The notes: generated by a model from the sequence alone, not told the origin. DNA of 64,000 nucleotides from an uncultured Nitrospiraceae bacterium (GCA_963730935.1 CAVSTP010000004.1:640001-704000); one strand, 5' to 3'. Counted from the stretch's first letter, positions 1 through 64,000 are shown. Numbers and translations are program-made.

Positions 1-231
1 TTCTAGACGGCTGGACCGACGCAGCTCAACGGCAAGGGTGACGATGCGTGTGGACTCGCGCGTTTCCTAGTCAGCGAATTCCGAGGCGAAATCACGCGCG
101 AGGACAGGTTGTCCCCGCTGCGCAGTGTCCTTCCGCTTAATATGGATGAGTTGGACCATGAATTCTTTTCAACCCGCAGAATAGTTGTTGTTGTTCATAG
201 ACATGCCTGGATGCTGCGCGTTTCATGACAC

Positions 232-247
232 CGGTACGATATGTGCT
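232..247 (+). promoter_or_regulatory. Putative sigma-54 (-24/-12) promoter
   Basis: CGGTACGATATGTGCT has GG-N10-GC spacing and lies ~70 nt upstream of the RBS and ATG at 320. Confidence 0.45.
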
Positions 248-319
248 TTGAGCAGTATTCTCGGTGTACCACTCAAAGACTCACGGGCCAGTCCTTACAC
301 ATGACGGAAGGAGGGTGAC

Positions 320-1891
320 ATGAAATCGCCGACACTGCCGGTCTGCATCGCCATACTTGTCCTTGCCGGCTGCAGCCACACCATTCCCGAAACCGCAACC
401 AAACCGCAGGCGCCGCCTCAACTCGGAAAAACACCTCCGGTCATCCAGCCGCTGAGCGCCGGTCAAAAACAGGCGCAGGCTCCCGAGTCATTATTGCCGG
501 TGACGATGACGGCCGACCTCACGCCGGTGCAGAAGACGATCCAAGCGGCATTGCCCGAACGATTTACCGAAGAGCACCATCCGCTCAGCAGCGACTATCG
601 CTGGCGGTTTATCCGTGAAGGCGAGCCTCAGGTGCAGATTCAAGACGGGCTAGTGAAATTCAATGCGACCTACCGAGGAGAGATTGAATCCACCGCCGCC
701 CGCGCCTGCCGGCTGGATCCGCTCTACACCGTGCTCGAAGGCACAGGACATCTTGCGATGCGTGAACAGGAGCAGGGACTGCTCGTGACGATGAGCGATC
801 CACAGACTTCATTCAGTCTGAAGCCGGAAAGCGATACCAAGTGCAACATGTTCAATATGCCGGTGCAGGATCAACTCGCCGAACTCTTCAAACAGGAAGC
901 GGTGAAACAGCAGATCACCCAGTCGATCGAAGAGGCGGGCTACATCATCCCGTTGAATCTGGTCTGGGACCGGCTGCAGGAGGCTATACCAGTCGGGTCG
1001 GCCAACAACAAACTGTGCTTCTACGGAAAGGCCAAGGATTTTGCGATCGGCTCCATGAAGGGCCCTGCCCAGAACACGACGATCACCGGCGTGGTCCGGC
1101 AAACGCCGGTCGCGCTGTATCAGACGCCCTGTCAAAAGGCAACCGCGGCACCCCTTAAGGTTCATATGGACAACTCGGCGGCTGCGCTGCAGGAGGGCCA
1201 GCCCTATAAACTGCTGCTTTCGGTCCCGGTGCCCTATGCCGTTCTCAATCAACAATTACAAGAGAAGTTGTATCACCAGGAGGCACACCTTCCGACCACC
1301 CTAGGCAGCACGCTCGTCATCGAACGCGTCGTCGCCTCTGACGTCAACGGCCGTACTTTGCTCGCCGTCGATACGAGCGACGCCGTCAAGGGCACGCTGT
1401 ATTATTGGGGGACACCGCAGTTGGAACACGAGGGGAACATCATCACGATCCCCGACCTTCAGATCGCCAATGAAACTAAAATGGCCCTCGAGGAAATCAA
1501 GTCAGGCTATTGGCAGATGGTGAACGACGAGCTGCAACCGCGCTTGCGGCAAGCGTCGACCATTGACCTGACGCAGCGGATCGGCAGCATGAAACAAGCC
1601 CTGAGCGGCCAACACAAGTCGGGCGGATTGAACATGGATCTGCTGTTCGCGAAACAGGAAGCGAGCCAGGTCGTCAGCACCAAGGACGCCTTGGTCGCCG
1701 ACGTGTTGCTCGAAGGCACGGCCAGTGCCGCCAGCCGGCTGCCGGTGAAGCAAGCGTCGCGCACCGACGTGATCCAACCGGTGGCTGTCGACAAAGCCGC
1801 GCCCGTCGACAAATCGGCGACGATACAAAAGTCCCCGGCGAATGAAAAGTCGCCGAAGGAAGCGCGCGTTCCCGAAGAAGAACGGCGGTAG
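320..1891 (+). CDS. DUF4403-like lipoprotein
   Basis: 523-aa ORF with GGAGG RBS, signal peptide with lipobox (LAGC), and a two-part beta-rich body like DUF4403. Confidence 0.6.
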   Translation: MKSPTLPVCIAILVLAGCSHTIPETATKPQAPPQLGKTPPVIQPLSAGQKQAQAPESLLPVTMTADLTPVQKTIQAALPERFTEEHHPLSSDYRWRFIREGEPQVQIQDGLVKFNATYRGEIESTAARACRLDPLYTVLEGTGHLAMREQEQGLLVTMSDPQTSFSLKPESDTKCNMFNMPVQDQLAELFKQEAVKQQITQSIEEAGYIIPLNLVWDRLQEAIPVGSANNKLCFYGKAKDFAIGSMKGPAQNTTITGVVRQTPVALYQTPCQKATAAPLKVHMDNSAAALQEGQPYKLLLSVPVPYAVLNQQLQEKLYHQEAHLPTTLGSTLVIERVVASDVNGRTLLAVDTSDAVKGTLYYWGTPQLEHEGNIITIPDLQIANETKMALEEIKSGYWQMVNDELQPRLRQASTIDLTQRIGSMKQALSGQHKSGGLNMDLLFAKQEASQVVSTKDALVADVLLEGTASAASRLPVKQASRTDVIQPVAVDKAAPVDKSATIQKSPANEKSPKEARVPEEERR

Positions 1892-1906
1892 GTCCTTCCC
1901 GTCCTT

Positions 1907-1931
1907 GAGGGAGGTCGGTCCGACCTCCCTC
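1907..1931. terminator. Hairpin between convergent genes, possibly a bidirectional terminator
   Basis: GAGGGAGGTCGG / CCGACCTCCCTC inverted repeat followed by TTGTTTT. Confidence 0.65.
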
Positions 1932-1936
1932 TTGTT

Positions 1937-2908
1937 TTACCAGGCATAGGCTTCCGGGGCCGGTCCACCCGGCCCCGGGAACAGTTCGTCCATCCGCTTC
2001 AAGGTCTCTGCGCCCAACGTGAGATTCATCACGCGCATCGTGCCGTCCAACTGTTCCAGCGTCCGAGGACCGATGATCGGAGACGTCACGGCGGGTTGAT
2101 GCAGCAGCCACGCCAGCGCCACATCGGCCTGGCGCTCACCAAGTTCCTGGCAGAGCCGTTCGAACGCTTCGAGTTTCGCGCGGTGCTTCTGCACCGTCTG
2201 TTGGAGATCTTGATCGGCGCGCCGGCCGACGGTCGCGGGAGTTAAGGCGCCGGCCAGCAACCCTCGAGCGAGCGGACTCCAGGGAATGAGCCCGATGCCA
2301 TACGCTATACAGGCCGGAATGACTTCGAGTTCGATCGTCCTCTCGGTCAGATTGTAGAGACTCTGCTCAGAGACGATGCCGAGGAAGTGACGGCTGCGGG
2401 CGAGCTCCTGCCCCTGCGCCAGCTGCCACCCGGCAAAATTGCTGGTGCCGGCATACAGAATCTTCCCCTCCCGCACCAACTGCTCCATAGCCTGCCAGAT
2501 TTCGTCCCAGGGCGTCTCGCGGTCGACATGGTGCATCTGGTACAGATCGATGCAGTCCGTCTGAAGACGCCGCAAACTCGCTTCACAGGCGCGCTTGATG
2601 TGCAACGCCGAGAGCCGCGATGCATTCGGCCAATCCCCCATTCGACCGTACACCTTGGTCGCGAGCACGACCTTCTCCCGTCGCCCGCTGCCCTGCGCAA
2701 ACCAACGCCCGAGAATCTGTTCGGTCCATCCCTCTCCAAGCTTCCACCCGTAGACGTTCGCCGTGTCGAAAAAGTTCAATCCCAGCTCCAGCGCACGGTC
2801 CATGATCGCAAAACCGTCCGCTTCGGTGCTTTCCGGTCCAAAATTCATGGTGCCGAGACAGAGCCGGCTCACCTTGACGCCCGAGCGCCCGAGTTGTACG
2901 TATTGCAT
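1937..2908 (-). CDS. Aldo/keto reductase
   Basis: MQYVQLGRSGVKVSRLCLGTMNF, FDTANVYG, IDLYQMH and PWSPLARG motifs; start moved to the ATG at 2908. Confidence 0.92.
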   Translation of the reverse strand: MQYVQLGRSGVKVSRLCLGTMNFGPESTEADGFAIMDRALELGLNFFDTANVYGWKLGEGWTEQILGRWFAQGSGRREKVVLATKVYGRMGDWPNASRLSALHIKRACEASLRRLQTDCIDLYQMHHVDRETPWDEIWQAMEQLVREGKILYAGTSNFAGWQLAQGQELARSRHFLGIVSEQSLYNLTERTIELEVIPACIAYGIGLIPWSPLARGLLAGALTPATVGRRADQDLQQTVQKHRAKLEAFERLCQELGERQADVALAWLLHQPAVTSPIIGPRTLEQLDGTMRVMNLTLGAETLKRMDELFPGPGGPAPEAYAW

Positions 2909-2927
2909 GGCCCCACTCTCCTCAGCG

Positions 2928-3773
2928 TCAGATGCCGATCGTCTCGATGCGTTCGACCTCGTCCGGCGTGAGCGTGAACTGATCGGCCCGCAGATCGTCC
3001 GCCATGTGCTGGGCATTCGTGGTGCCCGTCAACGGGACCATGCCGATCTGCATGGCGAACCGAAAGACTACTTGTGCCACGCCGGTGCCGTATGTTTCAG
3101 CCATGGCGCGAATGGCGGGGTCGATAAAGACTTCCCTGTTTGCGGTGAGCAGCGAGAAGCCTTGGTACACAATGCCCTGAGTGCGACACAGATCGCGCAC
3201 AGCTTTGTCCCACCCGAAGGCCGCATAGCAACGATTTTGGACGACCATTGGACGATGCGCCGCCCGATCACACAGGAGCGCGAGTTGGCCTGCCGAGACG
3301 TTGCTGACCCCGATCAGTTTCGTCCTGCCGCTTGTGTACAGCGATTCAATGGCCGCCCACACCTCCCAATCCTCCGGTCCCAAGCCGCCGCGATGATACG
3401 GACCGTGCAGGACGTAGGAATCGAGATAGTCGGTGTGAAGATGGGCCAGTGAACTTTCAAAAGATTGCAGGACCTGGGCGGTGATGCTGGCGGTGACATC
3501 ATAGGGCGTGCGGTGGTCCTGTCCATTGACGGGCGTGAATTTAGTTTGGAGGAACAATCCGTCGCGTGCCACGCCTTCCTCGCGCAAGCGCAGCAGCGCC
3601 TCCCCCACCAGCGTCTCGTCATAGTGAATCAGCTGGTTTGCCGTGTCGATCGCCGTGAAGCCCGCCTTGACGGCTTCGAGCACGAGCGGCGTGGTGGCCT
3701 CCTTCTTCCAGGCAGTTCCATACATGAATCCAGGAATCGTGACCCCATTGTAGCTCGTCATGGTCATGGCCAT
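2928..3773 (-). CDS. Aldo/keto reductase
   Basis: YGTAWK, IDTA, LQTKF, YLDSYVLH and IGVSN motifs; start uncertain. Confidence 0.88.
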   Translation of the reverse strand: MAMTMTSYNGVTIPGFMYGTAWKKEATTPLVLEAVKAGFTAIDTANQLIHYDETLVGEALLRLREEGVARDGLFLQTKFTPVNGQDHRTPYDVTASITAQVLQSFESSLAHLHTDYLDSYVLHGPYHRGGLGPEDWEVWAAIESLYTSGRTKLIGVSNVSAGQLALLCDRAAHRPMVVQNRCYAAFGWDKAVRDLCRTQGIVYQGFSLLTANREVFIDPAIRAMAETYGTGVAQVVFRFAMQIGMVPLTGTTNAQHMADDLRADQFTLTPDEVERIETIGI

Positions 3774-3861
3774 GGCCCAGTCGTCCTCCTTGCGCTGCTG
3801 CTTCCTCACCATACACAGTTCCCTGTCGCAGTCTCAACGTGAGAATTGGTACAGTGCGGTC

Positions 3862-4185
3862 ATGGATTCTGACCATCAGATCGTCGAGTTGCGGATGAGT
3901 TATCGGTATGCCAAGCAGCATCCATGGGTGGTCCAAGCCGTCAACGGCTTTCTGTCGGCCTATTTCATGGAGCAGCCGGGCTTTCGTGTGCAGCGACACT
4001 TTGATGAGTTGGAATCCGGCATGCATGTCTGGCTGTGCGAAGTACCGGAAGCGAAGACGATGAGTCGGTTGCTGCGGCGCCTGAAAGCGGATCTGCCCGC
4101 CTTCCGTCACACGGAACATCAGGCGACCACCGGCTCGCGGCCGCAGTACATGATTGATTGTCCAGAGCCCTCTCCAACCGGCTAA
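3862..4185 (+). CDS. Hypothetical protein
   Basis: 107-aa ORF with protein-like composition filling the gap before the lysine operon. Confidence 0.6.
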   Translation: MDSDHQIVELRMSYRYAKQHPWVVQAVNGFLSAYFMEQPGFRVQRHFDELESGMHVWLCEVPEAKTMSRLLRRLKADLPAFRHTEHQATTGSRPQYMIDCPEPSPTG

Positions 4186-4266
4186 GGTTTCAGGCCGTCA
4201 GAATTTGCCGGAGACGTGTCCAAATGCCGGGAGAATAGTATACTGAGGAGACGGGAGGTGTGTGCG

Positions 4267-5355
4267 ATGCCTCGGGTGCTCGTGCTCGGCGCAGGAAAGA
4301 TCGGCTCGCTGGTCGCCTGCCTGCTCTCCCAGCAAGGCAGCTACGACGTCCATCTAGGGGACGTAACGCTCGATACCCCGAAGCATTTGGTGGAAGACCT
4401 TGGTCTTTCCCGCGTCACACCCGCAGTTCTCGACGTGAGGGAGGGAGAAGCGGTCGCAACCTATCTGAGCGCGCATCCGGTCGACGCGATCATCTCGAGC
4501 CTGCCCTACTTTTGCAATCCGACCGTTGCCACGCTGGCCTTGAAGCACGGCTGCCACTATTTCGATCTGACGGAGGATGTCGAGGTCACCGATCAGATCC
4601 GGACGATGGCCGAGGGCGCGGCGCATGCCTTCATGCCGCAGTGTGGTCTGGCCCCTGGCTTCATCAGCGTCGTCACACACGACCTCATGACGCATTTCGA
4701 AACATTGGACCACGTCAAGATGCGCGTGGGCGCGCTCCCCGTGCACCCCAGCAATGCGCTCAAATATTCGCTGACCTGGTCCACCGACGGCCTGATCAAT
4801 GAATACGGCAATCTCTGCTACGGCATCGAAGAAGGCCGCAAGATTCCCCTGCAGCCCCTGGAAGGCTACGAGACGATCGAGCTGGACGGACTCTTGTACG
4901 AGGCTTTCAATACGTCGGGCGGGTTGGGCACGCTGGCCGACACCTCAGTGGGGCGCGTGAAAACGATGAACTATAAAACCTTGCGCTATCCCGGTCACTG
5001 CGAAAAAATCCACCTGCTGATGAAGGATCTCCGGCTCAACGAAGACCGCAAGACGCTCAAGCGGGTGCTTGAGCACGCGATTCCACAGACATTGCAAGAT
5101 GTCGTGCTGATCTATGCGTCGGTGACCGGAACGAAACAGGGCGAATTTTTCGAAGAAAGCTACGTCAAGAAAGTCTATCCCCAATGCATCAAAGGTAAGC
5201 TCTGGTCGGCCATCCAGGTGACTACCGCCTCGAGCGTCTGCTGCGTCATGGACCTCGTGCTGCGGCATCCCCACGCCCCCCGTGGCTTCGTCACGCAGGA
5301 ATCGATTCCCTTGAAAGATTTTCTGGCCAACGACTTTGGAGTCTATTACCGATGA
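4267..5355 (+). CDS. Saccharopine dehydrogenase family / lysine 6-dehydrogenase
   Basis: GAGKIG Rossmann motif, HYFDLTED, CGLAPG, TWSTDGLINEY and YKTLRYPGH. Confidence 0.88.
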   Translation: MPRVLVLGAGKIGSLVACLLSQQGSYDVHLGDVTLDTPKHLVEDLGLSRVTPAVLDVREGEAVATYLSAHPVDAIISSLPYFCNPTVATLALKHGCHYFDLTEDVEVTDQIRTMAEGAAHAFMPQCGLAPGFISVVTHDLMTHFETLDHVKMRVGALPVHPSNALKYSLTWSTDGLINEYGNLCYGIEEGRKIPLQPLEGYETIELDGLLYEAFNTSGGLGTLADTSVGRVKTMNYKTLRYPGHCEKIHLLMKDLRLNEDRKTLKRVLEHAIPQTLQDVVLIYASVTGTKQGEFFEESYVKKVYPQCIKGKLWSAIQVTTASSVCCVMDLVLRHPHAPRGFVTQESIPLKDFLANDFGVYYR

Positions 5356-6881
5356 GTACCATCCATGCCGCGCTCAAAGCGCTCGGCATTCAGGCCGTGA
5401 ATTCGGGAGGCAGCACGGGCAAACACTGGTGGTCCGATCATGCGGCCCGCTCGTTGCTCCAGTCCGTCAACCCGGCGACCGGCGAAGCCATTGCTGCGGT
5501 CCGATCCTGCACGGCCCAAGACTATGAGCACATCGTGGCGCAGGTCTGCGAAACGTTCACGACATGGCGCACGGTCCCTGCGCCGAAGCGGGGCGAGTTG
5601 GTTCGTCTGATCGGCCAGGCCTTGCGGGAAAAAAAGGACCAGCTCGGCACACTCGTATCGCTCGAGGTCGGAAAGATCAAGGCCGAGGGCGACGGCGAAG
5701 TACAGGAAATGATCGACATGGCCGACTTCGCCGTCGGGCAATCGCGCATGCTCTACGGCGCGACGATGCAGTCTGAACGGCCCGCTCATCGGATGAGCGA
5801 ACAGTGGCATCCCCTCGGACCGGTCGGTGTCATCACCGCCTTCAACTTTCCGGTGGCGGTCTGGGCCTGGAATGCGTTTCTCGCCGCCATCGCCGGTGAC
5901 CCCGTCATCTGGAAACCCTCGCCGAAAGCGCCGCTGTGCGCCATTGCAGTGCAGCAGATCTGCAACCAGGTCATGGAGCAGCAGGGGTACTCGGGCATTT
6001 TTTCGCTGTTCATCACCGATCAGCCGTCGCTGGCCGAGACCATGGTCCGCGATCCCCGGTTGCCCTTGATCTCGTTCACCGGATCCGTTCCCGTGGGCCG
6101 GCACGTGGCCGCGCTGGTCGGCCAGCGGCTGGGCCGCACACTCCTCGAGCTGAGCGGCAACAATGCCGTCATCGTCGATGACAGTGCGGACATGGATCTG
6201 GCCGTTCGGGCCATCGTCTTCGGTGCGGTCGGGACCGCCGGTCAGCGGTGCACGACGACCCGGCGGGTGCTCGTTCATGAGTCCTGCGCGGATGAGTTGC
6301 TCGACCGCCTGGTCAAAGCCTATAAGCAAGTGCGCATCGGCAATCCGCTGGATGCGGACGTGCTGCTGGGCCCGCTCATCGATCACGTCGCCGTCGAGAC
6401 CTACCGTGCCGCGATCGACGAGATCAAGAAGGAAGGCGGCGAGATCGTCCACGGAGGCCGCGTGTTGAGCCGTCCGGGCTACTTTGTGGAGCCGACGATC
6501 GTGCGAGCCAAACCGCAGTGGCCTCTGGTGCAACGGGAGACCTTTGCACCGATTCTCTATGTCATGACCTACCGGACGCTCGACGAAGCGTTGGCCATCC
6601 AGAACGGGGTCCCGCAAGGCTTGTCGTCGGCGATCTTCACGAATAATTTGCGGCACGGCGAACGGTTTGTGTCAGCGTCGGGCAGCGACTGCGGCATCGC
6701 GAACATCAATATCGGAACCTCCGGAGCGGAAATCGGCGGGGCCTTCGGGGGCGAGAAGGAGACCGGCGGCGGCCGGGAAGCCGGATCCGACGCCTGGAAA
6801 GCGTACATGCGGCGGCAAACCAACACGGTCAATTGGGGCACCGATCTACCCTTGGCACAAGGCATTAAATTCGGCTCCTAA
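5352..6881 (+). CDS. Aldehyde dehydrogenase, ALDH7 family (aminoadipate-semialdehyde / piperideine-6-carboxylate dehydrogenase)
   Basis: AFNFP, FTGS, LELSGNN, GTAGQRCT and GAEIGGAFGGEKETGGGRE; overlaps the upstream gene at ATGA. Confidence 0.9.
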   Translation: MSTIHAALKALGIQAVNSGGSTGKHWWSDHAARSLLQSVNPATGEAIAAVRSCTAQDYEHIVAQVCETFTTWRTVPAPKRGELVRLIGQALREKKDQLGTLVSLEVGKIKAEGDGEVQEMIDMADFAVGQSRMLYGATMQSERPAHRMSEQWHPLGPVGVITAFNFPVAVWAWNAFLAAIAGDPVIWKPSPKAPLCAIAVQQICNQVMEQQGYSGIFSLFITDQPSLAETMVRDPRLPLISFTGSVPVGRHVAALVGQRLGRTLLELSGNNAVIVDDSADMDLAVRAIVFGAVGTAGQRCTTTRRVLVHESCADELLDRLVKAYKQVRIGNPLDADVLLGPLIDHVAVETYRAAIDEIKKEGGEIVHGGRVLSRPGYFVEPTIVRAKPQWPLVQRETFAPILYVMTYRTLDEALAIQNGVPQGLSSAIFTNNLRHGERFVSASGSDCGIANINIGTSGAEIGGAFGGEKETGGGREAGSDAWKAYMRRQTNTVNWGTDLPLAQGIKFGS

Positions 6882-6905
6882 CCTTGGTGGAAGAGGACGG
6901 GCGCT

Positions 6906-7502
6906 ATGGATATGAACCGCGAGCTCGATGGGTTGCTAGAACGGATGGTGACGGAGTATGTGGCACGCAACCGGGCGGCGAAAATCCTGAGAGGCTTGCT
7001 CGAGGAGGCCGGTGTGGGGTTTTACCCGGTCGTCGATCACGTGACATTGCGCACGCTGGACATCGACCGGCGCGCTGAGGCGTTCGTCACACTCGGGTAT
7101 ACCTATGATGAAACCTTGCAGTACGACGACTGGTACGCGAAGGTGTACCGGAAGACTGGCTATCCGGCCCTCTTCGTGGATCAAGCCTATGCGGACACCC
7201 GGGGGAAAACCAGCATCATCCCGGGATGGGTGGCCGCCTTCGGCGACCAGGTCTTTCACCATGTGGCGGTGCGCGTCGAGGATATCGACCGGGCGGTCTC
7301 CCGGCTGAAGAGCAACGGCGTGGAGTTTGCGGGTAGCGTCGTCGGCCCCGCCGGCGGCCAACTCCGTCAGATTTTTTCAGCCCCAGAAATGGTGAGTGGA
7401 CAGCCGTTCACAGTGCTCGAACTTGCAGAGCGGCATCGCGGCTATCAGGGGTTCCTCCCGCCGCAAGCCGACAGCTTGATGAAGTCGACCGCTCCGCAGT
7501 GA
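6906..7502 (+). CDS. VOC-fold metalloenzyme, DUF1338/HglS-like
   Basis: DHVTLRT, HHVAVRV and ELAERH..YQGF..QAD motifs give a His-His-Glu triad; third gene of the operon. Confidence 0.6.
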   Translation: MDMNRELDGLLERMVTEYVARNRAAKILRGLLEEAGVGFYPVVDHVTLRTLDIDRRAEAFVTLGYTYDETLQYDDWYAKVYRKTGYPALFVDQAYADTRGKTSIIPGWVAAFGDQVFHHVAVRVEDIDRAVSRLKSNGVEFAGSVVGPAGGQLRQIFSAPEMVSGQPFTVLELAERHRGYQGFLPPQADSLMKSTAPQ

Positions 7503-7505
7503 GCG

Positions 7506-8645
7506 TCAAGCGGAGTGGGATGCAGACTGCACGCGCGCATCAACCGGCTTCAGGAAGGCTGGGCCTTCAATGGGGAGCCGGATCTCGAACGTCGTGCCCA
7601 GGCCCGGCTCGCTCTCCACGGTGATGCGTCCCCCGTGCATGTCGACGACGTCCTTGACGATCTTTGTGCCCAGTCCCGTCCCGCCGGTCTTATTACTCAC
7701 CAGACGATTCGTGAACAGATGGTCCCGTATCTCGGCAGACATACCATTACCCGTGTCCGTCACGCGGAGCCGGATGCAATCGTCCCCGGCCTCGTGGAAC
7801 CCGCCGATCGTGACGAGGCCGTGAGACGGCACCTCGGGGATCGCATTATTGACGAGATTATAGAGCAGTGAATACAGCCGCGCTTCATCTCCGGCGATCG
7901 CCGGCAACCCCTGCAATCCCTCCATGCGCAGTGTGACCTGTCGCTGTTCTGCGGCCGAGCGCAAGGACTTGACGACGCTCTCGGCGATCTTGCCGATGAC
8001 GCAGGGTTCGAACTTTTGCGAGACACGCGTCACCGCCGCATAATCGGCGATCGCCTTCATGCGGTCCTGAATGCGGCGGGAGGTGTTGCGGAACATCGTG
8101 ATCACCTCCTCGCATGCCGAGTGGCTTTGTTCGGCACGCGCCCGCTCCATCGTCGGTAGGTGGCGGAAGACATCGTCAATCTCTTCGGCGAGGAGATCGG
8201 TGCCGACGACCAGCGGCATCAGAAGATTTTTGACGTCGTGCGTAATCTCTCCCATCAGCTTCGTGATCTCCACCCGCTGACCCATCCGATCGATGATCGT
8301 GGACACCGTTTGGTCGATCTGACCCTGTTCGAAGGGCTTGGTGATGAAATCGACGGCGCCTTCCTTCATCGCCTCGACCGCGAGCCGAATGGTGCCGTAG
8401 GCCGTCACGACGACGATCGGCAGGTTCGGCCACCGTTTTCTAATCAGTTTGAGCGCTTCGATCCCGTTGAGACGGGGCATCGAGACGTCGAGAAACGCCA
8501 GATCTAGCGCATGCGCTTCGACGGCCGCGAGCGCCGCCTGGCCATCGGCCGCGGTGACGACCTCATGGCCGAGCCAGCGCAATCGTTCCGAGAGACTCAT
8601 GCTGATATCGGGATCGTCGTCGGCGACCAGTATGCGAATAGCCAT
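7506..8645 (-). CDS. Hybrid response regulator / histidine kinase
   Basis: N-terminal REC domain (ADDD, LDVSMP, ITKP), H-box THDVKNLL, N-box NLVNNA and GTGLG. Confidence 0.92.
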   Translation of the reverse strand: MAIRILVADDDPDISMSLSERLRWLGHEVVTAADGQAALAAVEAHALDLAFLDVSMPRLNGIEALKLIRKRWPNLPIVVVTAYGTIRLAVEAMKEGAVDFITKPFEQGQIDQTVSTIIDRMGQRVEITKLMGEITHDVKNLLMPLVVGTDLLAEEIDDVFRHLPTMERARAEQSHSACEEVITMFRNTSRRIQDRMKAIADYAAVTRVSQKFEPCVIGKIAESVVKSLRSAAEQRQVTLRMEGLQGLPAIAGDEARLYSLLYNLVNNAIPEVPSHGLVTIGGFHEAGDDCIRLRVTDTGNGMSAEIRDHLFTNRLVSNKTGGTGLGTKIVKDVVDMHGGRITVESEPGLGTTFEIRLPIEGPAFLKPVDARVQSASHSA

Positions 8646-8788
8646 GGCGTTCCTCCTGCGAGCGGTAACTCAGCAAGAAATGCGCCATTTTTCTCGACAC
8701 AGATTTTCAACGGTTTGAGCGGAAAGGCCTGAAGAACCAACGCCTTAACTGGATCAGTTTAGATGGAGGCCGGATCAAAATGGATTCG

Positions 8789-10408
8789 CTAGCCCATGTC
8801 TTTCAAGATGTGGTCGGGATTCCGATCATGGCCAATGCTCTTCATGAGGGCGTCTTGAAACAGCACGACCACCCGCCCGCGCTGGTCCTTCACGATCATG
8901 GAGGTGGAAGGCGCCTTGAAGGTGGCCGGGTCGCCCTCCAGCCAGGCACTACATGTGAAGGGCAACGCATCGAGCACGGTCTCCACGCGATATTCATGAC
9001 GCAGCCGGTATTGCAACACATCGAACTGCAACCGGCCGACGGCGGCGACCAGCGATTCCAGATCGTTGAGACTGCGCATGATTTGCACCGTGCCTTCCTG
9101 CGCCATCTGTTCGATCCCTCTGTCGAACGCCTTGCGCTTGCCGACGTCGGTCGGCCTGATGCGAGCGAAGATCTCCGGCTGAAATTGCGGCAACGGCTTG
9201 AAGGCAAAGCCGCCGGTTGTCGAAATCGTGTCGCCGATGGCAAAGACGCCGGGATTGATGATGCCGATGATGTCGCCGGGAAATGCCTCCTCGACTGTGG
9301 CGCGTTCCTGCGCGACGAGGCTGTGCGGCCTGGACAGACGGATGTCGCGCCCCAGTCGCCGATGCTTCACCACCATATCCCGCTCGAAACGACCCGAGCA
9401 GACGCGGAGGAACGCCGTGCTGTCGCGATGCTTGGGGTTCATGTTGGCCTGTAGTTTGAAGACGTAGGCGCTGAACGGCCGTTCAATCGGATCTATGGCC
9501 AGTTCGCTTCCATCATCGCCATCGGCCGGGCGTGCGCCGGGAGAAGGCGCCAGACGCACGAACGCGTCCAGGAAGCTTTCCACGCCGAAATTCGTCAGCG
9601 CCGACCCGAAAAATACCGGCGTCACGTCTCCGTCTAAAAATTGTTCGTGCGAAAGCGGATTGCCGGCAATGGCCAGCAGTTCCAAATCGTGCTGGACCTG
9701 CCCCATGACGTCCGCGGACACGCGCCCGCTTGCAGCCAGGTCTGCCAGTGCCATCGTCTGCACGTCGACTTTCGTGGCGCCACCGTGTGCGGTCTTACTG
9801 AAGAGCGCCACGCGGTTGTCATCGCGCATCACGATGCCCGCAAAGTCGCTACCCGATCCGATCGGCCAGTTCACGGCGCTGGCATGAATCGTCAAAGCTT
9901 GCTCCACCTCAGTCATCAAGTCCAAGGGCGGACGCCCGGGAAGGTCCATCTTGTTCACGAACGTCAACACCGGAATGCGGCGGAGGCGACAGACGGCAAA
10001 GAGCTTCCGCGTCTGCGTTTCGACACCTTTCGCTGCATCGATGACCATAATGGCGCTGTCGGCGGCCGTCAGCGTCCGGTAGGTGTCTTCCGAAAAGTCC
10101 TGGTGTCCCGGGGTGTCGAGAAGATTGATCACGGCATCTTTGTAGGGAAACTGCATCGCAGAGGCGGTAATGGAGATACCCCGCTCCTGTTCCATGCCCA
10201 TCCAGTCGGAGGCCGCCGTCTTGCCCCCTTTGCGCCCGCGCACCATCCCGGCCGTCCGGATCAACCCCGAGTACAGGAGGAGCTTCTCCGTCAACGTCGT
10301 TTTCCCGGCGTCCGGGTGACTGATGATGGCGAACGTCCGGCGCTTGGCCGTGGCGGCTGCCAATTCACTCTGTTCAGTTGAGGCCGTGCGCATGCTGTCG
10401 CGCAGCAT
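8789..10408 (-). CDS. prfC: Peptide chain release factor 3
   Basis: RRTFAIISHPDAGKTTLTEKLL, DTPGHQDFSEDTYRTL, NKMD and KLQANMNPKHRD. Confidence 0.96.
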   Translation of the reverse strand: MLRDSMRTASTEQSELAAATAKRRTFAIISHPDAGKTTLTEKLLLYSGLIRTAGMVRGRKGGKTAASDWMGMEQERGISITASAMQFPYKDAVINLLDTPGHQDFSEDTYRTLTAADSAIMVIDAAKGVETQTRKLFAVCRLRRIPVLTFVNKMDLPGRPPLDLMTEVEQALTIHASAVNWPIGSGSDFAGIVMRDDNRVALFSKTAHGGATKVDVQTMALADLAASGRVSADVMGQVQHDLELLAIAGNPLSHEQFLDGDVTPVFFGSALTNFGVESFLDAFVRLAPSPGARPADGDDGSELAIDPIERPFSAYVFKLQANMNPKHRDSTAFLRVCSGRFERDMVVKHRRLGRDIRLSRPHSLVAQERATVEEAFPGDIIGIINPGVFAIGDTISTTGGFAFKPLPQFQPEIFARIRPTDVGKRKAFDRGIEQMAQEGTVQIMRSLNDLESLVAAVGRLQFDVLQYRLRHEYRVETVLDALPFTCSAWLEGDPATFKAPSTSMIVKDQRGRVVVLFQDALMKSIGHDRNPDHILKDMG

Positions 10409-10941
10409 ATCATAGCGGACGACCTGGGCGGGAGACTCCGCATGGCTGACAGCTATTGCGCGTTTGGATCAGGGTAATACGAAGGACTCCATTTTGCCGA
10501 TGTGGATACCGTAGTGAGGATTCCCAGTGCCCGATGACAAGGCATTGATGAGGGGAAGAAACAACTCGTGAGAGACCCAGGCGTCGGGATCAAGAAGCAC
10601 TGTCATTTCTGACAGTATCCATGCGCCTTTTTCTATGAGAAGAGTGCCTGCGTAAAAATCCGGAGGAGGACAATTGAAACTCACGAGAGGTTTGAGCCCT
10701 GGGGAAAAACATCATGTATGTCGGCGCACCGATCCTGGCGATCGCCGCGGATCTAGCACTCCCCCCGGATAACCAGTTCCCGGCGGTTGTTGGTTCCGGG
10801 AGCAGTTGGCGCGGAGTCCTTCCTGCCGACACCGCCCCTTGCACCACGCGGTACGCCCCTTCCCGTCGGTGGAACCGACTAGGTCGACTCCTCGTTGTGC
10901 GGGACCGCATGTCTTCTTAGAGTAGCGACACGGAGGTGGAC

Positions 10942-12486
10942 ATGAATGTCTTGCTCGTGCATCCCGGCCCCCTGATGTATACGAAAATCTATCTGCGCCT
11001 CGAACCGCTCGGCGTTGAACTGGTTGCCTCGGCGGCGCGGGCGCTCGGTCACCGGGTGACCCTGCTCGATCTGCAGGTGGAATCCCACCGTGACTACCTT
11101 CGCCTGTTACATGAACAGCGGCCGGAAGTCGTGGGGTTTTCGTGCAATTATCTCGCAAATGTGCCGGAGATCGTCGACCTCGCCAAGTTAACCAAACAGC
11201 TGCTGCCTACTTGTCGGGTCTTCGTAGGAGGGCATAGCGCCTCGTTCGTTGCGCAGGCGATCCTCGAGCATGCCGACGGCGCGATCGATTGCGTAGTGAA
11301 GGGCGAAGGGGAATCGGCCGTGGGTCCGTTGCTCGAGGCGTTCGCCGGTGAGCACAGGGCCTTGGGACTTGTGCCAGGCGCCGTGACGCCCATGGGCGAG
11401 GGGCCATCGGTTCGAATGCTCGAGCACCTCGATGACCATCGGCCGGCCCGGGATCTGGTTCGCCACCGCCGCAAATACTTCATCGGTGTGCTTGACCCTT
11501 GCGCGTCCATCGAATTTACCAGGGGTTGTCCATGGGACTGCTCCTTCTGCAGCGCCTGGACCTTCTACGGCCGCAGCTATCGCACTCGCAGCGCCGAAGC
11601 CATCGTTGATGACCTGAGCCGCGTGCGAGAGCCGGGGGTCTTTATTGTCGATGACGTCGCTTTCATTCAGGCCAAACAAGGGATGGCCATCGGTGAAGCG
11701 ATTGCCCGTCGCGGCATCAACAAACAGTACTATCTCGAAACGCGCGGCGACGTGCTGCTGCGAAACAAGGAGGTGTTCCAATTCTGGAAGACCCTCGGTC
11801 TCGCCTACATGTTCATCGGCATTGAAGCGATCGACGAAGAGGGCCTCGCCCTCCATCGCAAACGCATCACGTTAAGCAAGAATTTTGAAGCGCTGGACTT
11901 CGCCAGGTCTCTCGGAATTACGGTCGCCATCAACCTGATTGCCGATCCCTCGTGGGATCGCCGACGGTTCGACGTCGTCCGCCAGTGGTGTTTGGAGATT
12001 CCGGAGATCGTAAACATCAGCGTCAATACTCCGTATCCGGGGACGGAGACCTGGCACACGGAAGCACGGCGCGTGACGACCCGCGACTATCGTCTCTACG
12101 ATATTCAACATGCGGTGCTGCCCACGACCTTGCCTTTGCCTGAATTCTATGCAGAACTGGTCAAAACGCAGCAGGTCTTAAATACCAAGCATCTCGGCTG
12201 GACGGCGCTGAAATCCACGGCCCGTATTGCCGCGGGACATTTGCTGCGGGGTCAGACCAATTTCGTGAAGATGCTGTGGAAGTTCAACAGCGTGTACAAC
12301 CCGAACCTACAGATGGCCGACCACGCTCGCCCGGTGATCTACCAAATGCCTCTGCCGCCGGAGCCGGTCGCCGACATCGCCTCTCACCTCCTGTATATTC
12401 ATCGCAGTCAGGGGCGGGCCGGCCGCGTGCTGGACGAGGCGACCGAGCAGTTTGTCGAAACGACCCGCATGCGCAACACCGGCTAG
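10942..12486 (+). CDS. hpnR: Hopanoid C-3 methylase (B12-binding radical SAM)
   Basis: N-terminus VHPGPLMYTKIYLRLEPLG, CxxxCxxC motif (CPWDCSFC) and YYLETRGDVLLRN, all characteristic of HpnR. Confidence 0.88.
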   Translation: MNVLLVHPGPLMYTKIYLRLEPLGVELVASAARALGHRVTLLDLQVESHRDYLRLLHEQRPEVVGFSCNYLANVPEIVDLAKLTKQLLPTCRVFVGGHSASFVAQAILEHADGAIDCVVKGEGESAVGPLLEAFAGEHRALGLVPGAVTPMGEGPSVRMLEHLDDHRPARDLVRHRRKYFIGVLDPCASIEFTRGCPWDCSFCSAWTFYGRSYRTRSAEAIVDDLSRVREPGVFIVDDVAFIQAKQGMAIGEAIARRGINKQYYLETRGDVLLRNKEVFQFWKTLGLAYMFIGIEAIDEEGLALHRKRITLSKNFEALDFARSLGITVAINLIADPSWDRRRFDVVRQWCLEIPEIVNISVNTPYPGTETWHTEARRVTTRDYRLYDIQHAVLPTTLPLPEFYAELVKTQQVLNTKHLGWTALKSTARIAAGHLLRGQTNFVKMLWKFNSVYNPNLQMADHARPVIYQMPLPPEPVADIASHLLYIHRSQGRAGRVLDEATEQFVETTRMRNTG

Positions 12487-12513
12487 CTCGGCGGATCGTC
12501 GCTCCCTGCGCGG

Positions 12514-12912
12514 TCACGTGCGCCCCTGTTCGGCCTGGCCCTGCCAGAGCATGTCGTAGCCCAGTTCCTTCGTGTCGGCGCACATCGCGGCGAGCGCGGC
12601 AAACTTGCGCGTGAACAGTTCGTTCGCGTGCGACCGCTCGTGATCCTCAAACGAGCGCCAATAGGTCACGATCACGTAGTGATTCTCCGCGGTCTTGGAA
12701 CCGGACAGCGTTCCCTCTTCCGACACGAACCCCGAGAAGCGAAATACCTGCCCCGCGAGAAATCCGCCCTTGTCTCCTCCATACGTCTCCTTGACGACAC
12801 TGCACAGTTCTCCGACTGCCAGTTCGATGTCTTCGAACGTGATTCCAGGTTTCAGGGTGACGCTGTTGAATAACATCTTGGCCCCGAACGGCAGTGTGAT
12901 TGGTCCAAACAT
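12514..12912 (-). CDS. Small dimeric alpha/beta-barrel (ABM-like) protein with SOR-like motifs
   Basis: 132-aa ORF after a GGAGG RBS, containing YVIVTYWRSFEDHERSH. Confidence 0.6.
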   Translation of the reverse strand: MFGPITLPFGAKMLFNSVTLKPGITFEDIELAVGELCSVVKETYGGDKGGFLAGQVFRFSGFVSEEGTLSGSKTAENHYVIVTYWRSFEDHERSHANELFTRKFAALAAMCADTKELGYDMLWQGQAEQGRT

Positions 12913-13024
12913 ATGCTCCTCCGAGACGTGTGGCCTGGCCGCCGGCGTCACGGTCCGCAGCCGGTCTATCTATCTATGTGGGCGCGCAGACGCCTGCATC
13001 GGCACCCGGGATCATTCTACCGCG

Positions 13025-14647
13025 CTATCTGCCGCGCTCTCGTGTCACGCGGCGCTCACCGATACCCAAACGCAGGGCTTCGATGTCCAACTCATGTTCG
13101 AGCCGATGCAACACGTCGTCGCTGATCGTGCCGTTATCGCGCATGCCGATTAACGCCACCCGCTCGGCAGTGAGCGTCTCGTGGCGCAACCGCCGGAAGG
13201 CCTCCACCGTCTCGGCCGCACATTCGGGGTCCACGGCGCCATTATTCGCGAATTGATGCCGACGTCGGGTGTAATGGTCGCGCAGGCGGTCCACATGCTC
13301 GGCGGGCGGCCACGGCTGTTCCGACAATTCTTCCAGGCGCGTCAAGGCCATCGACGCGGCATGCGCACGAGCCCGCATCTCTTCTTCTTCCAGCACTCGA
13401 TTGTCGTCCTCGACCCGCAGGGCGCGAATCAGGGGCGCGAGCGAGAGTCCCTGCAGGACGAGCGTGGCCAGGATCACCGAAAAACTGATCAAGATGATTT
13501 CCGCGCGGAAGGGCAGCGGCGCGCCGGTGTTCGTCGTCAGCGGCAGCGCCAGTGCCGCAGCGAGGGTGACGATGCCGCGCATGCCGGTCCAGCCGATGAG
13601 AAAAATGTTCGGCCAGGGCGGAAGCGGATCCCGTGTCCGGATGGTTCGGCTGACCCAACGGGGGATAAGCGCTGCAAGGGGCACCCAGCCAAGACGGACC
13701 AGGATGGCGGTCAGGCTGATGATCGCACCGGTTGCCAACAGCGTGCCGAATCGCTCGGCGGGAACGGCCTGGCGGAGCGCACCAAGTTGTAAGCCGATCA
13801 GGATGAAGATAAACCCGTTCAACACAAAAATGAGAAGATCCCAGACCGCGCGGGCTTGTATGCGGGTGACCGGCGAGACCGCTTCGCTGAAATATTGTCG
13901 GACGTATAAGCCGCCTGCGACACACGCCAGTACGGCCGACGCGTGCGCCTGTTCCCCCACGACCCACGCCACGTACGGAGCCAGCAACGTAATGGCGATC
14001 TCTGTGAAACTATCCTGCGTGGCACAGAGGGCCCATCGCGTCGCCATCCCGACGGCGAGACCAATCGCAACACCTGCCACGCCGGCAAAGACCACGTCAA
14101 AGACCGTCGGCCCGAATGCAATGCTTCCGCCTACCGCTGCTCCGACCGCCGTGCGGTATAGAACCAGCGCTGTGGCATCGTTGACCAGGCTCTCTCCTTC
14201 AAGAATCGTCACGATGCGCCGAGGAATGTGCAGCCGCCTCGCAATCGCCGTGGCGGACACCGCATCGGGAGGCGAGACAATGGCGCCCAGAGCAATGGCC
14301 TCGGCCCATTCCATCCCCGGCAACAAGAGGCGTGCCACGTATGCCACGGCCGCGGTGGTCGCGAGCACCAGTCCAACCGCTAACAACGAGATCGGACGGA
14401 TGTTGTAGCGAAATTCCCGCCAGGAGGTGAAGTACGCCGCCGCCCACAAGATCGGCGGCAGAAACACCAGAAATACGAGATCGGGCCTCAACGTGACGAC
14501 CGGCAGCCCTGGGACCAGCCCCAAGACCAATCCCCCGATGACCAGCAGAATCGGATACGGAACGACGATTTTTTGTGCGAGAGTGGTGAGGGCGAGCACG
14601 ACACCGAGGAGGAGAATGACGACTTCGAGTTGATGCAACCCATCCAT
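13025..14647 (-). CDS. Na+/H+ antiporter, CPA1 family
   Basis: Many TM segments with FLPPIL, VSPPDAV, LEGESLVNDATAL and GMRGIVTLAAAL. Confidence 0.93.
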   Translation of the reverse strand: MDGLHQLEVVILLLGVVLALTTLAQKIVVPYPILLVIGGLVLGLVPGLPVVTLRPDLVFLVFLPPILWAAAYFTSWREFRYNIRPISLLAVGLVLATTAAVAYVARLLLPGMEWAEAIALGAIVSPPDAVSATAIARRLHIPRRIVTILEGESLVNDATALVLYRTAVGAAVGGSIAFGPTVFDVVFAGVAGVAIGLAVGMATRWALCATQDSFTEIAITLLAPYVAWVVGEQAHASAVLACVAGGLYVRQYFSEAVSPVTRIQARAVWDLLIFVLNGFIFILIGLQLGALRQAVPAERFGTLLATGAIISLTAILVRLGWVPLAALIPRWVSRTIRTRDPLPPWPNIFLIGWTGMRGIVTLAAALALPLTTNTGAPLPFRAEIILISFSVILATLVLQGLSLAPLIRALRVEDDNRVLEEEEMRARAHAASMALTRLEELSEQPWPPAEHVDRLRDHYTRRRHQFANNGAVDPECAAETVEAFRRLRHETLTAERVALIGMRDNGTISDDVLHRLEHELDIEALRLGIGERRVTRERGR

Positions 14648-14676
14648 AGACGTATCGATTCCGTCTGCCGCACGGT

Positions 14677-14705
14677 AGGCTACGCGGCCAAAAGGATGGA
14701 GTCAA
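14677..14705 (-). promoter_or_regulatory. Sigma-70-type promoter of the antiporter
   Basis: TTGACT-17 bp-TAGCCT on the minus strand. Confidence 0.5.
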
Positions 14706-14793
14706 ATGGATGAAAGGTCACTCCCGCGATTGGGCGAGCGCCTCCCACCCCCTTGTCAACCGAGGGTCGGGGGCCAGGCAGGACTCGCGATGA

Positions 14794-15117
14794 TCAGCGG
14801 ACCGGCGGTGCGACGTCAGGGATCTGCAAGGTGATCGAAAGAGCCGGCCCGTCCGGAGCAACTTTTGCGGCGATCTTGTCTCCGGTTTTGAGCTTCGCGG
14901 AGGCACCTTCTATCTTGGTTTCCGGGGTCACTCGTAGACGCACTTCGTGCCCGGACATTTCTCGTACCACCAGCTCGTTTCCTTCCCAATAGAGCACATC
15001 GCCCTTAATCTCAGAGCCAACAGTGGTGGTTGGAGTGTTGGTGGGTGGCGAAGGTTCTGCCCAGGCCGAATGCCCAACGCCCGAAACCAGGAGCAATAAA
15101 GTGAACAGAAGCGTCAT
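14794..15117 (-). CDS. Small exported OB-fold-like protein
   Basis: Signal peptide (AWA), strong RBS and an upstream promoter. Confidence 0.7.
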   Translation of the reverse strand: MTLLFTLLLLVSGVGHSAWAEPSPPTNTPTTTVGSEIKGDVLYWEGNELVVREMSGHEVRLRVTPETKIEGASAKLKTGDKIAAKVAPDGPALSITLQIPDVAPPVR

Positions 15118-15140
15118 ACCCTAGCCTCCTCCCTAGTCTC

Positions 15141-15169
15141 AGCCTACAAATCCCCACGACCCTTGTCAA
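15141..15169 (-). promoter_or_regulatory. Sigma-70-type promoter
   Basis: TTGACA-17 bp-TAGGCT on the minus strand, followed by GGAGG and the ATG at 15117. Confidence 0.6.
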
Positions 15170-15290
15170 ATCGGCAAGAGTGCTGGCTCAGGCCGCCACT
15201 GCATCACCCCCCGTATCAGGGAACGAAGCCACGGAAATCTAGGGGTCGGACGAGACGCGATTTCCCGAAAAACACGCGATCGTAACCGGT

Positions 15291-15632
15291 ATGCGGTCGA
15301 TGCTCCGACAAACCGCGGTCGGTGGGCTGTGGCTGATCATTGGCGTTCTTCCCGTCTTCGCACAGGCCGACAGGATGGGTGGACCGGTCGAGTTCCGCTC
15401 CGCTGATCGGCCGATTCCTGCACCGACGCTTAGGTCTGCCGACTCAGCGTCATCCGACGCCAACAAGTCTCTCACGATCGGTCCTCCGGCAGTGGACGAC
15501 GTGCTCAAGCAGATCGACCGAGAACTGGGCCGAACAGGGACGAGAACCGACGCCGAGTCTGGCCGCCAGGGCTCATCCCCAGAGACCGGCGAGGCCGACA
15601 GACGCGGTTTAGGCGGAAGTACGTTCAAGTGA
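15291..15632 (+). CDS. Hypothetical exported protein
   Basis: Signal peptide (VFA-Q) and a low-complexity mature region. Confidence 0.55.
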   Translation: MRSMLRQTAVGGLWLIIGVLPVFAQADRMGGPVEFRSADRPIPAPTLRSADSASSDANKSLTIGPPAVDDVLKQIDRELGRTGTRTDAESGRQGSSPETGEADRRGLGGSTFK

Positions 15633-15700
15633 CCACGGGATTCCGATATGAGGAGGAAGGCAAGGAGACCAAGGGCAAATCAAAACTCTAAGGAGGCTTC

Positions 15701-15928
15701 ATGAAAGCGTTGATTCGTCTAATTGTCGCCCTGTTGTTGTCATGGCCCGGTCTGGGCTGGGCTGAGGACGCGTCTCACGGCGGGTACCGTGGTATTGCCA
15801 CGATCTATTACGCATTGATCTGGGGAATCCTCGTCTATGGCTTATGGGACGCCTTCGGTAAGAAAGCGTTCTATGTTGGAGCCCCGGTGATGGCCGTGAT
15901 CATCTATTTCCTCCTCCCCTCAACGTGA
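15701..15928 (+). CDS. Small membrane protein
   Basis: AAGGAGG RBS, signal peptide and two TM segments. Confidence 0.7.
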   Translation: MKALIRLIVALLLSWPGLGWAEDASHGGYRGIATIYYALIWGILVYGLWDAFGKKAFYVGAPVMAVIIYFLLPST

Positions 15929-15967
15929 AGAGGCGCAAGTTAGGGAACAACAGACGAGGCCGTCGAC

Positions 15968-16711
15968 CTATTGGGTCAAGAGATCGGACGGATCCAGCAC
16001 GTCGTGAAACACGGTGGCCAGATCGAGGAGCGCTCGGCTCCCGTCTCCGACATACACCGACCCATGCATGGTTGCCAGGGTTTTCGGGCTGAGGGTCGCC
16101 AAGCGTTTGAGCGTGGTATCCGTCAACGTGCAGTACGGAAGATAGTTCGCCAGCGGTCCCTGTTGATACTCCACGAGCACCTCCCGGCACCGGCCGATGA
16201 TGTCCGACTGCGTCACCGGCTCCACATTCCCTAGCTGATGGAATAAATCAGAGCACAACAACGTCCGCTGCGTCTCTTCGAACAGGAGACCCGCTTCCCA
16301 ACAGTGCGGGACATGCGGCGTCGCAAGAAACCGGAAGCGATAGTGCCCCGTTGCTAAAATTTCGCCGTCCGTCATTCCTTTCGCGGGACGCAGGGACAAA
16401 CAGTCGTCAACGCTCACTAGCTTGCCCACCAGACTGCACACCGCAGTGGCATGCGGCGCCAGCGTCTGCCATTCCGGCAACGTGCCGCACTCATCGGCTT
16501 CGAAATGACTGAACGCGATCCACCGCAGGCGAGCAGGATCGATGAGCGAACCCACCGCCTCCTTCGCTTCGGAAAACAGCATCCTCGGGCCGGTGTGAAA
16601 GAGGAGCGGCTCCTCGTCCCGCACGAGGAATTGACTGAACTGCATATTGAACGGCTCAATGAAGGTCGTGATGCGGAAGAGATCAGGAGCCACCTCGGTA
16701 ATCTGCGTCAT
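15968..16711 (-). CDS. MBL-fold di-iron protein (FprA/ODP-like)
   Basis: [20 protein letters not shown] and TMHG motifs. Confidence 0.8.
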
Positions 16712-16836
16712 TATTCCTCCTTGTGAAAAAACAGATCATGGCTTCCTCGACAGAAGCGTTCATTCCACGACCGCTTCCCGGTCTTAGGGACTATGTGTCG
16801 GATCTAGCGAACGAGAGGGAACTTACCAATCCAGTG

Positions 16837-17502
16837 CTATGGCGGCAGTGCATAGTCCCGCCCCAGGCGAGAGGTTTGAAACAATCGAAACTGCATGTGC
16901 CTGACATCTAAAAAAGGATATTGCTGTTTGACCATCTGTTTGTAGTGTTCGAACCCTTCGCGCCCTCCCGGATAGTAGCGCCAAATGGTCGGCTCCTTGT
17001 AACAGTCCAATCCGAAGTGCCCGATGTAGACCAATTCCCCGGCCTTCACGGTGAACGTCCCTCCGATCGGCTTGCCTCCTTCGAAGAGCCGCGCACGACC
17101 CACATTCGTAATCTTCGCATCGGTCGTCGATGCCACCTTGATGGCGAACGTTGCCAGGCCATACTCGCCCGGATCCAACATCAGCACGTAGTTTGTGGCC
17201 GGCCCTCCTCCATAGGATGGAGAGCCTTCCAAGACGACATCGGCCGTGGCATTGTCAGCCGTGGTCTCATTCGGCAGCCGGTCGAAACCGAAGGACCACA
17301 GTTGTCCATTCACAAATTGCCCACAGTTCCACGTACGGCCCCATAGTGCAGAGAGGACCACGAATCCCTTGGCCGCATCTTTTCTATAAGACTCCGGGGT
17401 CACTTCCTGTTTGGGCCTGGTGACCGCAGATGACGTGCAACCGGCGAGGAGAATGAGCAGTGCCGTGAGCAGCGCACATCTTTTGACCGTATCAGCTTCC
17501 AT
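16837..17502 (-). CDS. Hypothetical lipoprotein
   Basis: Lipobox LAGC; 221 aa. Confidence 0.7.
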   Translation of the reverse strand: MEADTVKRCALLTALLILLAGCTSSAVTRPKQEVTPESYRKDAAKGFVVLSALWGRTWNCGQFVNGQLWSFGFDRLPNETTADNATADVVLEGSPSYGGGPATNYVLMLDPGEYGLATFAIKVASTTDAKITNVGRARLFEGGKPIGGTFTVKAGELVYIGHFGLDCYKEPTIWRYYPGGREGFEHYKQMVKQQYPFLDVRHMQFRLFQTSRLGRDYALPP

Positions 17503-17641
17503 GCGCAGGACCCTACGCTCTCACCAGCCGAACGTCAACAATGGGCCTGGATGGCGGCCGGATCAGGGAACATCGGTCGATGGATGGCAGAGGCAGAATG
17601 CGGTTACGAAATCGCGCAGAGCGACAAAGCAGAAGGATGGC

Positions 17642-18004
17642 TCATTGGAACTTACTGGTGCTCGTTATTCGATTTGAAATCGCCGCGCCCACCTTTGCGG
17701 TCACGATCGAAGGCACCGCGAAGAAACCCAACACCACCATTCCGAGCGGAAACAGATTACCAAACCCTTGATTGGCCAACATCCAGGCACCTTGACCCAA
17801 GTAGGGAACAATCCCCCATCGCCATGTGCGATCAGGCTGCACAAACCCCAGTACACCGGCAATCACACCGAGGGCAGGAATCCCAAAGGTGAAATATAAA
17901 TTCGAGTCCCAGGCCTCTCGCTTGCCCGAGACAGAGGAGATCAGGATCCACACCACAATCCCAGACGTAAACGCGGCCGCATAGAGCCAGGAGTCTTTCT
18001 TCAT
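17642..18004 (-). CDS. Hypothetical membrane protein
   Basis: Four hydrophobic segments and a REAWD motif; start moved to MKKDSW. Confidence 0.65.
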   Translation of the reverse strand: MKKDSWLYAAAFTSGIVVWILISSVSGKREAWDSNLYFTFGIPALGVIAGVLGFVQPDRTWRWGIVPYLGQGAWMLANQGFGNLFPLGMVVLGFFAVPSIVTAKVGAAISNRITSTSKFQ

Positions 18005-18077
18005 AGGACAAAACGTACCCTCCAACCGGAGATGCGTCAAGGTTCAGCGGAGAAACGGCAAGGTCAGAAGATACGTT

Positions 18078-18413
18078 TTATTCTTTGGTGTCGGCGGTAA
18101 GGTACTCGATGATGACTCTCGCATCGGCGAGCGGATCAGTGGTGAAGGGAGCAGCGTCTCGTCGAGGCACGGCGGTGCTCAATCGCTCCGCCGCCTGGCG
18201 GATGGGAAGCGGGAACGCCTCCAGCTGATGAATCCGACGGAGATGTTCCATTGCATCGCCGCGCCAGAGCGGTTCAGGCAGACCAGCCAGCCACGCCTCG
18301 GTCACGAGGGCCACGGCTCGCCTGGCACAAACGCGCGCCTTGCCATCGTTGCCGTCGTTCCATGCCAGCTCTGCCGCAGCAAGTTCTTGATCAAGGAGCG
18401 TCTGGTTGACCAT
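18078..18413 (-). CDS. Hypothetical protein
   Basis: GKARVCARRA motif; starts immediately after the USP gene. Confidence 0.65.
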   Translation of the reverse strand: MVNQTLLDQELAAAELAWNDGNDGKARVCARRAVALVTEAWLAGLPEPLWRGDAMEHLRRIHQLEAFPLPIRQAAERLSTAVPRRDAAPFTTDPLADARVIIEYLTADTKE

Positions 18414-18414
18414 G

Positions 18415-18900
18415 TCATTCCACCACCCAGATCGCAAATCCTTTGGCATCGCGCAGCAATTGATCGGTCACGCCGCCGCCGAAGAGCCGTTTGATGCCGG
18501 ACGACCCATGCCGCCCGACGACGATGGTTTCATGCTTGCCATTCCGCGCCTCTTCCAGAATATTTCTCGCGATATCGTCCTCATGGCCGATCCTCAACGC
18601 CACCCGACTGCGATCGAAGCCGGATTGCGCCAGCGTCTCGAACGCCTTGAGCAGGAATGGACACTCACGTTCTGCTTCCTGTCGAATCCAGGCTTCCTGG
18701 TCCTTGCGCAGTTGCTCACCCAATCGGGCTTCGGCGACGGGATTCTCCGATCCGCCATGCTCCAGCAGTCCCCGAGGCATAGGCTTGAGGACATGAAACA
18801 GCGTGACGGCGGTTTTAGGCGTCTCGCGCAGGAGCGACCCCACATACTTCACCGCGCGATTTGAGTTTTCCGATTCATCGACAGCCACAAGAAATCGCAT
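18415..18900 (-). CDS. Universal stress protein
   Basis: FLVAVDESENS, IVVGRHG and GGVTDQLL. Confidence 0.9.
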   Translation of the reverse strand: MRFLVAVDESENSNRAVKYVGSLLRETPKTAVTLFHVLKPMPRGLLEHGGSENPVAEARLGEQLRKDQEAWIRQEAERECPFLLKAFETLAQSGFDRSRVALRIGHEDDIARNILEEARNGKHETIVVGRHGSSGIKRLFGGGVTDQLLRDAKGFAIWVVE

Positions 18901-19000
18901 AACGTCCTCCCTGGCAAGCGGTGCGTATTGAATGGTGGACGGTCAATTATAGTATGCCGACAGATTCTCCGATTCTAGGGACCGCCCTGGGCAGTTCAAA

Positions 19001-19269
19001 TGCTCCCTCCAAGCTTGCTCGTTTCTTCCCTACTCAGCTGAGAGAGGTCGGACTTAGCGGGTGGCGCCGGTCTGGGAGCCTTTCTCACCCACCCAGCCCC
19101 TGCCGCGCCGAAACGCGGCTTTCACCAAGCGCCCGCAGCGATAACCACTCGCCACTTTCCTTCCCAGAATTGGGTGAGCCAATGCGGTCCTGCTGCACGA
19201 CGGCGAGCACTGTTCGATAGTCCGTTCACGCGAAGCGCCAACGGACCGAGTTGCACAGCCGAGCAGATG
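19001..19269. repeat. Composite intergenic repeat (modules A + C + B)
   Basis: Module A 21-mer at 19001 (also 21098, 34354); module C TTTCTCACCCACCCA at 19081 (also 43715); module B at 19203-19269 (also 21029-21093). Confidence 0.8.
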
Positions 19270-19414
19270 CGAAGCTTAGTACGGTCGGTTGAGGCACTGG
19301 AGCGTGCGGCGTCCCATTCTGTGCTTTGGATGAGCTGATGCAAGGCGCGTGCGGTCGAGGGGAAGCATCGGAGCAAGCAGGATCTCCCGCTGGCACTTGC
19401 CTATTGTCGCCAAT

Positions 19415-20257
19415 TCAGACAGCAGCGATGTGGTTATTGAGCAGTCGGCACCCGGCGAAGAGTGTCGCCTCTTCATTCCGGATCCAGCGGCTGATGACAC
19501 CCAGATAGACAAGCATATCCGCGACCGCCTTAATGTCTTGGATACCGGTATCGGATTGGGCCTCGACGGGATTCACCGGTTTCCCGCGCTCGATGAGGTA
19601 GCACAGGAGCCGCCGCTCGAGGCCTTCGCCGATATCCGCAGCCAGACGCCGCACGAATGGCTCCCACTGGCACCGGCTGGCCGCGACTGCGTGATCACTG
19701 TCTTCACTGTAATGGAGATAGTGGAGAAGCAGCTTCGTCAGGTAGGGGTGATTTCCCGTCCACGCGGCCAGGGAGGTATTCGTATCTTTGCCGATCAACC
19801 GTCGCGTCTCCCCGTCAAGCAGGACTGATAAGGGAAACAGGCGAAAGTTCAGGCCGGTTTCTGTCACGGAGTGGCCCAGCAGTGTCCGGAGCCGTCGGCC
19901 ACCGCTCACCACGACGCCGGCTGTTCCCGCCGCCGACAGGCGCATGAGCAGCGGTGCGATCGCCGGGCCATCGATAGCGTCTAGATTCTCCAACACCACG
20001 ATCGATCCGGAAACCCCATTGAGCGGGGACGACGGATCCGTGCCGCAATCCACCTCGATCACCGTGCGGTCGGACAGTCCTTGCAGAGCGGTACGCACCA
20101 GCGAGGTCTTCCCCAGTTTCGGCCCGCCGATCACCGCCAGGGATTCGCCTCCCGCAATACGCCGACGAAGATTCCTGACCAGGCCTTGTCGACCGATGAA
20201 CGCATCTCCGGTGGCAGGACAAGGAGTGAACGGCGGAATGGATTCACCGATTCTCAA
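19415..20257 (-). CDS. P-loop (AAA/STAND-like) ATP-binding protein
   Basis: FIGR motif, Walker A GGPKLGKTS and TGNHPYL; TTG start uncertain. Confidence 0.65.
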   Translation of the reverse strand: MRIGESIPPFTPCPATGDAFIGRQGLVRNLRRRIAGGESLAVIGGPKLGKTSLVRTALQGLSDRTVIEVDCGTDPSSPLNGVSGSIVVLENLDAIDGPAIAPLLMRLSAAGTAGVVVSGGRRLRTLLGHSVTETGLNFRLFPLSVLLDGETRRLIGKDTNTSLAAWTGNHPYLTKLLLHYLHYSEDSDHAVAASRCQWEPFVRRLAADIGEGLERRLLCYLIERGKPVNPVEAQSDTGIQDIKAVADMLVYLGVISRWIRNEEATLFAGCRLLNNHIAAV

Positions 20258-20325
20258 GAAGCACCTCGGGATGTAAAGGACGAGCCAATAGGACCCGACT
20301 AAACCACGCGGAGGAACACCTCTGC

Positions 20326-20955
20326 CTAGGTGCCGGCAGGGGCATCTTCCATGGGATCGGCGTAAACTGCTCGCCAGCGATTCAACCCTAGCATTCCCTC
20401 TCCGTAAGGGATCACAGTCACCTGACTTCGATGCTCCGCGATGGCCAGTCTTTTTTTCTCTACATAGGCGTCGATGTATTCGATTCGATCCCATCTTGCG
20501 AACGGACCCCAGACCTCGTACGCCCAGGCGCCTCCGCTTAGCGCGAGACCAGATTCACCCATACTATCTCTCACCAGACTGCCCGCCTGACGGTGGGCCG
20601 TATGCCGATCGAGCTCTTCGTGAAGCGTATAGATCTCAGTAGTCTTAATGTGAGTCATGAGCTCAATCAGTTTTCGCCTGACTGCCTTGACATCGACCTC
20701 GTCCGACGCGTCAGGCTGCGCGCAGAAGATCACGTCCTTCACACCCAAGACCTCCGCTGCCCGCAGCGCCTCAGCCCGCCGCACTTCAGCCATTCGTTGC
20801 TCGGTCCAGCCGAAGGGGTTCGACGCCCGGCCACCGTCTGTCACGATGAGAGAAGTAATCTCGGCTCCTTCCTCAACCAGTTTGGCAACGGTGCCTCCCA
20901 TGCCGATTTCCATGTCATCGGGGTGCGCGCTGACAATGAGAATTTTTCGACTCAT
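20326..20955 (-). CDS. PIG-L/LmbE family deacetylase
   Basis: SAHPDDME, RRAEA, HTAH and HRSQ motifs. Confidence 0.88.
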   Translation of the reverse strand: MSRKILIVSAHPDDMEIGMGGTVAKLVEEGAEITSLIVTDGGRASNPFGWTEQRMAEVRRAEALRAAEVLGVKDVIFCAQPDASDEVDVKAVRRKLIELMTHIKTTEIYTLHEELDRHTAHRQAGSLVRDSMGESGLALSGGAWAYEVWGPFARWDRIEYIDAYVEKKRLAIAEHRSQVTVIPYGEGMLGLNRWRAVYADPMEDAPAGT

Positions 20956-21028
20956 AGGCTGGATGAATGAGATGTGCCCATTCTACGTTTACGAAGGAAC
21001 CGAGTCCATCGCACAAATGGAAGAGGCT

Positions 21029-21122
21029 GCGAGCAGGTTCGATGGTCCGTTCAGCGAAGCTTCAACGGACCGAGTTGCGGAGCCGAGTAGATGTAGATGC
21101 TCCCTCCAAGCTTGCTCGTTTC
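21029..21122. repeat. Composite intergenic repeat (modules B + A)
   Basis: GTCCGTT/AACGGAC hairpin module followed by TGCTCCCTCCAAGCTTGCTCG. Confidence 0.8.
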
Positions 21123-21157
21123 CTTCTTTCCTCAGTGACTGACGGCGTGTCCCGAAA

Positions 21158-21351
21158 GGGATGCCTTCGCGTTTTGTGAACGTTACCGGAGGCCCGAGGA
21201 TCCATCAGGCTGAGCCGGGAAGGAAAACTGGAACTGACCGAAGAATCACGGTTGGTACAACCGCGTCTGAGAAAATTCCAGAAGGCTTCCACCCGGCGAA
21301 GCCCCAATGGATCGGGCCGGGAGGTACATGAACAAAACGCGAAGGCATCCC
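21158..21351. repeat. Long imperfect palindrome, module D copy 1
   Basis: Perfect 20-bp terminal inverted repeat GGGATGCCTTCGCGTTTTGT / ACAAAACGCGAAGGCATCCC with nested stems; homologous to 23989-24167. Confidence 0.85.
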
Positions 21352-21409
21352 ATCACAAATTTCAAATTCCAAAAAGACCTCCTCACATTTTTCTGGTACT
21401 CTTCCCCCC

Positions 21410-22264
21410 ATGCCTCCCCGCTCCAACCTTCGCTCCCCTCGCCGCCGACGGTCACGCCGCCCCTTTACCCTGAAGAAGCAGTGGCGCTTCATCCGTTGGC
21501 GCTGGCGCGAGGGGCGAGCCTTCGTGCGCGCCCTCTCGGCCGCTCATCTCGCCGTGAGCATTCCCGTCACAATCGTGCTGGTTCTCATAGTCTGGCTTGG
21601 CGTCAATTGGACCTACCACGTCATCAGAAAACCGAGCGAAGTACTATTCCCCTTGGACAGCGCGTTCGACAAAAATTTTGCTGAGACCTGGCGGGAGTAC
21701 GGCCCGCTCTTTCGCGAACATGCCACGGCCGTCATCACTCCCGAATTGCTCGCCGCGCTGGCCCAGGTCGAAGGGAGCGGCAACCCCATCGCCAGAACGT
21801 ACTGGCGCTGGCGCGCGTCGTGGAATCCTCTCGAATGGTATCAGCCAGCTTCAAGTGCGGTAGGCATGTATCAGATCACGTCCGGTACGTTTCAGGCTGC
21901 CAGGCGCTATTGCATTCACGATCATGTTGTTGCGGAGGACGGTCCCTGGCACGATGTCCGGTCATGCTGGTTCAATCGTCTCTACACGCGCGTGCTGCCC
22001 AGTCATGCGATCGAGCTGACGGCCGCTCTCCTCGACCGTCAGGTCGCGCAGGCGATCGGGACCCGATCAGGCGCGACATTGCAAAAGAAGCAGGATCTCG
22101 CCGCGATCATTCACCTGTGCGGGTCCTCGGCCGGGCACGCCTACTCCGCGAGCGGGTTCAAACTCGTTCCCCGGCAGCACTGCGGTGATCACGACGTACA
22201 GACTTACCTTCGGAAGGTTAATCAGGCCAAACAGCAGTTCACCAGGCTGGCAGGACGCGCTTGA
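21410..22264 (+). CDS. Lytic transglycosylase (SLT)-domain membrane protein
   Basis: N-terminal TM segment, LAALAQVEG (catalytic Glu) and AVGMYQIT. Confidence 0.75.
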   Translation: MPPRSNLRSPRRRRSRRPFTLKKQWRFIRWRWREGRAFVRALSAAHLAVSIPVTIVLVLIVWLGVNWTYHVIRKPSEVLFPLDSAFDKNFAETWREYGPLFREHATAVITPELLAALAQVEGSGNPIARTYWRWRASWNPLEWYQPASSAVGMYQITSGTFQAARRYCIHDHVVAEDGPWHDVRSCWFNRLYTRVLPSHAIELTAALLDRQVAQAIGTRSGATLQKKQDLAAIIHLCGSSAGHAYSASGFKLVPRQHCGDHDVQTYLRKVNQAKQQFTRLAGRA

Positions 22265-22409
22265 ACCGTAACATGAGATTGATGTTTTAGGGGGAAACAC
22301 GCGAATACGTGCAGAGAATTCGTTTCTGCTGGTCGGCTAGCCCCCACCCCGCTTCTTGTGATAACCTGAGACTACACTCGCCGGTTCGACCGTAAGGCAA
22401 TCACAACCG

Positions 22410-23264
22410 ATGAAGATCATCCGCGCAGGTCGACTCCTGCTCATCACCGTTCTGTTCGTATCGCTGGCCTTTGCCGGGTGCGTGGCCACGACATTGGTGT
22501 ATAACCATGCCGATTGGCTGATCGCGCGTCAGATCGACGGCTACTTCGATCTCAACCGTTCGCAAAAAAGGTTTCTCTCGTCGCGGTTGAGCGACATTCT
22601 GAGCCATCATCGTCACGAAGCGCTGCCCCGCTATGAATCGGTGCTGCACCAGGCCAGAGACCGCGCACAGGACGGGCTGACTCCAGACGACCTCGACTGG
22701 GCCTTCCTCCAATACGATCAGCTGAGAGTCGATCTCTTTGCTCGCTTCGTGTCCGATGGAACGGAATTCGTCCGCCAGGTCAACGATCCCCAGGTCAGCC
22801 GGTTGAAGAAAGCGTTGCAGAGCCACTTGGCGCAGGCGGAAGCCCTGCTTCAAGATGATGTCGCCGTACGCCTGACCAAGCGTACGGAGCGAATCCTCGG
22901 CTTGGCCAGAGAATGGCTGGGGCCGCTCTCGATGCAGCAGGAACAGGAGATCACCCGCCTGACGATGAACTTTCCCGATACGTTGCCCTTCTGGTATGCC
23001 CACCAGAAGCACCGTCATGAGCAACTCGTGGCGTTGATCGAATCTCGAAAAAGCGATCAGACGGCCGCGCGGCTTGAGGATTGGTTGGTCAACCAGGACA
23101 AAGACGCAGATCCACAGTTCGCCGAGATGATGAAGCAGCTGCGCCGCCACATTACAGGTCTGGCAATCAGCCTCGATCGCTCCGCCACCGCGGCACAGCG
23201 TCGGCACTTCCTCTCCAAGGTGGACGAACTTGCGGCCACCGTCCGGCGTCTGCAAGCCGCCTAG
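22410..23264 (+). CDS. DUF6279-like lipoprotein
   Basis: Lipobox FAGC, YNHADWL..IDGYFDL..Q and HRHEALPRY. Confidence 0.7.
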   Translation: MKIIRAGRLLLITVLFVSLAFAGCVATTLVYNHADWLIARQIDGYFDLNRSQKRFLSSRLSDILSHHRHEALPRYESVLHQARDRAQDGLTPDDLDWAFLQYDQLRVDLFARFVSDGTEFVRQVNDPQVSRLKKALQSHLAQAEALLQDDVAVRLTKRTERILGLAREWLGPLSMQQEQEITRLTMNFPDTLPFWYAHQKHRHEQLVALIESRKSDQTAARLEDWLVNQDKDADPQFAEMMKQLRRHITGLAISLDRSATAAQRRHFLSKVDELAATVRRLQAA

Positions 23265-23494
23265 ATCTTCAATCCCCGACCAGCTGGCCCGTCTCCGGAT
23301 CGATCCCGGCGAACATCGTGCGGGGCTGGCCGCCGATGGGGCCGATCTGGCTGGACGCCGCTCGACGGCGGCGGTTAGCGCTTCGGTCTTCTCAACAGCA
23401 CCCCTACCGCGGCTTCGCGCACCCTGTTATCGCTGTCGCTGTCGGCGACCCTCGTCAGGGCCGGCTAGATAGGGCGCCTCGAGCGCTCAGGTGA

Positions 23495-23956
23495 CTATCC
23501 TATCCGCTGTTCAAGCTCATCGATCAAGACCCGTTGGCCGGGAAGAAGCTTCCGTCTCGCCAGCGCAACGTCGCACCAGAGTGCGCGATCGACTTCTGGA
23601 AAACTTTGCACGCGTCCCGACTCTGGGGGCCATTCCATAGAAAAGCTGTTGCTGCGGATGGACGCGGCATCGAGATCCCCTTCGACCGCCCATGCCCGGA
23701 TAATTTTTCCGCTTGGCTGCTTGGCCGGCGGCAACTCGACGCAAGACCCGCTCAGTTCCGCTCCGGTCTCTTCAGCAAATTCCCGTTTCGCCACCGACAG
23801 CGGATCTTCACCTTCGACATACTCCCCCTTCGGAATCGACCAGGCACCGTCGTCTTTCTTGGCCCAGAACGGACCGCCGGGATGGACGAGCAACACTTCG
23901 ATTCCCGTTTCACGCCTCCGATAGAGGACAATTCCCGCACTCAGCTTTGCAGCCAT
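23495..23956 (-). CDS. NUDIX hydrolase
   Basis: HPGGPFW, WSIPKGE, AKREFAEETG and FPEVDR; start moved to MAAKLSAG. Confidence 0.88.
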   Translation of the reverse strand: MAAKLSAGIVLYRRRETGIEVLLVHPGGPFWAKKDDGAWSIPKGEYVEGEDPLSVAKREFAEETGAELSGSCVELPPAKQPSGKIIRAWAVEGDLDAASIRSNSFSMEWPPESGRVQSFPEVDRALWCDVALARRKLLPGQRVLIDELEQRIG

Positions 23957-23988
23957 CCGTGATGTATCACTTTCTACAACAAGGCTAC

Positions 23989-24167
23989 CTTGGCCTTCGC
24001 GAACGTTACCGGAGGAGCGAGGTATCCACCGGGCTGAGCCGGGAAGGAAAACTGGAACTGACCGAAGCACCGCGGTTGTGAACAACCGCGGCTGAGAGAA
24101 TTCCAGAAGGCCTTCCGCCCGGCGAAGCCCGAAAGGATCGCTCCGGGAGGACGTGAGCGAGGTCAAG
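23989..24167. repeat. Long imperfect palindrome, module D copy 2
   Basis: Nested stems GGAGCGA/TCGCTCC, CGGGCT/AGCCCG, GCCGGG/CCCGGC, CTGGAA/TTCCAG and CCGCGGTTG/CAACCGCGG. Confidence 0.85.
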
Positions 24168-24184
24168 ACAGCCGTTCTCCCCTC

Positions 24185-24610
24185 CTAGCCTTCCAGCTTG
24201 GCATTCATCTCGATGGTCGTATTCAACAATTTTGAGATCGGGCAGCCGGTTTTTGCTGCCTGCGCGGCCTTGTCCCATGCCGCCTGATCTGCTTTTGGCA
24301 CACGTCCTTTGACATCGAGAAGGATGTGCGTCACCGCCCAGCCCGCCTCAAGTTTGTCCAAGGTCACCGTGGCCTTCGTCTCTAGTTTCTCTGGCGTCAA
24401 TCCGGCATTGCCCAACTGCGCGGAAAGCGCCATAGTGAAACAGCTAGCGTGGGCGGCGGCAATCAATTCCTCCGGATTGGTGCCTTTCCCGTTTTCAAAG
24501 CGCGTCCCGAAGGAATACTGCTGGTTGGTCAACACCCCGCTGTCACTCGACACCGTTCCTTTGCCACTTTTCAAATCGCCTTGCCAGACCGCCGATCCTG
24601 AACGTTTCAT
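24185..24610 (-). CDS. osmC: OsmC family peroxiredoxin
   Basis: GTNPEELIAAAHASCF and CPISK. Confidence 0.93.
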   Translation of the reverse strand: MKRSGSAVWQGDLKSGKGTVSSDSGVLTNQQYSFGTRFENGKGTNPEELIAAAHASCFTMALSAQLGNAGLTPEKLETKATVTLDKLEAGWAVTHILLDVKGRVPKADQAAWDKAAQAAKTGCPISKLLNTTIEMNAKLEG

Positions 24611-24687
24611 GGGTCCCTCCAGTTAGAATGATCGTACGATGCAATCGTCGGCGCCAATCTACGCCGGCGAGGGTTAGACGGCCCGTA

Positions 24688-25242
24688 TTATGGACCATGC
24701 ACGTCTGGCCGTGGGTCTGGGACAAACCCGTGACGGTTCGGCATCTGGACCGCCGGAAGCGTCGCCGAATCGATCACAGCATTCTCGGCGATGATACCGT
24801 TTTGATGGAGCAGCCAGGCGGTCACAGAATACACTTCGTCCGGCGTCAGGGATTGCGGCGCATCAAGGGGCATGGCGCGGTGAATGTAATCGTAGAGGGT
24901 TGTTGCATAAGGCCAATAGCTTCCGATGGTTTTTACCGGGGCGGTCGTGGTCAGGCTGTGTTGGCCGCCGACCAACCGGTCCATCGGGCCTTCGGTTCCG
25001 GATGCGCCGTGACACCTCGCGCATTTCGCAGCATAGACTGTAGCGCCCTGAGGGACAGTGCCTCGGCCCGGCGGCAACCCTTCGCCGCTCGGAGCGACAT
25101 CGATATTCCAGAGACGAATGTCTTCGGCCGTCGCCGGTTGTCCCAACCCCAGGTGGGCCGGTTCTTCCTCTGCCGGACGATTCGTCATCACACAGCCGGC
25201 TAACAGCGCCAGTATCAGGCTTAGCGTGCCATGCTTACGCAT
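24688..25242 (-). CDS. Monoheme cytochrome c lipoprotein (SoxD/SorB-like)
   Basis: Lipobox LAGC, CARCH, KTIGSYWPYATTLYDYI and MPNR; overlaps the soxC stop. Confidence 0.85.
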   Translation of the reverse strand: MRKHGTLSLILALLAGCVMTNRPAEEEPAHLGLGQPATAEDIRLWNIDVAPSGEGLPPGRGTVPQGATVYAAKCARCHGASGTEGPMDRLVGGQHSLTTTAPVKTIGSYWPYATTLYDYIHRAMPLDAPQSLTPDEVYSVTAWLLHQNGIIAENAVIDSATLPAVQMPNRHGFVPDPRPDVHGP

Positions 25243-26521
25243 GGATGTTTCGCACTCGTCCATCCCGGTCGACTTTCCAGCTTTGGATGCCATTATAGTG
25301 GTAGCTCGATTGGGAACCACGGACCTTGATCAGCGCATCCCGGGACGGTTGCCGGTATCCTGTTTGGTCCACGCACCGGCTTTGGAGCACCGTCTCCTCG
25401 CCATTCCAGGTCCAGGGGATACGAAATCTTGTGTGGCACTTGGACAGCACGGGTTCCTGCAGTTCCGCGGTGCGCCAAGTTCGCCCCCCGTCCACTGTCA
25501 CCTCGACCTTCACGACCCGTCCCCTTCCGCTCCAAGCTAAACCGCGAATCTCCTGAAAGCCGGGACGGATCTGCTGGCGCCCTGACGGACTCGTAATCAC
25601 CGATTTGGCTTCCATGACCAGGCTGAATTGATAGGCGGTGCCATTGGGCATGAGATCGGTATATTTCGAGGTCTCCCAGCGTGTCATGAAGGGTGTCGAC
25701 CCCACCTTCAGGCGGCGAAGCCATTTGATGTTGATGTTGCCCTCGAAACCAGGAAGAAGGAGACGGACCGGATAGCCCTGCTCCGGCCGCAAGGCTTCCC
25801 CGTTTTGCCCGTAGCACACCATGGCGTCTGAGAGAACCTCACCCGTCAGTGGCACGCTTCTGTTCAACCCGGCGGCGTCGCCGCCTTCTGCTAGCACCCA
25901 TGCTGCCTCCGGTTTCAGCCCCGCCGCCTCCAACAGGGTGGCGAGTTTGACGCCCGTCCACTCGCTGGTGCTCGTCAGGCCATGCAATTCCTGAACGGTG
26001 TGATCTTGCGCGTCGCGCCACTCATGACGGCTGTTTCCGGCGCATTCGATGAACGCCAGCCGAGAGACCGACGGGAAGCGCTGTAAGTCGTCGAGCGTGA
26101 AGAGCACCGGCCGCGCGACCAGGCCATGAAGTAGGAGTCGATGCCGCGAGGGATCGATCGCCGGCACGCCGTTATGGTGTCGTTCGAAGTGCAGGGATGA
26201 AGGTGTCACGATGCCGTGAAGGTCCTGGAGCGGTGTGAGGGAATGGGATTCTCCAGCGGATCTGCTCGCCGACTCGAACGTGGACCGCTGGCCATAGGAC
26301 CGCGCCGGCGAGCCGGGAACCAGCATGGGGTCGGAACCTAGATCCGCAGCGAAGGACGTTGCCTTCGGCAATAGCAGCGCCGAGGAACTCAGGGCGATCA
26401 GCGATGCGCCGCCCGTGAGGAAATGCCGGCGGCCGATGGTCCGTGCAAGGCCGCCTGAAGCCTTTCCAGCTTCGGACGCCGAGGACCGGTCCGCCTTCTC
26501 CCGATCGCCTTTTCTCTTCAT
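25235..26521 (-). CDS. soxC: Molybdopterin sulfite dehydrogenase (SoxC/SorA family)
   Basis: Tat motif RRHFL, HFERHH, FIECAGN, EQGYPVRL and IKWLRRL. Confidence 0.85.
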   Translation of the reverse strand: MKRKGDREKADRSSASEAGKASGGLARTIGRRHFLTGGASLIALSSSALLLPKATSFAADLGSDPMLVPGSPARSYGQRSTFESASRSAGESHSLTPLQDLHGIVTPSSLHFERHHNGVPAIDPSRHRLLLHGLVARPVLFTLDDLQRFPSVSRLAFIECAGNSRHEWRDAQDHTVQELHGLTSTSEWTGVKLATLLEAAGLKPEAAWVLAEGGDAAGLNRSVPLTGEVLSDAMVCYGQNGEALRPEQGYPVRLLLPGFEGNINIKWLRRLKVGSTPFMTRWETSKYTDLMPNGTAYQFSLVMEAKSVITSPSGRQQIRPGFQEIRGLAWSGRGRVVKVEVTVDGGRTWRTAELQEPVLSKCHTRFRIPWTWNGEETVLQSRCVDQTGYRQPSRDALIKVRGSQSSYHYNGIQSWKVDRDGRVRNIHA

Positions 26522-26524
26522 GGA

Positions 26525-27538
26525 TTATTTGTATCCGACCACCATGCCATCGGGCCCGGTCAGCGCCTCGACCTTCGTCCGGCTGAAGCCGGCCTCCTTC
26601 ATCCACTTGCGGCAATCGGCACCGGTAAAATCAAACCCTCCGTGTGTTTCGATAAGCATGTTCAGACTCATCAGAAGGCCGAAGGCGTTGGTCTTTCGCT
26701 CATCGTCGATCAACGCTTCATGCACGATGAGCGCACCCTTCGGCGGCAGGGCCGCATAGGCCTTGCGCAGCAGCATCATCTTGTCGTCGAGATTCCAGTC
26801 GTGAAGGATATGGCCCATGATGATCACGTCTGCCTGCGGCATGGATTCTTTGAAAAAATCGCCCGGCACGAATCGCAGGCGCGAGTCCACGCCCCGCGCC
26901 TTGGCATAGGCTTCGAAGACTGGTTGCACCACGGGCAGGTCCATGCCCATGCCGGTGAGGTGTTTATGGGCCAGCGCCATCTCGACGGCCACCCCGCCCT
27001 GTGCGCAGCCGACGTCCACGAAGGTACGGTATTGTTTCCAGGGAAATTTCTTGGCGATGACCCTGGCGGAGCCGAGACTGAGACCGGTCATGGCCTTGAG
27101 GAACCCTTCAAGCCGTTGAGGGTCCGCATAGAGCGTCCCGAAAAAGTCTTCGCCTGTCTTGGCCTCGTTCTGCGCCTTTCCGGTGCGCAGCCCTTCCGTC
27201 AACGAACCCCAAAACCGGTAGAGACGGGTATTGGCCATTTCCAGGATGCCGCCCACATAGGAGGATTTGTTGCGGTCCAGAAACAGCGCCGTTTCCGGGG
27301 TATTGGCATAGCGCGTCCCTGTTCGCTTGAGCATGCCCAAGGCCACGAGCGCGTCGAAGAAGTCCCGTGCACTTCGCGGGTGCAATCCCAGCTGCAGCCT
27401 CAGCGTCTCGGCATCGCGTGGTCCAAGCGCCAAGACGGTGAAGAGTCCTAACTCAATGGCGCTCAGCAGGGTCTTTGAACCCAAAAATCCGACGCCCAGC
27501 TGCATGATCTTCGCGGGAGAGAGGGCTCGCTTTGCCAT
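26525..27538 (-). CDS. SAM-dependent O-methyltransferase (acetylserotonin O-MT family)
   Basis: Dimerisation domain, [12 protein letters not shown] and HILHDW. Confidence 0.88.
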
Positions 27539-27647
27539 AGCCACGTCCTTTCTTCAGCCAGCAGTACGGACAGGCTACGCATGCCACCGGAAGGTGTCAA
27601 CGGGGTCGAGAAGACGAAGGTGAGATCACAGGGAGGATCGAATAGCA

Positions 27648-27672
27648 CCGGCGGGAGGTCTGCCCCCGCCGG
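27648..27672. terminator. GC-rich hairpin after the globin gene
   Basis: CCGGCGGG / CCCGCCGG inverted repeat with a weak U-tract. Confidence 0.35.
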
Positions 27673-27684
27673 ACAGGGCCCCAT

Positions 27685-28125
27685 CTATTTCTTTTCCACG
27701 ATGTCGGCCTTCATCGGCCCAAGCACGGCGAGCAGTTCATCCTTCTCTACCTTCCCGACCTTGTGATGGTCCAGCGCCGCGAGCAGATCTTCCACTAAGG
27801 CGCCGAAAGCAGCATCGGTTACCCCCATTCCGGCATGGGTCTGTTTCATCGTCCGGCCGGTATATTTGCACGGACCGCCGCTGGCCTCGCAAATCTGATT
27901 GACCAAATGCATCTTGAGCTTCGTGAGATCAGTGCTTGCAAAATACACGTTGATCCGCTTGTCTCCACCGACTTTTGCGACGAACGTGTCGACCACGGCG
28001 GTAATCGAGTCCTTGCCGCCAAGCCGCTCATACAGTGACTTCCCTTTGGAGCCCTCTGCCCAGGCAGCTCCCGTTGACACCAGCACGCTCAAGACCACGA
28101 CGATGATGATTCTCTTCCCCATCAT
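27685..28125 (-). CDS. Group 1 truncated hemoglobin with signal peptide
   Basis: SLYERLGG, GGPCKYTGR.M..TH (proximal His) and an N-terminal Sec signal. Confidence 0.9.
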   Translation of the reverse strand: MMGKRIIIVVVLSVLVSTGAAWAEGSKGKSLYERLGGKDSITAVVDTFVAKVGGDKRINVYFASTDLTKLKMHLVNQICEASGGPCKYTGRTMKQTHAGMGVTDAAFGALVEDLLAALDHHKVGKVEKDELLAVLGPMKADIVEKK

Positions 28126-28173
28126 GCCCTCCTTCTCGTGATGACCATGGACGCCTAGGACCTGATTGCTCGG

Positions 28174-28428
28174 TTACGCCGTCAATGGAACAATGAAGCC
28201 GCCCGACTCATGAAACTGCCGCTGTTGCTGTTCGCTGAACATCACCAACGGCTCTGCATGGCAAAACTGGCATTCCTCCGCCGTCACGGAGACGGCCGCA
28301 TACCCCTGGGAGGCGACATACTCATTGGCCAACCTCAATGCCGTCGCCTCATCGCTGGTCATGACATCGAAGTGAAGCATGCGATCCGAAGCCTTCACCC
28401 AGGTATCGAACACTCTGACGGTATGCAT
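28174..28428 (-). CDS. DUF2024 family protein
   Basis: VFDTWV, HFDV and CQFCH.E motifs. Confidence 0.75.
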   Translation of the reverse strand: MHTVRVFDTWVKASDRMLHFDVMTSDEATALRLANEYVASQGYAAVSVTAEECQFCHAEPLVMFSEQQQRQFHESGGFIVPLTA

Positions 28429-28611
28429 GAGAACCTCCATTAGTAAGGATTCCTATTTAACTAGCAGACCGCCGTCCTGTCGTCAAGCCCCTGCGTAGGA
28501 GGGGTGAGGTGCGTTGAACGGCATCGTCCGAGGGCTCCTCCCAGGCAATCCATCCAAGCGGATGGGCTAGGATGCCGCACACTGGGCTCACCTCTGCCAG
28601 GAGCTGATGTG

Positions 28612-29269
28612 ATGGTGAACCGTCTAAGCGGGATGCTGCGGGTAGCGGTGTGTTGTATCTTCCTCACCGCCTGCGGAGGCACGAAGGAAAGGCCGATCCA
28701 ATACATTTATCTCGCGCCTGGCGCCAGCGATGCGACCGGCGTCGGTGCTCTGCCGTTGATGGGAGGCTATGTGTATCTGATCGCCCGTGAACTCGACCGA
28801 GAGCTTCACGGGGTGTTCCTGGTCAATCTGGGCGTTCAAAGAACAGGCCCGCGTGGCGAAACAGCTCGGGACGAAAGCCGAACTGGTGACGCTCTGGACG
28901 GGTGCCAACGATCTCGTGAACGGGGACGACCCGAAACAATTTCAACAGGAATTGCGCGGGCTGCTCGGCATAGTGAAAGAAGATATTTCGCGCACGATCG
29001 TCGTAGCCAATCTACCCGATTTGATGATGCTCCCTCGCTTCCGAACGAGTCCAAGTCCGTCCGTCACTCGGGCACGCATCGAGGCCTTCAATCGCGTGAT
29101 CGCCGAGGAAACCCGCTCGGCCGGTGGTGCACTGGTCGACCTGCACGCGAGTCCCGTTCGCGACGATCTCGTCTTTGACGTGGACGGGTTTCATCCCAAT
29201 AACGCGGGCCATCAGGAGATCTCGAGACAGTTCTTGCAGGTAATTCTCCCCAAGGTGCATCGAGGATGA
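28612..29269 (+). pseudogene. SGNH/GDSL hydrolase lipoprotein, frameshifted near 28837
   Basis: Lipobox, GASDATG and NLGV lie in one frame; GAND and DGFHP lie in another. Confidence 0.75.
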
Positions 29270-29277
29270 GGAGCGGA

Positions 29278-30741
29278 TCAGGCGGCGGACGACGTATCCT
29301 CTGTGATCTGGTGTGCCGATAACGGAGCGGCGATCTGTTCCAACGAACGGCCTTCAGCCTTGACGCCCAGCATGAGCTCCACCACCGCGCCCACCAGCAT
29401 CAATCCAGCCCCAAGCAGATAGCCGTAAAACACACTCGTCACTGACGTTTCGATCATCCGGCCGTAGAGCCAGGGTGCGATAATGCCCGCCCCTTGCGCC
29501 ACCATAAAGAAAAAGGCGATCGCCATGGCGCGGATTTCCATCGGGAAGATCTCGCTGACGGTCAGGTAGGCGGCGCTGGCGCCGGCCGAGGCAAAAAAGA
29601 AGATCGACGACCAGGCCAATAGGTGCGTGGTCACGGTAAACGAGGCGGTCCAAAACAGGTACCCGGTCAGCGCCAGCAGCACTCCCGCCGTGGCATATGT
29701 GAAACTAATCATCTGCTTCCGGCCGATCGTGTCGAAAAATCGTCCCAACAGCAGGGGTCCGAGAAAATTCCCGAGCGCAAAGGGCAACAGATAGAGGCCG
29801 ATCGTCGTCGTCGGCACGTCGTAGTACTTGGTCAGGACGAAGGGAAATGAGAACGAGACCGCGTTGTACATGAAGGATTGCGTGATCATCAACGCCAACC
29901 CCAGCACCGTTCGCCGTGGATAGGACTGAAAGAGCTCCCGCGCCACGGTGCCTATGGTCGCGCCGTGCGGACGCGTGCGCACGGTGATCGAGCCTCTCGC
30001 TTCGGGTAGGGCCTTTAATCCTTCATCCCGCGAGACCTGGCGTTCAATGCGCGAGACAATTTCATCGGCTTCCTCAATCCGGCTGTGGGTCATGAGCCAT
30101 CGCGGACTTTCCGGGACGAATCGCCGAACCAGCACGATCGCAATGCCAAGCACCGCCCCGAAAATAAAACAGAGACGCCATCCCAACCACTCAGGAATGA
30201 TGCGTGTGTTCAGCAGGACGACGGACAGCAGGGCGCCGGTCGCCGACCCGAGCCACCAGGTGCCGTTGATCGCGAGATCCGTGTGGCCGCGGCGACGGGC
30301 AGGTATCAGTTCGTCGATCGCAGAGTTGATGGCGGCATATTCCCCTCCGATGCCGGCTCCCGTCAAAAAGCGGAAGCACATGAGGCTTGTCAGGTCCCAC
30401 GCAAACGCCGTGAGGATCGTCGCCGCCAGATACAGCAGCAACGTGATCATGAACCATTTTTTCCGTCCCTGCCGGTCCGTGAGATAGGAAAACACGAGCG
30501 CCCCAATGACCGATCCCGCGAGATAGGCCGAGGCCGCCAACCCCACCTCGGACTCCGTGAGCGCCAGCGTCGTCGGATGCGTGAGGACCGGTCCCAAGGC
30601 CGCAACGATCGAGACCTCAAGACCGTCGAGCAGCCAGGTCACCCCGAGCGCTGACACGACAAGCCAGTGCCAGTTCGACCAGGGTAAACGATCCATCCGC
30701 TGAGGAATATTCGTGACGATGAAAGGAGGGGGCTCGACCAT
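29278..30741 (-). CDS. MFS transporter (sugar-porter-like)
   Basis: DRQGRK, GIGGE, PESPRWL and SEIFP. Confidence 0.92.
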   Translation of the reverse strand: MVEPPPFIVTNIPQRMDRLPWSNWHWLVVSALGVTWLLDGLEVSIVAALGPVLTHPTTLALTESEVGLAASAYLAGSVIGALVFSYLTDRQGRKKWFMITLLLYLAATILTAFAWDLTSLMCFRFLTGAGIGGEYAAINSAIDELIPARRRGHTDLAINGTWWLGSATGALLSVVLLNTRIIPEWLGWRLCFIFGAVLGIAIVLVRRFVPESPRWLMTHSRIEEADEIVSRIERQVSRDEGLKALPEARGSITVRTRPHGATIGTVARELFQSYPRRTVLGLALMITQSFMYNAVSFSFPFVLTKYYDVPTTTIGLYLLPFALGNFLGPLLLGRFFDTIGRKQMISFTYATAGVLLALTGYLFWTASFTVTTHLLAWSSIFFFASAGASAAYLTVSEIFPMEIRAMAIAFFFMVAQGAGIIAPWLYGRMIETSVTSVFYGYLLGAGLMLVGAVVELMLGVKAEGRSLEQIAAPLSAHQITEDTSSAA

Positions 30742-30744
30742 CGG

Positions 30745-32208
30745 TCACCATCCCAATTGCCAGCGATGCCCGTTCCGCTCGAGCAATTGGTCTGCCTCAG
30801 TCGGCCCCCATGTCCCCGCCGTATAGAATACAGGCTCCCGCTTGCCGGCGACCAGAGGGTCGTAGAGTCGCCAGGCGGTCTCAGTAAAGTCGGCGGTGAC
30901 GAAGAGCGTTTGATCGCCGATCATGATGTCCCGCAAGAGCGTCTCATAGGCTTCAGGCAGCTCGCCTCCAAAGGCCTGCTTGTAATCGAATTGGAGCGCG
31001 CGGTTCGTGAAGCTGAATGGCCGGCCCGGAGTCTTGACTGAAAATCCCAGCGCAAACCCTTCGCTGGGCTGTAGTGTGATGATGAGTTGGTTGGGATCGA
31101 GGCTGTCGGGGTCGAGGGAGCGAAACACGAGGATGGGCGCCTGTCGAAAGATCACGGAGACCTGCGTGATCTTGCGCGGCAGACGTTTGCCTGTTCGTAG
31201 ATAGAAGGGCACGCCGCGCCAGCGCCAATTATGGATTTCCATTTTCAGGGCCACGAAGGTTTCAGTCAACGACTCCGGCGGGACGCCTTTTTCCTCCCGA
31301 TAACCGGGAATCCTGTGACCATCGAATTCCCAAGTCTGATACTGACTGAACACAACGTCACGCGGGTCGATCGGCGGAATGGAGCGCAATACTTTCAATT
31401 TCTCCGCTTGGATCGCGTCCGCGTCGAAGGACACAGGGACTTCCATGCCCACCACCGTCACCAGTTGCGTCAAATGGTTCTGGACCATATCGCGCAAGGC
31501 GCCCGCTTCGTTGTAGTAGGCCCCGCGGTGCTCGACGCCGAGATCCTCGGCCACGGTCACCTGCACGCATTCCACCGACTCGCGCTTCCAGATGGACTCA
31601 AAAATGGGATTCGCAAACCGGAAGGCCAGCAGATTTTGCACCGTTTCCTTACCCAGGTAGTGGTCGATCCGATAGATCTGCGATTCGTCGAGATAGCGGT
31701 GCAGGAGGGTATTCAATGCACGGGCCGAGTGGAAATCGTGTCCGAATGGCTTCTCGAAGACCACGCGCACCCATCCGCGGCTCTTTAGCAGGCAGGCCTG
31801 AGCAAGACGTTCGACCGCCCCCGGAACGGCCGTCGGCGGCAGGGCCAGATAGAAGACACGGTTTTCCGGCAGATTACGGGCGAGTTCCACCTGCCGGATG
31901 TACTTGCCCAGTCTCTCATAGTCTTCGGGTTCGCCTCGACCAACCGATTGGTAATGAAGATATTCATCACACCAGCGACGCAAATCCGGCGCATTGCGCG
32001 CGACGGATTTGTTCAGACTTTCGTAAGCCCAAAGACGAAACGCCTCTTCGCTCATCTCCGGCTGCGCCGCCCCGAGGATGAGCGTATTCTGTTTCTCCAA
32101 TTCGCCGTACGTACGCAGGTGAAACAAGGCGGGCAACAGCTTGCGTGTCGTCAAATCACCGGTCGCCCCTAGAATGATGAAGAGATGCGGTTCAACAGAC
32201 TCGGCCAT
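30745..32208 (-). CDS. zwf: Glucose-6-phosphate 1-dehydrogenase
   Basis: GATGDL, EKPFG, RIDHYLGKETVQN and RDMVQNH. Confidence 0.97.
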   Translation of the reverse strand: MAESVEPHLFIILGATGDLTTRKLLPALFHLRTYGELEKQNTLILGAAQPEMSEEAFRLWAYESLNKSVARNAPDLRRWCDEYLHYQSVGRGEPEDYERLGKYIRQVELARNLPENRVFYLALPPTAVPGAVERLAQACLLKSRGWVRVVFEKPFGHDFHSARALNTLLHRYLDESQIYRIDHYLGKETVQNLLAFRFANPIFESIWKRESVECVQVTVAEDLGVEHRGAYYNEAGALRDMVQNHLTQLVTVVGMEVPVSFDADAIQAEKLKVLRSIPPIDPRDVVFSQYQTWEFDGHRIPGYREEKGVPPESLTETFVALKMEIHNWRWRGVPFYLRTGKRLPRKITQVSVIFRQAPILVFRSLDPDSLDPNQLIITLQPSEGFALGFSVKTPGRPFSFTNRALQFDYKQAFGGELPEAYETLLRDIMIGDQTLFVTADFTETAWRLYDPLVAGKREPVFYTAGTWGPTEADQLLERNGHRWQLGW

Positions 32209-32402
32209 AGACCCCGTCGCCTTTCACGTCTCTTGACCGTACGATTTAGAGGCGGACCAGGTCAACCCACCAAACCCCTGACTAGAATGGCCGGCCTTTA
32301 CCGTGGGATCGGCAACGACAGGGGTGGCGGGACAGGCAAATCCGGGCTAAGCGCTGAGGTTTACTGAAGAAGGGCGTCGTAAGCGGTGGCGGCTACAACG
32401 GA

Positions 32403-32801
32403 TTACGTCGGAAGCAGCGTCACATGCACGGTTCGTTCGCGCGGCCCGTCCAATTCGATCAACAGCACCGATTGCCAGGTGCCCAAGACCAACTGTCCGT
32501 CCGCCACGGGAACGGTGAGAGAGGGGCCAAGAATGGACGCGGCCATATGCGACCAGGCATGCGATGGGTCATGGGCATGACGAAAACGAATTGACGGAAT
32601 GATCTGTTCGACGACCTCCAGCAGATCCTGCTCAGTGCCTTCGCCAATCTCCCCGGTCGTCAGCGCCGCGGTGGTATGGGTGACGAAGAGCATGCAGAGA
32701 CCGTCGCGCATCTTCCCGCGCTTGATCAACGACTGCACACGCTCGGTGAGGTCGACGACCTCCTTGAGACTTCCGGTGCTGACCCGGAGCACCTCTGCCA
32801 T
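32403..32801 (-). CDS. YjbQ/UPF0047 family protein
   Basis: HTTAAL, SHMAASILG, LGTWQ and ELDGPR; start at MAEVL. Confidence 0.88.
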   Translation of the reverse strand: MAEVLRVSTGSLKEVVDLTERVQSLIKRGKMRDGLCMLFVTHTTAALTTGEIGEGTEQDLLEVVEQIIPSIRFRHAHDPSHAWSHMAASILGPSLTVPVADGQLVLGTWQSVLLIELDGPRERTVHVTLLPT

Positions 32802-33398
32802 ACGGCCTCTACTCTTTCCCATGCCTTTGTTCGTGCCGCGGAACGTGACAGCAGCATTTCTCAGAGAAGCTGCGCCGGCACCTGTGCAACCCGGCGAAGA
32901 CGATAGACCATGAGATAACCTCATTCCCGATGGAGACAGGGTTTGGTAATTGAGCGCTAGAACTGTTGCGCTCGAGGTGAACGCACCATACCGCCGACCC
33001 AAAACGAGGTTGCTAAGAAGCGGGTCAGTCTTTGTAAAAAGTCGGTGAAGATCGGACCGATGGAGGGTAAAAAAGCGAGGCGAAACCCCAACAGGCGGCG
33101 CCTGCTTCTCTAGCCGAAGTGGGACTGCCTGGCAATGGTGATGTGAGGCACTTGGCGCCGCTAGGTGGCCGAACGTCTGCGCGGCCGCGAGGCGCGGGAT
33201 CTCGCGAGGAGAGAAGACATGAAGAGACAAACCGCCGACAAATACGCTCGCATGCCCAGGGAACGCATGGTGGTAGACCTCCTCAGTGATGTGTCTGGTT
33301 ACAAGGTAATGCCCGGAGATTAACGCCGGCTTAGGCAGAGCTTAGAACCTTCTCACCGTTGGTAGCCCCCCTGCTCCGTCTCTGCTACGCTGCCGGGC

Positions 33399-34310
33399 AT
33401 GCCGCAGGCCCTTGTGGCGTTCATCATCCTGTTCCTCGGCGCGGCGCTGCTCCGCGCCTCCAACCTGCTCAACAGGTCGCACGCCGAGCGCCTTGCCGCC
33501 CTGGTGTTCTCGATCAGCCTTCCGGCAACCATCCTGGTCTCACTCGACGGAATTCAGTTCACATACGCGGCATGGAAGCTCCCGCTGGCGGCCTGCTTCG
33601 TCACGCTGCCGATGGTGGTCGTCGCGTGGCAACTTTCACAACTGCTGCATCTCCCTCGCCTGACCCGGGGTGGATTCCTTCTAGGGACGGGCTGCATCAA
33701 TTCCATCTACTTTGCCTATCCGGTCATCCTGGCAACCTTCGGCGACGAGGGGCTCGCACGTGCCGTCCTGTTCGACCTGGGACAGACCACCCTGACCTTG
33801 ACGCTGTTGTATGGTCTGGCGCTCTGGCATGGATCCAGCTCGACCCATGACGGATCGGCGATGCGGCGCCTCATTGCCGCTCCTCCCCTTTGGGCCTTGA
33901 TCGGCATCCTGGCGTTGAAACTGTTCGGACTGCGCCTGCCTATCTGGCTGCGGGAACTGCTCACACCCGTTCACATGACGACGACGCCGCTCGCGAGTCT
34001 CGTGCTGGGGCTGTCGATCAGCTTATCGGGCCAAGGCAACCTGAGCCTCGCCGCGTTTGGCGTGCTGGTGCGAATGGGCGTGGGCGTGCTGTTGGGATTT
34101 GCCGCTGCGGAGGTTTTAGACTTGGCAGGCATCGAACGAGCGGTGGTGATACTGGTGGCGGGAATGCCGACTGCGGTGACCGCCGTGATCTTTGCGGCCG
34201 AGACGGGTCTGGATGAAGAACTGGTCGCCTCAATCGTAGCGTTGTCTGTCGGTGCAGGCGTGGCGCTGTTGCCGTGGGTGCCTCAACTTGCAAAGTGGCT
34301 GGCGAGCTGA
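33399..34310 (+). CDS. AEC (auxin efflux carrier) family transporter
   Basis: About 10 TM segments with SLPA, NSIYFAYP and MPTAV. Confidence 0.88.
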   Translation: MPQALVAFIILFLGAALLRASNLLNRSHAERLAALVFSISLPATILVSLDGIQFTYAAWKLPLAACFVTLPMVVVAWQLSQLLHLPRLTRGGFLLGTGCINSIYFAYPVILATFGDEGLARAVLFDLGQTTLTLTLLYGLALWHGSSSTHDGSAMRRLIAAPPLWALIGILALKLFGLRLPIWLRELLTPVHMTTTPLASLVLGLSISLSGQGNLSLAAFGVLVRMGVGVLLGFAAAEVLDLAGIERAVVILVAGMPTAVTAVIFAAETGLDEELVASIVALSVGAGVALLPWVPQLAKWLAS

Positions 34311-34323
34311 CTCGCTTTCGCGA

Positions 34324-34430
34324 ATCTCAATCTCAGATCTCAAATTTCAAATTTGCTCCCTCCAAGCTTGCTCGCTCACTCTCCCCAAGAGCGGTCTTGA
34401 TCTGTCCCTCACTGCGCGCTTGACGAGCAC
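34324..34430. repeat. Heptamer tract plus repeat module A
   Basis: Degenerate ATCTCAA/ATTTCAA tandem followed by TGCTCCCTCCAAGCTTGCTCG at 34354. Confidence 0.75.
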
Positions 34431-34698
34431 CTAGGCTTGCTCTTCTTCTTATCGCGGGATGGATGGGTAACCGTCTGCGACTTGCGAGGGGTGCATGGCC
34501 TTGTCACTGCGGTCGCTGTAAGCGATGGCGAGCATTGTTCGAAGTTCCGTTCGATCAGCGGACGGAACAAGTTGCGGAGCCAAGCTGCGACAGGGCCATG
34601 CAGTTTCCCCCTCGCTGAAGCAGCGGTTATCCCACCGTCCTACGCCCCTTTCTGGTATGCCGCGGTTGGCGGGGAAGAGGACGGTTCAGACCGCCCGC

Positions 34699-35058
34699 TC
34701 ATGTCTCCATCATTTCCAATCGCGCATCGAATTCATGCCCGCAGGACACGCAGCGGATGCAATCGGATTCCACGGTGAATTCGTCCGATCTGATACCCAT
34801 TCCTCCGCAATCCGGACAGCGCGCCAGTTGTACGCGCTGGTCGTCCAGCGTTTCGTATTGACTGCCGCGGAAGCAATAGATCGGTTTCCCCTCAAGCAGC
34901 CACGGATTGCCCGCATTGTCTACCACGGGTAGGGCGAGATAGTGATGCTTCACATAGTCTTCGATGTCGCGGCTGCTCGCAAATCCATCCTTGATCAATT
35001 TGCCGCTTGCCGCCTCATAGAGAGTGTTGGCTTTGACGATCGCTTTCGTCGGTCCCAT
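34699..35058 (-). CDS. Zinc-ribbon hypothetical protein
   Basis: CPDC...CIRCVSC; AGGAGG RBS. Confidence 0.75.
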   Translation of the reverse strand: MGPTKAIVKANTLYEAASGKLIKDGFASSRDIEDYVKHHYLALPVVDNAGNPWLLEGKPIYCFRGSQYETLDDQRVQLARCPDCGGMGIRSDEFTVESDCIRCVSCGHEFDARLEMMET

Positions 35059-35092
35059 ATTTTCCCTCCTGCTGCCGTGAAAAGTGAGCGCT

Positions 35093-35869
35093 CTAGATGA
35101 CCCCGGAATAATACCGGAGGATATTGGAGACGGAGATCACCCCGATAATTTCGCCGTCCTGTGCGACTGCCAGATGGCGCGTCGCCTGTTCCTTCATCAA
35201 TCTCACCGCCTCGATGAGCGGCCGGTCCCCGTGGATCGCGACCAACGGCTTGCGGACACAGGATTGCACCTGCGTCGTGTTGGCATCGAGCCCGTTCGCC
35301 ACCACATCGTGTGCGAGAGCGGTATCGGTGATAAATCCGACGTAGGTCTGATTGTCCGTCACGAGCAGGGAGCCCGTTTTCCATTTTTGCATCAGCCGTC
35401 CGGCCTCCCGCAGGGTGGCGGTATGGGGGACACTGCGCACATCAGGCGCCATATGCTCGGCCACCTGCGGGCCGGTGAGCATTTGACGTCCCGACTGCAG
35501 TTTCTTCGGCTCGGTAGCCCGGCGGGCCTCCAATTCGGCGATGCAGCTTTCCAGCACACGGCTTCGTTGCATGAGATTCTGTCGTTCGCCGTCAAGGCCG
35601 ATGCTTTCGGGAGCCTCCTCAGTCATGTTGACGAGGCCGGAGGCCTCGCCCAATTGCGCATACTGATACGCATCAAGCAGTTCGGATGTTTCCCCGAGCA
35701 GTTCGGCGATCAGACGCTCCGACTCCGAATCGAACTCCTCGAGGCTGTGGCTCCCCTTGCCCTTTTTAACATAGGGGGCGAGATCGGCCAGGTGTTTACG
35801 CATGCGTTCAATGCTGCGGTCGAGAGAGATTCGTGGCTTTTTCGAGTTCGTGGTGCGAGTCGAGGCCAT
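35093..35869 (-). CDS. CBS-domain protein
   Basis: C-terminal CBS pair (VAEHM..TLREAGRLM; LIEAVRLM..RHLAV). Confidence 0.85.
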   Translation of the reverse strand: MASTRTTNSKKPRISLDRSIERMRKHLADLAPYVKKGKGSHSLEEFDSESERLIAELLGETSELLDAYQYAQLGEASGLVNMTEEAPESIGLDGERQNLMQRSRVLESCIAELEARRATEPKKLQSGRQMLTGPQVAEHMAPDVRSVPHTATLREAGRLMQKWKTGSLLVTDNQTYVGFITDTALAHDVVANGLDANTTQVQSCVRKPLVAIHGDRPLIEAVRLMKEQATRHLAVAQDGEIIGVISVSNILRYYSGVI

Positions 35870-35994
35870 AACACCTCCAATCAGTCAGGCGGGAAGAGTC
35901 TGGAATTTTACCTGTGTGCATCACACTGTGGCAAGGGTGTTCTGAGCGGCTAGAAAGCCGCTCGCAGCGACCAGGGATAGAAAGGTTCTAGAGA

Positions 35995-36438
35995 TCATCG
36001 ACCGGCGCAGCGCTGGCCTCCCATTCCGTCCGGTGCACAGCGAATGGATCCCGAATAATCCGGTCCAACAGGCGCAGGAATCGTATAGGCGGGAACAGGA
36101 CGGTCAGGCGTGGCGGGTCCATCTGGGACTGGCGGCGATGATGGGAGCTTGGCGGGGACGTCTGCCCGGCCGGCCAATGAGGAAGGTGATGGAGCAGGAT
36201 GCCGACCTGAGGGGGGCTCGATCAGGGATGGCGTCGCATCGGAAGGTGCCGGCTGCGTTGAAGTGCCGGACATCTTGTGTTCCGGCCGCTGGGATGCTTG
36301 ATCCGCGAGCATGGCGCGTATCGCCTTGAGGTTTTCGTGGGCATCGTCCACCGAACTTAGGTCCTGCTCCTTGACGGGATCACCGACCATGATGATCCCG
36401 CACCCGGAAAAAAGATAGACGAGTAAAAGCGATGCCAT
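35995..36438 (-). CDS. Pro-rich hypothetical lipoprotein
   Basis: Lipobox FSGC and a C-terminal CAPDGMGGQRC. Confidence 0.55.
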   Translation of the reverse strand: MASLLLVYLFSGCGIIMVGDPVKEQDLSSVDDAHENLKAIRAMLADQASQRPEHKMSGTSTQPAPSDATPSLIEPPSGRHPAPSPSSLAGRADVPAKLPSSPPVPDGPATPDRPVPAYTIPAPVGPDYSGSIRCAPDGMGGQRCAGR

Positions 36439-36702
36439 TAGAACCCGAATGCGTGGTGAACTGGATGACCTTCCCCACTTCCTCCTTTGTGGGGGTGGAT
36501 GTCCCGCGAGCGACTTATGCGAAGGCTCGGGACCCGCACCGCCAAGCATCTGCGGTCGCCGCGCGACAGCGAGGATGTCTGACGTTCCGTTTGGCAATAC
36601 CAGAAACGGAACTAGTTTCCGAGCTGAGCTGATGCGAGGCGCTGTGCGGTCGAGCCGTAGCATTCGAGCAAGCAGGATTTCCACCAGCCGCCTCCCCCCT
36701 TC

Positions 36703-38442
<1,740 letters not shown>

Positions 38443-38470
38443 CTCGTTGCGGCGGTGTGCCCCCTTGTCC

Positions 38471-39151
38471 TCACCCCAGTTGTTTGGGCCAGAGGGATTC
38501 GAGTTCCGGGAACCGTTGCCGATAGTCGGCATGGCTGGCGCGCAGTACTTTTAAGGCCTCCTCCCGCCCATACACGCCGGTGATTTCAACCTTGTGATGC
38601 AGGGCGCCCGGCGCTTGCTTGTACGTGAGAAAATAATGCCGCAGTCGATCGATCAAGCTGACGGGACAGTCACCGATGTCCTTGAAATCGCCGTAGGCGG
38701 CATCATCCTTCATCACCGCGATGATCTTGTCGTCCGCTTCGCCGCCGTCCGCAAGACTGAATCCTCCGATGGGAATGGCGGTCAGCAGAATGTCGCTGTG
38801 CGGAATGGTCTTTTCGGTGAGCACACAGATATCGAGGGGATCGCCGTCGCCGACGATGTCTTTGCGTTTTGCCCGTTTCGAGAAAATCGCCGCTACCTTG
38901 TCGCCGCAATAGGTTTGAGGCACGAGACCATAATAAACCGGGCAATAGTTGGAGAAGCGTTGCGGACGGTCGACTTTGAGGAACCCGCTGTCCTTGTCGA
39001 CTTCGTACTTCACCGTATCGGTCGGCACGATTTCAATGTACGCCGTCACCACTTCCGGCGCCTTCTCTCCGATAGACACGCCATGCCAGGGATGGGCCTT
39101 GAACATCAGATTCATCAACCGTTGGATCGGATCCCCTAACGACCGCCCCAT
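38471..39151 (-). CDS. ppa: Inorganic pyrophosphatase (family I)
   Basis: HPWHG, KYE, DGDPLD and DDKII. Confidence 0.92.
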   Translation of the reverse strand: MGRSLGDPIQRLMNLMFKAHPWHGVSIGEKAPEVVTAYIEIVPTDTVKYEVDKDSGFLKVDRPQRFSNYCPVYYGLVPQTYCGDKVAAIFSKRAKRKDIVGDGDPLDICVLTEKTIPHSDILLTAIPIGGFSLADGGEADDKIIAVMKDDAAYGDFKDIGDCPVSLIDRLRHYFLTYKQAPGALHHKVEITGVYGREEALKVLRASHADYRQRFPELESLWPKQLG

Positions 39152-39181
39152 TAATGCCTCCTTGGGTTTCGTGGGTCTCTG

Positions 39182-39607
39182 TCAGGCTCGCGACATCGTC
39201 TCCCTGACGACAATAAACCATTTCGGTTTCATGCGGCCAAAATCGGTTCTGACATGCCGTTTGAGCGCCGAAGCGGAATCGAGCACATAGGCGTGTTCAT
39301 GCGTGCGCACGAAGACCACCCAATGCCAATAGGGCCGCCTCCGATCGCGATGCCACTTGATGGCAAGCAGGGCCTTCGCAGGCAGCGCCGACCAGGAGAC
39401 AAAGGGCATCTCTGCTCCATGCGCGCTCAGTCCGTAGTGCGCAAGCAGGCGCCGCACATACCTGGTCTCGGACCACAAGCGCTCATCGGTGGCGACAATG
39501 CCTAATCGCCGCGCTGATCGCTGCGCAGCCTTGTAGCGGACGCCGGCCAGCGCCGCCACACTGGCGATGCCGCAGCCGGTCCGCTCGAGCTGCACCACCG
39601 GCTTCAT
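39182..39607 (-). CDS. Peptidase C39-like protein
   Basis: Q..TGCG, HWVV and VLDS give a Cys-His-Asp arrangement. Confidence 0.65.
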   Translation of the reverse strand: MKPVVQLERTGCGIASVAALAGVRYKAAQRSARRLGIVATDERLWSETRYVRRLLAHYGLSAHGAEMPFVSWSALPAKALLAIKWHRDRRRPYWHWVVFVRTHEHAYVLDSASALKRHVRTDFGRMKPKWFIVVRETMSRA

Positions 39608-40107
39608 GACAGCTCCACTTTCAGCTTGCGTCCGCCCGAGATCGTGAATCCCTGGCGTTGGTAAAACGCCAACGTCCGATCGAATTGCGGCAAGGGAGGC
39701 GTTGTGACTTCGAGGCGTCGCCATCCTCTGGCCTGTCCGACTTTTTTCGATTCGGCAATCAATGCTGTCCCTATTCCACGCGACCGATGCGACGGACGGA
39801 CATAGAATTCCGGAATTGTACCGTAGACTCCCCCGGTATACAGCGCATAGCTCTGATACAGCGCCAGGAATCCGACACATGCTCCACCGTCTCTCGCAAG
39901 CAACACCAGATAGGACTCGTCAGAGAGCCAGGCACGAGCTCGAGCTTCCGTTTCATGGTGATCAAAGTTAAAGACCTTCTCACTCACGGCCACCATGATT
40001 TCGTGGAGCAGCTCTCCAACCATGGCGGCGATGACATGGGCGTCCGCCGGCAGAGCGGGATCAATGCGAGTGGTCACGGTAGATTTCTCGCGTTGCTCAA
40101 TGTCCAT
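39604..40107 (-). CDS. GNAT N-acetyltransferase
   Basis: EFYVRPSHRSRGIG and AFYQRQGF. Confidence 0.9.
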   Translation of the reverse strand: MDIEQREKSTVTTRIDPALPADAHVIAAMVGELLHEIMVAVSEKVFNFDHHETEARARAWLSDESYLVLLARDGGACVGFLALYQSYALYTGGVYGTIPEFYVRPSHRSRGIGTALIAESKKVGQARGWRRLEVTTPPLPQFDRTLAFYQRQGFTISGGRKLKVELS

Positions 40108-40207
40108 GATGACTGAAATTCATTCTTCGATGATCCTTCCAAGCCTGCTCGTTCTCTTCACTAAGCGCGTTGGGCGAGCAAATGAACGCATCTCGGCCCT
40201 CCTCGCA

Positions 40208-40405
40208 CTATTCCGCAGGGAGCTCAATCGGCCCCGCCCACTCGCCTTTGGCCAGCCGCACCTCCTGGTATCCCCCATCCGGCCACTGAAACTGTCCCGC
40301 CTCATCGATCTGCACGATGAACGGGTCGTCTTCGTGGGCTTCACCACGAAACCAGTACCAGCCTGCCGTGGCAGGCTTCGATGTGCTCCATCTGTGCGTC
40401 GACAT
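40208..40405 (-). CDS. Small hypothetical protein
   Basis: 65-aa Trp-rich ORF (KP..AGWYWFR, WAGPI). Confidence 0.6.
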   Translation of the reverse strand: MSTHRWSTSKPATAGWYWFRGEAHEDDPFIVQIDEAGQFQWPDGGYQEVRLAKGEWAGPIELPAE

Positions 40406-40479
40406 CAGATGCTCGGCAACCGCGGATGATGAGATCTCGTCGTGGCTTCTGCTACAGTCGCACCGTGACGAACCCTAGC

Positions 40480-42996
40480 ATGAACCGTCTGCCAATTGAA
40501 GATGTGCTTCCAGAGTTGCGACGGGCATTGGCGCAGGGAAGCAACGCTCTGCTGACTGCCCCGCCTGGGGCTGGTAAGACCACCGGTGTGCCTCTGGCCT
40601 TGCTGGATGCGTCCTGGCTGGCGGGGCAGAAGCTCCTCATGCTCGAGCCAAGGCGGCTGGCGGCCAGAGCCGCTGCCCATCGGCTGGCCGCAACACTGAA
40701 CCAACCGGTCGGAGATACGGTCGGCTATCGAATGCGGCTCGACACCAATGTGGGCGCGGACACCCGGCTGGAAGTCGTCACCGAAGGGGTGCTGACCAGA
40801 CTGCTGGTCAGCAATCCTGAGCTGGAGGGATACGGGGCGATTGTGTTCGACGAGTTCCACGAGCGGAGCCTTCAGGCCGATATCGGCTTGGCGCTTGCAC
40901 TTGAAACGCAACGGCTCGTCCGTCCTGAACTTCGGCTGCTCGTGATGTCTGCAACGTTGAACTGCGGACCCGTGAGCGATCTGCTCGGTGGTGCGCCCGT
41001 GATTTCCTGCGAAGGCCGAATGTTTCCCGTCGAAACGCGCTACCTGGACCGTCCGCTGACAGGCCGTCTCGAGGCGGCCGTTGTCCAATGCATTCGTCGC
41101 TCGCTGGCTCAGGACTCTGGCAGCCAGCTCGTCTTTTTGCCGGGCATGGCGGAAATTCGCCGCATCGAACGGAGCCTGCTCGATGCCCGTCTCGGCCCGG
41201 ACGTGCAGGTCGCTCCGCTCCACGGAGACCTGCCACAGGCCGATCAAGACATGGCGATCGAACCGGCCCCTCCCGGCAGGAAAAAAATCGTGCTGGCCAC
41301 CTCTATCGCTGAAACCAGTTTGACGATCGACGGCATTCGTGTGGTGATCGATGCCGGGCAGCTGCGTGCACCACGATTCGATCCCCGCTCCGGCTTGACC
41401 CGTCTGGAAACGATTCGGGTCACACAGGACTCGGCCGACCAGCGACGAGGTCGAGCCGGCCGACTCGAACCCGGCATCTGTTATCGTCTCTGGACCGAGC
41501 AAGAGCATCAGTCGCTCGCCCCGCGGCGTCCGCCCGAGATCCTCGACGCGGACCTCTCTTCGTTGCTGCTCGAAACAGCACGATGGGGCGTGTCGGACCC
41601 GTTAGAATTGTCCTGGCTCACACCGCCGCCGCCCGGCGCCGTCGCACAGGCCCGTGAGCTCCTTCTGCGTCTGGGCGCCCTGACCGCCAATGGACGGCTC
41701 ACGCCTCATGGGCAGCAGATGGGTGAGCTGCCCTTGCATCCGCGACTCACGCACATGCTGCTGAGATCGGTCCCGCTTGGCTGCGCCGGGTTGGCCTGCG
41801 ATCTTGCGGCGCTCCTCACCGAGCGCGATCTGTTGCGTGCACCCTCTGCCCGGGAGGCCGATGTACGACTGCGGCTGGACGTGATGCGCGGCAGCCGCGC
41901 CGCAGGCACCGGCGGCTCAGTCGATCGTCGCACGATCGAACGCCTCAAGCGTACCGCGCGCCAGTGGAAGGGACAGCTCCAACAGCTCATAGACGTGCGA
42001 CCACCTGGGAGGTCTACGGATGTCGATCTGGCAGGCCTCCTGCTCGCCATCGCCTATCCCGATCGCATCGCGCAACGTCAGGGAGGCAGTGAGCCGCGCT
42101 ATATCCTGGCCAATGGTCGCGGCGCAGTGTTTACCCACCCGGACCATCTGGCCGTCGAACCGTATCTCGTCATCGTTGAATTGGACGCCGGATCACAGTG
42201 GGCGCGCATCGACATGGCTGCACCCGTCGCCCAGAAGGACATTGAACAGCTGTATCAGGCCGAGATCGCCGAGACTGAAGCGGTCGCGTGGGACGAACGC
42301 ACCGGCGCCGTACGCGCCTCACGACAACGCCGCCTCGGCGCGCTGGTATTGTCGAACGAGGCTCTGTCCAAACCTGATCCTTCCTTGGTCGCAGCGGCCT
42401 TGCTGAACGGAGTGCGCCGGGCGGGACTGCATACCCTGGCCTGGACACCAGACCTTGAGGACTGGCGCATGAGAGTCCGTTTTCTCCGACGCCTCCAAGG
42501 TGAGACTGCTGCTTGGCCAGACGTATCTGACGAGCGCCTTGGTGAAACGCTTGACGACTGGCTCGGGCCTTACTTGGTCGGCATGACGACGTTGGAGCGC
42601 GTGCAGCGCATGGATCTCACACAGCCCTTGCAAGCCTTGCTCAGCCGAGCCCAGCAGCAGGAACTTAATCGATTGGCCCCGACGCACGTCGCCGTGCCAA
42701 GCGGATCGCACATCAGGCTTGATTATTCGGAAGACCTTCCCGTCCTGGCGGTGCGATTACAAGAAATGTTTGGATGCAAAGAGACTCCACGCATCGTGAA
42801 CAGGACAGTGCCGGTGATGCTGCACCTCTTGTCTCCGGCGAAGCGGCCCGTGCAGGTGACGAAAGATCTAGCCAGTTTTTGGGTGAACGCCTATCCCGAG
42901 ATCCGTAAGGAACTTCGCGGCCGCTACCCGAAGCATCATTGGCCAGAGAATCCGCTGACCGCTCCCCCCACGGCCAAGACCAAACGTCGATCCTAA
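40480..42996 (+). CDS. hrpB: ATP-dependent helicase HrpB
   Basis: APPGAGKTT, DEFHER, MSAT, QRRGRAGR and the HrpB C-terminus (LLSPA.RP.QVT.DL..FW). Confidence 0.95.
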   Translation: MNRLPIEDVLPELRRALAQGSNALLTAPPGAGKTTGVPLALLDASWLAGQKLLMLEPRRLAARAAAHRLAATLNQPVGDTVGYRMRLDTNVGADTRLEVVTEGVLTRLLVSNPELEGYGAIVFDEFHERSLQADIGLALALETQRLVRPELRLLVMSATLNCGPVSDLLGGAPVISCEGRMFPVETRYLDRPLTGRLEAAVVQCIRRSLAQDSGSQLVFLPGMAEIRRIERSLLDARLGPDVQVAPLHGDLPQADQDMAIEPAPPGRKKIVLATSIAETSLTIDGIRVVIDAGQLRAPRFDPRSGLTRLETIRVTQDSADQRRGRAGRLEPGICYRLWTEQEHQSLAPRRPPEILDADLSSLLLETARWGVSDPLELSWLTPPPPGAVAQARELLLRLGALTANGRLTPHGQQMGELPLHPRLTHMLLRSVPLGCAGLACDLAALLTERDLLRAPSAREADVRLRLDVMRGSRAAGTGGSVDRRTIERLKRTARQWKGQLQQLIDVRPPGRSTDVDLAGLLLAIAYPDRIAQRQGGSEPRYILANGRGAVFTHPDHLAVEPYLVIVELDAGSQWARIDMAAPVAQKDIEQLYQAEIAETEAVAWDERTGAVRASRQRRLGALVLSNEALSKPDPSLVAAALLNGVRRAGLHTLAWTPDLEDWRMRVRFLRRLQGETAAWPDVSDERLGETLDDWLGPYLVGMTTLERVQRMDLTQPLQALLSRAQQQELNRLAPTHVAVPSGSHIRLDYSEDLPVLAVRLQEMFGCKETPRIVNRTVPVMLHLLSPAKRPVQVTKDLASFWVNAYPEIRKELRGRYPKHHWPENPLTAPPTAKTKRRS

Positions 42997-43050
42997 GTCC
43001 CGTCCTTTCGTAGGATAGACCGCCTGGCAGGTGACGTCCTATGGTCGTTC

Positions 43051-43680
43051 ATGCACGGATGGATGTTCCTGCTCATCGTCCTGACGCTCCTCATCCCGGC
43101 CAGTGGACGCGGCGAGCTTCCGGAGTTTGGACCTCCGCCCCCGACGGCCCCATTTGACGATGTCGACGATGCCGCGCTGCAGGCGGAAGTCACGCGGCAG
43201 ACCCTCGCCTTTCTGGACATCCTGCAACGACATTGGGGACAAGGGCCCGAACGGCTGAGGAGCGCGGTCGCCGGCCCCCTCGAGCGGGAGGAAGAAAGCA
43301 CGCTGATCTATCTGCGGAACATACACGATCACGGCGTGCTCGAGGGCTACGAATTCCGGAAGGGATCGCTCGCGCGTGGTCAATACGTGATCATTCAGCG
43401 GCCGCTGAACGGCTTGAACGAGTTCATCGGCTACTATACGGCGCTCAAACTGGCCTTGAGCACGGCTTATGGAGAGCCGGAGTTGGACCGTGTGGTCTGG
43501 GACAATGACCTCTATCATCCGCTGCCCGACTACTGGGGCGTGGCCGTGATGATCGGACATCTCCGCTATCACGCGATCTGGGAAACGTCCGAAGGGACGC
43601 TGACGCTTGATCTCACCGGAGACCGGTACAGCCGATTGTCGGTGGAATATCGCGCGCGGGCGGAGAGCGCGGACACTTAG
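43051..43680 (+). CDS. Hypothetical exported protein
   Basis: Signal peptide; 209 aa. Confidence 0.7.
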   Translation: MHGWMFLLIVLTLLIPASGRGELPEFGPPPPTAPFDDVDDAALQAEVTRQTLAFLDILQRHWGQGPERLRSAVAGPLEREEESTLIYLRNIHDHGVLEGYEFRKGSLARGQYVIIQRPLNGLNEFIGYYTALKLALSTAYGEPELDRVVWDNDLYHPLPDYWGVAVMIGHLRYHAIWETSEGTLTLDLTGDRYSRLSVEYRARAESADT

Positions 43681-43690
43681 CGATCGTCAC

Positions 43691-43877
43691 GCAGGTTGTT
43701 CAAAAAGTCTTTTCTTTCTCACCCACCCAACCCCGGCGCCAGTAGGCGCCGCCCCCTGCAAGGCCACAGCGAGCCATTGTATGCAATCGGATAGGAATGT
43801 GAGAACGCAGCCTGGGAAAGATGCGTTCTCACGCATCCGGGCGGCGGGTGAGAAGAGTGGCTTTTTCAACAACCTGC
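43691..43877. mobile_element. MITE-like non-autonomous element
   Basis: 17-bp terminal inverted repeats GCAGGTTGTTCAAAAAG / CTTTTTCAACAACCTGC (1 mismatch), internal hairpins and no credible ORF. Confidence 0.75.
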
Positions 43878-44155
43878 TAGGTGGGAATATCCCGGACGCC
43901 ATCGTAGGACGTCTTCGATTGATGAGTCAGCTTGACGACATCGCCGTCTTTGACCACTGAATCTTCGCTGCCCACCTTCTTGTTGACGGCGACCAGCACT
44001 TCCCGCTGAAGCATGAATGGCATGAGGGCGCCTAACTGATCAGGGTGCGCATCGATCATTTTCCTGACCGTCGTCGTCCCTGCGACCTCGAGCTCGATTT
44101 CATGCTCGCCGAGGACGTGACGTAATGTCAGGCCAAACACAAGTACTTTCACCAT
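43877..44155 (-). CDS. MoaD/ThiS-like beta-grasp protein lacking the C-terminal GG
   Basis: VKVLVFG.TLR, VAVN and VVKDGDVV; ends in ...YDGVRDIPT. Confidence 0.75.
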   Translation of the reverse strand: MVKVLVFGLTLRHVLGEHEIELEVAGTTTVRKMIDAHPDQLGALMPFMLQREVLVAVNKKVGSEDSVVKDGDVVKLTHQSKTSYDGVRDIPT

Positions 44156-44188
44156 AAGAAGCCTCGCCTCCAGGGTCGAGCCGCAGGC

Positions 44189-44428
44189 TCACGTTTGGCG
44201 CGCGTGACAGCGGAAGCAATCGGGCCGCTTGGGATGCCGCGCGGGCAACGGTCTCACAGCACCCGCGCTGTGGCAACTCACGCAGTCCTTTTCAGCCTTG
44301 ACCGCGTCGTGCTCGGCAGTCCTGGGCACCATCGGATTGCGGTCTTTCGGCGTGGGCAGCAACGACACCCCCACGACGACCGCGACGGCGAACAGGATAA
44401 ACAGCCAGTCAACCTTCCGCAATGTCAT
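44189..44428 (-). CDS. Small membrane-anchored diheme cytochrome c
   Basis: N-terminal TM segment, CVSCH and CFRCH. Confidence 0.8.
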   Translation of the reverse strand: MTLRKVDWLFILFAVAVVVGVSLLPTPKDRNPMVPRTAEHDAVKAEKDCVSCHSAGAVRPLPARHPKRPDCFRCHARQT

Positions 44429-47247
44429 GGGACTGGCTCCCCGGCTTCCGGAGATCCGGCCTCATAACTGTCCTGTAAGACCTGCGCGATGTGCTTCACC
44501 TCGACGGCCGACGGCAAGCCGGTCTTGAGCTGAATCATGCAGGCCGGGCAGCTCGTGGCCACGAGATTCGCGCCGCTGTCCTCGACCGCCTGCCGCTTCC
44601 GCGCCACGATCCGCTGCGACGTGTCAAAATCCTTGACCAGATAGGTGCCCGCCCCGCCGGCGCACCGGTCCGCATCGGGCATCTCGACAAATTGGACGCC
44701 GGGCAGCATCTTCAAAATCGCGCGAGGCTCTTTCGTCACCCCGGCCGCCCGCAGATGGCAGGAGGAATGGTAAGTCACTTTGCCCCGCGCGGAAGCCGCA
44801 GGTGCCATGACCGGTCGCACGGGTGATTGCGCGACGAATTCCGAAATATGCTTCACCCGCTGCGCCAACGATTCGGCGGCAGAGTGTTCTGGCTCGCCGG
44901 CAAAGAGCGTCCGATAGTCCTTGAGCATCAATGTACAAGATGCACAGCCGGTCACGACGGCGTCATAGCCCGCGAACGATCGCAGGTTCTCCCTCGCCCC
45001 CTCCTTCGCCAAGTCTCGATGCCCGTAGGTTTCGATCGGCGTCCCCGAGCATCGCTGCGGGGGCAGGTCCGGCTCGACGCCGTGCTTGCGAAGGACGGCG
45101 ATGACCGCATCGCCGACGCCGTCCGCGAAATAATTGGCTGCGCACCCATGGAAGTACGCGACCTTGGAGCGCGGCGTCTGACCGGCGGACGTCACGAGAC
45201 GCGCATAGCGCTCGCGTAACTGCTGAGCGGCCAGTTTGGGAAGCGCGATTTTTGCCGATAGCCTGGCTCCTGGCGCCAGATATTTCAGGAGCGGACGGCT
45301 CGCCAGATCCAAGACACGCCGCATCAACGGCCGATCCCACAGAGGCTGGAACCTCGCCATCCATCGTAAGAAGGCGGCAAAGCGCTCGGTCTGGGCATGG
45401 AAGCGAAAAATGATCCCGGCAAGCGCATTCGGATGCTCAGCCCGCCGATCGAGGATCAACTGCGAGACGTCGACGCCGGCCGGGCAGGCCGTTCGGCAGG
45501 ATTTGCAGTTGAGGCAGGCTTCCACTACCCGTTTCGAATTCAAATAACTATAGTCCTTGTCCGTGACGATCTCGAACCAGCCGCGGGAGCTCATATCTTC
45601 CGAACGGAAGACATCGTAGACAGGGCACACGGCGTTGCACTTGGCGCAGGTCGCGCAGGATTTGGACAGCCTCGTGTAATCGATGTGCTCCGTGAACGGC
45701 CGGTCACTGATCTTCACGCCCGGGTTGAGCACGCCGGACGGATCAAAGCTGCGCTTCACCTTCACGAACAGCTCGTAGAGTTCAGGCCCGAACATGGCCG
45801 GCACATATTCGGCCCGTACGCGTCCGTCGCCGTGCTCTCCGCAGATCGAGCCGCCGAAGCGGTCGAGCACCGTGCGATGGATTTCATGGTAGCCCTGCAC
45901 CATCTTCCCGTAATCCCGCTCGTCGTTCACGTCGAGAAGCGGCACGATATGCGCGTTCCCGTTGCCGATATGACCGAAAATGGCGACCGGAACACGTTGA
46001 CCACCGAAAAATTCTTCGAGGTAGCGGATGAGCTCGCTGATGCGTGCCGCTGGGACCACAACATCGTCGACAAAATTGATCGGCTTCTTGCGCGGATCGA
46101 AGCGATACAACGTGGGATAGAGGGCCTTGCGGGCCTTCCACAGCTGCTCGCGCTGCTCCGGATCGTAGGCGGTGACCACCGCTGAGGCGAGCGGATAGCG
46201 ACGGCAGACGGCGGCCATACGTTCGGCCTGCTCGTGAAGATCGGTTGTCAGATCATCGGCATCGAGTTCGGCCAACAACGTGGCGGCCGAATCGGCCGGG
46301 ATTCCGTGCCGCGACCGGCCGATCAGATCGAGCGTATTGGCATCCATGACCTCCAACGCACTCGGACCCAGCTGGAGCAGCTGCGGCACCGCCTCGCCGA
46401 CATCCTCGAGGCGCTTGAAATGAATCAAGGCGGTCAGCGTCGCGCGAGGTTTGTCGACCAGACGGATCGTCGCCTCGCTGAACACGCCGAGCGTCCCTTC
46501 GCTCCCGATGAAGAGCTTCGGCAGATCTATGCGTCCGCGTGACAGCCCCTCCGCCAGGCCAAAGAGGTTGTACCCGCAGCTGTTCTTACTCACCCGCGGT
46601 CGCTTTTGCTCGAGCAGTTCCGTGTGCGACCGCACGAGGGAGTACGTCTCTTGAATCGGCGGGTGCGAGGACAATAGGCCCGCGGCAGCGGGATCGTCTA
46701 CGACGTAGGAGCGTGCGTCCAACCAGGCGCCGGAGGCAAGGCACACCCGAAGGCGCTCGACGTTGTCCTTGACCGCTCCATACCGCAAGGTATGCGGACC
46801 GGCCGAATTGTTCGCCAGCATTCCTCCCAATTTGCACATGTCCCCGCTGGACGGATCGGGCCCGAACATCAGGCCCTGCCGGGCCAGCTGTTTATTCAGC
46901 TCGGCCAGGACGATTCCCGGTTGCACCCGTGCCCACCGTTCCTCGCGGTTGGTCTCAAGTATTCGATGGAGGCGCGAGACGTCGAGGATGATGCCCGAAC
47001 CGATAGCGGAACCGGTCAAATTGGTCCCCGCGGCGCGGGCCGTCACCGGAATGCCGCGCGCCACGGCGTAGCGCAACAGCCGATGGATGTCATCCTCGGA
47101 TTCCACCAAGGCGACGGCCTGGGGCTCCATCCGGTACATACTGGCGTCGACCGCATACGCGGTTTTGGTAGGATGATCGTCTTTGATCTGGTCTTCCCGG
47201 AACAGCTTGCGGAGATCCGAGCCGACGGCGCGGGACGTATCGGGCAT
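44425..47247 (-). CDS. FAD-linked / Fe-S oxidoreductase (GlcD-GlcF fusion, D-2-hydroxyacid dehydrogenase type)
   Basis: FAD_binding_4 domain, GSEGTLG, GEHGDG, two CxxCxxCxxxCP motifs and CCG-like domains. Confidence 0.88.
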   Translation of the reverse strand: MPDTSRAVGSDLRKLFREDQIKDDHPTKTAYAVDASMYRMEPQAVALVESEDDIHRLLRYAVARGIPVTARAAGTNLTGSAIGSGIILDVSRLHRILETNREERWARVQPGIVLAELNKQLARQGLMFGPDPSSGDMCKLGGMLANNSAGPHTLRYGAVKDNVERLRVCLASGAWLDARSYVVDDPAAAGLLSSHPPIQETYSLVRSHTELLEQKRPRVSKNSCGYNLFGLAEGLSRGRIDLPKLFIGSEGTLGVFSEATIRLVDKPRATLTALIHFKRLEDVGEAVPQLLQLGPSALEVMDANTLDLIGRSRHGIPADSAATLLAELDADDLTTDLHEQAERMAAVCRRYPLASAVVTAYDPEQREQLWKARKALYPTLYRFDPRKKPINFVDDVVVPAARISELIRYLEEFFGGQRVPVAIFGHIGNGNAHIVPLLDVNDERDYGKMVQGYHEIHRTVLDRFGGSICGEHGDGRVRAEYVPAMFGPELYELFVKVKRSFDPSGVLNPGVKISDRPFTEHIDYTRLSKSCATCAKCNAVCPVYDVFRSEDMSSRGWFEIVTDKDYSYLNSKRVVEACLNCKSCRTACPAGVDVSQLILDRRAEHPNALAGIIFRFHAQTERFAAFLRWMARFQPLWDRPLMRRVLDLASRPLLKYLAPGARLSAKIALPKLAAQQLRERYARLVTSAGQTPRSKVAYFHGCAANYFADGVGDAVIAVLRKHGVEPDLPPQRCSGTPIETYGHRDLAKEGARENLRSFAGYDAVVTGCASCTLMLKDYRTLFAGEPEHSAAESLAQRVKHISEFVAQSPVRPVMAPAASARGKVTYHSSCHLRAAGVTKEPRAILKMLPGVQFVEMPDADRCAGGAGTYLVKDFDTSQRIVARKRQAVEDSGANLVATSCPACMIQLKTGLPSAVEVKHIAQVLQDSYEAGSPEAGEPVP

Positions 47248-47368
47248 GACAAGCATGGCGCGGCATTCTAACAGGGGAAAGAAAAGATCCGCCACCTCAG
47301 AAGCGCTGATGCGGTGCCTAACGGGTTTTCGGTTTGTGACCGCTCGCGCGAGTCGCTAAGATACGCTC

Positions 47369-48334
47369 ATGGGCTCCGCCAAACCGCCGTTGTATGTGTC
47401 GCGCGTCCTGCCCGATCCCGTCATGGCAGCCATTCGAGAGCGATTCACACTCGTTCGGGAGCCGCTCGATGTCTCCCCTGCACCGTCGGCGTTGCGATCG
47501 GGGCTGTCGGAATCGGCCGCCGCGATTGTCACGCTGACGGACCGCCTCGACGCCGACGTCCTGGCCGCCGCCCCACGTCTCAAAATTGTGGCCAACTATG
47601 CCGTCGGCTACAACAACATCGATGTCAGCGCCGCACGACAACGGGGGATTGTCGTCACCAATACGCCGGATGTGCTCACGGATGCCACGGCGGATCTCAC
47701 GTGGGCGCTGATCCTAGCGACTGCCCGCCGCGTGATTGAAGGCGACCGTCTCGTGCGCAGCGGTCTGTGGACCGGATGGACGCCCACCCAACTGCTGGGC
47801 ACGGCGGTAGCCGGCCGGACGTTGGGTATCATCGGCATGGGTCGCATCGGTCAGGCCGTGGCACAGCGCGCAGCCGGATTTCGTATGAAGGTGTGCTATT
47901 CCTCACGCCGGCGCATCGACAGTCCGTCGCACGCCGTGGCAGGGGAGTTCCTGCCCCTGCAGGCACTGCTGTCATGCTCGGACATCGTCACCATTCACGC
48001 ACCCCTCACGCAGGAAACCCGACACTTGATCGACGCTCAGGGGCTGGCGAAGATGCGCCGCACGGCAATTCTGATCAACACCGCGAGAGGGCCGATTGTC
48101 GATGAGTCGGCGCTCGTCGTCGCCCTCACAAGCGGTGCGATTTCTGGAGCCGGGTTAGACGTGTTCGAGGAAGAGCCGCGGCTTGATCCTCGGCTGGCGA
48201 CGATGCCGCAGGTCGTGCTGCTGCCGCACCTCGGATCGGCGACAATGGAAGCGCGCGTCGAAATGGGAATGACGTGCGTGAAGAATATCGAAGCGGTGTT
48301 ATCCGGGCAATCGGCCCCCAATCGAGTGGGTTAG
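47369..48334 (+). CDS. D-glycerate dehydrogenase / glyoxylate reductase
   Basis: NTPDVLT, GMGRIG, INTARG, LDVFEEEP and PHLGS. Confidence 0.92.
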   Translation: MGSAKPPLYVSRVLPDPVMAAIRERFTLVREPLDVSPAPSALRSGLSESAAAIVTLTDRLDADVLAAAPRLKIVANYAVGYNNIDVSAARQRGIVVTNTPDVLTDATADLTWALILATARRVIEGDRLVRSGLWTGWTPTQLLGTAVAGRTLGIIGMGRIGQAVAQRAAGFRMKVCYSSRRRIDSPSHAVAGEFLPLQALLSCSDIVTIHAPLTQETRHLIDAQGLAKMRRTAILINTARGPIVDESALVVALTSGAISGAGLDVFEEEPRLDPRLATMPQVVLLPHLGSATMEARVEMGMTCVKNIEAVLSGQSAPNRVG

Positions 48335-48389
48335 CGGCGCGCGACGTCATGCCTGCCCCGGCACGGGGACAGCAGACCTTGCAATGCAG

Positions 48390-50567
48390 CTAGGTGGCGT
48401 AGCGAAACGCTTTTGCAGCAGCGGCCGGTTTGGGGGCTGTACGAATGGACGCGAGGCGCTGGGGGACATCGTGGAATGTGGGGATGGCTTCGAACATCGT
48501 CGTCGCGAGCTGCCAATTTTCCTGCTTCTCATAGAGCAATCCCAGCTCATAGCGAATGGCCTGAGCCTTGGCGCCCTGACACCGCGGGTCGCTGAGCAGC
48601 CGTTCAAGCTGTGCGCTGGCTGAGTCGTATTGTTCCTGTTCTTTGAGGCAGACGGCCGTCATGAGGCAGGCATCGAGAAACACCTCGGCCCCTTTCATCG
48701 CGAGGCCAAATTCCTCCTTGGCCTCGTTGACCAGCCCCATGTTCTTGTACGCCACACCAAGGGTGTAGTGCGTCTCCGCATCGATGTCGTCGACCGGTTC
48801 CTCAGGCGCAGCGGGCGCAAATAGGACCGACAACTTTGAGACGATCGCGCTGGCCGGCGCCAGCTCTTTGACCTTGTCGTACAGATGACGGATTGGTTCG
48901 GCATCGGCAACCGCCTGGCCGGCCGTCCGCAGTTCAAGGGCTCGTCCATATTGAAGGGCTGCGCCCGCGCCATCGCCTTTCCGTTCGAGGACCTGGCCCA
49001 GAAATTCTCTGGCCTCCGCATCGTCAGGTTGAGAGGCGACCATCGTCCCGAGCCACTCTTCGGCTTGAGCCCACTGCCCGGCCTCGACATAGCCGCGGAA
49101 CTGTTCCGGCGTCGTAAGGACCGGCGCTTCCTCAGCCTTTTCAGGAGGCGTTGACCGCGAGCGGGGCATGTCATCCGGACCAGCATTGTCGACCGAGAAT
49201 GGCTGGGCCTGCGAAGATGACGCTGGTTGATGGTTGTCCGTCGGGCCGTCTAAATGCCTATCTTGTAGATGCCGATCGTGTCCCGGCTTAATGGCCGTTG
49301 TCGTGGCCCAGGCATCGTCAGGCGCCGCGCCGTCGATGGAAAATCCTCCGATCGTCGTCGCAGGAGCGACCCCCGCCGGAGCGTCAACCGGCGCATCCCC
49401 TCGCATCAACGCCTCGAGCCGCTTGACCATAGGGCTTTCGGGCGCGAGCGACTGCACTTTCTCAAAGATTTCTTCGTGCAAGGTCGGCATCCCAGGCTCG
49501 GGATTCTTGAGAAGCGCTTCGATGGCCTTGCCGTAGTGCTGCACAGCCGTCTCGATGTCGCCTTTTTCTTCGTAGAGCTCGCCCTGCAACTCCAGCAGCG
49601 GGACCGAGTTGGGCTCGACCGCAAGAAACTCGGCGATGAGCGTTTCGGCCTGCGGATAGTCCTGCGCGCGCAATGCCGCTCCCGCCAGAAACCGATATTC
49701 GCCAAGGGCGATCTGCAACTGCCCCTGCTGGAGATGCAACCGCGCGAGCAGTTGGCAGACTCGGGGATTGCCCGGCTCTTTGGTGAGCATTTGGTTCAGG
49801 ATGGCTTCGGCGCCCGCGTACTGTTTTTCTTCAATGCGCCTGCTCGCTTCAGCCAGCAGATCGGGCGGCTCTCCCGCATTCGTTACAGCCGCTGCTCCGG
49901 CTTTGGCCGAACGGACCGGCGTGCCACCGGTCTTCTTATAGTGCTCGATGTACTGTTGCGCCTCGCTGTTCGCGGGATCGATGCGCAGCACCGATTCGTA
50001 GGCTTCCTTCGCCTCGGCGTACCGTTGCTGTCCCGACCGCTCGCGCCCGAGTTGCAGATAGACCCTCGTGGCCTCGTCTTGCATGTTTTCCTGCAAGCAG
50101 AGTTCTGCCACGCGTTGCTGCGCATCGAGATTGGAGGGGTCCTGGCTGACAATCTTCTTATAGATGTCGAGGGCTTCTTTGGTCTTGCGTTCCTTGAGGT
50201 AGTGTTTCCCGAGGGTCAGATAATCCTGGACGGCGCTGCTCAACAGGCCCCGCTCGGCGTTCAGATCGCCCAGGAACCGGTACATATCGTAGCGGGACGG
50301 ATCGAGCTTCAGGACTTTCTTGTAGGTGGCGATCGCCTTGAGCGTGGCGCCCTCGGCCCGGAAGGCATTTGCGGCCTGAATGAACGAGGCCACCGCATCG
50401 GCTGTCGCGTTGCGCTTGAGATGCAGTTCGCCAATGGAATTGTGAATGCCCCCGTCGCCCGGCGCTTCGGCCGAGAGCTTCTTCCATTCGCTAATGGCGG
50501 CGTCGAACTGACCCTTTGAGGCGAAAAGCTGTGCGCTATGCAGAACCTTGCTGCGGTCGAAGCCCAA
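48390..50567 (-). CDS. Tetratricopeptide repeat protein
   Basis: Many TPR motifs and a C-terminal ETHYTLGVAYKNMGL; TTG start after GGAGG. Confidence 0.85.
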   Translation of the reverse strand: MGFDRSKVLHSAQLFASKGQFDAAISEWKKLSAEAPGDGGIHNSIGELHLKRNATADAVASFIQAANAFRAEGATLKAIATYKKVLKLDPSRYDMYRFLGDLNAERGLLSSAVQDYLTLGKHYLKERKTKEALDIYKKIVSQDPSNLDAQQRVAELCLQENMQDEATRVYLQLGRERSGQQRYAEAKEAYESVLRIDPANSEAQQYIEHYKKTGGTPVRSAKAGAAAVTNAGEPPDLLAEASRRIEEKQYAGAEAILNQMLTKEPGNPRVCQLLARLHLQQGQLQIALGEYRFLAGAALRAQDYPQAETLIAEFLAVEPNSVPLLELQGELYEEKGDIETAVQHYGKAIEALLKNPEPGMPTLHEEIFEKVQSLAPESPMVKRLEALMRGDAPVDAPAGVAPATTIGGFSIDGAAPDDAWATTTAIKPGHDRHLQDRHLDGPTDNHQPASSSQAQPFSVDNAGPDDMPRSRSTPPEKAEEAPVLTTPEQFRGYVEAGQWAQAEEWLGTMVASQPDDAEAREFLGQVLERKGDGAGAALQYGRALELRTAGQAVADAEPIRHLYDKVKELAPASAIVSKLSVLFAPAAPEEPVDDIDAETHYTLGVAYKNMGLVNEAKEEFGLAMKGAEVFLDACLMTAVCLKEQEQYDSASAQLERLLSDPRCQGAKAQAIRYELGLLYEKQENWQLATTMFEAIPTFHDVPQRLASIRTAPKPAAAAKAFRYAT

Positions 50568-50590
50568 GTGGAACCTCCAATAGTCAACAA

Positions 50591-50619
50591 ACGCTAACAG
50601 TATCAATGGTTTTTGTCAA
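50591..50619 (-). promoter_or_regulatory. Sigma-70-type promoter of the TPR gene
   Basis: TTGACA-17 bp-TAGCGT with an extended TG. Confidence 0.55.
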
Positions 50620-50671
50620 AGAAAATGCCTCAATGATTACGCCGATCCTCCCCGACCTTGAGCAAAAACAC

Positions 50672-50707
50672 GAAGGCCTGACGGAAGAATACTTCCGACA
50701 GGCCTTC
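50672..50707 (-). terminator. Intrinsic terminator of the cold-shock gene
   Basis: GAAGGCCTG.CGGAAG / CTTCCG.CAGGCCTTC stem followed by GTGTTTTT on the minus strand. Confidence 0.75.
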
Positions 50708-50736
50708 ACTCCAACGCTGACGTTTTTGGACCGCGG

Positions 50737-50955
50737 TTAGGAGGCCGCGATCGACATCTTCATGACATTGGCCGCCTGAGGTCCTTTGGCACCCTGAACG
50801 ATATCAAATTCGACGTTTTCACCTTCCTTCAATGATTTGAACCCTTCCCCTTGGAGCGCGGAGTAATGCACGAACACATCCTCTCCGCTGTCCAAACGGA
50901 TGAATCCAAACCCCTTACGATCGTTGAACCACTTCACCGTACCTTTTGTCTTCAC
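50737..50955 (-). CDS. Cold-shock protein (CspA family)
   Basis: GTVKWFN..KGFGFI, DVFVHYS and GPQAANV; GTG start after AGGAGG. Confidence 0.95.
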
Positions 50956-51263
50956 AAAAACCCTCCTTTCCTCAACGGCCACGCGTACGTGCGTGACCGG
51001 GCCCGAACCCAGTTAAAGCACACCGGATGAATCACGAATGAGAAATGAGATATGAGAACCGGGAACGGATGGGCGGGTTCTGTGCAGAAGAGAAGACGTG
51101 CTCACGAGACCCATCTTGGTTACAAATCGCGCGCGCAGCATGTACCATACGGATTTTAATGTTGTCAAGCAGTTCTTTCTCCTGAAGGACGATTGGCCTC
51201 CGGTGGACAAGCCCCGGGCAGTCCCCTATAGTGGGCCAACGCCTTCCGAGAGGATCGTCTTCA

Positions 51264-52349
51264 ATGATGCTGCGCAAGCTGCTGGACCGGTATATCTTCA
51301 CGGAATTGCTCTCACCATTCAGTCTGAGTCTCGGCACCCTGTGCTTCATCATGTTGACCCGTGAATTGCTTCGACTGGTCGAACTCCTCGTCTCCAAAGG
51401 GGTCGGGCTATGGGCGGTCCTTAAGGTATTTGCCCACCTCCTCCCGTCGTTCCTGGTCTTGACCCTTCCCATTGCCGGCATCATTGCGTCGATCACGGCA
51501 TTTGGCCGGCTGTCGCTGGACAAGGAACTCGTGGCGATGCGGGCGGCCGGCTTGAGCCTCCTGCGGCTGGCCCGTCCGGTCATGCTCTTCGCCCTCCTGG
51601 TCTTCGGGCTGACGACATGGCTGGCTCAATGGGGTCAGCCCTGGAGTTCGATCAATCTCAAGAAGGTGGCGCTCAATCTCCTCCGTGATCAGCTCGTGCT
51701 GGCTCTGGAGCGGGGATCCTTCGCGGAACCGATCCCGAAAATGACGATTTACGTCTCGGAGAAGGGCGATGAGACCTCGGGCGGCATCTTCATCTCGGAT
51801 GAGCGCAATGCCGAGGACCCCCGTATCATTGTCGCGCACGGCTACCATGTGCTGATCGACAGCTCGACGGACCAGGTCGCCTTACGGCTGCGTGACGGCG
51901 TGATCCATAGCCGCCCGGACGAGCTCGATCAATACCAGCTGGCATCCTTTTCGAGTTACGACCTGAAATTGTCCCTCGCGCAGAGCGGCTACGCCGCGAC
52001 CGAGGAACGGCCCTCGTATCAGCAACTTATCGACCGGTTGAACCAGTCCCCCCGCGACCCCTGGGCCTTACGGCGGCTGACCGAATATTACAAGGACATG
52101 GCCTTTCCCACCGCATCGCTGATCCTGTGCATGCTGGGCGTCCCAGTCGGGATCGTCTCGAAGCGCTCGGGGCGAATCGGCGGATTTGCTGTCGGTGTGT
52201 TCGTCATCGTCGCCTATTACGTGATGAATATGGCGTGCGAGTTTCTCGTGACCGCCGCCGTGATTCCGCCCTTCGCCGGCGCCTGGCTGCCGAATAGCGT
52301 CTTTCTGATCATCACGCTGCTGTGGTTCTCCCGCATGAGCAGACAGTAA
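51264..52349 (+). CDS. lptF: LPS export permease LptF
   Basis: LDRYIF.E, RLSLDKELVAMRAAGLS and AWLPN. Confidence 0.85.
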   Translation: MMLRKLLDRYIFTELLSPFSLSLGTLCFIMLTRELLRLVELLVSKGVGLWAVLKVFAHLLPSFLVLTLPIAGIIASITAFGRLSLDKELVAMRAAGLSLLRLARPVMLFALLVFGLTTWLAQWGQPWSSINLKKVALNLLRDQLVLALERGSFAEPIPKMTIYVSEKGDETSGGIFISDERNAEDPRIIVAHGYHVLIDSSTDQVALRLRDGVIHSRPDELDQYQLASFSSYDLKLSLAQSGYAATEERPSYQQLIDRLNQSPRDPWALRRLTEYYKDMAFPTASLILCMLGVPVGIVSKRSGRIGGFAVGVFVIVAYYVMNMACEFLVTAAVIPPFAGAWLPNSVFLIITLLWFSRMSRQ

Positions 52350-52354
52350 CGGCC

Positions 52355-53446
52355 ATGCCGATCCTCTTCCGCTACCTACTCAAGGAATACGCCAGGATCT
52401 TCCTCATGTGTTTCGCCGGTCTCATGACGGTCTATCTCGTCATCGATTTTTTTGAAAAGGTCCGCCGTTTTCTGAGCTACGACGCCCGATGGGTGGATGT
52501 GCTGAGCTACTTTGCGCTGAAGGTTCCTGCCATTTCGTTCCAGATCATTCCGCTCGCCGTCCTCATGGCCACGTTGCTTACGCTTGGGCTGTTGTCGCGC
52601 AACAACGAGATTACCGCGTTGCGGAGCTGCGGCATCAGCCTGCCCTGGATCGCCTCGCCCTTCCTGACCTTCGCCGCCATGATGACCCTGGTGCTGTTGC
52701 TGTTCAGTTCCACCATCATTCCGTTGGCCACGAGTAAAGCGGAAGAAATTCGCGTAATCTTCATTGAAAAAAAACCTCCGTCCGCGGTGGTCAAACTGCC
52801 GCTCCCCTGGACACGAGTCGACGCCGATACTCTGCTCCATGTCGCCAGCGTCACCCTTGGCGGCGACACGTTGGCCGGTGTGCAACTCTTCCATTTCGAT
52901 CAGGCCTTTCGCCTGATCGACATGACGGAAGCCCAGGAAGCGCATTATGCCAACCGGACCTGGACCTTGCAGCGGGGATTTCACCGCCGGTTCAATCGTG
53001 ACGGTACCGTGACGGCCACTGAATTCGATTCCAAACCGATCACCCTGGCCCTGATCCCAAACGATTTCACCGGTGGACTCGGCGGAGAACCGGAACTGAT
53101 GACATTTCGCGACATCCAAGATTCCCGGGAACGGCTGTATCAACACGGCTCGCAATTCGCGCGGCTGCTGACTGATTATTACGGACGCATCGCCTTTCCC
53201 CTCGTCACGATCATCATGGTGCTCGTCGGCATCGCACTGAGCCTTCGTCGAAGCGGCATCAGGGGCGGCAGCATGGCCATCGGCATCGGCCAGGCGTTGC
53301 TTGTGGGGTTCTTATACTGGGCCGCTCACTCCATCGCGATCGCCTTCGGACGCGGCGGCGCGTTGCCGCCCGTCGTCGCCGGCTGGCTCACGAACGTGCT
53401 GTTCACGAGCTACGGTCTCTATTTGATGCTGAAGTTGAAATACTGA
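52355..53446 (+). CDS. lptG: LPS export permease LptG
   Basis: ILFRYL, LSRNNEITALRSCGIS and AGWLTN. Confidence 0.85.
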   Translation: MPILFRYLLKEYARIFLMCFAGLMTVYLVIDFFEKVRRFLSYDARWVDVLSYFALKVPAISFQIIPLAVLMATLLTLGLLSRNNEITALRSCGISLPWIASPFLTFAAMMTLVLLLFSSTIIPLATSKAEEIRVIFIEKKPPSAVVKLPLPWTRVDADTLLHVASVTLGGDTLAGVQLFHFDQAFRLIDMTEAQEAHYANRTWTLQRGFHRRFNRDGTVTATEFDSKPITLALIPNDFTGGLGGEPELMTFRDIQDSRERLYQHGSQFARLLTDYYGRIAFPLVTIIMVLVGIALSLRRSGIRGGSMAIGIGQALLVGFLYWAAHSIAIAFGRGGALPPVVAGWLTNVLFTSYGLYLMLKLKY

Positions 53447-53529
53447 CGCTGCCCGTGACCGCTGATGCGGTTGACGGAGCCTGACTGCTTCCGGTAAGAA
53501 GACAGCAGGAACGCAAGAGGAATTGACGC

Positions 53530-54786
53530 ATGCGCGGTCAGATCGTCGTCACCGGATTAGGGGTGATCAGCCCGATCGGTATCGGGGTGAGCGAATTCTG
53601 GAAAGCGGCTCTGGACGGCCGTTCAGGAGTGTCCGCGATCGCGGGCTTCGACCCGTTTCCCATGGACGGCTACCGCTCGAAGGTCGCAGGCCAGATTCAC
53701 GGCTTCTCCCCCGAGCGGTATCTCGATAGTGTCCAAGCCGAACGTGTGGACCGGTATGCGCAGTTTGCGCTGGTCGCCGCCAAAGAAGCACTGGCGGACT
53801 CTGGCCTGCAGCTGGCCAAAGAAAATCCCCGCCGGATCGGAGTCATCGTCGGTGCCGGGATGGGCGGTATGGTCATGGGCGAACGGGAAATCACCCAACT
53901 GTACGAATCCCAGCGTCCGCACCGCGTTCATCCGAATTTCATTCCCGTCATTACGCTGAATTCCGCGTCAGGCATTGTCGCCATGGCCCACGGGGCCAAG
54001 GGACCGAACTACACAATCTCGACCGCCTGCTCTTCGAGCGCTCACGCCTTGGGGCAAGCCATGCAGTGCATCAGAGAGGGTCGTGCCGACGTGGTGATCA
54101 CCGTCGGTGCCGATGCCAGCATCACGCCGCTGGTGTTTGCGGGCTTCTGCTCCCTGCGCGCGCTCTCGACCAAATACAACGATCAACCCGAACGAGCCTC
54201 GCGTCCCTTCGACCGTTCGCGTGACGGATTCGTGATGGGGGAAGGCGCCGGCGCTCTCGTGTTGGAATCCTCCGCCCATGCAAAAAAGCGAAAAGCGCGC
54301 ATTTACGCAGAAGTGGCCGGCTACGCCGCAACCAGCGAGGCCTATCATATGGTCATCCCGCGGGAAGACGGCGAAGAAATCGCTGCCACGATGCGCCTCG
54401 CCATGGCCGACGCAGGCATTGCGGCATCGCAGATCGATTACATCAACGCCCATGCGACGTCCACGTCGATCGGTGATGCGGTGGAAGCCAAAGCCATCCG
54501 CCAGGTCTTCCGATCACGTGCAGACAAGATTGCGGTCAGCGCCACCAAGTCGCTTATCGGCCATACCTTGGGAGCGGCGGGCGCGATCGGGGGCGTTGCC
54601 ACCGTGCTGGCCATCCATACGGGGCAGATCCATCCGACTGCCAATTTTGAGGAACCGGATCCGGCCTGCGCCTTGCGGGGCCTCAGTGCCTCCGTGCAGG
54701 AACGGAAAGTCAAGGCAGCGCTGCTCAACGCGTTTGGTTTCGGCAGCAACAACGCCGCCGTCGTCATCAAGCGTTATGCAGCCTGA
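53530..54786 (+). CDS. fabF: Beta-ketoacyl-ACP synthase II
   Basis: VVTGLG, STACSSS, NAHATST, KSLIGH and NAFGFG. Confidence 0.9.
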   Translation: MRGQIVVTGLGVISPIGIGVSEFWKAALDGRSGVSAIAGFDPFPMDGYRSKVAGQIHGFSPERYLDSVQAERVDRYAQFALVAAKEALADSGLQLAKENPRRIGVIVGAGMGGMVMGEREITQLYESQRPHRVHPNFIPVITLNSASGIVAMAHGAKGPNYTISTACSSSAHALGQAMQCIREGRADVVITVGADASITPLVFAGFCSLRALSTKYNDQPERASRPFDRSRDGFVMGEGAGALVLESSAHAKKRKARIYAEVAGYAATSEAYHMVIPREDGEEIAATMRLAMADAGIAASQIDYINAHATSTSIGDAVEAKAIRQVFRSRADKIAVSATKSLIGHTLGAAGAIGGVATVLAIHTGQIHPTANFEEPDPACALRGLSASVQERKVKAALLNAFGFGSNNAAVVIKRYAA

Positions 54787-54828
54787 CCCGTCGCCCAGAC
54801 GGAACCCCTCCGCCAAGGACGTTGCCGC

Positions 54829-55131
54829 ATGAGCGACCCAAACGTAACCCAAAAGATTGTCGCCGCACTCGCCGACTATCTGAAGCGAGATCCCAAGACG
54901 ATCCAGCCGGACCTCCATTTGCGCGACGATCTGGGCCTCGACTCTATGGCGGTGATCGAGCTGTTGTACAAAATCGAAGAAACCTTCGATCTTCAAATCC
55001 CGGATCAGGACTTAGTCAGGCTTTCGACGGTCGGAGCCGTGGCCAAGTACGTCGATCAACGCCTGGCACCTGTCAAACGGACGGCGGGCGCCACCCGAAA
55101 CCCACCCGCCAAAGGGAAGAAGAAGACCTAA
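54829..55131 (+). CDS. Acyl carrier protein
   Basis: DDLGLDSMAVIEL phosphopantetheine site and a basic C-terminal tail. Confidence 0.9.
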   Translation: MSDPNVTQKIVAALADYLKRDPKTIQPDLHLRDDLGLDSMAVIELLYKIEETFDLQIPDQDLVRLSTVGAVAKYVDQRLAPVKRTAGATRNPPAKGKKKT

Positions 55132-55137
55132 GCCGCT

Positions 55138-56232
55138 ATGGGATCGCTCTCGGCGCCTATCAGTCTCACCCTCGCACAGATCCATCAACTGGTCGGCGGC
55201 ACGCTCCACGGCAATGGCGCCGCCGTCCTGTCGTCGCTCTCAAGCCTGAACGATGCGACGCCGCAAGCGCTCGCATTTCTTGCGAGCGACCACGCCGCAA
55301 AAATACCTGGCGGCATCAAGGCGGGCGCACTCCTCGTCCATCGGCATTTTCCCGACCTCGCGATCCCGCAGCTCGTGGTGCCGAATCCCCTCCTCGCCTT
55401 TGCGCAAGTGGCCCAAACGTTTTTTGTCCGGCTGCCGGCGACGCGTGGGATCGCGGCAGAAGTGACCAAAGGCGCCGGGGTTCGCATCGGAGACGATCCG
55501 TCCATCTGGCCCTTCGTCACATTGGGAGACCGCGTCACGATCGGGGCGAGAGTCACGCTCTATCCCGGTGTGTATATCGGAGCCGATTCATCGGTGGGCG
55601 ATGACAGCGTGCTCTATCCGAACGTGGTGGTTCGAGAGGGCTGTTCGATCGGCGCTCGGGTGATCATCCACGGCGGGACCGTGATTGGAGCGGATGGGTT
55701 CGGGTACGTGCAACACGAAGGCCGGCATCATAAGATCCCCCAGCTCGGCGGGGTGACGATCGAGGACGACGTGGAGTTGGGAGCCAACGTGACGATCGAT
55801 CGGGCCACGCTCGGGCACACCGTCGTCAAGCAAGGCACGAAGATCGACAATCTCGTGCAGATCGCGCACAACGTCACCGTGGGGGAACACGACATCATCG
55901 TGGCCCAGGTCGGCGTCGCCGGCAGCACGACGATCGGCCATCACGTCATGATCGGCGGACAGGCCGGACTGGCGGATCATCTCACGATCGGCAACCAGGC
56001 GATGATTGCCGCGCGGGCGGGAGTGAACCGCAGTGTGGAGGCCAATCAGATCGTGTCAGGTGCGCCTATTATGCCGCATGAAACCTGGATGAAGGCCCAA
56101 GCCGTCATTCCCCGGCTGCCTGAGCTGCGACAGTTGGTGCGCGATCTCGCGCAGCGAGTAGAACGCCTTGAGGCCGCGCTCAAGAGTGCGAAGACGGGAA
56201 AACAGCCGCGGAAGAAATCCGGCCGGAAATGA
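55138..56232 (+). CDS. lpxD: UDP-3-O-(3-hydroxyacyl)glucosamine N-acyltransferase
   Basis: Hexapeptide repeats, GADGFGY and KIDNLVQIAHNV. Confidence 0.95.
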   Translation: MGSLSAPISLTLAQIHQLVGGTLHGNGAAVLSSLSSLNDATPQALAFLASDHAAKIPGGIKAGALLVHRHFPDLAIPQLVVPNPLLAFAQVAQTFFVRLPATRGIAAEVTKGAGVRIGDDPSIWPFVTLGDRVTIGARVTLYPGVYIGADSSVGDDSVLYPNVVVREGCSIGARVIIHGGTVIGADGFGYVQHEGRHHKIPQLGGVTIEDDVELGANVTIDRATLGHTVVKQGTKIDNLVQIAHNVTVGEHDIIVAQVGVAGSTTIGHHVMIGGQAGLADHLTIGNQAMIAARAGVNRSVEANQIVSGAPIMPHETWMKAQAVIPRLPELRQLVRDLAQRVERLEAALKSAKTGKQPRKKSGRK

Positions 56233-56244
56233 TCGCTTGCCGTT

Positions 56245-56781
56245 TCACTTGACCACCCCGCGCCAAAAGACCAGCTTGCTCCAATAAAACCCGGCCCACG
56301 GCATGAGCAGCGCCGGGACGGCGTCCATCGATCCGTAGATGATGGCCCACAGGGAGCCCCCCAGTACAAGAGCGACTCCGGCCAGATAGCCCATGGGTAC
56401 CAGCTTGCGCCCTCGATGCTCGATCGGAGGAATCACCGGTTCAGGCTTGGCTTTCCGCTGCGTGCGTTGCACCGCCGTCCGCATGCGCGCGGCAAACACA
56501 CCGGGAACCGTTTCAAGCAGATAGCGATGATAGCGTGTTTGCAGCCAGCCGATGAGTGCGCCCAACACGAGGAGCGCCGAACTGGTTGCAAATGTCGTCC
56601 AGGTGTATGTCTCGGAGGCGACGAGCTGATAGCCGAGCGTGCCGATTCCACCGAGCATGCAGATCAGCCCCAGGAAACCGGAGGGCAGAAGAATATAGGT
56701 CCGGACGTAATGGCGCGCCTGCGTCTGGATGTCCTCGTTGCGCCACGCTTTGACGAGTTTGGCCATCGACACCTTCCCCAT
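56245..56781 (-). CDS. Hypothetical membrane protein
   Basis: Four TM segments. Confidence 0.7.
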   Translation of the reverse strand: MGKVSMAKLVKAWRNEDIQTQARHYVRTYILLPSGFLGLICMLGGIGTLGYQLVASETYTWTTFATSSALLVLGALIGWLQTRYHRYLLETVPGVFAARMRTAVQRTQRKAKPEPVIPPIEHRGRKLVPMGYLAGVALVLGGSLWAIIYGSMDAVPALLMPWAGFYWSKLVFWRGVVK

Positions 56782-56890
56782 TGGCTCGTAGGGTCGGCAT
56801 CATAACACTGTTCCCCGCGTGAAGCATTTGGCCGCTCACTAGAGGCTACAGGCACACGATACATGAACTCTGTCGCGTCGCAATCTTTCT

Positions 56891-57280
56891 TCACTCGACA
56901 AGCGCGCGGAGGGACTGTACGCGCGCCACATCATCAACTGGCATCAAGGACTGAAACTGGCTTTGCGCGCCAAGCGCGAACGCCGACCTCCCGCTTTCGC
57001 TCACACCCAATAAGGAACTCAAAGACGCGAGGTATTCTCCGCGCCCGTTGGCGATGTCTTGTTCCAAATTCGACTGATTGTATGCGGCAAACGCGATGAC
57101 CTTGTGTTCGGATTTCAACAGACCATCGTCATTCCACCACGTTCGACCGGACGTCGAGACGGTCACGTTGGTTGTCGAATCCAAGATTTCTTGGATGGTA
57201 CCCGTAATGGTGCAGCCGGTCAGGACACTGACCGCAAGGCTTAGAAGCGTCAACAATCTATATGGCATTGTTGTTGGCAT
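56891..57280 (-). CDS. DUF3015-like lipoprotein
   Basis: Lipobox LTGC and NLEQDIANGRGEYLASL. Confidence 0.75.
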   Translation of the reverse strand: MPTTMPYRLLTLLSLAVSVLTGCTITGTIQEILDSTTNVTVSTSGRTWWNDDGLLKSEHKVIAFAAYNQSNLEQDIANGRGEYLASLSSLLGVSESGRSAFALGAQSQFQSLMPVDDVARVQSLRALVE

Positions 57281-57462
57281 GTGGGACCTCCTTAGGGAGT
57301 GGATATAGCCCTCCTTACTGACGATAGCACAGAACTTTGCTCGCACACCTGAGGAGGACACTAGGCAGAGCATCGCGCTATGCCCGGCGGCCTAGACGAG
57401 GTGATGGCGCTACTGTGGCTGGAGGTGATTGGTGAATCGTCTTACGTCAGGCGAGATCGATG

Positions 57463-59562
57463 TCAGACGGCCGGCAAGATTTCGGCGATCGCCGCCCGCT
57501 CGACGCGTCCGATGCTGACCCATTGTTCGGCCATAGGCACCAGCGCTTGAATGCGACTGTCCACCGCTTTGAGCCGTTGAGCCAGCGTCGTGTTTTTCCG
57601 ATAGGCGGCGACCATGAGAAACGCTCGGAGGCCTTGGAGAAACATGGTGATCATGCCGGCCTGCACCGCCTCGGACGCGTCATGCAGGGCTTCCACCTGT
57701 TCGATGATGGGAGCCACTTGCGAGGACGTGACAAAGTCCGCTGTTCCGGCTTGTTGCAGATCCCCGAGGATTTGGCTCACGACCGGGATCCGCCGGCTGA
57801 CCTCCTCGACAAAACGTTCGTCCATCCGGTCGAGTTCGTCCAAGATGCGCCGGATCCCGTCCACCGAGATGTCCGCGCCCTCCTGCTCCGCCCGAAAAAT
57901 GACGGCGTCGAGCACGTCACGAGCCGGTTGCACCGATCGTGACCGGACGTGTTGGAGATCGCGCAACGCGGTCAGCAAGGAAGTGCCGGACGTCAGCTGG
58001 ATGGAGGCCACTGGAGGTTCCGCCTTGAATACAGGAGTTTCCATGGCTTCCAATGTTTCCGAAGGCTCGTCAGGCCTTCCCTCCGCAACACGGACCGCCG
58101 CACTGATCCGTTGGAGTCCCGACTGGAGAGCGGCCAACGCCGCGGCCATTGCCCTGGGGTCCTGCCGTCCGACATCGTGAAGAGTCGGCAACAGCTTCAA
58201 CACCATCTCTTCAATCGATGTCAGATGCACTGTGGCCGCGGATCGGCCGAGATTGGTGAGACCTTGCAGCATGATGCCGTACAATTTGGACTTGGCGGGC
58301 CCATTCGCCCCTTCTCCGAGCCGCTTCACAGCAGCATGAATCTGTGCCAGCCACTCATGCGCCTCCAGCGCAAACAGGCCGACCACCTCTCGTTCGAAAC
58401 TGGCATCGACGGTGTCTTGAGTTGTCGGACCCCCCGCGGCCCAGCTGTCGGACTGGGGCCCGACATCCGAGGTTCCGGCCGTAGACCGGGATTCGACCAC
58501 ACCCTGAATGGCGCTGGCCAACGCATCCAGGTTTTCCAGCAATGAGGCAAATTGATCCGAGACGGTCGGCACCTGCCTCGACCGCCGATCTGACGGGAGT
58601 CCGGATGTAAAAGAGACCCTTGCGACATCCGGAGATTCCACCGTTTCTATAATGGAGACGAGAGGCGACGAACTCAGATCAATTTCCCGCTTCTCCTGTC
58701 TACTGTCGAACTCAACCGCGACAATCGGACGCAGCGGGAATTCGACGTTGGTGCCGACAACGGATCCGACCTCTCCGGTCGTGAGCCGGACCAGTGTTCC
58801 CAATGGATATGCTGACAATTGTTCAACTAATGCTTTTACAATCTCGCGGGGAAAGGCCGACCGTTCTGCAACCAGCAGCTCACGAACGGCCTCATGAGGG
58901 AAAAATCGGCGGCGATACGGACGCGGCGTCACCAGGGCATCGAACACATCCACCGCACCGATGATTTGAGCCATTTCATGAATGTCCCGACCCTTGAGCC
59001 GGTTGGGATAGCCTCGTCCGTTCCATCGTTCGTGGGCCTGACGAACGACCTTCGCCAGCCATTCCCATTTCGGTCCTAGCTTGTGGACCAACTGATAGCC
59101 CAACTCTGGATGCTGCTCGATCAAGGTCCGTTCCTCGTGAGTCAGACGACCGGACTTCGTCACGACCGATGGAGGGACGGCGAAGAGGCCGATGTCGTGC
59201 ACAAGGCCGGCCAAAGTGAGTCGTTCAAGTTCCTGTCCGTAGTAGCCCAAGCCGGAACCAACCTTCGTGGCCAAGATGCTCACGTTGATCAGATTGGTGA
59301 TCAATGTGGATCCGCTCGGTCCCGCCAAGGCCTGGACGACGAGTTGATCGTTACGGCCGATCGACTCGGCGATGTCCTTCGCCAGCGCCGACACCACAGC
59401 CATGTCCAAGGGATCCTGGCGTTGGATCGTCGATGCCAAGGAGGTTAATTCCTGCTCGGCCCGCCGGTAGACATCTGTCGCTCGTCGTTCTTCCATTGCT
59501 TCGTATCGCTTTATCTGCAACGCATGTGCACTCGCTCCAGCATGCAATCGACCGGAAGGCAT
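57463..59562 (-). CDS. HD-GYP domain protein fused to two Hpt-like domains
   Basis: HDIG, HERWNGRGYP and RPYR; C-terminal half resembles 59591-60523; the start may instead be 59496. Confidence 0.85.
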   Translation of the reverse strand: MPSGRLHAGASAHALQIKRYEAMEERRATDVYRRAEQELTSLASTIQRQDPLDMAVVSALAKDIAESIGRNDQLVVQALAGPSGSTLITNLINVSILATKVGSGLGYYGQELERLTLAGLVHDIGLFAVPPSVVTKSGRLTHEERTLIEQHPELGYQLVHKLGPKWEWLAKVVRQAHERWNGRGYPNRLKGRDIHEMAQIIGAVDVFDALVTPRPYRRRFFPHEAVRELLVAERSAFPREIVKALVEQLSAYPLGTLVRLTTGEVGSVVGTNVEFPLRPIVAVEFDSRQEKREIDLSSSPLVSIIETVESPDVARVSFTSGLPSDRRSRQVPTVSDQFASLLENLDALASAIQGVVESRSTAGTSDVGPQSDSWAAGGPTTQDTVDASFEREVVGLFALEAHEWLAQIHAAVKRLGEGANGPAKSKLYGIMLQGLTNLGRSAATVHLTSIEEMVLKLLPTLHDVGRQDPRAMAAALAALQSGLQRISAAVRVAEGRPDEPSETLEAMETPVFKAEPPVASIQLTSGTSLLTALRDLQHVRSRSVQPARDVLDAVIFRAEQEGADISVDGIRRILDELDRMDERFVEEVSRRIPVVSQILGDLQQAGTADFVTSSQVAPIIEQVEALHDASEAVQAGMITMFLQGLRAFLMVAAYRKNTTLAQRLKAVDSRIQALVPMAEQWVSIGRVERAAIAEILPAV

Positions 59563-59590
59563 GCCAAGGCGGAGCGGCGACCGAGTGCGG

Positions 59591-60523
59591 TCATCGCGCT
59601 GGAAGTGCCTGCCCGATGGCCGTTCGCTCGGCCCTGCCGTGTTCGACCCACAGATGGATCAACTCCCGGATGGCGGCCAGCCGACCAATCACCGCCTGCA
59701 CGCGGGTGCCGGCGAGTCGCACGCGGTGCTGGGCAACCACCGACAAGAGACTTTGCAATCCGCCGAAGAAGGTCATGGCCGGCGTCACATTGACCTGCTG
59801 CGCTTCAGCGCGTAACTGCTCTACTTCTTGGAGGGATGCCTCCAAGGCCTCGCCGGGAACCCCAGGGTCGGCGGCCAAGGCGGTCAGCTTCGCCGTCAGG
59901 CCGGGCATCTGAGCATCGACGACCTGGACAAAGGCCTCTTCGGACGCCGCCATGCGGTCGAGGTACCCCTGAATGACATCGACGCCGACTTGCTGCACGC
60001 CGGCCTGTACCTGTCCTTCCATCTGATCGATCAGGGTCTTGATCAGATTTCGTTCCATCGGACCCGCCGTAGGCGCCTGCGTCGACTGGAGTGTACGGAG
60101 TGTGTCGAGGAATTCCGCCGGGGACACCGCGGGCGCGGCCTCCACGGCTTCCGTCTCGGCCACTGATTCGAAGGACACGCCCGTGGCGTTCGTCAATGCC
60201 GTATGGATCTGTCCGAGCTGTTTACAGAGGGAGAGGAAATGTTGCACGGAAAATGACTTCGTCGGATCCTTGATCGCCTCGATGAAGGGCAGCGCGGCGA
60301 AACTGGCCTGTTCCACGTCAGGGAGATTGATGGTGGCAGCGGATCCCCCGAGATTGGTGACTCCGGCCGTGAGGGTTCCGATCAGCGCGGCATGGCGTTC
60401 TGGCGGCGGCCCCTGCTGCAGTTCGTCCAGCGCCACATGAATGTTCTGCAGCCATTCGTGCGCCTCCTGGACAAAGAGATCGACGAGCTCTTTTTGAAAT
60501 TCATCTGACGTATCGCCCGACAT
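59591..60523 (-). CDS. Tandem Hpt-like domain protein
   Basis: ELVDLFVQEAHEWL...TNLGGSAATI four-helix-bundle pattern. Confidence 0.75.
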   Translation of the reverse strand: MSGDTSDEFQKELVDLFVQEAHEWLQNIHVALDELQQGPPPERHAALIGTLTAGVTNLGGSAATINLPDVEQASFAALPFIEAIKDPTKSFSVQHFLSLCKQLGQIHTALTNATGVSFESVAETEAVEAAPAVSPAEFLDTLRTLQSTQAPTAGPMERNLIKTLIDQMEGQVQAGVQQVGVDVIQGYLDRMAASEEAFVQVVDAQMPGLTAKLTALAADPGVPGEALEASLQEVEQLRAEAQQVNVTPAMTFFGGLQSLLSVVAQHRVRLAGTRVQAVIGRLAAIRELIHLWVEHGRAERTAIGQALPAR

Positions 60524-60658
60524 GCATTCACTCCCTCACTGCGGCAGGACGCCATGGAAAAGCCGTTGCGCTGAGCGGTCGGTCGCCTGCGGGTGTGCAA
60601 GGGAGAATCACCGGCGGATCACATCGAGGCCCGCATGAGCCGGACGAGTACTGACGCA

Positions 60659-62014
60659 TCAGGCCCGCTTGGACCCGCCCCCGAGCTGGGATGCCAAGCC
60701 CGCAATCTCGCCCAACTTCTTGGCCATTTCCTCGAACCGCTTGGTGGCCTGCTGCGCAGCCATCTCGGTTTCTGAGACGCGGCGGGCGAGGACCGAGTTG
60801 CGTTCCCGCTCGGTTTCCAAGAGCTGTTGGATTTCCTTCGCTTTTCCGCCGCTGCTCTCGGTGTCGGCCAGGCGACGGGTGAGCTCTTCTACACGCTGTT
60901 GTTCGCGGGAATACTGATGGGCTAACTCTTGCGAGCGACTCACCGCCTTCTCCATCGCCGTCATTTGTTGCACCAACTGCGTCGCCGCTTGGCGCTCGGC
61001 ATTCAAGGCGGCCTCCAGTTCCTGCACCCGGCCGACGGATTTCTGCAGCTCGTTCATGCGCTGTATCTGCTGCGCCGTCAACGCCCGTTCTTTCTGCAGC
61101 ACGCCCTCCAACTCCTGCGCGCGAGCAGCCTGGCTTTGTAACTCCGCGGCGAGCTTCTTGGATTGCGCCGCCTGTTCCCGCTCGTTCTTCCAGAGCGTTT
61201 CCAGCTCTTTCAGCCGTTGAGTGGCGTTGGCGAGTTCGTTCGCGGCCTTTTTCCCTTGTGCGGCCTGCTCGCGTTCGATGGCCAGCAACGATTCCAGCTC
61301 TTTGACACGCCCAGCCTGTACTTCCAGCTCTTTGAGGCGTCCCGACTGGGCTTCCAGTTCCTTGATCCGGCCTGCCTGGACCTCGAGGTCTTTGACCCGC
61401 GCGGCTTGGGTCTCCAGGTCTTTGACGCGACCGGCTTGATCCTCGAGTTGAGACAGACGTTGCGTCAATTGCGCCGTTTGACGACGTTCCTTTTCTAGCT
61501 CCGCTTCGACCTGTTTGAGTTTCTCGAGCGTCTGGCGAGAGAGATCCGTCGGCTCTGATGGAATCGCAACGCTGGGCGCGGGAGCCGGCGGAGCCGCAGG
61601 CGCAGAGGCGGGTTTGGCAGAAGCAGGAGCAGCGGCCGCTGCCTGTTGCTTCTTGCTCAGGAGCTCCAACACCCGGTCTTTGAGCGACGTGCCTTGGAAC
61701 GGCTTTTTCAGTACGCCGTCTGCGTGACACGACTCGGCCTGCTTGGTGACTTCGTCATTGACGATGCCGGAAATCAGCAGCACCGGCGTCTTCGCCAGGG
61801 CGGCCTGTCCGCGCACGAACGCGCAGACTTCATACCCGCTCTTGTCCGGCATGATGACGTCGGACACGATGAGGTCGGGGGCCTCTTTCGCGAGGAAGGC
61901 CAAGGCCTCTTCGCCGTTGGCCGCCAATGTCACGCCTAACCCGGCCTCCGTCAGCAGCCGTTCGGCAACCTTGCGAACGGCAATGCTATCGTCTGCGACC
62001 AGGATCTTCGGCAT
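60659..62014 (-). CDS. Response regulator with a long coiled-coil tail
   Basis: REC domain (ADDS, SDVIMP, KKPF), Ala/Pro linker and coiled coil. Confidence 0.88.
   Translation of the reverse strand: MPKILVADDSIAVRKVAERLLTEAGLGVTLAANGEEALAFLAKEAPDLIVSDVIMPDKSGYEVCAFVRGQAALAKTPVLLISGIVNDEVTKQAESCHADGVLKKPFQGTSLKDRVLELLSKKQQAAAAAPASAKPASAPAAPPAPAPSVAIPSEPTDLSRQTLEKLKQVEAELEKERRQTAQLTQRLSQLEDQAGRVKDLETQAARVKDLEVQAGRIKELEAQSGRLKELEVQAGRVKELESLLAIEREQAAQGKKAANELANATQRLKELETLWKNEREQAAQSKKLAAELQSQAARAQELEGVLQKERALTAQQIQRMNELQKSVGRVQELEAALNAERQAATQLVQQMTAMEKAVSRSQELAHQYSREQQRVEELTRRLADTESSGGKAKEIQQLLETERERNSVLARRVSETEMAAQQATKRFEEMAKKLGEIAGLASQLGGGSKRA
61292..61441 (-). repeat. Five in-frame 30-nt tandem repeats
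   Basis: DQAGRVKDLE TQAARVKDLE VQAGRIKELE AQSGRLKELE VQAGRVKELE. Confidence 0.85.
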
Positions 62015-62038
62015 GTATTATTCCTTTCTCTCAACACC

Positions 62039-62506
62039 TTATGACCGGAGGTGGTCCTGGCGATTGCGCCCCAGCCGTTGGAGCGCGACAATATCGATCT
62101 CTTGTCCTTCATCGGTGAAACTTCCCAGCGTTTCCAGGTCCAGGCGCTTGCTCGGCACGATGTGAGCGACATCCACATTGTGCAGCGAGGGAATGACGCC
62201 ATCGATGCAAATTGCCATGGGACCGTCGACATGACGCGCCACCAGACACAAGAGCGGATCGCCTTCGAGCTCCCGGCTGAGCCGGGTCGCCAAGTCATAG
62301 ACCGGCATCACGTCTTTTTCGCGTTTGAGCATGGCTCCGACAAACGGCGTACGGCTCGGGACCGGCACCGGATCGATCCATGCCGACACGCCGCCGACAT
62401 CCTCGGTGCGTGCCGCGAGTTTCTTCCCCCCGACGGAAAACACGACCACGTTCCATGATCGCTTGGCGCTGACCGCCTGGTCTTGTTGATGGGTTGCACG
62501 TAACAT
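62039..62506 (-). CDS. cheW: CheW-like protein
   Basis: VVFSVGG..LA, PVPSRTPFVG and PVYDL. Confidence 0.78.
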   Translation of the reverse strand: MLRATHQQDQAVSAKRSWNVVVFSVGGKKLAARTEDVGGVSAWIDPVPVPSRTPFVGAMLKREKDVMPVYDLATRLSRELEGDPLLCLVARHVDGPMAICIDGVIPSLHNVDVAHIVPSKRLDLETLGSFTDEGQEIDIVALQRLGRNRQDHLRS

Positions 62507-62513
62507 GCTGCAC

Positions 62514-62999
62514 CTACGGAGCTGACAAGGCGGTCGGCCGGCCGGTGCCGACGACTTCGCCCAACTCGCCTAAGACCCATTCCGGGCTGAGAATCAGCAC
62601 CAGATGATCGCGGTAATTGGTCGTCCCGGAAATCCAGGTGCGTTCTTCCTTCTGGAAGTGGGACGGAAGCGGTCGGCATTCCGCGCGTTCCACCTCGATC
62701 ATGCCGATGACTTCCTCGACGCGCACGGCGCCGTGGGTCTGGCTGTTCGAGTAGAGGACGACCCGCATGTCCGGATTGGATGTATCCAGCGCGGTGCCCA
62801 ACCGGCCGGCTAAATCCACGTCCTCGTACGTGACGCCGACCAACGTGACCCGGCCTGCCCTGCCCGCCTCTTGTGGTGTGAGCACACCCCGTACACCCTG
62901 AGACGGCAAGGCGCACCACTGTTTGCCGAAGCGCACGACCAGCAATCTGGCCGTCTGCACGACGGCAGTCGTTACCTTATGATGGCCTCGCAAACTCAT
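62514..62999 (-). CDS. cheW: CheW-like protein
   Basis: LVVRFG..WCALP, VRVEEVIG and LVLILSP. Confidence 0.75.
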   Translation of the reverse strand: MSLRGHHKVTTAVVQTARLLVVRFGKQWCALPSQGVRGVLTPQEAGRAGRVTLVGVTYEDVDLAGRLGTALDTSNPDMRVVLYSNSQTHGAVRVEEVIGMIEVERAECRPLPSHFQKEERTWISGTTNYRDHLVLILSPEWVLGELGEVVGTGRPTALSAP

Positions 63000-63053
63000 T
63001 CGAATCTCAATGCCCTTGCCGGCGCATCGGACGGTCCGAGGCCCACGGAAGCC

Positions 63054-64000
63054 CTACGCTTTCCGCGCAGGCGACTCTTGTCCGATCCACCGTTCCAGTT
63101 CTTGAATCAACGCCCGTTCTTCCACGGGCTTGGCGATGTACGAGCTGGCGCCGACGTTCAACGCCATCTGGCGGTGCTTGTCCCCGGCGCGAGTCGTCAT
63201 GACGATGATCGGCGTCTGTTGCGTCTGCGACCTGCTGCGCAACGCCTGGATCACTTCATACCCGTTCAACTTGGGCATCTCAAGGTCCGTGAGGATCAAT
63301 CGATAATTCTTCGCGGACGCTTTGCGTAGCCCTTCTTCTCCGTCCACCGCGGTATCCACTTCGTAGCCTGCGGTTTCCAGCATGCGTCCCACGAACTTTC
63401 TGATGCTCAAGGAGTCGTCGATCAGCAGAATCTTTTGCTCAACCGACGACTGCGCCGGCGCTTCCTCGAACGGCGTCTCGGCTGCACTACCGGTCGCCGC
63501 CTCATTCGAGGCTTCCAAGGGCACCACCGCCTTCTCGCCGCCGGAGCCCAGTCGAGCGGGATCGAGCACAAGCACGACGCGGCCTTCGGGATCGATCGTC
63601 GCACCGCCGAAGCTCGACCGCTCCAATGACTTGAGGGCTCCGATGGGCTTGATGACGATTTCCTGGCGGCCGAGCAACTCGTCCACGGCCAGACCGATGG
63701 GGCCTGTGCCCGTGCGCACAATGACGACCGGCTTGCCGATTTCGACCCGCCCCGAACCGTTTCGATACATCAATTGTTCCAAGGGCTGGACGTCGATCGC
63801 TTCGTCGCCGATGTGCAGCATGGCGCGCTCACCCATCTGCTGCAGTGATCCGGACGTCAGCATGGTCACCTCGCGCACGCTCGGCAAGGGAATCCCGTAG
63901 CGCTCCTCGCCGCACCGAACCATCAGCGCCGTCGCGATGAGGAGGGTGAGCGGCAGATGCAGCGTGAACTTCGTGCCCACGCCCCGCACGGATTCGACGT
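63054..64000 (-). CDS. cheA: CheA-type hybrid kinase, C-terminal part (end of HATPase, CheW, REC); truncated by the window edge
   Basis: GVGTKFTLHLPLTL, VDELLGRQEIVIKP, GATI..EGRVVLVLD and a REC domain. Confidence 0.88.
   Translation of the reverse strand, partial: VESVRGVGTKFTLHLPLTLLIATALMVRCGEERYGIPLPSVREVTMLTSGSLQQMGERAMLHIGDEAIDVQPLEQLMYRNGSGRVEIGKPVVIVRTGTGPIGLAVDELLGRQEIVIKPIGALKSLERSSFGGATIDPEGRVVLVLDPARLGSGGEKAVVPLEASNEAATGSAAETPFEEAPAQSSVEQKILLIDDSLSIRKFVGRMLETAGYEVDTAVDGEEGLRKASAKNYRLILTDLEMPKLNGYEVIQALRSRSQTQQTPIIVMTTRAGDKHRQMALNVGASSYIAKPVEERALIQELERWIGQESPARKA

Follow-up and report, generated by a model that had tools for sequence, protein, structure and literature searches.

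We found that two long hairpins in a window of 64,000 nucleotides, the whole stretch of DNA that we analyzed from an uncultured Nitrospiraceae bacterium, belong to a genuine family of dispersed repeats that is uncatalogued but of a familiar kind. We are quite confident of the class of the element, namely a dispersed, non-coding repeat that resembles ERIC. On balance, we favor the fuller reading that such a repeat folds as a rod of single-stranded DNA (ssDNA) and is copied by an enzyme acting in trans; that this enzyme is of the HUH type is a tentative proposal that we hold with considerable doubt. How long palindromic repeats spread without transposon ends is an old open question. To it, this family of rods brings a core that is shared across phyla, a sister lineage that lacks the core but has IS66 ends, genomic sites that are filled, collapsed or swapped, and indications in the sequence that the fold forms in DNA. 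The cross-phylum core is the part that we think most worthwhile to pursue.

Both rods in the window are long forms, lie on the + strand and are intergenic. Copy 1 (21158..21351, 194 nt) stands between the gene for a PIG-L family deacetylase (20326..20955, − strand) and a gene with a weak SLT transglycosylase match below the Pfam cut-off (21410..22264, + strand). Copy 2 (191 nt) stands between the genes for a NUDIX hydrolase (23495..23956, − strand) and an OsmC-like protein (24185..24610, − strand); 11 nt separate its 3′ foot from the stop codon of the latter gene, which is on the opposite strand. A DUF6279 gene (22410..23264, + strand) is located between the copies. An earlier, sequence-only reading had called attention to both palindromes; they are indeed present, but the bounds it gave for copy 2 (23989-24167) are too narrow, as the stem really reaches 23983..24173. 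That reading described the two as homologous and in the same orientation, which we found to be the case (88% identity over 150 nt). It also held that each folds into a single long bulged hairpin, and the folding energies agree (z = −8.8 for copy 1 and −6.8 for copy 2, with 0 of 200 shuffles equaling them). A core of 36 nt, at 21208 and 24032, is identical in both copies, as had been noticed, and the compensatory exchange of GGCCCGA/TCGGGCC for GGAGCGA/TCGCTCC in the stem is present as described. Further, the apical loops differ (GTA in one copy, TGAA in the other), and the closing stem of copy 1 is a perfect terminal inverted repeat of exactly 20 bp.

The 5′ half of the copy 1 core (21218..21243, +) comprises a purine-rich loop, a 6-bp stem and tandem G·A loops, and its 3′ half (21269..21290, +) is the site of an optional side module in other copies; the apical GTA triloop at 21255..21257 (+) is of the GNA type. 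The corresponding halves of the copy 2 core are at 24042..24067 and 24094..24116 (both +). As for copy number, which the earlier reading had proposed establishing, the genome has four rods in all; the two besides the window pair, C4:1561071 (+) and C3:795759 (−), are more distant. By themselves, the window copies are unremarkable and typical of an old family of repeats.

Relatives of the rod were detected by BLASTN in 27 of 61 related genomes. A covariance model, built like the covariation test on 24 aligned copies, located rods in 98 of 151 Nitrospiraceae genomes and in 28 of 31 genera, with 1 to at least 16 copies in each genome; these copy numbers are lower bounds, 16 candidates having been scored per genome. 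Some rods are of a short form that has no apical stem, and the side module is found in 36 of 324 cores. The earlier suggestion that the structure is being maintained is borne out by the alignment, in which 92% of cells are paired and 44 of the 62 pairs have changed on both sides. In controls that retain the relatedness of the copies, 0 of 500 shuffles reach these values, and structures slid along the alignment pair 30-49%. The invariant letters in the 24 copies are those of the central 6-bp stem and the surrounding purine-rich loops, and the most conserved letters are unpaired, in asymmetric loops. The hairpins had not been recognized as a named family, and Rfam 15 has no match within the window. 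Rfam covariance models run on the region and 35 loci gave chance-level matches only, none of them at gathering score; one of these, to group II D1-D4-3 (E 0.34), was below the gathering score and was taken as chance. No description of the rod was found in the open-access literature searched; supplementary lists of repeats or RNA motifs could hold the family. Phage and plasmid records contained no rod match, and a single pattern found none in viral contigs.

Strong covariation might also have a chiefly mutational origin, in which template switching copies one arm of the palindrome and the fold is unselected. Template switching can yield multi-base compensatory changes (10.1101/2021.04.15.439925), and in one genome (G118) the outer stems of the copies have diverged widely yet pair perfectly, around a near-identical interior. 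The copying of arms would, however, erase the conserved, unpaired asymmetric loops. Further, the excess of G-T over A-C (130 versus 30 in Watson-Crick-majority pairs of the best 75 matches) is strand-specific, and the 6-bp stem of the core has been kept in four different compensating forms across Nitrospirota and hosts from other phyla (two rows with wrong coordinates were left out of this cross-host alignment). We regard a mainly mutational origin of the compensatory changes as very unlikely: template switching can explain the perfect, fast-changing outer arms, but not the conserved asymmetric loops.

The strand asymmetry extends to the energy of folding. Among the first 120 of 225 rods, the + strand has the lower energy in 115 when folded as DNA and in 111 when folded as RNA; in copy 1 alone, both strands fold equally well. 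The folding strand is antisense to the downstream gene in 58 of the 87 contexts compared (p = 0.0025), and 34 of these 58 are within 40 nt of the stop of that gene. It is the C-rich strand, taken here as the leading-strand template, at 42 of 58 loci (p = 0.0009; 35 of 50 once the gene-strand effect is removed). Both p-values overstate the significance, because the loci are related. Otherwise, a -35-like hexamer follows on the favored strand, in 19 of 138 contexts (controls, 1-9). GNA accounts for 18 of 36 apical triloops; of 39 tetraloops, 5 are GNRA and 0 are UNCG. Tandem G·A loops, such as those in the core, are typical of RNA too. In a sister family of rods, family Y, the apex reads C-GNA-G in 23 of 40 copies and never does so on the opposite strand; this family displays no replication bias (16/31). 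DNA mini-hairpins of the GCGNAGC type are described as much more stable than their RNA counterparts (PMC13037366). Because of the one-strand folding, the antisense position, the GNA loops and the bias for the leading-strand template, we think that the structure matters as ssDNA, and folding as ssDNA is favored over folding as RNA.

Could the rod nonetheless be a multicopy functional RNA, such as a small RNA, a protein decoy or a 3′-UTR stability element? The strong covariation, the invariant purine-rich loops and the proximity to stop codons would suit one, and an influence on mRNA decay is described for co-transcribed MITEs, ERIC among them (PMC3184786). The better-folding strand, however, is usually the one opposite the mRNA strand; no promoter or terminator fitting the rod is found in 20900-24300; and RNA-type tetraloops are few. 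Further, a rod match is absent from 53 of the 151 Nitrospiraceae genomes, and the rod has been lost at the same sites in relatives that are 92-96% identical. The length and rod shape recall 6S RNA (RF00013), a candidate that we rejected: the rod has no large central bubble and no match to the model, and the genome has a separate 6S match at another locus. Assembled RNA contigs from eight runs (contigs only) exhibit no pile-up over rods, where cover is lower; this pattern speaks neither for nor against an RNA. A contig of run X1 joins 24035 to 24179 with most of copy 2 missing; it may represent a deletion allele or a cDNA artefact. To us, a functional RNA is a quite unlikely explanation. The sequence-only reading had posed the choice between such an RNA and an ssDNA hairpin recognized by a trans-acting enzyme, for instance an HUH transposase or recombinase. 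Our results favor the ssDNA and mobile-element side of that choice and not the RNA side, but a link to an HUH transposase or recombinase was not found. For RNA discovery, the caution is that covariation this strong need not imply an RNA gene.

The behavior of the rod among relatives is that of a non-autonomous element that comes and goes. Empty sites, which the earlier reading had proposed looking for, do occur: at the NUDIX-OsmC site, the rod is present in 4 of 14 genomes, in one of them with the apex deleted, and of the remaining genomes one has a collapsed foot only and the others are empty or carry other repeats. The orthologues of copy 2 form a supported clade. The copy 1 site, upstream of the SLT-like gene, has the rod only in the genome of the window (1 of 27); in one relative, which is 92% identical, a family Y rod ends at that very 3′ junction, and a second relative has a collapsed rod. 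In all, 222 rods occupy 138 distinct downstream contexts. No recurrent neighbor family accounts for more than 7 of 533 proteins, and a scan of 243 neighbor proteins gave two IS3 matches and no common theme. Close pairs of rods are direct in nine cases, divergent in six and convergent in none; the element is thus polar. Divergent pairs also surround accessory genes (L051:335-1723, L050:2564-3998 and L303) in what is possibly a composite element, with no duplication seen; one such accessory gene is nuclease-like by eye and has no Pfam match at 1e-5.

ERIC is accompanied by a duplication of the dinucleotide TA. The rods share with ERIC/IRU a long imperfect palindrome with a conserved center, intergenic placement, multiple copies, patchy presence and no coding capacity. 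They differ in that they measure 175-230 nt across the family, compared to ~127 bp for ERIC/IRU, which is classed as a MITE (PMC3184786); in that their ends are variable in sequence; and in that the 225 Nitrospiraceae rods have no TA or other duplication (2-nt duplications number 18 in the 225 versus 15 in shuffles). The rods are likened to ERIC by description, not by sequence.

The reach of the core extends beyond Nitrospirota. About 45 nt of it recur in genomes of Patescibacteria, Saccharibacteria and Desantisbacteria, and true rods with the same core are found in records labeled Patescibacteria (five copies), Saccharibacteria (two), Desantisbacteria (three) and Pseudomonadales (one), the lone Pseudomonadales record being less certain as a host. 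The patescibacterial and saccharibacterial rods are unlikely to be misbinned Nitrospira DNA, because they reside in DNA of ~40% GC and one of them lies between rpsG and fusA. A pattern scan returned at least 129 loci; among the matches listed, 12 are labeled non-Nitrospirota, of which 4 are true rods and 8 were discarded as chance occurrences in apparently coding DNA. The sole match in family f16 (L225) is not a rod. One explanation for a core that is kept, with compensatory changes, in Nitrospirota, Patescibacteria, Saccharibacteria and Desantisbacteria genomes is that a single ssDNA-processing enzyme, common to many bacteria, binds there; it would copy ERIC-like rods that have no terminal repeats. 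We offer this as a speculation that is rather more apt to be wrong than right. If it were true, the loss of the core in a lineage with IS66 ends would serve as a natural control, and the long-standing question of the mobility of ERIC-type repeats would become directly testable. At Patescibacteria-type and similar loci (L251, L257, L258, L259, L254 and L375), a second, T/A-rich hairpin occurs after the rod and not before it.

The lineage with IS66 ends is a second Nitrospirota family (f14), where the covariance model matches 7 of 11 genomes and the rods are without the invariant core. There, compared with the first 16 nt of the IS66 end, 19 of 31 copies agree at 12 or more positions, versus 0.5% of control segments. 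Eighteen of the 31 copies have a recognizable right end (the other 13 lacked one), and 8 of the 18 have a direct repeat matching at 7/8 or 8/8 positions, versus 0.6 in shuffles. In genome G124, an IS66-family element (NF033517) at L394:732-3109 has perfect 22-bp terminal repeats and ends that match the f14 rods; it carries a single transposase gene and an unassigned upstream ORF of 293 amino acids. ISDge4, of the ISBst12 group of IS66, is described as having similar ends and an 8-bp duplication (PMC12898284). In f14, the rods are like ISBst12-group MITEs, having GTAA...TTAC ends that match the resident IS66 element and 8-bp duplications.

These facts raise the possibility that all copies are such MITEs, the Nitrospiraceae ones being old and their ends and duplications decayed; the f14 end matches and duplications, together with the resemblance of ISDge4, speak for it. 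However, the window copies and the other Nitrospiraceae copies tested are without such ends or duplications: across the 225 rods, the ends score no better than shuffles against the IS66 end, and there are 0 exact 8-bp target duplications and imperfect ones at shuffle level. The IS66 transposase is absent from G000, G035 and G125; among five carriers of the rod, an f14 genome is the only one to have it, and a search of 37 relatives for the f14-type protein gave nothing. Further, the core is kept outside f14, yet would be unneeded in the interior of a MITE. We judge the proposition that all copies are IS66 MITEs to be unlikely. The only mobilizing link shown is of the IS66 type, in f14, outside Nitrospiraceae.

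A linked transposase had been proposed as something to look for beside the rods, and among the 243 neighbor proteins this search gave only the two IS3 matches: Y1, IS66 and reverse transcriptase match 0 of them, and a blastp check returned nothing. Conversely, a rod is present at 0 of 20 Y1 loci. No Y1 genes were found in G035 and G254, with at least 16 rods each, or in G004, G019 and G020, and Y1 genes are present in G002, G003, G012 and G018, all without a rod match; the presence of Y1 does not track the rod or its copy number. With five carriers examined for each, IS110, reverse transcriptase and integron integrase are each found in one of five; IS91 matched 0 of 5, a negative that carries no weight since control genomes were unmatched too. 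Small stand-alone GIY-YIG genes occur in four high-copy genomes (L578, L579, L581, L583 and L584) and not in the window's genome; no rod is alongside them, and some adjoin short hairpin repeats and sequence that resembles tRNA or tmRNA.

Two other systems invite comparison. With REP/BIME/REPIN-RAYT and TIR-TIRYT (PMC3733652, PMC6006769, PMC11208160), the rods have in common that they are hairpin repeats near gene ends, with mosaic modules, no duplication and service as an IS110 target. The rods are nevertheless much longer than REPs, have a conserved center and variable ends, which is the reverse of REPINs, and, unlike REP/REPIN and TIRtrons, have no Y1 gene flanking them. The GTAG or CGTC tag that marks the foot of the 20-65-nt REP hairpin was not found at the rod feet, where base frequencies reflect G-rich and C-rich feet. 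Of 221 rods, 40 have a TIRYT-like terminal-repeat hairpin on their upstream side and 3 on their downstream side; a consensus for TIRYT terminal repeats is given in PMC3733652 and PMC6006769. In the window's own genome, at G000:C4:809747 (L435), a TIRYT-like Y1 transposase gene lies between terminal repeats of the type GGGGACAG. The second system, the attC sites of integrons, resembles the rods in having one folding strand that prefers the leading-strand template (PMC11023631), but the rods have no R boxes at their ends and are outside direct-repeat cassette arrays, 6 of the 15 close pairs are divergent, and the integron integrase is absent from 4 of 5 carriers.

Our preferred reading, a repeat that moves as ssDNA, would proceed as follows. 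The strand with purine loops would fold as an ssDNA rod, and a trans-acting enzyme, most plausibly an HUH (Y1-type) ssDNA transposase, would read the folded core and copy the rod into new intergenic sites. Copying may require a folded template, which would preserve the fold, and template switching probably helps to keep the arms perfect. Deletion would have removed other copies, so that those which persist best adjoin stop codons and promoters and have their folding strand on the leading-strand template. Against this reading, enzymes of IS200/IS605 are described as targeting the lagging-strand template (PMC6006769); as the strand bias of the rods is opposite to this, it must come from deletion. 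In f14, the core would have been lost after the rod had gained IS66 ends.

In one of 301 genomes (G239), an IS110 element (NF033542) is located within the long side module of a rod (L575:491-1935). Guide-like stretches in its non-coding region match both sides of the site, and their positions track the target in six related elements. That the side hairpin is a remnant of IS110 was ruled out, as the ends of the IS sit within an intact side module, which makes the rod a target of IS110. REP is a reported target of IS621 (PMC11208160). By analogy, the IS110 insertion supports the reading of the rod as a repeat; mobilization of the rod by IS110 does not follow from it.

The rods keep company with other repeats. 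Family Y and the rod have the foot motif in common, but the apex of family Y is of another kind and bears C-GNA-G mini-hairpins. The window's genome has 35 family Y cores, and the window holds the family at 19190-19390, 21028-21122, 34440-34650 and 36490-36690. The second of these (21028..21122, +), just upstream of copy 1, is a remnant with an apex containing a GCGAAGC mini-hairpin, together with a repeat end motif. That motif is at 18999-19025, 21097-21122, 34353-34378 and 40130-40155 in the window, matches 30 times genome-wide, and precedes 10 of 221 rods at a distance of 10-38 nt. Another motif shared in the flanks of rods was set aside as a separate repeat module, being mostly single-ended with no duplication seen. 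In high-copy genomes, a further module begins right after stop codons (L460-L484) and is often joined to the rod, also mostly single-ended. A degenerate hairpin at 23340-23470 of the window, between the DUF6279 and NUDIX genes, is probably the remnant of some other repeat. Finally, positions 61292-61441 hold four copies of a 30-nt unit in tandem, which are probably coding.
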